DNA of 64,000 bases from positions 323-64,322 of the forward strand of contig CALXWW010000008.1 of NCBI GenBank assembly GCA_944392545.1, given 5' to 3'. Numbering within the stretch: the first letter of the stretch is position 1; every line of letters starts with the position of its first letter. Positions 1 to 64,000 of this stretch are shown here, one piece after another. This stretch comes from an uncultured Clostridia bacterium (GTDB lineage: Bacteria > Bacillota > Clostridia > TANB77 > CAG-508). The notes beneath the pieces are model-generated. The model was not told where the DNA came from. It worked only from the letters and a program-made list of their open reading frames with translations, and did no database searches. Position numbers and translations under genes: made by a program.

Positions 1-18800: not shown

Positions 18801-19796
18801 CTAATAATATAGATTTGAAAATAGCGAAGTTACATCAAATGGTTTTATTGTTTTTGGTGCACCATAATCCACTCCGTAAGTTTCTACTGTTACACTTTTT
18901 ATAACTGGTTGTTCTTTTGGTGTATCAGATAATATCTCATTTCCATCTTCGTCTTTTGGCTTTTTATAATCTTCATCTACTTCTTCATCTCTATAATATA
19001 CTTCTACATTAGCAACTTTATCTACTACATCCATTCCCTCTATTACTTTTCCAAATGGTGCATATATTCCATCTAGCTGCATATTATCTGTTGACATTAT
19101 AAAAAATTGGCATCCTGCTGAATTATATCCTTCTTCTATATATCCATATCCACTATAATCACTTCTTGCCATTGATATAACGCCTTTTTCATGTTTTATA
19201 TTATTAGCGTCATCTCCATTTGCTATAAATTCACCTTTTATATTATATTCAGTATCTAAAAAGTCCTCAAATTCTGAATTTACGTTTTTATCTTTATCTG
19301 AATTTTCTTTCTCATATTTTCTCTTATAGCTCTTAAAATCAGAATATGAATTTATTACAGTATCATTATCTAATGTATACTCCCCATCATAATATTCATC
19401 TAGTATTGATTCAAATAATTTTTTATTGTTTAACACTTCATCTAAATCGTATATATCTTCAAGTAGAGGAGATGCCGAAGTATCTCCATCTTTTGCACCG
19501 CCTTGTATAACAAAATTTGGCATTGTTCTATGGAAAGTAGTTCCATCATAGAACCCTCTATTTGCTAATCTTATAAAATTCGCTACAGTATTTGGTGCTT
19601 TGTCTGGATATAATTCCACCTTTATAGTTCCATAATCTTCTATCTCTATAGTAGCTACCGGATTTGGTATATCTAGTGTCATTTTCTTATATATTCCATA
19701 GCTTGCAAAAACAATTCCTGCTAGCATTAAAATTATTCCTAATATTAATAAAATTCTAACTCCTATCTTGTTCATTTTCAATTCCTCTCTTTTCAT
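18801..19796 (-). CDS. Cyclophilin-type peptidyl-prolyl cis-trans isomerase, membrane-anchored, with a large acidic insertion
   Basis: N-terminal TM; motifs FHRTMPNFVIQGGA and GCQFFIMSTDNMQLDGIYAPFGKVIEGMDVV. Confidence 0.8.
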   Translation of the reverse strand: MKREELKMNKIGVRILLILGIILMLAGIVFASYGIYKKMTLDIPNPVATIEIEDYGTIKVELYPDKAPNTVANFIRLANRGFYDGTTFHRTMPNFVIQGGAKDGDTSASPLLEDIYDLDEVLNNKKLFESILDEYYDGEYTLDNDTVINSYSDFKSYKRKYEKENSDKDKNVNSEFEDFLDTEYNIKGEFIANGDDANNIKHEKGVISMARSDYSGYGYIEEGYNSAGCQFFIMSTDNMQLDGIYAPFGKVIEGMDVVDKVANVEVYYRDEEVDEDYKKPKDEDGNEILSDTPKEQPVIKSVTVETYGVDYGAPKTIKPFDVTSLFSNLYY

Positions 19797-19973
19797 AGTT
19801 TTAGATATTTTTATATTCTATTTTATAAATTACTTTATATTATCTATTCAATAAAACTTTAACATAATTACATAAATATAATAACATAATTTTAAATTCA
19901 TTACAAATGTATAATTTATAGATAACTTTATACAATTTTAAATAATTAACTTTAATACATATATTATCAAACT

Positions 19974-21047
19974 TTATACAATTAAATTATCGAATACAAA
20001 TTGCTCTTGCATTCTTTTTAGTGACTGTTTAATTGTCCTTGCTCTAATCTCTCCAATTCCATCAACTTCATCTAATTTTTGAATATCTGCTGCCAAAATA
20101 TGTTGAAAAGATTTAAAAGATTTTACTAAATTCTCAACAATAGTGCTTGGCATCCTTGGTATTTTGCTTAAAATTCTATATCCCCTAGTATAAACGCCAA
20201 CTTCATCATAATTATCAAAATCTTCATATCCCAAAAGATTAGCTATTTTTTCTGGCCTTACAAGATTTTCATATACAACATTTTTTAGTTCTTGTAATAT
20301 CTTATCAGCATTTCTCTTTTTTCCTGGTGCAATATAGTCTTTTATTAACAGAAGTTCTTCTTTTTCTAGATCTCCAACAGTCTCATCAAGTTGCATCTCT
20401 AGAAGTCTACCTTCTTCTCCAAGTTCGTCTATTGCTTTATCAACTTCTTGTGCAATTTTCATCACTAACTCTGCTCTTTGAATTGCAGTAATCACATTTT
20501 CAAGTGTTACTATATCATTAAACTCATACTCATTAAGAACATTTATCTTATTATCAAAAACCTTTTTATATTTTTCAACAATTTGTAATGCTTGATTTGC
20601 CTTTGAAATAACGTCTGCTGAATTTCTTAACACATATCTTTCATTTCCCTTAAAAAGAGTTATTATTCCTCTTCTTTGAGAAATACTAATTACCAACGAA
20701 CCAGTTTGTTTTGCAGTACGTTCTGCAGTTCTATGTCTTGTACCAGTCTCATTAGTAGAAATATCTGGTGATGGTATTAATTGAGTGTTAGCATATAAAA
20801 TCTTCTTAAAATCAGAACTTAATATAATTGCACCATCCATTTTTGCAAGCTCATATAATTTTGCTGGGCTAAAATCCACATCCAACTTAAAGCCACCATC
20901 GACTAGCTTTAGAACAGTCTCATTATCAGCAACAGCTATTAAGGCACCTGTTTTAGCATTTAAAATATTCTCTAAACCACTTCTTATAGAAGTACCAGGT
21001 GCTATCAACTTCAAAATTTCTGAAATACCCTCTGCCAACTTATTCAC
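19974..21047 (-). CDS. disA: DNA integrity scanning protein DisA (diadenylate cyclase)
   Basis: DAC domain (GTRHRTAERTAKQTG) plus a C-terminal HhH; GTG start with AAAGGAG RBS; downstream of radA as in Bacillus. Confidence 0.9.
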   Translation of the reverse strand: MNKLAEGISEILKLIAPGTSIRSGLENILNAKTGALIAVADNETVLKLVDGGFKLDVDFSPAKLYELAKMDGAIILSSDFKKILYANTQLIPSPDISTNETGTRHRTAERTAKQTGSLVISISQRRGIITLFKGNERYVLRNSADVISKANQALQIVEKYKKVFDNKINVLNEYEFNDIVTLENVITAIQRAELVMKIAQEVDKAIDELGEEGRLLEMQLDETVGDLEKEELLLIKDYIAPGKKRNADKILQELKNVVYENLVRPEKIANLLGYEDFDNYDEVGVYTRGYRILSKIPRMPSTIVENLVKSFKSFQHILAADIQKLDEVDGIGEIRARTIKQSLKRMQEQFVFDNLIV

Positions 21048-21143
21048 TCCTTTATTGCCTTTTGGAACAGGTTTATTTCCGACAAAGTTGTCGGAAATAA
21101 AGACATGTATATTTATATTATTTAAGTTTTATCTTTGTTTTAA

Positions 21144-22514
21144 TTATTTTAGCTTCAACTCTTTTATTGCCTCATTTATGTTTCTAACACCTATTATATC
21201 TAATTTGTACTCTTCTTTCAATAGTTTTTTATTACTTTCTGGTATAATACATTTTTTAAATCCTAGTTTTTCAGCTTCTTTTATTCTTTTTTCTATCATG
21301 TTAACAGCTCTTACTTCTCCGGTAAGTCCTACTTCTCCTATTGCTACTACATCCTGTGGTATACTTATATTTTTATAACTTGAAGTACATGCAAGTATAA
21401 TGCCTAAATCTACAGCTGGTTCTGTCAACTTTATCCCACTTACAACATTTAGATAAACATCTTGCCCGCCTAAATTTATTCCTGCTCTTTTTTCCACAAC
21501 TGCAATTAATACTGCTAATCTATTATAATCTATTCCATTTGCTGTTCTTTTTGGTATTCCAAATACACTAGGAGTAGTAAGTGCTTGCAATTCGACTAAA
21601 AGCGGTCTAGTTCCTTCCATGCTCGCTATAATTACTGAACCCGCCGGATTATCATTTCTTTCTGAAATAAGAATTGAAGATGGATTTGTAATTTCTACCA
21701 TTCCTTCATTTTTCATTTCAAACATTCCCACTTCATTTGTAGAACCAAATCTATTTTTTACACTTCTTAATATTCTATATGAAAAATATCTTTCTCCTTC
21801 TATGTATAGTACAGTATCAACCATATGTTCTAATACTCTTGGTCCAGCAATATTTCCATCTTTCGTAACATGACCTATTATTATTGTAGTTATTCCGTTA
21901 TCTTTGCACATTCTCATAATTCTTGCTGTTATTTCTCTAACTTGACTAACAGTTCCTGCCGCCGAAGTAATCTCTTCTGAATACATTGTTTGTATAGAAT
22001 CAATAATCACAAGTTTCGGATTTACTGAAATTATTGTATCTTGAATATTATCAATGTTAGTCTCTCCTAAAAACATTAAATCATCATTATTTATGTTTAA
22101 TCTATCCGCCCTAATTTTAACCTGCTCTGCCGACTCTTCACCTGAAATATATAGTACCTTTCCTTCTCCTTTTACCTTATCACAAAGTTGTAAAATAAGT
22201 GTGGACTTACCAATTCCTGGCTCTCCCCCCACTAACACAAGAGAACCTTTTACCAGTCCTCCTCCTAAAACTCTGTCTAGTTCTCCTATTCCAGTACTTG
22301 TCCTAGCTGTTTCTATGCCTTGTACTTCTTTTAATTTACGAGGCATATTTTTTTCTTTACTCACACTACTCTTTCCACCAGCTGTGCTTGAAGTATTTAC
22401 TACTTTTTCTTCATAAAAACTATTCCACTCATTACAAGCAGGACACTTACCAAGCCATTTTGCTGACTCATATCCACAATTACTACACACAAAAATTGTC
22501 TTTGCCTTAGGCAT
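21144..22514 (-). CDS. radA: DNA repair protein RadA/Sms
   Basis: Zinc-finger CSNCGYESAKWLGKCPAC, Walker A GGEPGIGKSTL, Lon-like C-terminal domain. Confidence 0.93.
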   Translation of the reverse strand: MPKAKTIFVCSNCGYESAKWLGKCPACNEWNSFYEEKVVNTSSTAGGKSSVSKEKNMPRKLKEVQGIETARTSTGIGELDRVLGGGLVKGSLVLVGGEPGIGKSTLILQLCDKVKGEGKVLYISGEESAEQVKIRADRLNINNDDLMFLGETNIDNIQDTIISVNPKLVIIDSIQTMYSEEITSAAGTVSQVREITARIMRMCKDNGITTIIIGHVTKDGNIAGPRVLEHMVDTVLYIEGERYFSYRILRSVKNRFGSTNEVGMFEMKNEGMVEITNPSSILISERNDNPAGSVIIASMEGTRPLLVELQALTTPSVFGIPKRTANGIDYNRLAVLIAVVEKRAGINLGGQDVYLNVVSGIKLTEPAVDLGIILACTSSYKNISIPQDVVAIGEVGLTGEVRAVNMIEKRIKEAEKLGFKKCIIPESNKKLLKEEYKLDIIGVRNINEAIKELKLK

Positions 22515-22574
22515 AATCCATTCCTCCTTGTTGCTTTAGTTCCTATCGTATTTTTGACATGTCTTTTCCGATAA

Positions 22575-24512
22575 CTAGAGTGCCAAAATGAACATTGCGT
22601 GTGACCATGCTAGTCCAATTACCCAACTTGGTTGCATGGTACTATTGTTTATTTGCTCTCCTAAAAAGCCATGTTCATTACAGCTCTTCACTATAAATTC
22701 TATACATTCTTGTAGTTTTTTCTTTTCACCTATTTCTTTGTAATACATTGCCATCCACAATGTTGAAATTACCCATGGGCAATTTCCTTCCATGTAGTGG
22801 TCTCCTTCAAATCTCAAGTATCCTCCTGTATATGTTCTAAGTGTCATGTTTATTTTTTCAACTGTATTTATTATTCTTTTTTCTTTTGGCTTATACATTT
22901 TAAAGGGTACTACTGTTCCTAATATGCTTATATCTGTTAATTCATCTTCTGTATTTCTTTTTAGCGTTTTTGTACTTTCATTATACATATTAGCATTTAT
23001 ATATTTTTCTATTTCTTTTCTATAGAAATCTAATTTCTTACTTAATTTATTTATGCTTTCTAGTTTCAATCTATTTTTTTCTTCATATTCGGGTTTAAAT
23101 ATTTCATACATTTCTTCTATAGCATTAAAAGCTGCATATATGCTTGCTAATGAGTATAAACTTACTCCTTCATGCATTTCCCATAAATCATAGCTTACTG
23201 GTAATTTGTTTCTATTTTCTGTGTGATATGTTTTTTCTATTTCGTTTTTTACTATATCGCTATCATCATGTAATCCTAAAATATTATCCATATATATGCA
23301 CAAGAATTTTACTGCATTTTCGCACATTTTTAATACTTCTTTTAAGAATTTTTTGTCTTTTGTTTCTTTATAGTGTTCGTATACTCCATATACCACCCCA
23401 GCAGTTTCATCTATTTGATATCCCCAACAAGGTGCTAAACGTCCATCTGTATAAAATCTTTGTTCCCACATTCCATTTCTGTTTTGTGTATTTTTGCAAA
23501 ATATTTTATAAAACTTTTCTGCTTCTTTGTTCATTTTTAGTTTATCAAATGCTCTTGTTATAAATACTGCATCACGTGGCCAACAGTAAGCATATCTACC
23601 ACATTGAGTTAAGTTTTCATCTACTTCTACCGCTGCTGCTACTCCTCCTGTTTCTTTATTTGTTAATAGTGGAAATAGAAGTATGCTTCTTTTATATATC
23701 TTATTAAACTTTTTGTTATACTCCGTATTTTCTTCTTTTAATTCTATGTTGACATGTTCTTTTACATATTTTCGCCAATATTTTTCCACTGTATTTTGTT
23801 CTGCTTCTACATCTTGCTTTCTAATATTTTCTATATTTTTCCACATTTCTTCTGGATTTACTTTATTATTTTCTACAATATATAAATATATATCAAGTTC
23901 TTTAGTTTCTCCTGGTTTTATTACACCTAATTCATAATTAATGCTAGAATCAGAGCTCATTCCTATATAATCCTTATCACTTATTATTCCGCTCTCTATG
24001 TTATTATCCGTATCATTTAGTTGATGTGTATTTATATGTTTTTTTGAAAACATGCACAATGTATTATTATGGCTATACTGCATTAGTACATTGTTTTCTA
24101 TTTTTGAACCAACCATATTGTTTGGGTTCGATAATAGTTTTGAGTGTACTAAAAAATTCACATTTAAATCAATAATATTATTGTTCTTAAAAATATATCT
24201 TTTTATTAAAACACTATTTTTATTTGAAATAAAATCTACTTGTTTAATACTTAAATTAAAATATGTATTTTCTATCTCGGTATTTAATACATTAGTATCT
24301 TCTATATAGTATTGATTATATCTATTATTTTGATCTTCATGTAAATATATTATACAAGAGTCATTTATTTTGACTCCTGTATGAAAAAAATCTAAAAATT
24401 GCTTAAAATCCGGTGTGTTATACATTAGTCTTAACATTTCTCCATGGTATGTAAAGCTTGCAGTTATGTCTTTTCCTCCAATTATAGCATCATTAAAATA
24501 CTTATTTTTCAT
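22575..24512 (-). CDS. Glycoside hydrolase family 15 (glucoamylase/glucodextranase-like) protein
   Basis: Conserved GH15 motif CWPRDAVFITRAF, and an (alpha/alpha)6-barrel-like Trp/Tyr-rich C-terminal half. Confidence 0.55.
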   Translation of the reverse strand: MKNKYFNDAIIGGKDITASFTYHGEMLRLMYNTPDFKQFLDFFHTGVKINDSCIIYLHEDQNNRYNQYYIEDTNVLNTEIENTYFNLSIKQVDFISNKNSVLIKRYIFKNNNIIDLNVNFLVHSKLLSNPNNMVGSKIENNVLMQYSHNNTLCMFSKKHINTHQLNDTDNNIESGIISDKDYIGMSSDSSINYELGVIKPGETKELDIYLYIVENNKVNPEEMWKNIENIRKQDVEAEQNTVEKYWRKYVKEHVNIELKEENTEYNKKFNKIYKRSILLFPLLTNKETGGVAAAVEVDENLTQCGRYAYCWPRDAVFITRAFDKLKMNKEAEKFYKIFCKNTQNRNGMWEQRFYTDGRLAPCWGYQIDETAGVVYGVYEHYKETKDKKFLKEVLKMCENAVKFLCIYMDNILGLHDDSDIVKNEIEKTYHTENRNKLPVSYDLWEMHEGVSLYSLASIYAAFNAIEEMYEIFKPEYEEKNRLKLESINKLSKKLDFYRKEIEKYINANMYNESTKTLKRNTEDELTDISILGTVVPFKMYKPKEKRIINTVEKINMTLRTYTGGYLRFEGDHYMEGNCPWVISTLWMAMYYKEIGEKKKLQECIEFIVKSCNEHGFLGEQINNSTMQPSWVIGLAWSHAMFILAL

Positions 24513-24533
24513 CTGTTTTCTCTCCTATTTCAG

Positions 24534-26183
24534 CTATTTGTTCTCAACTATTTTTACTATTTGAGATTCTAATTCTTTTAATCTTTCCTTTATTCTAATT
24601 ATATCTGCATCAGTAGTATTTTTTTGTAAATATTCTTCCTTAACAATAGTAGACATATCTTCTAATTCTTCTTTTAGAGTATTCATTCTTTCTAATACTT
24701 CTAGTTTTAAATATCTTTCCCTTGCTTTATCTTCTGTCTTACCTACCATTTCTATATCTTTTCCTAGTTCATATTTTTCACCAAAATCAGGTATTGTTAT
24801 TGGTATTTCTGTGTTTTCCTCTAATTTTTGTTTTAAAACGACTTGCCCTTCTGGTTCTCCATGTACTAAAAAGATATGTTTTGGTGGATATGTAAAAGAA
24901 TATACAAAGTTCATAAGCCATTCTTGGTCCGCATGTCCAGAATAACCTTCTATATATTCTATTCTAGCATTTACAGCTATTTCTTCGCCAAATATTTTTA
25001 CTTTTTTTTCTCCATCTACTAATTTTCTACCAAGTGTTCCTGGTGCTTGGTAACCAACAAAAAGAATTGTACTATTTGGATCCCATAAGTGGTGCTTTAG
25101 ATGATGCTTAATTCTTCCAACCTCACACATTCCACTTGCAGATATTATTATTGAAGATTCTTCGCTTGCATTAAGTTCTTTTGATTCATCTGCTGTCCTT
25201 GTAAATTTTAGTCCTGAAAATTCCAGAGGATTATCTCCTGCATTTATTATTTCTTGTGTTTCTTCATTAAATAAATTCATATTTTCTTTGAAAATCTCTG
25301 TTGCTGATATTGCGAGCGGACTATCTACATATACAGGAATACTCATTAATTTTTGATATTTTTTATAAAATTCCTCATCATGTTTTACTTCTTTTATTCT
25401 ATTTAATTCATATAGTATTTCTTGTGTTCTACCAACTGCAAATGATGGTATAACTACTGTTCCACCTTTTTCTAATGTTTCATATACTATATTTAAAAAT
25501 ATTTCTGCTTTATCATCATTTTTCATGTGAAGCCTATTTCCATATGTAGATTCCATTATTAAATAGTCTGCATCACTTATCATTGTTGGTGGAGACAAAA
25601 GAGGTATATCATTATTTCCTAAATCTCCCGTGAATACAATTTTCTTTGTTTCTTCATTTTCTGTAATCCATACTTCGATAATACTTGATCCTAACATATG
25701 ACCTGCATCATTAAATCTTACTTTTATATTTTCATCTATATCAACTATTTCGTCATATTGTACTGGTCTAAATATTTCGAGTGATCTGGCCGCATCTTCT
25801 GCTGTGTATAATGGTGGAAGTGGATTTTCTCCCTTTCTTTCTCTTTTTCTATTTTTCCACTCAACTTCCATTTCTTGGATGTGGCCACTATCAGGAAGCA
25901 TGATAGAACATAAATCACATGTTGCTTTTGTTGCAATAACCTGCTTTCTATATCCTTCATTATATAGTTTTGGTATTCTTCCTGAATGATCTATATGTGC
26001 ATGTGTAAGTAGCACAAAGTCTATTTCATCTACGTTAAATAAAAATGGTGCTTCATTTTCAAATTCATCTGCTGCTGAACCTTGATACATTCCACAATCT
26101 ACTAAAAACTTCTTTCCTGCCCCTTCTACTAAAAAGTTAGATCCTGTCACTGTTTTTGTAGCACCTAAAAAAGTTACATTCAT
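24534..26183 (-). CDS. MBL-fold beta-CASP family hydrolase (RNA-metabolising metallo-beta-lactamase)
   Basis: HAHIDHSG motif, further Asp/His motifs, and a C-terminal coiled-coil tail. Confidence 0.6.
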   Translation of the reverse strand: MNVTFLGATKTVTGSNFLVEGAGKKFLVDCGMYQGSAADEFENEAPFLFNVDEIDFVLLTHAHIDHSGRIPKLYNEGYRKQVIATKATCDLCSIMLPDSGHIQEMEVEWKNRKRERKGENPLPPLYTAEDAARSLEIFRPVQYDEIVDIDENIKVRFNDAGHMLGSSIIEVWITENEETKKIVFTGDLGNNDIPLLSPPTMISDADYLIMESTYGNRLHMKNDDKAEIFLNIVYETLEKGGTVVIPSFAVGRTQEILYELNRIKEVKHDEEFYKKYQKLMSIPVYVDSPLAISATEIFKENMNLFNEETQEIINAGDNPLEFSGLKFTRTADESKELNASEESSIIISASGMCEVGRIKHHLKHHLWDPNSTILFVGYQAPGTLGRKLVDGEKKVKIFGEEIAVNARIEYIEGYSGHADQEWLMNFVYSFTYPPKHIFLVHGEPEGQVVLKQKLEENTEIPITIPDFGEKYELGKDIEMVGKTEDKARERYLKLEVLERMNTLKEELEDMSTIVKEEYLQKNTTDADIIRIKERLKELESQIVKIVENK

Positions 26184-26194
26184 AAATTCCTCCT

Positions 26195-27685
26195 TTATAT
26201 GAATAGCTTTATTTTTTTCTTTATTTTTACTGTATCTGTCTTAATCTTTAATGAACTTTCTATAATAGTATCGTCATAATATTCTACATATAGTTCTTTA
26301 TTTTCATATTTACATTGCATATTTAAATTTTGCAAACATATCATTTTCATATCAAATATCTCTTTTAAAATTTGATATGTTAATTCTGTATTCTCTGAAA
26401 AAATATCCCATATTTTAAGTTCTTGCGCTTTTTTTATTATTATTTTTATTACTTCTTCAAACTTTTCTTTTAAAACTTCTATATCTTTTATAGTTTTTTC
26501 ATAATCTATTGGAATATATCTGTAATATCTTAGTTTATATATCCAATTAATTAGCTTTTCTTTATTTTCTTCATTTATTTTAGCTATTTCTATCTGTACT
26601 TGATTTAAGAACTCTGTTGCTAGTTTAATTAAAGTATCCTCTTTATCTAATTTAATTATTTCTTCTAAAAATTTTACTTCCTCTTCTAATTTACTTTTCT
26701 GTTCTACAAATTCTTTTGGCAATATAATTTTATTACATTCGTCTATTTTTTCTATTAGTTTAATTCTTTCTTTATCCAATATTCCTACCAAATAACTTAC
26801 ACTAAATATTTTTTCTTTATTTGGTAATTTTTCATTTCTTGCATAATATTCTTTTTTTAGTAGTTCATTATTATTTAGTATTTTATCAATTTTTTCTATT
26901 TCTTTCGTATATTCTTTTTTTTCTTCCGTTATTTGATTTATAAAAGACCTTTTATCATTAAATAATTCTAATCTTGCTTCTTTCTCTTTCTTTATTTTTT
27001 CAAACTTTTCATTATATTCTGTATCATTTGCTTCTAGCATATATTTTTTTATTGCTATTTTTGATGCTACATCAAATATCTTTTTTTGCTTTTTATTGTT
27101 AATGTTTTTTCTACCATTTATCAATAATATTGTTTGATATATATAATTATATTCTATGTCTTTTATTTCCTTTTTATCTATATCCCATGACCACCCATTG
27201 AAATCTCTTATTAGCTCTATATTCGAATCAATTTCTCCTGATTTTAATAATGTAAACAATGGTTCTTCTATATACTCATAAGTTAATTCTTTCAAACTTG
27301 GAGATATATCCAAATTAAATATTGCTGTTAATAAAATAAATTCATTTTGAAAGCAAATGATTTCTCCGTTTTTCCTGTCAACCTTAAATAACATATTATC
27401 TTTTTCCAGCTCTTTTGCTTCTTGAGTTCCTGTTTTTACTAAAAATATTTTTAAGCATTTTTCCTTAATTATTCTTAGTAAATTTTCTATATATTTTCTT
27501 TTTGACGGAACTTCTACTTTTACTGTTTCATAATCTTTATATGCATTTTCTATTTTATATAGCATACTTAATAAAAGATTTTTCACTTCATAGGAAAATA
27601 GCTTATTTTCTAAAATTTTTTCTAATTCATTATTATAATCTTTTATATCTATATTAAGTTTAGATAAAATTTTATTTTTTTCCAT
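26195..27685 (-). CDS. Lys/Glu-rich coiled-coil hypothetical protein (496 aa)
   Basis: Long ORF with strongly K/E/I/N-biased composition; no recognisable motif. Confidence 0.4.
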   Translation of the reverse strand: MEKNKILSKLNIDIKDYNNELEKILENKLFSYEVKNLLLSMLYKIENAYKDYETVKVEVPSKRKYIENLLRIIKEKCLKIFLVKTGTQEAKELEKDNMLFKVDRKNGEIICFQNEFILLTAIFNLDISPSLKELTYEYIEEPLFTLLKSGEIDSNIELIRDFNGWSWDIDKKEIKDIEYNYIYQTILLINGRKNINNKKQKKIFDVASKIAIKKYMLEANDTEYNEKFEKIKKEKEARLELFNDKRSFINQITEEKKEYTKEIEKIDKILNNNELLKKEYYARNEKLPNKEKIFSVSYLVGILDKERIKLIEKIDECNKIILPKEFVEQKSKLEEEVKFLEEIIKLDKEDTLIKLATEFLNQVQIEIAKINEENKEKLINWIYKLRYYRYIPIDYEKTIKDIEVLKEKFEEVIKIIIKKAQELKIWDIFSENTELTYQILKEIFDMKMICLQNLNMQCKYENKELYVEYYDDTIIESSLKIKTDTVKIKKKIKLFI

Positions 27686-27705
27686 ATTACTCCTCTTTAG
27701 TAATT

Positions 27706-30105
27706 TTATTCTTCGCTATTGCTACTCATTTTCAGTTCTTCCCATCTTTCTTTTGGCATAAGTACCTCACGAGGTTTGCTACCCTGAAATCCGGAGATTA
27801 TGCCTCTTTCTTCCATTTGATCTATTATTCTTCCTGCTCTTGCATATCCAACTTTAAAACGTCTTTGTATGAACGAAGTGGATGCCTGTCCTGTTTCTAC
27901 TACTACATCTATTGCCTCCATTAATAATGGGTCTGTGTTATCATCTTCATCTCCAGAGTCTATTTCTTTATCTGTACTATTTGCATTTTCTATTTGCTTT
28001 AATATTTCGTCATTATATGTTGCTTCTCCGTTATTTTTAACAAAATCAACTATCTTTTCTACTTCTTTATCTGATATAAATGCACCTTGTATTCTAGTTG
28101 GTTTTGGTGCACCTGCCGGATAAAATAGCATATCACCTTTTCCAAGTAATTTTTCTGCACCTGCCATATCTAAAATTGTTCTTGAATCTACTTGTGAAGA
28201 TACCGCAAATGAAATTCTTGATGGCACGTTTGCTTTTATTATACCTGTAATAACATCAACAGATGGTCTCTGCGTTGCAATTACCAAATGCATACCAGCT
28301 GCTCTTGCCATTTGCGCTAATCTACAAATTGAATCTTCTACATCTTTTGGTGATACCATCATCAAATCCGAAAGCTCATCTATTATAATTACAATTTGTG
28401 GTAGTTTATGTCCTTCTCCCTCGCCTTCTAGTGCTTCATTATATCCTTTTATATCTCTTACATTTTTACTTGCAAACAGACTATACCTATTCACCATTTC
28501 TTGAACTGCCCATGCTAGAGCACCTGCTGCTTTTTTAGGATCTGTAACTACAGGAATAAGTAAATGTGGTATACCATTATACACAGAAAGCTCAACTACT
28601 TTTGGGTCTACCATAACAAGTTTTACTTCGCTTGGTTTTGCTTTGTATATGATACTTGCAATTAATGTATTTATACATACAGATTTACCAGAACCTGTGC
28701 TTCCCGCAATAAGTACATGTGGCATTTTTGCAATATCTGTTACCACCTCATTACCTGCCACATCCTTTCCTAATGCAAAAGCAAGTTTTGATTTATGGTT
28801 CTTAAAGCTATCACAATCTACTATATCCCTTAACGGTACTATTTCATTTTCTTTATTTGGAATTTCTATTCCTACTGCTTGTTTACCTGGTATAGGTGCT
28901 TCAATTCTTATTGTTTCCGCTGCTAAATTAAGTGCTATATCATCTGCAAGATTTGCAATTTTACTTACTCTTACTCCTTCTGCAGGCTTAAGTTCATATC
29001 TAGTTATTGCAGGGCCTACAGAAACATTTTCCACTTTAGCTGAAACTCCAAAACTATATAGAGTTTTTTGTAATTTAGTTGCTGTATCTGCAACAGCTTT
29101 CTTTCCTCCTTTTACAGTCTTTTTATCTCCTTCTGATAATAATTGTATTGGTGGGAATTCGTAGTGCTCATCTTCTACAGTCAAAGTATGTTCTAACTGT
29201 AATACTTGTTTCACTTTTTCTTCTTTTGTTTCCTGTTCTTCTTTAAATAAATTTGCTTCTAATACATCTGGATTCGTAATTTTCTCTTCTTTCTTGTTCT
29301 TTCCCCCTATGCTGAATGGAATTATATCATCATCTTTGTGGTCATATTTTTTGATTTTTTTATTTTTTTCTTCTTCCGAAGAATCATTTAAATTTATAGT
29401 TAACTGTTCTGCTAATTGTTCAGCTTCTCTCCTTTGTTCTTCTTTTTCCCTTAATCTTCTCTCTTTTTTAGTTTCTTTTCTATCTATTTCAATTTCTTCT
29501 CTTTTTTGCTTTCTTGTAAGTCTAGCTTCTTCTCGTTCTGATCTTCTTTCTTCCTTTTCCTCTCTTCTGCTATCTATAAAATCTGCTATCATTTCTGCTG
29601 GTTTTATTCCGAATATAAATACTAAGAGTATTGCACCTACTCCTATGCATAATATTACGGTTCCTATTTCACCAAGTAGCCCTATAAGTACAGATGCAAT
29701 TCCCGTTCCTATTGCACCACCACCTATATCTTGTGTCCCTCTTTCATATCCCTGACTAATTATAGTTGAAAATTCATCATTTATATCAAACGTACCTTTC
29801 GAAAATTGAAATACACTAAGCATAGTAGCAATGCATATTAAAAATATTCCATATTGTACTAACTTTGATATCAAGTACTCTTTATCTTCTGAAGTCATGT
29901 ATATAGCTATTAAAAATGTTCCTATTGGAATTATATATTTTATAGACCCCATTATTCCTCCAAGTATTGGACTCAAATGTTCTCCTATATATCCTGATTT
30001 TGTGTATATTAAAATTGCAAGTAATATACTTATAAATAACATAAATACTACTGCTACATTTATATCTAACTTATTTTTCTTTGCTTTTCTACCTCGTTTG
30101 GCCAA
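27706..30105 (-). CDS. ftsK: DNA translocase FtsK/SpoIIIE
   Basis: 4 N-terminal TM helices, an acidic linker, Walker [10 protein letters not shown], Walker [11 protein letters not shown], and a C-terminal gamma winged-helix ([24 protein letters not shown]). Confidence 0.92.
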
Positions 30106-30192
30106 AGTATTTTCCTCCTTTGAAGATATCTCTAATATTATCCACTGGTATTATATCATAAGGCTAACAAAAAGCAAACAAAAATTTAAAAT

Positions 30193-30209
30193 TGTAACAT
30201 AAATGTAAT
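30193..30209 (+). promoter_or_regulatory. TGTAAC-N5-TGTAAT direct repeat (WalR-like box) ~90 bp upstream of the ftsK start
   Basis: Read from the sequence (attgtaacataaatgtaata). Confidence 0.3.
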
Positions 30210-30476
30210 AAAAATTAATTTAAATAGCTAAAGAGAAAATTGGATGCATTCTATAAATAAAAATGTATCAATTTTCTCTTTTATTATTGACTGTTCTTTT
30301 AATATTAGTTTAGAAGTAATAAAAATATAATCTTATATACCCTTTAATCATTCTCTGATATTTATCTCTACAAGCATCATAGATAACATATAAAATAAAA
30401 AATAGGAAATCCTATTTTTTATACTTTTATTTTAATAATATAATATATAATGTATAATAAATTTCAAAACGATTTC

Positions 30477-41259: not shown

Positions 41260-42786
41260 TTATATTATTATACTTTCTCCTGTCATTTCTTCTGGTTTCT
41301 CTAATCCCATTAAATCTAACATAGTTGGTGCTAAATCTGCAAGTTTTCCTTCTTTTAATTTAGCATCATCCTTTCCTACTAGTATAAGTGGTACTGGGTT
41401 AGTTGTATGTGCTGTATGTGGCTCTCCTGTCTTGTAATCAAGCATTTGTTCACAGTTTCCATGGTCTGCAGTAATTAGCATTACACCATCATTTTTTCTT
41501 ATCGCATCTACTACTTTTCCAACACACTCGTCTATTGTTTCTACCGCTTTAATTGCAGCTTCTAAACTTCCTGTATGGCCAACCATATCTGAGTTAGCAT
41601 AGTTTAGTATTATACAATCATATTTTTTTAAGTTAATTGCTTCTAACACCTTATCTGTTACCTCATATGCACTCATATCTGGTTTTAAATCATAAGTTTC
41701 TACCTTTGGTGAAGGAACCAATATTCTATCTTCTCCTGGATATTGTTTTTCTTCTCCACCATTAAAGAAAAATGTTACATGTGCATATTTTTCTGTTTCT
41801 GCAATTCTAAGTTGTGTTAGTCCTTTTTTACTTATATATTCTCCAAATGTATTCTTTAATGTTTCTGGTTTGAATGCTATTTTTACATTCGGCATTGTTT
41901 CATCATATTGTGTAAAGCATACATAGTATAAATCAATTTTCTTAGTTTCAAATTCATTAAAGTTTTTATCTACTATCGCTCTTGTTAATTCTCTTGCTCT
42001 ATCTGGTCTAAAGTTAAAAAATATTACAGAATCATTTTCTTCTATTTTTGCTACTGGTTCATTGTTTTGGCATATAACTGTTGGTTCAACAAATTCATCA
42101 AAAACCTCTTTTTGATATGAACCTTCTATTGCTGCTATTGGAGAAGTAACCTTTACTCCTTCTCCGTTAACTATTGCTCTGTATGCTTTCTCCACTCTGT
42201 TCCATCTTTTGTCCCTATCCATTGCGTAAAATCTACCAGAAATCGTTGCAATTTTTCCTACACCTTTTTCCTTCATTTTCTCCTCAAGATTCATTATATA
42301 TCCTTCTCCTGAAGTAGGTGGTGTATCTCTCCCATCCATAAAACAGTGTACATATACATTCTCAAAGTCTTTTCTTTTTGCAAGTTCTAAAATTGCATAA
42401 AGATGACGATTATGGCTATGCACTCCACCATCTGATAATAGTCCTAAAATGTGTAATTTAGAATTATGTTTTTTACAATTTTCTATTGCTTCTACTAATT
42501 CTGAATTGCTAAAAAAATCTCCATCCTCTATTGATTTTGTAATTCTAGTTAATTCTTGGTATACAATCCTTCCAGCACCAATATTAGTATGTCCTACCTC
42601 TGAATTTCCCATCTGTCCATCTGGTAAACCAACATTTAATCCACTAGTATATATTTTTGTTGTTGGACATGTCTTCATTAGTTTATCTATATTAGGTGTA
42701 TTTGCCAGTTCTACGGCATTTGCCTCTTTATTATCATTTATTCCAAATCCATCTAATATCATTAGCATTGTAACTTTTTTGTCCAT
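41260..42786 (-). CDS. gpmI: 2,3-bisphosphoglycerate-independent phosphoglycerate mutase
   Basis: 508 aa; motifs ILDGFG, GNSEVGHTNIGAGR, TADHGNCE. Confidence 0.95.
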   Translation of the reverse strand: MDKKVTMLMILDGFGINDNKEANAVELANTPNIDKLMKTCPTTKIYTSGLNVGLPDGQMGNSEVGHTNIGAGRIVYQELTRITKSIEDGDFFSNSELVEAIENCKKHNSKLHILGLLSDGGVHSHNRHLYAILELAKRKDFENVYVHCFMDGRDTPPTSGEGYIMNLEEKMKEKGVGKIATISGRFYAMDRDKRWNRVEKAYRAIVNGEGVKVTSPIAAIEGSYQKEVFDEFVEPTVICQNNEPVAKIEENDSVIFFNFRPDRARELTRAIVDKNFNEFETKKIDLYYVCFTQYDETMPNVKIAFKPETLKNTFGEYISKKGLTQLRIAETEKYAHVTFFFNGGEEKQYPGEDRILVPSPKVETYDLKPDMSAYEVTDKVLEAINLKKYDCIILNYANSDMVGHTGSLEAAIKAVETIDECVGKVVDAIRKNDGVMLITADHGNCEQMLDYKTGEPHTAHTTNPVPLILVGKDDAKLKEGKLADLAPTMLDLMGLEKPEEMTGESIII

Positions 42787-42835
42787 ATCTTTTAATTCTT
42801 TTTCCTTTCCTATTACAATTTTTATGTTTTATTTT

Positions 42836-43591
42836 CTAGCTATTATTATAATTTACAATATCGGCAAATTCTTTTGATTTTAAACTTGCCCCACCTACTA
42901 GCCCTCCATCTATATCAGACATAGTAAATAGTTCTTTGGCATTTGAAGCTTTTACACTTCCACCATATTGTATTATAACTCTTTCTGCCACCATTTGTCC
43001 ATATATATTTGATATTTTATTTCTTATTGCTTTTATAGCATTATTTGCATCTTCTGAAGTTGCTGTTTTTCCCGTTCCTATTGCCCATATTGGTTCATAA
43101 GCAATAATTGTATTTTCTACTTGCTCATTAGTCAATCCATCTAATGCTTTTTCAGTTTGAGAAGTTATAATTTCTTCTGCCTTTCCAGCCTCTCTTTCTT
43201 CTAGAGTTTCGCCCACACATACAATAGGTTTTAGATCATATTTAAATGCAGATTTTATTTTTTTATTTACAGTTTCATCTGTTTCCGCAAAATATTGTCT
43301 TCTCTCAGAGTGTCCTATTATTACATATTCTACCCCTATAGCTTTAAGCATTTCTCCAGAAATTTCTCCCGTATATGCACCACTTTCTTCCCAGTGCATA
43401 TTTTGTGCGCCTATTTTTATGTTTGTGTTTTGTGCTGTAAGTAAGCTATAGAATAAATCTGTATATGGTACGCAAAGTACCACTTCATTTTCACTATTCT
43501 TTACAAGTGGTGTTAGTTCATCTATAAATCTTATAGCTGCATCTGGAAGCATATTCATTTTCCAATTTCCTGCAATTACTTTTTTTCTCAT
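42836..43591 (-). CDS. tpiA: Triosephosphate isomerase
   Basis: Motifs IAGNWKMN, VIIGHSERR, AYEPIWAIGTGKTAT. Confidence 0.95.
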   Translation of the reverse strand: MRKKVIAGNWKMNMLPDAAIRFIDELTPLVKNSENEVVLCVPYTDLFYSLLTAQNTNIKIGAQNMHWEESGAYTGEISGEMLKAIGVEYVIIGHSERRQYFAETDETVNKKIKSAFKYDLKPIVCVGETLEEREAGKAEEIITSQTEKALDGLTNEQVENTIIAYEPIWAIGTGKTATSEDANNAIKAIRNKISNIYGQMVAERVIIQYGGSVKASNAKELFTMSDIDGGLVGGASLKSKEFADIVNYNNS

Positions 43592-43656
43592 ATTTCACTC
43601 TCCTAATAAAATTCAAAATTGGACAAAAGGGACTGTTTACTTTTGTCCAATTTGTT

Positions 43657-44973
43657 CTATTTTTCTATTGATTCTTCTTTTTCTACTACTTTTGCTTTGC
43701 ATGTTTTAGGTTCTTTTTTTTCCTTTTCATCTTTATCTGTTAAGCATGCAATTCCAGGTAATTCTTTACCCTCTAGTAGTTCAAGTGAAGCACCTCCACC
43801 TGTTGAAATGTGTGAGAAGTTATCTTCTAAATGTAACTTTTTAATAGCTGCTACAGAATCTCCTCCACCTACTATAGATATAGATTTTGTAGCTGCTATA
43901 GCTTCAGCTACTCGTTCTGTTCCTATACTAAATTTTTCTACTTCGCAGATTCCAAGTGGTCCATTCCAAAGAATTGTCTTTTTATCTTGTAATTCATGTG
44001 CAAATGTCCTTGCTGTCTTTGGTCCTATATCACAACCTTGCCATCCTTCTGGTATTGCATCTGAAGATACAACTTTGTCCGGTGCTGTTTCTAAAAAGCT
44101 TATAAATGCTTTTTGTTTTGCTTTTTTATCGAGTTCTTCCTCTGGTTCTGGCACCTTTGGCGCTACTACAGTATCTTCTGGAAGTACTACTTTGACACCA
44201 GCTTTTGCTGCTTTTTTCATTATAGCTTGTGCTTCTCCTATTTTATCTTCTTCGCATAAAGAATCTCCTATTTCATATCCTTTTGCCTTTAAGAAAGTAT
44301 ATGCCATACCTCCACCTATTAATATTTCATCTACTTTATCAAGTAAGTTTTCTATAACTCCTATCTTATCAGATACTTTTGCACCACCTAGTATAGCTAC
44401 GAATGGTTTTCCTGGGTCTTCTAATGTTCCATTTAAGAAACTAACCTCTTTTTCCATTAATAAACCTTCTACAGCTTCATCTACATGATGAGCGACACCT
44501 TCTGTAGAACTATGTGCTCTATGTGCTGCACCGAATGCATCATTTACATATATACCATCTGAAAGATTTGCAAATTCCATTGCTAATGTATCATCATTTT
44601 GTTCTTCCCTTGGGTCGAATCTAACATTTTCTAGAAGTGCAACTTCTCCATTATTTAGACCACTGGTAACACTTTTTGCACTATCTCCTGTTACATCACT
44701 TGCAAATTTAACATCTGTGTCTAATAAATCTGTTAATTCTGATGCAACTGGTCTTAAAGAGTATTCTTCTTTAACTTCTCCCTTTGGTCTACCTAAATGT
44801 GAGCATAGAATAACTTTTGCACCTCTATCTCTTAAATATTCTATTGTTGGAAGTGCAGCTGTTATTCTTGTATTATCTGTTATTTTTCCATCTTTTAAAG
44901 GTACATTAAAGTCGCACCTTACTAATACCTTTTTACCTTTTACGTCAACATCTCTTACTGTTTTTTTATTCAT
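43657..44973 (-). CDS. pgk: Phosphoglycerate kinase (with a ~25-aa Lys/Glu-rich C-terminal extension)
   Basis: Start set to MNKKTVRDVDVKGKKVLVRCDFNVP (the track ORF begins 9 codons upstream). Canonical PGK motifs throughout. Confidence 0.93.
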   Translation of the reverse strand: MNKKTVRDVDVKGKKVLVRCDFNVPLKDGKITDNTRITAALPTIEYLRDRGAKVILCSHLGRPKGEVKEEYSLRPVASELTDLLDTDVKFASDVTGDSAKSVTSGLNNGEVALLENVRFDPREEQNDDTLAMEFANLSDGIYVNDAFGAAHRAHSSTEGVAHHVDEAVEGLLMEKEVSFLNGTLEDPGKPFVAILGGAKVSDKIGVIENLLDKVDEILIGGGMAYTFLKAKGYEIGDSLCEEDKIGEAQAIMKKAAKAGVKVVLPEDTVVAPKVPEPEEELDKKAKQKAFISFLETAPDKVVSSDAIPEGWQGCDIGPKTARTFAHELQDKKTILWNGPLGICEVEKFSIGTERVAEAIAATKSISIVGGGDSVAAIKKLHLEDNFSHISTGGGASLELLEGKELPGIACLTDKDEKEKKEPKTCKAKVVEKEESIEK

Positions 44974-44999
44974 ATTTACGCCCCTTTCTAATTTAAGCA

Positions 45000-45245
45000 T
45001 TATTTTACACTTTTTATATCTTGTAATTCAAATCTATATTTTTGTTTTACTTCTGGATATTTATTATGATCTACCTCTGACATAAACATATTATAGGGTC
45101 TAATGTATAATTCATTATCTCCATATAAAGCTCTATATACTACATATTTTTCTCTTGTCTCACTATGAGTAGCTACGTCTTCTATAATATAACTATCTCC
45201 CTTAAAATGTTTATATACTCCATGTATTTTTAATTCTCTATCCAT
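45000..45245 (-). CDS. DUF1653 domain protein
   Basis: 81 aa with the YKHFKG..Y....A.HSET.E..VVYRALYG...LYIRP pattern. Confidence 0.55.
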   Translation of the reverse strand: MDRELKIHGVYKHFKGDSYIIEDVATHSETREKYVVYRALYGDNELYIRPYNMFMSEVDHNKYPEVKQKYRFELQDIKSVK

Positions 45246-45327
45246 TTTATTCCTCTTTATAAAAATATATTTTTACATTATAACTACTACTATTAAAAAG
45301 TTTAATAGTAGTAGTTATTACAATATA

Positions 45328-46371
<1,044 letters not shown>

Positions 46372-46513
46372 TTAGTATTACCTAAACATAAACATTTTAT
46401 ATCAAACTCACATATTTTTCAAGTATTTATTCGTTATTTTCACAATGTATAAACAAAAAGAGCATAAAAAAAACACAATAAGTAATATTTTACATACCTA
46501 TTGCGCTTTTTTA

Positions 46514-46771
46514 TTATAATTTGATATCATCTGTTATTTCTATTTCTTTAAATAAAAAGTTTTTTACCTTTTTTCCTGTTATCTCATAGAAAAAGAAGTC
46601 GTGAACTTTTTGTCCTGTAATTTCTTGTGTCCAGAAATCATGTACCTCTTGGAAAACTTTTTCTTGCTTTGGTGTTAATTCAAGAGCTATATCTTGGCAT
46701 AAAAAATTTCTTATTTTTGTCCATACGCTTACTTCTGTTGGTAAATTACTTGTATTTACACGATTTTCCAT
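46514..46771 (-). CDS. Hypothetical small protein with three degenerate internal repeats (KVHDF..EITGK)
   Basis: 85-aa ORF between gap and the IS. Confidence 0.3.
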   Translation of the reverse strand: MENRVNTSNLPTEVSVWTKIRNFLCQDIALELTPKQEKVFQEVHDFWTQEITGQKVHDFFFYEITGKKVKNFLFKEIEITDDIKL

Positions 46772-46815
46772 AAATTTATTTCCTCCTTCGTGGTCTAAAT
46801 AATAATTATTACTAT

Positions 46816-47084
46816 ATTTATACTACATTTTCTTTTATTAATCAAGTAAATATTTTTTATATTTTCAAATTTTAAAATCAAATTCCGCTATAACCATTTA
46901 TTTATATAGTGTTTGCTGATTTGTTACATTTTTATTACAAGTTTGTTACAGAAATATTACGATGTTTAATTAGTATTTTTCATTAACTATGCTATCTGTC
47001 CCATCATTCTATACTAATTTAATTTTACTATATTTATATATTTTTATTTTTTCTCTATATCTCCATCTGTCTTCCTAAAAAACT
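46816..47084. repeat. Left copy of a ~270-bp direct repeat flanking the IS (a duplicated spoVT 3' end plus downstream region); probably a long IS1634-type target duplication
   Basis: Identical to 49061..49327 except for 2 mismatches; contains the reverse complement of the last 9 spoVT codons and its stop. Confidence 0.75.
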
Positions 47085-47236
47085 CGGGAGTTTGACACTT
47101 CACATAAATTGTTAAAAGCATTATTCATTGAAATAATGTGTTTTTTTGGATTTTTTCTATCTTTTTTTGTATTTTTTCTTGCGTTCTTCTGCGTGTTGTT
47201 GTATAATACACATATCATAACACAAGGAGAAATAAT

Positions 47237-48982
47237 ATGAGATTAAAAATAACAAAGTGCAAAAATGTCAATATATACTATGTAATAAAAACTGTATATG
47301 TAGATGGTAAGGAGAAAACTAAAACAGTCGAAAGATTAGGAACTGAACAAGAAGTCATTCAAAAAGCTAATGGTGAAGATCCTGTTGTTTGGGCAAAAAA
47401 ATATATTGATGCTCTAAATAAAGAAGAAAAACAAGGAACTCAAAAAGTTTTAATTCCAAAATCTCCATCAGCTTTAATTAAGAAAGACAAACAAAATTCA
47501 TTTAATTGTGGGTATTTCTTTTTGGAAAAAATCTACTATGCCTTAGGTTTAGATAATATATGCAACACCATATATAATAAATATAAAATTACATTTGATT
47601 TAAATAGCATATTATCAAGATTGGTTTACAGTCGAATAATTTATCCTTCTTCAAAATTAGCTACATATGAATTATCAAAACATTTTGTTGAACAACCAAT
47701 TTTCGAATTACAACATATATACCGTGCATTGGAAATAATTACCAAAGAAAATAATTTCATACAATCTGAGCTTTACAAAAATAGTTTAAACATTTCAGAT
47801 AGGGCAACTGGTATACTTTACTATGATTGTACCAATTACTTCTTTGAAATAGAAGATGAAGACGAGTTTAGAAAATACGGACCTTCTAAAGAGCATAGAC
47901 CAAATCCAATTATTCAAATGGGACTTTTTATGGACGGTAATGGTATTCCTCTAGCTTTTAATATTAATTCTGGAAATACTAATGAGCAACAAACTCTTAC
48001 TCCTCTTGAAGAAAAAATAATTCAAGATTTTAAGTTATCTAAATTTGTTGTATGTACTGATGCAGGACTTGCCTCAACAGATAATAGAAAATTTAATGAT
48101 AAAGGGGATCGTGCTTTTATCACTACTCAATCAATCAAACAACTAAAAAAACATTTAAAGGATTGGGCTCTTTCTCCTACTGATTGGAAATTAGCTGGTT
48201 CCGACAAGACATATAATATTAACTCTGTTCAAGAAAAGTTAGAAAATACAACAGATGAAACCAAAAAACAAAAAATTAAAAATTTAACATTTTACAAAGA
48301 AAGATGGATCAATGAAAATGGTTTAGAACAAAGATTAATTGTGACATTCTCTTTTAAATATCAACAATATCAAAGACATATTAGAGAAGGACAAATTGTG
48401 CGAGCCAAAAAAGCAATTGAAAATAAAAATTTTAAATTAGATAAACGTAAACAAACTGACTTTAAAAGATTCATTAAACAAACTAATATAACATCAGATG
48501 GTGAAGTTGCTGACAAAGGTATTCTTTCAATTGATATGAATATAGTTGCAAAAGAAGAGCTTTTTGACGGTTTCTATGGCGTTTGTACAAATTTAGAAGA
48601 TAATGTAAAAGAAATAATCAAAGTAAATCATAGAAGATGGGAAATAGAAGAAAGTTTTAGAATTATGAAAAGTGAATTTAAAGCTAGACCAGTATATTTA
48701 AGTCGTGAAGATAGAATAAAAGCACACTTTGTCATTTGCTACATTTCCTTGCTAATACACAGACTTTTAGAGAAAAAAATTGAAGAAAAGTTTTCAAGTT
48801 CAGAAATTATCTATTGCTTAAGAAATATGAATTTACTAAATCATGGAATTGATGGATATGAACCTATTTATACAAGAACTGATTTAACTGATTTATTGCA
48901 CGAAAAGTTTGGCTTTAGAACAGACTATGAAATTACTAGTCATATGGAAATGAAAAAAATTTTAAAAAACTTAAAAAAATAA
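47237..48982 (+). CDS. IS1634-family (IS4-related) DDE transposase
   Basis: 581 aa. Its N-terminus (MRLKITKCKNVNIYYVIKTVYVDGKEKTKTVERLG) and the central segment YDCTNYFFEIE...GPSKEHRPNPIIQMGLFMDGNGIPLAF...TNEQ are typical of this family. It is the only large plus-strand gene. Confidence 0.75.
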   Translation: MRLKITKCKNVNIYYVIKTVYVDGKEKTKTVERLGTEQEVIQKANGEDPVVWAKKYIDALNKEEKQGTQKVLIPKSPSALIKKDKQNSFNCGYFFLEKIYYALGLDNICNTIYNKYKITFDLNSILSRLVYSRIIYPSSKLATYELSKHFVEQPIFELQHIYRALEIITKENNFIQSELYKNSLNISDRATGILYYDCTNYFFEIEDEDEFRKYGPSKEHRPNPIIQMGLFMDGNGIPLAFNINSGNTNEQQTLTPLEEKIIQDFKLSKFVVCTDAGLASTDNRKFNDKGDRAFITTQSIKQLKKHLKDWALSPTDWKLAGSDKTYNINSVQEKLENTTDETKKQKIKNLTFYKERWINENGLEQRLIVTFSFKYQQYQRHIREGQIVRAKKAIENKNFKLDKRKQTDFKRFIKQTNITSDGEVADKGILSIDMNIVAKEELFDGFYGVCTNLEDNVKEIIKVNHRRWEIEESFRIMKSEFKARPVYLSREDRIKAHFVICYISLLIHRLLEKKIEEKFSSSEIIYCLRNMNLLNHGIDGYEPIYTRTDLTDLLHEKFGFRTDYEITSHMEMKKILKNLKK

Positions 48983-49008
48983 TTCACGGTACGCAAAATC
49001 AATTTAAG

Positions 49009-49042
49009 CTCAAACCAGTTATACCAATGGTTTGAGCTTTTA
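49009..49042 (+). terminator. Terminator-like hairpin (gctcaaacc..ggtttgagc + TTTT) after the transposase gene, inside the IS right end
   Basis: 9-bp stem, 12-nt loop, T-tract. Confidence 0.5.
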
Positions 49043-49060
49043 AACTGTCAAATTTAGGAT

Positions 49061-49327
49061 TTATACTACATTTTCTTTTATTAATCAAGTAAATATTTTT
49101 TATATTTTTAAATTTTAAAGTCAAATTCCGCTATAACCATTTATTTATATAGTGTTTGCTGATTTGTTACATTTTTATTACAAGTTTGTTACAGAAATAT
49201 TACGATGTTTAATTAGTATTTTTCATTAACTATGCTATCTGTCCCATCATTCTATACTAATTTAATTTTACTATATTTATATATTTTTATTTTTTCTCTA
49301 TATCTCCATCTGTCTTCCTAAAAAACT
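49061..49327. repeat. Right copy of the ~270-bp direct repeat (the native spoVT 3' end and downstream region)
   Basis: See 46816..47084. Confidence 0.75.
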
Positions 49328-49852
49328 TGCTGCTGATTGTACAACTTTTTGTTCTACTTCAGACATTTTTGTTCCTTTATCTTTTGCTAAAAGAATTACT
49401 GTTCCTATTGTATCTCCATCTGATATTATTGGATATACTACCTGTGAATTAAATTTTCTTTCTTTTGTATCATTTTTAGTAATAGGTACTGACATATCAT
49501 TATTTTCTTTACTTGTATATTTTTCTTTATCTTCCATTATTCTTTCTAATTCTTCACTTATTCCTTGCTCTAAAAATTCTTTTTTTGGTCCACCAGACAC
49601 AGCTATAACAGTATCTCTATCTGTAATGCATGCAATATGGCCTGTAGTTTTAGCAAGTGTTTCTGCATACTCTGTTGCGAATTCTGAAAGTTCACCTATA
49701 GGTGAATATTTTTTTAATATTACTTCCCCTTCTTTATCAGTAAATATTTCTAAAGGATCTCCCTCTTTTATTCTTAAAGTTTTACGTATTTCTTTTGGTA
49801 TAACAACTCTACCCAAATCATCTATTCTTCTTACAACGCCTGTTGCTTTCAT
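49298..49852 (-). CDS. spoVT: Stage V sporulation protein T (AbrB-N plus GAF domain regulator)
   Basis: MKATGVVRRIDDLGRVVIPKEIRKTLRIKEGDPLEIF is near-identical to B. subtilis SpoVT; 184 aa. Confidence 0.92.
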   Translation of the reverse strand: MKATGVVRRIDDLGRVVIPKEIRKTLRIKEGDPLEIFTDKEGEVILKKYSPIGELSEFATEYAETLAKTTGHIACITDRDTVIAVSGGPKKEFLEQGISEELERIMEDKEKYTSKENNDMSVPITKNDTKERKFNSQVVYPIISDGDTIGTVILLAKDKGTKMSEVEQKVVQSAASFLGRQMEI

Positions 49853-49932
49853 AATTTTCCTCCTTTTAAATTTTATGTTTATTCTTATTATTACAAAAGA
49901 GGAAAAATTTTATACATTTTTTTATTAAATTT

Positions 49933-49992
49933 GAAACAAGGGGACACACAAATCGTTCCAAAATCGGAACGATTTGTGTGTCCCCTTGTTTC
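49933..49992. terminator. Perfect 27-bp-stem palindrome (gaaacaaggggacacacaaatcgttcc / ggaacgatttgtgtgtccccttgtttc, 6-nt loop). Probable terminator of the KAP NTPase gene, but unusually long, and repeated as a half-site at 1624..1650
   Basis: Read directly from the sequence. It lies 4 bp after the KAP gene stop and 80 bp upstream of the spoVT start. Confidence 0.6.
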
Positions 49993-49995
49993 AGT

Positions 49996-51966
49996 TTATT
50001 CTTCATTTGTTATTTCTTCTTTTTTATATTCCTTTATTACATTTCCAAGTTCATCCGCAAAATCTTGAAGTATAACTAATTTTATTGTAGGTTCTTTTCC
50101 ATCTATATAGTCGTCCATAACTTGTTTTAATTTTTTAAGGTTTGGCAATTCGTCTTGCAAATATTCTCCATATCTTTTTGCTCTATCTAAAAGTTTCTCT
50201 TTTATTGTTACTATATCTTCATTACTTGCACATGATATTCTTTGGAACATTTGAAATACATCATAATATCTAAATATTGGAACTTGCATACATTCTTTAT
50301 CAAATTTATCATAAAATTGTTCCATTTTCATTGGTATATATTTAAATATTTCCTCTGCTTTTTCTCTATACATTTTTTCTTCTAGTTTTTCATTTATACT
50401 ATTAAAATATTGAAGTATCTCTTCCATATCTTCTGATTTGTCTTCTTCTATTGCCAAACTTGCAAGTTCCTCTTCAACGTTTGGACAATAGCTTGAATTT
50501 AACGAGCATATATTCATACCGTTTAGAAATATGCTTTTTATTGTTTTCATATCATAATCAATAAGTCCTTTTCTCACAAAATGTGCAAAATATGCAAAAA
50601 GTTTAACTACATTTATTAGTTCTATTTTTCCATTTTTTACATCATCTATTACTTCTGAAATCACCCCACCAAATTGATCATCTGATATTTTCCAATATTC
50701 TTCTGTAAGAAGTCTTTTATATCCAGGTAATTTATCTGTATCTACAGTATTTATTATTAACTCCATGTCTCGTTTAAATGCTTTCATATCGAAAATACGT
50801 GTACGTACATACAGTTCTATAAATTTAAAGAATCTATATTCTGCTTTGAAATTATAGTAGTAATTATTATCAAATTCTTTTATATAGAATTGTCTGTTGT
50901 CCATAAATACTCTTGATGACACAAGTATTGCTTTATATTCTTCATTATCATTAATATTTACAAATTTATCTTTTGTAATCTTTCCTGCTTTAATTTCAAA
51001 AGATATTGCTATTGTAAAGATTAACATTGTTTGTAATACTCTATGGTTTGTATTTGGATATGATTTATTTACCATATCAAATATTTTTTTAAAATTGGTT
51101 AATGAGTGTTTTAAAATTCTTAAGTTTCTCGTTCCACTTTTATTAAATGTAGAAATGATTAAATTTGTATTTTCTCTTAAAAATCTAATTAAATCTGGAC
51201 AGTTTTCATATCTCATTAAAAGTCCATTTATTATATACGTAAATTCTGGTGCATATTCAAAAGTCTCTCCAATTAATTTTTCTTTAATTCTCTCATAATC
51301 GTTTGCTTTATCAAAAACATATTCAATAGTATCACGTATTCTTTCAACCATTGGTTTATCTGTTTTTATATTAAGTTTATTTTCTTTATCCAAAAGATAC
51401 GTTGCAATAAAGGTTTTCATTTCTAAGTTACTATTTTTTAATTTTGTAGATAATTCTTTTTCGTTACATATTATTATTGTTTTTATATGGTCATGCTCAA
51501 CAAAGTTATTAATGTAGCCCAATATATCAATAACGTCTACATTTGCTCTTTCCAAGTCATCAAAGCAAAGGACCTTATCTTCTGTAGAGAAAAATTGACC
51601 ATAATTTATCCTATCTCCATTTTGAGTAACTCCAAAAAAATTTGCCATATCCAAACCTGTTTTTGCATACTCTGGTATATTTTTTACTCCACTTGCATCC
51701 ATATACTTTTTCAAGTTTTTATCCATAAGTTGAGTAGTTTCTATAAATATTTTTTTGCTTATTTCTTCTAAATTAGATATACCATATAAAGACATATATA
51801 TTGCAGTGTATCTTTTTCCATTAAGTTGCATTGATTCAATTTTAGGCTTTATTTTATGATTCCAAAAGTATGTTTTTCCGCTTCCCCATTCACCATTAAG
51901 CATTATTGCGTAATCTGTATAATCTGACCTTATATAATCTAAAATACTTTCAACTAAATCTTCCAT
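49996..51966 (-). CDS. KAP-family P-loop NTPase domain protein
   Basis: Walker A GEWGSGKT near the N-terminus, Walker-B-like CFDDLER; a large alpha-helical C-terminal part typical of KAP NTPases. Confidence 0.7.
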   Translation of the reverse strand: MEDLVESILDYIRSDYTDYAIMLNGEWGSGKTYFWNHKIKPKIESMQLNGKRYTAIYMSLYGISNLEEISKKIFIETTQLMDKNLKKYMDASGVKNIPEYAKTGLDMANFFGVTQNGDRINYGQFFSTEDKVLCFDDLERANVDVIDILGYINNFVEHDHIKTIIICNEKELSTKLKNSNLEMKTFIATYLLDKENKLNIKTDKPMVERIRDTIEYVFDKANDYERIKEKLIGETFEYAPEFTYIINGLLMRYENCPDLIRFLRENTNLIISTFNKSGTRNLRILKHSLTNFKKIFDMVNKSYPNTNHRVLQTMLIFTIAISFEIKAGKITKDKFVNINDNEEYKAILVSSRVFMDNRQFYIKEFDNNYYYNFKAEYRFFKFIELYVRTRIFDMKAFKRDMELIINTVDTDKLPGYKRLLTEEYWKISDDQFGGVISEVIDDVKNGKIELINVVKLFAYFAHFVRKGLIDYDMKTIKSIFLNGMNICSLNSSYCPNVEEELASLAIEEDKSEDMEEILQYFNSINEKLEEKMYREKAEEIFKYIPMKMEQFYDKFDKECMQVPIFRYYDVFQMFQRISCASNEDIVTIKEKLLDRAKRYGEYLQDELPNLKKLKQVMDDYIDGKEPTIKLVILQDFADELGNVIKEYKKEEITNEE

Positions 51967-52064
51967 TTGTTTCTCCTTTCCTTCAAATTAGACAAATTTC
52001 ATTTCACAAAGAAACTACTTATATTCGTCCAAATCATTATTGCTTTAGTTTATTTATTCATTAT

Positions 52065-52724
52065 TTAATCTTTAGCTAAAGTTAATATTCCAATTTGTTT
52101 TATATTTGCTTTTGATATTTCTTTTATGCATGCTTCTATAGTAGCACCTGTTGTATATATATCATCAAATATTAAAATTTTTTTATTTTCTATTTTTTCT
52201 TTGTCTATCAATTTATATACATTTTTTACATTATTTTTTCTTTCTTCTTTATTTAAACTACTTTGTACTTTATTATTTTTTACTTTTATAAGAGTATTTT
52301 TATTCATCTCTATTCCTGTTGCTTTTGCTAGTTCTTTAGCAATTAGTTCACTTTGATTATATCCTCTCTTTGCCTTCTTTTTCTTATGTATTGGAACTGG
52401 GATTATTATATCATAACTTTGTATAAAATCAAAAGCTTTTTTATTTTTTACAATAAATTCACAAAATGTTTTATACAAATATGATTTGTTATTAAATTTA
52501 TAAGTAATAATTAATTTTCTTACTAATTCTTTATATTTAAATATATGTAACTTCTCTATTTCTTCATCTTTATATGTTCCATTTTTGTTAGTGCCTTCTA
52601 AAAATATAGCATATTTATATAATTCTTTTCCACATTTTTTACACAAATATCCTTCACCTAATTTATTACAAATTCCGCAATTAGGTAAAAAAATATATTC
52701 GAGAGCTTTTTCTAAAAGATTCAT
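52065..52724 (-). CDS. comFC: ComF family protein (ComFC-like phosphoribosyltransferase-domain competence protein)
   Basis: N-terminal Cys4 (CGIC...CKKC), a PRTase motif ILIFDDIYTTGATIEA, and a PVP..KK..RGYNQS segment. Confidence 0.8.
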   Translation of the reverse strand: MNLLEKALEYIFLPNCGICNKLGEGYLCKKCGKELYKYAIFLEGTNKNGTYKDEEIEKLHIFKYKELVRKLIITYKFNNKSYLYKTFCEFIVKNKKAFDFIQSYDIIIPVPIHKKKKAKRGYNQSELIAKELAKATGIEMNKNTLIKVKNNKVQSSLNKEERKNNVKNVYKLIDKEKIENKKILIFDDIYTTGATIEACIKEISKANIKQIGILTLAKD

Positions 52725-52789
52725 TTTGACCTCCTTTTATATTTCCCCCGAATATTTATTTTTATATTATTTTTTATTTGTTTCAGATT

Positions 52790-55167
52790 TTACATATTAA
52801 CTATTTTATATGTAAGCCCTGTATTTCTTTTTTTGTTGTCATTATTGTTTATCATAAAATCTATTATATTTTTACTTCCTATTACAATCAACATTTTCTT
52901 TGCTCTTGTCATACCTGTATATAACAAGTTCCTTGTAAGTAACATTGGTGCTGTTTGCCAAATCGGCATAATTACTACGTCAAACTCACTTCCGCTGAGC
53001 TTTATGTACTGTTATAGCATAAGCATGTTCTATTTGCTCTAGTTCATTATATTGATACCAAACCTCTTTATCATCATCAAATTTAATTTTAACTTGTTTG
53101 TTAAAATCATCTATAACTTCTATTGTACCAAATTCACCATTAAATACTCCACTTCCACTCTCAAAAAACGGTTCTTTTCTTTCCCAATATATATCATAAT
53201 TGTTTTTTATTTGCATTATCCTGTCACCTTCTCTAAAAAAGTTATCTCCAAATTTTTTCTCTCTTTTAAAATCCGATGATGGATTTACAGTATTCTGTAA
53301 CAATTTATTTAATTCTTTAGTTCCTAAATCTCCTTTTTTTGTAGGAGTTATTATTTGAATATTCTTCAAAAAGTCATAGTTTCCATAGTTTTTTAATCTT
53401 TCTCCACTTAAAGATAGAATATTGTATAATATTTTTTCTTTACTTCGTTCATCTACATAAAAGAAATCATCAATGAAATCTGTATTCTCTTGTTCATTTT
53501 TATTAGCTCTTAAGTTTTCTATTTCTTCTTTTGTTATAAAGCTTTCTCCTTCATTTACTCTGTGTGCATTCACTATTATTTTACTTTTAGCAGCTTGTCT
53601 AAATATTTTATTAAGTCTAATTGTAGTTATTCTCTCTGACTCAATAATATCCTTTAATACATTTCCTGGTCCTACTGATGGTAGTTGATCTATATCTCCT
53701 ACTAAAACCAACTTTGTTCCTTTATATAACGCTTTGCATAAATAATTCATTAAAAATATATCCACCATCGACATTTCATCCACAATTACTATATCTCCAT
53801 CAATTGGCGCTACAGAAAAATCTGGATTTATTCCTTGATTTTCATCTGAAATTTTTCCTATTTCTAATAATCTGTGTAATGTACTTGCTTCGTTTCCCGT
53901 TGCCTCTGTCATTTTTTTAGCAGCTCTTCCCGTAGGGGCACAAAGTACTGGTTTCATTTCATTATGTTTGAATATATCTATTATTGTTTTTATTATAGTA
54001 GTTTTACCAGTACCAGGTCCGGCCAGTGATAATACAAACATTGTTGTCGTTTATTGCTCTTATCGCCTCTAATTGTTTTTCTGATAATTCTATACTAGAT
54101 TTTTCTTCAAATAGTTTTAGTTCTTTTTCGAATCTATCTATTTTCTTTATATTTGTATATTTATCCAAATCTATCAAACGTCTTGCAACATTCTCTTCAG
54201 CTTTATAATACTGGTATAGATATACCCATTCTTCGCCATCTCTTTCTTCGATTACTAAATCTTCTTTTGCTTTCATAGTTATAATAGAATCTTCTATATC
54301 ATTTTCATTAACATTTAATAATTTTTTTACAAACTCTATTAATCCTCCATATTTTGTACAGCAATGGCCATTATATGTCATAAGTATCAGTGCATGCTTT
54401 ATACCACTTCTTATTCTTTTTTCATTGTTATACTCAAAACCAAGTCCTAATGCCATTTTATCAACTTGTTCAAAATCCACCTTATTAACTAAATCTACTA
54501 ATATATATGGATTACTTTCTATTTCATCTATTGCATTTATTCCTAACTCTTTATATATTTTTTCTGCATTTTGTGGACCTATACCAAATTTATCTAAAAA
54601 GCCAACTAATTGCCATACTTCCCAATTTTCTATAAAAGTATTTGCTATCTCTATTGCTTTTTCTTTTGTTATGCCTTTAACCTGTGCTAATTTTGATGGT
54701 TCAAATTTAAATACATTTATTGTATCTTCACCAAATGTATCTACAATATTTCTTGCAGTAGCAGGTCCAACTCCTTTTATTCCACAATTAGCAAGATAAT
54801 TTTCTAATGCTTTTGTTGTTTGTGGCATCATTTTTTCAAAAGTATCTACCTTAAACTGAGTACCGTATTCAGGATGCTCTATAAATTTTCCAATAACTTT
54901 AAGGGTATCTCCTATATTTACAAAAGGCAGATACCCTACTATTGTAGTTTCAGAATCTATGTTTCTAAATATATCATCTAGAATCTCTTTCATAGAATTA
55001 TCATACTCTAATTCTATTTGCTCATTTTCATCTTTACTAGACTCGTTTTTTTTACTTTTCTTTCTATTCTGTTTTATACTATCTTTATCCAGCTTAAAAA
55101 CAGCAATACAATAACTATTTATCTCATTTTTATATATAATTTCAATAACTTCTCCTTGTAATTCCAA
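52790..55167 (-). pseudogene. recD2: RecD2-like ATP-dependent DNA helicase (SF1B) interrupted by two +1 frameshifts, giving ORF fragments 54004..55167 and 52986..54041 plus an out-of-frame C-terminal ~65 aa
   Basis: N-terminal HhH (GIKGVGPATA). Walker A is split (..IITG | GPGTGKTT) at ~54022, within ggcCggacc. The C-terminal helicase motif is split (HKAQ | GSEFDVVIMP..) at ~52995, within cagCggaag. Deleting one C at each site gives a ~792-aa ORF. Confidence 0.8.
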
Positions 55168-55250
55168 ATGTATAACCTCTTTTTGATAAATTATGTTTTA
55201 AATTATATCACATAGAAAAATTATTTACAATAATTGTGTGTATCTTCATA

Positions 55251-55607
55251 TCAGTTAGCTTCTTTAACACTATCTATCACTTCTTTGCATTCTTTCCAAT
55301 TAACTACCTTTATTTCAGAATAGTCTTTACTTAATTTTTCTAATATTTTCATTGTATCATCTGTAGAATCTAAATCTGTTACAATTACATCCTTTACAAG
55401 TTCTTCTTTTCCATACAATATTCTAAATAACATTGTGCGTAAAAATCCCTCTATTTTATTTTCTTGATTTTTTGCAGCTACAATTATATATATACCATCC
55501 GACTTTAAATTTGTATATGTACAAATATATATAATATTTTTTATTATTTCACATAATCCATAAAGAGCAAAAGTCCATAATATTCCGTTTAATAAAAAAT
55601 CAAGCAT
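55251..55607 (-). CDS. Hypothetical protein (118 aa) with an N-terminal hydrophobic segment
   Basis: ORF between rplQ and recD2; weak resemblance to the N-terminus of GT-A glycosyltransferases. Confidence 0.35.
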   Translation of the reverse strand: MLDFLLNGILWTFALYGLCEIIKNIIYICTYTNLKSDGIYIIVAAKNQENKIEGFLRTMLFRILYGKEELVKDVIVTDLDSTDDTMKILEKLSKDYSEIKVVNWKECKEVIDSVKEAN

Positions 55608-55829
55608 TATTTTACCTCCACTACTACTATTATAAAATATGCAACTTTTTTATATATTTTATGTTGTATATTTATTTTTGTGATTAGGTATATAATTGTT
55701 TGCTTTCACAATTTTTTTATATCTTATTTTGCGCTTACCAAACTATTATCTTTTTATAATCCTGTTTCCAAATGTGATAAACACAAAAAAATACTACCTA
55801 TTTTGGTAGCATTTTTTTCTTCATTCACC

Positions 55830-56387
55830 TTATACTAATTGTAATATAACTACTTCTGCTGCGTCTCCTCTTCTTTGTCCAAGTTTTAAGATTCTTGTAT
55901 ATCCTCCAACTCTTCCTTCATATTTAGGTGCTATTTCGTTAAATAGCTTTGCAGTTAAGTCTATATTGTTTCCATTTTCGTCTTTTACTTTATTTAATGT
56001 TTTCATCATTTTTCTTCTTGCATTTAATCTTGATGGCATATCTTTTTGTCTTTTTTCAGTAGTTTCTTCTTTAACTACTTTTAGATATTCTTTACCATTT
56101 TTACTCTTTGCAAGTTCTGTTACTTTATTTCCCTTAGCGTCAAGTTTTGCTTTTGAAACTTTTACATCAACTGTTTCAAAATTATCTTTTTCTTTCATAG
56201 CTAGAGAAATTAAGCTGTCAGCTATTGCTTTTACTTCTTTTGCTCTAGCTTCTGTTGTTTCTATTTTTCCATGTAATATTAAATCAGTAGTTAGAGTTTT
56301 AAGCATAGCTAATCTAATATCTGTTGTTCTGCCTAATTTTCTATTAGTTGCCACGGTTTTTCCCTCCTCTTTATGATACTTTCTCAT
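55830..56387 (-). CDS. rplQ: 50S ribosomal protein L17, atypically long (185 aa) with a ~50-aa Lys-rich internal insertion
   Basis: L17 core ([37 protein letters not shown]...[28 protein letters not shown]) in the expected position after rpoA. Confidence 0.85.
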
Positions 56388-56409
56388 TATTTTTATTTAA
56401 AAAATCTTT

Positions 56410-57357
56410 TTACTCATCATCTTTTCTGAAGTCTAATCCTAATGCATGAAGTTTGTTAGTTACTTCATCTAAAGATTTCTTTCCTAAATTTCTAACTTTC
56501 ATCATATCTGCTTCAGATTTATTTGTCAAATCTTCAACTGTAGATATTCCAGCTCTTTTTAAACAGTTAAATGATCTTACAGATAATTCAAGATCTTCTA
56601 TTGACATTTCTAGTACTCTTTCTTTCTTGTTTTCTTCTTTTTCAATCATTACTTGAGTATTTTTTGCAGTTTCTGATAAGTCTATAAATAGCTCTAAATG
56701 ACCAGTCATAACTTTAGCAGCTAAACTTAATGCTTCATATGGTTTTAAGCTTCCATCTGTCCAAACTTCTATAGTTAATTTATCATAATCTACTCTTTGT
56801 CCAACTCTTGTGTTTTCAACAGAGTAATTTACTTTTTTAACTGGTGTATATATTGAGTCTATTGGTAACACACCTATTGCTTGATCTGGTTTTTTGTTTT
56901 TTTCAGCATTGTTATATCCTCTACCCATATCAGCTGTTAGTTCCATCTTTAGTGTTCCACCTTCTGAAACTGTTGCTATATGTAAATCTGGATTTAAAAT
57001 TTCTACTGTTCCATCTGTAATTATGTCTCCTGCTTTTACTTCTCCAGGTTGTTTAACATCTATTCTTAATGTTTTTTCTTCGTTTTTATCTAATTTTAAT
57101 CTAACATTTTTTAGATTAATAACTATTTCTGGAACATCCTCTACTACATTTGGTATTGTAGAAAACTCATGTAAAACACCCTCTATCTTTACACTTGTAA
57201 TAGCACTTCCAGGAAGTGAAGATAGTAATATTCTTCTTAATGAATTTCCAATTGTTATTCCATAACCTCTCTCTAATGGCTCACATACAAATTTTGCATA
57301 ATTACTATCATTGTCAATTTCTAAGCATTTGATATTTGGTCTTTCAAATTCTATCAT
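56410..57357 (-). CDS. rpoA: DNA-directed RNA polymerase subunit alpha
   Basis: 315 aa with canonical N-terminal and C-terminal domain motifs ([28 protein letters not shown]). Confidence 0.96.
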
Positions 57358-57486
57358 TTTTACCTCCTAATTTTTTAGAAGTTAGAGGTTGGTAGTTAAA
57401 CTTTATTTAACTTTTACCCTACTTCATCTTTTATTTAATTTTAGAAACTTCTTATTTCTAAATTTTATTCTTCTAACTTCTAGCTA

Positions 57487-58113
57487 TTATTTAGAGTAAA
57501 GCTCTACTATTAAGTGTTCTTCTACTGGTAGATCTATTTCTTCTCTTTCTGCTAATCTAACAACTTTACCACTTAATTTTTCTGCATCTTTTTCAAGCCA
57601 TGCTGGAACTGGTCTTGCTATGTTTTCTTCTACATTAGCTTTAATAGTTCCATTATCTTTTCTAATTTCTCTTACAGAAATTACATCTCCTGCTTTTACT
57701 AAATATGATGGTATATCAACCTTTTGTCCATTAACTTCAAAAGCACCATGTGTTATAAGCATTCTTGATTGTGCTCTTGAACTTCCAAAACCTAGTCTAT
57801 ATACTACATTATCTAATCTACTTTCTAATATTTGAAGTAATACTTCACCTGTAATACCTTTTTCTGTTAAAGCCATTTCAAAGTATTTTCTAAATTGTTT
57901 TTCACTTACACCATAGTAAGCTTTAGTTTTTTGTTTTTCTCTTAATTGAGTACCATATTCAGAAAGTTTTTTCTTCTTTTGGCCATTTTGTCCTGGTGCA
58001 TAATTTCTTCTTGATATGCTACATTTGTCTGTATAGCATCTTGAACCTTTTAAAAACAATTTCTGTCCTTCTCTACGGCAAATACGGCATTGTTCATCTT
58101 TATATCTTGCCAT
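57487..58113 (-). CDS. rpsD: 30S ribosomal protein S4
   Basis: [23 protein letters not shown]... Confidence 0.96.
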
Positions 58114-58160
58114 TTTTAATTTTCACCTTCCTATTTTATTTGTCTATTTTAATTTTTATT

Positions 58161-58556
58161 CTAAACTCTTCTTCTTTTTGGTGGTCTACAACCATTGTGT
58201 GGTATTGGAGTTACATCCTTAATACTACTAATTTCTAATCCTGCTGATTGTAATGACCTAATTGCTGCTTCACGTCCAGAACCTGGTCCTTTAACATAAA
58301 CTTCTACTGATTTTAGTCCATGTTCCATTGCTGCTTTAGCTGCTGTTTCTGCTGCTTCTCCTGCTGCAAATGGTGTGCTCTTTCTTGAACCTTTAAACCC
58401 AAGTTCTCCGGCACTTGCCCAAGATAATACATTACCTTGAGTATCGCTTATTGTAACTATTGTATTATTAAAACTAGAATGAATATGAGCCATACCTTTT
58501 TCTATATTTTTTCTGTCTCTTCTTCTAGTTACTTTTTTTGTTACATTTTTAGCCAT
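58161..58556 (-). CDS. rpsK: 30S ribosomal protein S11
   Basis: 131 aa; conserved motifs [16 protein letters not shown] and [11 protein letters not shown]. Confidence 0.96.
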
Positions 58557-58628
58557 TTTAGTTTTTCCTCCTTTTTAGAAATATTCCTATTCTGTAAAAC
58601 TCTTTTTTAGTTATCTTATAATTTAAAT

Positions 58629-58997
58629 TTATGCTTTTTTGCTTTTACTTACTAGTTTTCTAGGACCTTTTCTTGTACGAGCATTAGTTTTTGTTCTTTG
58701 TCCTCTAACAGGTAAACCTCTTCTATGTCTTAAACCTCTATAGCATCCTATTTCTGTAAGTCTTTTAATATTTAAAGCAACTTCTCTACGTAAGTCTCCT
58801 TCTACTTTATAACCTTCCATAGCTTTTCTTATTGCTGCTACTTGGTCATCTGTTAAATCTTTAACTCTTATGTCTGGATTTACGTCTGCTGCTTTTAATA
58901 TTTTTTGTGAGCTTGTTAAACCTATACCATAAATATATGTTAATCCAATCTCAACTCTTTTTTCTCTAGGTAAATCAACTCCTGCTAAACGAGCCAT
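58629..58997 (-). CDS. rpsM: 30S ribosomal protein S13
   Basis: Start set to [10 protein letters not shown] (the track ORF begins 6 codons upstream). Confidence 0.93.
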
Positions 58998-59206
58998 AAT
59001 TTTTAGCACCTCCACTTTGTTTTGTTTCTTTTTTCATTTTTTATTTATTTGTTTGGACTTTATTAAAGGTGAAATGCACTGATTTCTTATGAATCAGTCT
59101 TTAATATGTTTTCAAACAATATATAGAACACAAACCCGATATATAACTGTTAGATTATATTCTAACAGTTACAGCCGCTAATCTAGATTTGTGTTATTAA
59201 CAATAA

Positions 59207-59320
59207 TTATCCTTGTCTTTGTTTGTGTTTAGGGTTTTCACAAATAACTCTAATTACACCTTTTCTTTTTATTACTTTGCATTTTTCACATATTGGTTTT
59301 ACTGATGGTCTTACTTTCAT
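59207..59320 (-). CDS. rpmJ: 50S ribosomal protein L36
   Basis: Hand-translated 37 aa, [37 protein letters not shown]; not in the ORF track. Confidence 0.9.
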
Positions 59321-59380
59321 TTTTTACACCTCACTATTTTAGAATATTATATATATATGTTTTTTGGGTTAATCTATTTT

Positions 59381-59599
59381 TTATTTAGCTCTCCATGTAA
59401 TTCTTCCACGATTTAAATCATAAGGAGATAACTCTACTTTAACTTTATCTCCAGGAAGAATTTTTATATAATTCATTCTTAATTTTCCTGAAATATGAGC
59501 TAATATTTGATGTCCATTTTCAAGTTCTACTTTAAATGTAGTATTAGGTAAAGTTTCAACAACTGTTCCCTCTACTTCTATAACATCCTCTTTTGACAT
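59381..59599 (-). CDS. infA: Translation initiation factor IF-1
   Basis: [30 protein letters not shown]..; start set to the internal Met. Confidence 0.93.
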
Positions 59600-59664
59600 G
59601 TTTCCCTCCATTTTTAGTCAATTATACTATTTTACAATAAATACCTGTATAGTATATAACAAAA

Positions 59665-60435
59665 TTAAACTAATGTCAAGACTTCTGGCTCTTTTTCTGT
59701 AATTAAGATTGTATTTTCATAATGTGCAGATAAGCTTCCATCTTGTGTAAGAATAGTCCATCCGTCATAATCTTGATATATATCTCGCGCCCCTGCTATA
59801 ACCATAGGTTCTATCGCTAGCGTCATACCTGGCTCTAGCCTTATTCCTCTTCCTGCTTTACCATAGTTTGGTATACCCGGATCTTCATGCATTTCTCTTC
59901 CGATTCCATGTCCTTGAAATTCTCTTACTACATTATATCCATGACTTTCTACAAATTCTCCTATTGCATGAGATATATCTCCTATTCTATTACCTTTTAC
60001 AGCATACTTTATTCCTTCAAAAAATGCCTTTTTAGTTATATCTACTAATTTTTTTGCCTCATCTGAACCATTTCCCACTATGAATGTTCTTGCTGCATCC
60101 CCATTATATCCATCTTTGTATACAACTAAATCTATACTAACTACATCACCATCTTGTATTACTTTTTTATGAGATGGTATTCCATGGATTACTTCATCAT
60201 TTATTGATATACATAATGTTGCTGGGAACGGAGGTACTCCTCTCATACCGCTTGGATATCCTTTCTGTGCAGGTATTCCTCCATTTTCCTTGATTATCTT
60301 TTCAGCAAACTTGTCTAATTCCATAGTAGTCATTCCTGGTTTAATAATTTTTTCTATTTCTTTGTATACTAAACTTGTGACTCTACAAGCTTCTTTCATT
60401 AATTTAATTTCTTTTTCTGATTTTATAGTAACCAC
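59665..60435 (-). CDS. map: Type I methionine aminopeptidase
   Basis: 256 aa with metal-ligand motifs (D..D..H..E..E pattern). Confidence 0.94.
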   Translation of the reverse strand: MVTIKSEKEIKLMKEACRVTSLVYKEIEKIIKPGMTTMELDKFAEKIIKENGGIPAQKGYPSGMRGVPPFPATLCISINDEVIHGIPSHKKVIQDGDVVSIDLVVYKDGYNGDAARTFIVGNGSDEAKKLVDITKKAFFEGIKYAVKGNRIGDISHAIGEFVESHGYNVVREFQGHGIGREMHEDPGIPNYGKAGRGIRLEPGMTLAIEPMVIAGARDIYQDYDGWTILTQDGSLSAHYENTILITEKEPEVLTLV

Positions 60436-60441
60436 TTTTTT

Positions 60442-61104
60442 CTACTTCCTTTTATATTCCTCTAGAAAACTTTTAATATCTTTTACTGCAGTTTCAACTT
60501 CTTTTGGATAAATTGAATATAATGCATTGTTTTTTCTATAAAAATCTACTAAATCTTTAGAATTTCGACGATAAATTTCCAATCTTTTTGTAACTGTTTC
60601 TTTATTATCGTCATCTCTTCTTTTTAATTCTCCACCACAGATATCGCATATTCCTTCTTTTTTTGGTGGTTTTGTTTCTTTATTATATATTGCACCACAA
60701 GATTTATTTGAACAAATTAGTCTATTTACAACTCTTCTAATTATTTCATCATCTGGGACATCCAATTCTATAGCTACTCTTTTAGCATCTGGTTTATTTT
60801 CTTTTAAGAAATTCTTTAAAGCTTCTGCTTGCATAGCTGTTCTAGGAAATCCATCAAGAATTGCACCATTTTCAACATCTTTTTCTAATAATCTTGTTTT
60901 TACAGTTTCGATGACCACGTCATCTGGAACTAATGCCCCACTTTCCATATATCTTTGTATTCTTTCTCCAAGTTCTGTTTTTCTACTTATTTGGTCTCTA
61001 AATATATCTCCTGTTGAAACATGTGTTAATCCTAAATCATTTGATAAGATTTTACCAATTGTTCCTTTTCCACTACCTGGGGCACCTAGCATTACTATAT
61101 ACAT
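60442..61104 (-). CDS. adk: Adenylate kinase
   Basis: GAPGSGKGT P-loop plus a Cys4 LID domain (CSNKSCG...CDICGG). Start set to MYIVMLGAPG rather than the 246-aa upstream Met. Confidence 0.92.
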   Translation of the reverse strand: MYIVMLGAPGSGKGTIGKILSNDLGLTHVSTGDIFRDQISRKTELGERIQRYMESGALVPDDVVIETVKTRLLEKDVENGAILDGFPRTAMQAEALKNFLKENKPDAKRVAIELDVPDDEIIRRVVNRLICSNKSCGAIYNKETKPPKKEGICDICGGELKRRDDDNKETVTKRLEIYRRNSKDLVDFYRKNNALYSIYPKEVETAVKDIKSFLEEYKRK

Positions 61105-61274
61105 TGTAATCACAACTCCTAATTCCATTAACTTAATTTTGTTATATATTTTAATATTGATAAACACATAAACTCGTTCCATGTTTTTACATGTTGTACA
61201 TAATTATATCTTATCAGATTTATATTAAAATGTACAACATGTATATGGAACTAGCTATTATTTTTTATTTTATT

Positions 61275-62618
61275 CTATTCTAAGAATCCTTTGTAATGTC
61301 TCATTACTAATTGAGATTCTAGTTGTTGTATTGTCTCTAGCGCAACTCCTACAACAATTAATATTGAAGTTCCTCCAAATGCTATATTAACTCCTGGTAT
61401 GAATTTCATAAGCATTGGAAGTATTGCAATTATTGCTAGATATAGTCCACCAAACCATGTTAGCTTACCTATTATAGCTGATAAGTAATCTGTTGTTGGT
61501 TTTCCTGCTCTTATTCCTGGGATAAATCCACCATTTCTCTTTATATTGCTTGATACTTCTGCTGGATTAAATGTTGCATATGTATAAAAAAATGTAAATC
61601 CTACTATTAGCAATAAGTATACAACTGCATTTGCTATAGTATATCCCCAACCAACTGTTGAAATTGATGAAGCTATTGAGAAATTATATATTACACTCCA
61701 AAAACCTGTCTGACTAGTTATATCTGGTATAAACATTTGAATAATCATTGCTGGAAATGTTAAGAATGATGATGCAAAGATTATTGGCATTACACCTGCC
61801 ATAACTAATTTTAAAGGTATATGTGTGTTTTGAGCCCCTACCATTTTTCTTCCAACTACTCTTTTTGAGTATTGTACCGGAACTCTTCTTTCAGCTTGTT
61901 GTACAAATACAACTGCTGCCACTAATATAATAGCACCTACTATCATTGCGATTGAAATTAATAATCCTTGTGTTGAGAATTCTCTTGTTATTGGATTCTC
62001 AGATATTATTGGCATTATTAAATTCCAAATAGAAGTTACTGCACTAGGTAAACCTGCTACTATACCTACAAATATAATCATTGAAATTCCATTACCAATT
62101 CCTTTATTAGTAATTTCATCTCCAAGCCACATAAGTAAAGCTGTACCAGCCATTAATGATATAACAACTGTTGCACCTGTAATGAAACCATTATTTATGA
62201 ATATTCCTAATGAATTATATGATAAATATAACGCTAAACCTTCAATTAAAGCTAGAAATACAGTAAGAATTTTTGTATATTTATTAATTTTCTTTCTGCC
62301 TTCTTCTCCTCCCTCTTTAGTTAATCTCTCTAAAGCAGGGATTACCATACTTAATAATTGAATTACGATTGATGCAGTAATGTATGGGCTTATAGACATT
62401 GCAAAGATAGAAAATCTTGAAAAAGCCCCACCTGAAATCAAGTCTATAAGTGCTGCCATACCATTTGTTTCTCCAAAAGCTTCACTTAATGCAAAAGTAT
62501 CAACTCCTGGAACTGTTATATAACAACCTAATCTGAATATTACTATTAATAGTAATGTGTATAATAATTTTTTTCTAACGTCTGGTGTTTTTAGTGCATT
62601 TTTTATAGTTTTAAACAA
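61275..62618 (-). CDS. secY: Preprotein translocase subunit SecY
   Basis: 447 aa, 10 TM helices, conserved SecY motifs. Confidence 0.96.
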   Translation of the reverse strand: MFKTIKNALKTPDVRKKLLYTLLLIVIFRLGCYITVPGVDTFALSEAFGETNGMAALIDLISGGAFSRFSIFAMSISPYITASIVIQLLSMVIPALERLTKEGGEEGRKKINKYTKILTVFLALIEGLALYLSYNSLGIFINNGFITGATVVISLMAGTALLMWLGDEITNKGIGNGISMIIFVGIVAGLPSAVTSIWNLIMPIISENPITREFSTQGLLISIAMIVGAIILVAAVVFVQQAERRVPVQYSKRVVGRKMVGAQNTHIPLKLVMAGVMPIIFASSFLTFPAMIIQMFIPDITSQTGFWSVIYNFSIASSISTVGWGYTIANAVVYLLLIVGFTFFYTYATFNPAEVSSNIKRNGGFIPGIRAGKPTTDYLSAIIGKLTWFGGLYLAIIAILPMLMKFIPGVNIAFGGTSILIVVGVALETIQQLESQLVMRHYKGFLE

Positions 62619-63053
62619 CTAAATCACCTCTGCCTTTCCTCCTAAAGCTTCTATTTTTTCGATAGCTGCTTTAGTAAATCTTACAGCCTTAACTGTTAAT
62701 TTTTTCTCTAATTTTCCGGTTGCAAGTATTACTATTCCGTCATTAGCTTTACTTATTATTCTATCTTTAATTAAGCTTTCAGCTGTAACTTCTTCAGTTG
62801 TAGCTTTATTAAGCATTGTTAAAGTTACTTCTGTATAATTTTTAGCATGGATGTTTGTAAAACCTCTTTTTGGTAGTCTTCTATATAATGGTGTTTGACC
62901 ACCTTCAAAACCTCTTCTTACACCACCACCAGATCTTGCTTTTTGACCTTTATGACCTCTTCCTGAAGTCTTTCCTAATCCAGAACCAATTCCACGACCT
63001 ACTCTAGTTCTAGTCTTATTTTTTTGTGCTGGCTTTAATTCGTCTAATTTCAT
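62619..63053 (-). CDS. rplO: 50S ribosomal protein L15
   Basis: [37 protein letters not shown]. Confidence 0.95.
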
Positions 63054-63087
63054 CTTGTTATCACACCTCCTACTTTTTAAATTTATT

Positions 63088-63579
63088 CTATAAAATCTCT
63101 TCTACTTTTTTACCTCTTTTTTTAGCTACAGTTTCTATAGTTTGCATAGCTTTTAATCCTTCTATTGTAGCATAAACAACATTTCTTGGATTATTTGTTC
63201 CTATTATTTTTGTTCTTATATTTCTATATCCAGCAAGTTCTAGAACAGGTCTAACACTACCACCTGCTATAATTCCAGTACCTTCTTCAGCTGGTTTTAA
63301 TAATACACTAGCACTTCCAAATTTTCCAACATATTCATGTGGTATTGTTGTACTAACGATTGGAACTGTTACTAAATTCTTTTTAGCATCTTCAATAGCT
63401 TTTTTAATAGCATCTGGAACTTCTGATGCTTTTCCGTTTCCTACGCCAACGTGTCCATTTTCGTCACCCACAACAACTACTGCACTAAATCTGAAAGTTC
63501 TACCACCTTTAACAACCTTTGCAACTCTATTAATAGCTACAACTTTTTCTTTTAATTCAGATGAATTTTCTGATTGCAC
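63088..63579 (-). CDS. rpsE: 30S ribosomal protein S5
   Basis: [25 protein letters not shown]. Confidence 0.96.
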
Positions 63580-63601
63580 TTTTCTTTCCTCCTTTTCTTA
63601 A

Positions 63602-63961
63602 TTAGAATTCTAATCCGCCTTCTCTTGCAGCTTCAGCTAGTTCTTTAACAACTCCGTGATATATATATCCGCCTCTATCAAAAACTACTGTTTTAATTTT
63701 CTTTTCCATTGCTCTTTTAGCAATTAATGTTCCTACTTCTTTTGCTGCTTCTTTATTAGCTTTTTTAGTTTTTACTTCTTTGTCTAATGTTGAAGCTTGA
63801 GCTAAAGTAACACCTTTTACGTCATCTATTACTTGAACATATAAATTGCTATTGCTTCTAAATACGCATAATCTTGGACATTCTGCTGTTCCAGAAACTT
63901 TTCTACGTACTCTTTTATGTCTTCTTATTCTTTCAGCTTTTCTATCTGTTTTTGTAATCAT
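63602..63961 (-). CDS. rplR: 50S ribosomal protein L18
   Basis: 119 aa; AAGGAG RBS. Confidence 0.95.

Positions 63962-64000: not shown

Follow-up and report, generated by a model that had tools for sequence, protein, structure and literature searches.

The mollicute element IS1634 reportedly carries long direct repeats of variable length at its insertion sites, as the title of the 1999 description by Vilei has it. In the family to which it belongs, elements are about 1,500–2,000 bp long and the usual target duplication is 5–6 bp; direct repeats of 8–514 bp have been reported only for IS1634 and IS1549, an oddity that has so far had no mechanistic model (PMC2266710). IS1549 of Mycobacterium smegmatis, the founding member, originally gave the family its name, and its insertions reportedly produce long direct repeats (PMC2266710, citing Plikaytis 1998). 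ISPfe2 of Paracoccus and ISGka5 of Geobacillus, assigned to this family too and shown experimentally to transpose, make duplications of 6 bp (PMC3281130, PMC8024623). The element described here is assigned to the same family as IS1634 by its transposase model, and the two have in common a single DDE transposase ORF, long direct repeats of variable length, a similar size (1,974 bp here, 1,872 bp in IS1634), and a multi-copy, recently active state; they differ in host, here a low-GC spore-former. The likeness to IS1549 is one of behaviour, and in its high-GC actinobacterial host a TATAAT-type target would be rarer. ISPfe2 and ISGka5 are similar in length (ISPfe2 is 1,884 bp) and in having one transposase, but their 6-bp duplications contrast with the 13–910 bp seen in the clade of the present element.

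More distantly, the element shares with IS4/Tn5/Tn10-type transposons the DDE_Tnp_1 domain, terminal inverted repeats and, on reading of the sequence, an IS4-like C-terminal R..E......K signature, and its duplications would likewise come from staggered strand transfer followed by repair. Those transposons use a fixed 9-bp stagger made in one synaptic complex on one helix face, a geometry that cannot accommodate a variable stagger of tens to hundreds of base pairs. The yeast elements Ty3 and Ty1, which target Pol III promoters, and Tn7, which targets attTn7, are safe-haven elements with the same logic as that proposed here, a defined position relative to a gene control region with host genes left working; their enzymes are unrelated (retroviral-type integrases with host-factor tethering, and TnsABCD), and their duplications are short and fixed, with the promoter not duplicated.

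The window, by which we mean the whole 64-kb stretch of DNA analyzed, contains one copy of the element, organized as follows.

46816..47084, no strand: left copy of the 269-bp target-site duplication, present as a single copy in empty sites L001–L010
47085..49058, + strand: IS1634-family insertion sequence, 1,974 bp, delimited by 100% identical copies with diverging flanks
47085..47102, + strand: left terminal inverted repeat (IRL), CGGGAGTTTGACACTTCA; family end consensus C-----YT (PMC2266710)
47179..47207, + strand: probable transposase promoter, TTGCGT-17 nt-TATAAT, then an AGGAG ribosome-binding site (sequence reading)
47237..48982, + strand: intact transposase gene, 581 aa (NF033559, PF01609)
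49006..49039, no strand: hairpin with a 12-bp stem directly inside IRR (dG -17.1 kcal/mol, z -3.8)
49041..49058, + strand: right terminal inverted repeat (IRR), reverse complement CCTAAATTTGACAGTTTA
49059..49327, no strand: right copy of the 269-bp target-site duplication (repeat finding, MAFFT)

The two direct repeats are each exactly 269 nt long (MAFFT, script; BLAST E-values 3e-137 and 6e-140), adjoin the tips of the inverted repeats exactly, and differ at two positions (46866 C vs 49109 T; 46877 A vs 49120 G), as a sequence-only reading of this DNA had proposed; no third copy of the repeat was found within the 64-kb window. The same reading placed the element at 47085..49060, of which the start holds and the end lies 2 nt too far. 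Its boundaries were set using ten other contigs that contain the same 1,974 bp at 100% identity and whose flanks, some of them common to more than one of these contigs, part from those of the window exactly at both ends. An Rfam scan of the entire window returned one tRNA only and no known RNA element in the repeat.

Family membership is supported. The transposase matches the NCBIfam model NF033559 for IS1634 family transposases (transpos_IS1634) with 363.8 bits against a cutoff of 100, residues 27–554 aligning to profile positions 2–472 of 483, and the scores of IS4 and IS701 models fall under their cutoffs. Pfam PF01609 (DDE_Tnp_1) matches residues 211–506 (E 6e-11), and as this profile has 200 positions the 581-aa protein must contain a large insertion, so that a long spacer precedes the E region at the C-terminal side. 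An incomplete YREK motif is described for the family; read by eye, the stretch ...VNHRRWEIEESFRIMK... has R, E and K at Tn5-like spacing, with N at the expected Y. The earlier assignment to the family as an IS with one 581-aa DDE transposase is borne out by both models. Its description of the ends also holds: the inverted repeats are imperfect (CGGGAGTTTGACAC... and CCTAAATTTGACAG...) with TTTGACA in both, that of IRL being conserved in relatives, and both contain a TTGACA hexamer. The family end consensus C-----YT is seen at IRL (CGGGAGTT...) and IRR (CCTAAATT...), and the length and single ORF are typical. The duplication, at 269 bp here and 116 and about 132 bp elsewhere, departs from the usual AT-rich 5–6 bp, an atypical behaviour already known from IS1634 and IS1549 and compatible with family membership. 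From their sequences, positions 47179..47207 are probably the transposase promoter, and the hairpin at 49006..49039, which is followed by UUUU on the + strand, is likely the transposase terminator and could also block transcription entering the element from the right.

The insertion lies between spoVT and a small gene preceding the glycolytic operon, in a region with the following features.

45328..46329, - strand: gap (type I GAPDH), first gene of the glycolytic cluster (TIGR01534, 453 bits)
46514..46771, - strand: ORF85, small conserved gene of unknown function between the insertion and gap
46817..46845, - strand: probable sigma-A promoter of ORF85(-gap), TTGATT (46845–46840), 17-nt spacer, TATAAA (46822–46817)
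49060..49088, - strand: duplicate of the probable ORF85 promoter, 1 nt from IRR, pointing into the IS, antisense to the transposase gene
49298..49852, - strand: spoVT, intact, 184 aa (TIGR02851, 273 bits; cutoff 235.9)

The right copy of the repeat is the native end of spoVT, with its stop and last nine codons (49298–49327), as the sequence-only reading stated, followed by 239 nt 3' of the gene. In the left copy, the native DNA upstream of ORF85 is accompanied by 30 nt of the spoVT 3' end (47055–47084), a remnant without function. ORF85 has no Pfam or NCBIfam match, and the probable sigma-A promoter 45 nt 5' of its ATG would, on its sequence, be still driving the host gene from the left copy. 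The promoter scan missed this promoter, as its rules demand T at position 6 of the -10 hexamer; within the repeat, the promoter and terminator scan found no canonical terminator 3' of spoVT.

The empty spoVT site, with one 269-nt copy and no IS, is found on ten metagenome contigs from the same species. When the IS and one repeat are taken out of the window, the remaining sequence is collinear with these contigs throughout 1,357 nt, at 98.7–99.5% identity in nine and about 96% in the tenth (L007). These sites support a single insertion between spoVT and the gap operon. Their SpoVT protein is identical, ORF85 is called in all ten loci, and the gene order is the same (spoVT – 283 nt – ORF85 – gap – DUF1653 – pgk – tpi – pgm – yezG-like – eno). 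No cggR-like gene lies between spoVT and gap in the window, nor was one found by Pfam matches in the ten empty-site contigs, and the arrangement of a cggR-gapA operon, with a SorC-family CggR repressor gene directly 5' of gap, is not seen; the missing cggR is native and not caused by the IS, because the empty sites also lack it. The further suggestion that the IS displaced the regulatory region of the gap operon finds no support either. A distance of 755 nt, which includes ORF85 and a 184-nt spacer, separates the gap start codon from the IS upstream of it, and because of the target duplication ORF85 and gap retain all 283 nt of their native upstream DNA together with 30 nt of spoVT.

The two repeat copies are no longer pristine, and their two differing sites coincide with alleles segregating in the population, the left-copy pair occurring in L002 and the right-copy pair in the nine other empty-site contigs. 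Use of the two SNPs as an insertion clock was rejected, as both are standing alleles, and the differences more probably reflect recombination or strain mixing.

The same 581-aa protein is found on 18 contigs from other samples. The ten short contigs with the identical IS are mostly chimeric (L012 and L017 have a common left flank and different right flanks, and L012 and L019 a common right flank), and only L011 and an assembly cycle in L018 are usable for duplication length. In L011 the identical IS is flanked by a 116-bp duplication, and the window represents the empty site of that insertion.

30150..30265, no strand: empty target of the second insertion (L011), 116 bp, starting at ATTATATCA, which is TGATATAAT on the minus strand

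The L011 left flank corresponds to window positions 26418–30265 (99.74%) and its 55-nt right flank to 30150–30204 (100%), with the target starting 44 nt 5' of an ftsK/spoIIIE-like gene (27706–30105, - strand). The L018 cycle, of the IS plus 132 nt, represents a third copy, so that the identical IS is associated with duplications of 269, 116 and about 132 bp. As judged from these sequences, the 269-bp repeat is a true target-site duplication of variable length, because ten empty sites exist and a second insertion has 116 bp.

Related elements behave similarly (the best transposase match in the genome collection is 79% identical). Among 31 relatives, taken as loci with at least 1 kb on both flanks, 20 have near-perfect direct repeats of 48–910 bp adjoining both inverted repeats; the overall range is 13–910 bp, with a median of 116 bp among 23 verified long ones. 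In one long-read MAG a single IS has made duplications of 126, 172, 189, 194, 330, 744 and 910 bp. Two closed plasmids from isolates give further cases: in Carnobacterium maltaromaticum a 309-bp duplication beginning TTGACA-17-TATATT lies upstream of a lactose-PTS operon, and both genes of a divergent pair retain their full control region, and in Ligilactobacillus salivarius a 13-bp duplication beginning TGCTATAAT lies upstream of ermCL. The other 11 relatives have no simple long repeat: among them are truncated elements and one that is nested (L051), and recombination between copies may have produced others. For the closer relatives P0013, P0015 and P0044, on chimeric contigs, the IRR junctions are usable and the duplication lengths mostly are not. 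The sequence-only reading took long, variable duplications to be a trait of IS1634-family elements, which holds for this element and 20 of the 31 relatives but not family-wide, where the usual value is 5–6 bp. By eye, the approximately 23 lengths show no convincing helical periodicity.

The two ends of these insertions differ in character. At 48 independent junctions, from this IS and relatives of 50–85% identity, IRR in most cases adjoins a TATAAT-like hexamer on the opposite strand, which is perfect in 20 and has at least five of six matches in 34; the hexamer is always in one orientation relative to the IS. Among the first 30 junctions ATTATA is found at +1..+6 exactly in 11 and with at most one mismatch in 20, against per-position backgrounds of 0.17% and 2.0% (binomial P 2e-23 and 2e-27). 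The 34 hexamer sites have further promoter features: a TGn in 35% (5.9% of control hexamers, P 4e-7; P 5e-7 against intergenic-only controls) and a -35 element with at least four of six matches in 65% (16–17% of controls, P 3e-10 and 2e-9). A correctly oriented ORF start lies 15–150 nt 3' of the hexamer in 13 of 21 cases (5 of 21 in a mirrored control), and the IRR-side sites are usually just upstream of a gene; some insertions lie next to the essential genes rpsF, dnaX, ftsK and gap. A minority of junctions, such as those of L049 and L066, have no adjoining TATAAT-like hexamer. IRL junctions show no comparable motif; they are nearly uninformative, except that the final base of the duplication is C in 13 of 23 sites. 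The pattern in these sequences suggests one-end-anchored insertion at promoters. We considered ATTATA as the true end of the IS and rejected it, as the hexamer is present once in both empty sites and, in relatives, opens the distal repeat copy far from the IS.

The 269-bp repeats are best read, in our view with high confidence, as a long target duplication from a single transposition of an active IS into the spoVT–ORF85 intergenic region, with asymmetric target capture as the most likely mechanism; all the evidence is comparative. The 3' end at IRR would be joined directly beside a TATAAT-type -10, between the hexamer and the transcription start, here that of the probable ORF85 promoter, and the 3' end at IRL would join the opposite strand at a position set only loosely, 13–910 bp upstream of the promoter; in the present insertion the distance is 269 bp, which places the IRL joint 30 nt into the 3' end of spoVT. 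The host would then fill in the two long single-stranded regions and so duplicate all that lies between. The order and chemistry of strand transfer are modeled on IS4-type DDE transposases, and we infer the gap repair, the promoter activity of the hexamers, and a -10 read by the transposase itself, which we prefer over reading through RNA polymerase. The outcome would be a low-cost insertion of safe-haven style, in which ORF85-gap would retain the promoter and everything upstream through the left copy, spoVT would stay whole, its downstream region included, through the right copy, and the spare promoter would fire into the IS, antisense to the transposase gene and toward the hairpin inside IRR.

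For the targeting step only, promoter-bound RNA polymerase–sigma-A could direct IRR strand transfer, for example through the melted -10 of open complexes, a possibility we regard as real though doubtful. The IRR joint lies past the -10 hexamer and short of the transcription start, within the region melted in open complexes, both IRs contain the TTGACA hexamer, and the sigma-read TGn and -35 at 16–18 nt are enriched 4–6-fold even against intergenic TATAAT-like controls; but the same enrichment is expected if the transposase reads approximately ATTATA(Y)AC and selection purges non-promoter hexamers inside genes, and the -35 and TGn enrichment could stem from post-insertion selection rather than from the targeting mechanism. 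Some junctions also have poor -35 elements, and in one relative five different flanks have 10 identical bases in common (ATTATATACT), which resembles direct sequence reading.

Another reading is that the transposase has no real target preference, with the promoter association reflecting survivorship of tolerated intergenic insertions. Insertions within genes would be counter-selected, and host genomes are about 80% coding, but selection cannot give single-base phasing, and a hexamer at +1..+6 of IRR in 34 of 48 junctions, never so placed at IRL and always in one orientation, makes this explanation very unlikely. Segmental duplication by homologous recombination, through unequal crossing-over of two IS copies 269 bp apart or re-integration of a circle of IS plus flank, has a precedent in the tandem 8–13-kb repeats separated by IS1634 that come and go on passage in M. 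mycoides PG1 (PMC1798306), and the match of the two SNPs to standing haplotypes indicates that recombination has touched the locus. We consider it extremely unlikely as the source of the repeats, as the window has no outer IS copies, the repeats adjoin the IR tips exactly, 20 of 31 relatives and another insertion of this IS show the same architecture with other lengths, and recombination would not leave 34 of 48 IRR junctions with a TATAAT hexamer. Least probable of all is an assembly artefact, with the IS placed between collapsed or duplicated copies of a single 269-bp region: the host is known from metagenomes alone, short-read contigs with the IS are demonstrably chimeric, and no further contig with a filled spoVT site was retrieved, but two SNPs tell the copies apart, the junctions follow the rules of independent long-read and isolate insertions (IRR beside ATTTATA, IRL at variable distance), and this geometry recurs in a second insertion, from another sample.

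Taken alone, the feature in the window is an ordinary member of a known IS family with the known oddity of that family. The comparative data turn this into a testable model in which one end is placed with single-base precision beside a -10 and the other is free, and the duplication spans a promoter and its upstream control region. If correct, a DDE transposon can enter the regulation-dense DNA of a compact genome while genes stay on; the model would predict landing sites, explain tolerance beside the essential genes named above, and offer a natural promoter-seeking insertion tool. More speculatively, and on balance improbably, the clade may be guided to active sigma-A promoters, with one end joined in the melted -10/discriminator of the open complex, the other captured variably upstream, and each insertion duplicating a working promoter; were this so, it would be a bacterial promoter-tethered, safe-haven DDE transposon and would account for the 25-year-old puzzle of the long duplications. 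In the literature covered, we found no report of -10 or promoter targeting by IS1634-family elements and no mention of one-end -10 anchoring; the target rule may already be noted in the founding descriptions of IS1634 and IS1549 (Vilei 1999, Plikaytis 1998) or in ISfinder. The duplications also bear on annotation and metagenome assembly, because long repeats flanking a multicopy IS give rise to assembly cycles and chimeras, several of which were encountered here.

The window (28.6% G+C) carries a single insertion sequence (IS) between spoVT and the gap operon, lying between two direct repeats and arranged as follows:

46514-46771, minus strand: ORF85, a small gene between the insertion and gap
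46816-47084: left copy of the direct repeat
47085-49058: the IS, 1,974 bp
47237-48982, plus strand: the single ORF of the IS, 581 aa
49059-49327: right copy of the direct repeat
49298-49852, minus strand: spoVT (TIGR02851, 273 bits)

The repeats are each exactly 269 nt long and differ at two positions (46866 C vs 49109 T; 46877 A vs 49120 G), give BLAST E-values of ~1e-137, and have no third copy in the 64-kb window. The position of spoVT bears out the sequence-only reading that the right repeat holds its last nine codons and stop codon. The 581-aa ORF matches NCBIfam model NF033559 'IS1634 family transposase' with 363.8 bits (cutoff 100) and Pfam DDE_Tnp_1. The same 1,974 bp is present at 100% identity on ten contigs from other samples, some with a flank in common, and because the flanks of these identical copies part from those of the window exactly at 47085 and 49058, the IS ends are fixed there; the right end previously placed at 49060 was 2 nt off. 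The IS terminates in imperfect inverted repeats (CGGGAGTTTGACAC... at the left, IRL, and CCTAAATTTGACAG... at the right, IRR) that agree with the family end consensus C-----YT (PMC2266710), so that transposase model, DDE domain, size and end consensus, the applicable tests, all accord with the IS1634-family identity first proposed. A hairpin with a 12-bp stem at 49006-49039 (dG -17.1 kcal/mol, z -3.8) probably terminates the transposase transcript.

A look-up by identical SpoVT sequence yielded ten metagenome contigs of the same species (L001-L010), none of which carries the IS, and all ten share the gene order spoVT - 283 nt - ORF85 - gap - DUF1653 - pgk - tpi - pgm - yezG-like - eno. The window minus the IS and one repeat copy aligns end to end with these empty-site contigs over 1,357 nt (98.7–99.5% identity for nine, ~96% for the tenth, L007), and the 269 nt are present once in each. 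The 269-bp repeats are a target-site duplication. The earlier proposal of a single IS1634-family insertion with a long duplication is thus supported by the ten empty sites and by long duplications elsewhere; the contrary outcome, short duplications at other copies and a 269-bp repeat independent of the IS, fails on both counts, as other copies are also long-duplicated and the 269 bp is single-copy where the IS is absent.

Both mismatches between the repeats are alleles standing in the population, L002 having C and A, as in the left copy, and the other nine contigs having T and G, as in the right; three further variants are common to L002 and both window copies. Two new mutations recreating linked existing alleles 11 nt apart are unlikely; more likely sources are a short tract of recombination, movement of the filled allele into a different haplotype, or an assembly that mixes strains. 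Because both alleles pre-exist, the mismatches are unfit for dating the insertion.

Owing to the duplication, ORF85 and gap keep their original 283 nt upstream together with 30 nt of spoVT, and spoVT keeps its original 239 nt downstream, so the suggestion that the gap-operon regulatory region had been displaced is not supported. A further 184 nt separate ORF85 from gap, which has its own promoter-like element (TTGAAA-17-TAAAAT, TATAAT-like, 46422-46394). A CggR/SorC-type gene upstream of gap is indeed absent from the window, but it is likewise absent from the ten empty-site contigs (precomputed Pfam), and its absence is therefore native to the organism and not the work of the IS. The sole plausible regulatory change is that spoVT read-through, if any existed, must now traverse 2 kb of IS. 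We note that ORF85 is conserved in all ten related contigs, has no Pfam or NCBIfam match, and contains an internal threefold repeat (KVFQEVHDFWTQEITG / KVHDFFFYEITG / KVKNFLFKEIEIT). The glycolytic cluster of the window and L001-L010 is broken by small extra genes, a DUF1653 gene between gap and pgk (45000-45245, minus strand, whose stop overlaps the start of pgk at 45000) and a YezG-like gene between pgm and eno.

Other insertions of the identical IS have similar structures. Contig L011, from another sample, has a left flank corresponding to window 26418-30265 (99.74% identity) and a right flank whose remaining 55 nt correspond to 30150-30204 (100%); since these flanks overlap, the insertion duplicated window 30150-30265 (116 bp), and the window is its empty site. 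The duplication starts at TGATATAAT (minus strand), 44 nt upstream of an ftsK/spoIIIE-like gene. In L018 (1-2161), another contig with the identical IS, the assembly closes into a cycle made up of the IS and a 132-nt spacer, the contig ends overlapping by 55 nt. A 132-bp duplication gives such a cycle in a de Bruijn graph, where it is the signature of long duplication around a multicopy IS. Several further IS contigs splice together flanks of different insertions.

A scan of one genome per species recovered 80 loci of relatives with transposases 37–79% identical, 31 of them with at least 1 kb on each side, and perfect or near-perfect direct repeats adjoin both inverted repeats in 20 of these 31. 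In one long-read MAG, seven copies of a single IS are flanked by repeats of 126, 172, 189, 194, 330, 744 and 910 bp; over 23 verified sites the duplications span 48–910 bp (median 116 bp). Equivalent architecture recurs in cultured isolates, on two closed plasmids. In Carnobacterium maltaromaticum LMA28, the megaplasmid (L124) has a 309-bp duplication that takes in the beginning of a DeoR-family regulator gene together with the entire control region from which this gene and a lactose-PTS operon diverge; the left copy of the duplication was later broken by a 115-nt insert (2607-2721) with its own 10-bp repeat (GTTCGATTCA). Short inverted repeats (CCTAGTTATGTGT...) form the ends of this insert, which is MITE-like. 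In Ligilactobacillus salivarius pBNS11-37kb (L125), an element with a 44%-identical transposase and a 13-bp duplication (ATTATAGCACAAG; 2848-2865 and 4918-4931) lies directly upstream of the ermC leader peptide, its IRR adjoining TGCTATAAT, probably the -10 of the erm promoter. Repeats are nested in relative L051 (OZ006970.1; 2391-2849 and 4815-7457), where a 169-nt repeat adjoins IRR and the 296-nt repeat adjoining IRL turns up again 2.4 kb downstream, which suggests two successive events or a rearrangement.

With every element turned so that the transposase gene is on the plus strand, the duplication start adjoining IRR is nearly always ATTATA-like (ATTTATAC in the window, ATTATATCA in L011, and ATTATAAT, ATTATACA and ATTATACT at further copies of the identical IS), and this extends across the relatives. 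Of the first 30 independent IRR junctions, 11 have ATTATA exactly and 20 have it with at most one mismatch, against per-position backgrounds of 0.17% and 2.0% with one mismatch (binomial P 2e-23 and 2e-27). Read on the opposite strand, a perfect TATAAT lies directly against IRR at 20 of 48 distinct junctions, and 34 have at least five of six matches. The hexamer belongs to the target DNA and not to the IS: both empty sites contain it once, and in relatives it opens the distal copy of the repeat, well away from the element. The IRL junction is almost without sequence information, with the exception of a C at the last duplicated base (13/23 sites).

By their sequence context, the IRR-adjacent hexamers look like real promoters. 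The extended -10 motif TGn precedes 35% of the 34 good hexamers vs 5.9% of all TATAAT-like sequences in the same flanks (Fisher P 4e-7), and a -35 with at least four of six matches at a spacing of 16–18 nt accompanies 65% vs 16% of controls (P 3e-10); both figures are unchanged with controls limited to DNA outside long ORFs (P 5e-7 and 2e-9). Textbook-like promoters abut IRR in L012, a contig with the identical IS (TTGACA-17-TATAAT), in relative L023 (TTGACA-18-TATAAT) and in Carnobacterium (TTGACA-17-TATATT), and a promoter-strand ORF starts 15–150 nt downstream of the hexamer at 13 of 21 sites vs 5 of 21 in a mirrored control. The window has two such promoter-like sites, TTGATT-17-TATAAA-T against IRR, 45 nt upstream of the ORF85 ATG, and the ftsK-like site, TGATATAAT against IRR, 44 nt upstream of the start codon. 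Both inverted repeats of the IS contain an inward-facing TTGACA (-35 consensus; 47092-47098 and 49045-49051) at equal distance from the tips, replaced by TTTAAACA in some relatives (among L022-L090); the IS ends thus resemble -35 elements, whereas the target resembles a -10 element.

The comparative picture is of one insertion per site, variable duplication length and intact flanking genes, with the IRR junction phased to the -10-like hexamer, between it and the transcription start, and the IRL junction lying upstream at a position that is only loosely set. In a scheme drawn from the chemistry of IS4-type DDE transposases, the IRR 3'-OH would attack the strand reading ATTATA, the template strand of the promoter, the IRL 3'-OH would attack the other strand 13–910 bp upstream, and host repair would then fill the two long gaps. 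The stagger is too large and variable for a single rigid synaptic complex on one helical face, so the two strand transfers would be spatially uncoupled, perhaps through target looping or sequential joining, with one IS end placed by sequence and the other by proximity. The hexamer could be read by the transposase itself, as favored by ATTATATACT, common to five different flanks in one relative, or via bound RNA polymerase, which fits the -35 and TGn enrichment; that enrichment also fits selection against insertions at non-promoter hexamers. The spare promoter copy faces into the IS, antisense to the transposase gene, with the 49006-49039 hairpin in its path.

Long, variable direct repeats (8–514 bp) are a published peculiarity of IS1634 and IS1549 (PMC2266710), which the window IS resembles, unlike ISPfe2 and ISGka5 with their 6-bp duplications (PMC3281130, PMC8024623). 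In M. mycoides PG1, one IS1634 copy lies between 13-kb repeats (PMC1798306), which might represent an extreme outcome of the long-duplication process or might have arisen by recombination. An IS1634-family element with long duplications is of a known kind, and what appears to be new is the anchoring of one end at a promoter -10 and the resulting promoter duplication; full-text literature searches, whose scope lay outside ISfinder and the IS1634 and IS1549 founding papers, returned no mention of one-end -10 anchoring, and prior knowledge of it is possible. The spoVT-gap locus alone is of modest interest, and the family-wide target rule is the interesting part and directly testable.

Two further features lie near the locus. 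Between the stop of a KAP-family NTPase gene (49996-51966, minus strand) and the spoVT start is an inverted repeat with perfectly matched 28-nt arms around a 6-nt loop (49932-49993; TGAAACAAGGGGACACACAAATCGTTCC / GGAACGATTTGTGTGTCCCCTTGTTTCA), G+C-rich for this genome and a possible terminator, protein-binding site or repeat element. A recD2/yrrC-like helicase (window 52986-54041, minus strand, and upstream; L001 2686-4867) is encoded as two overlapping ORFs of 387 and 351 aa, and because the split is seen in the window and all related contigs, it is fixed in the species and not a sequencing error.
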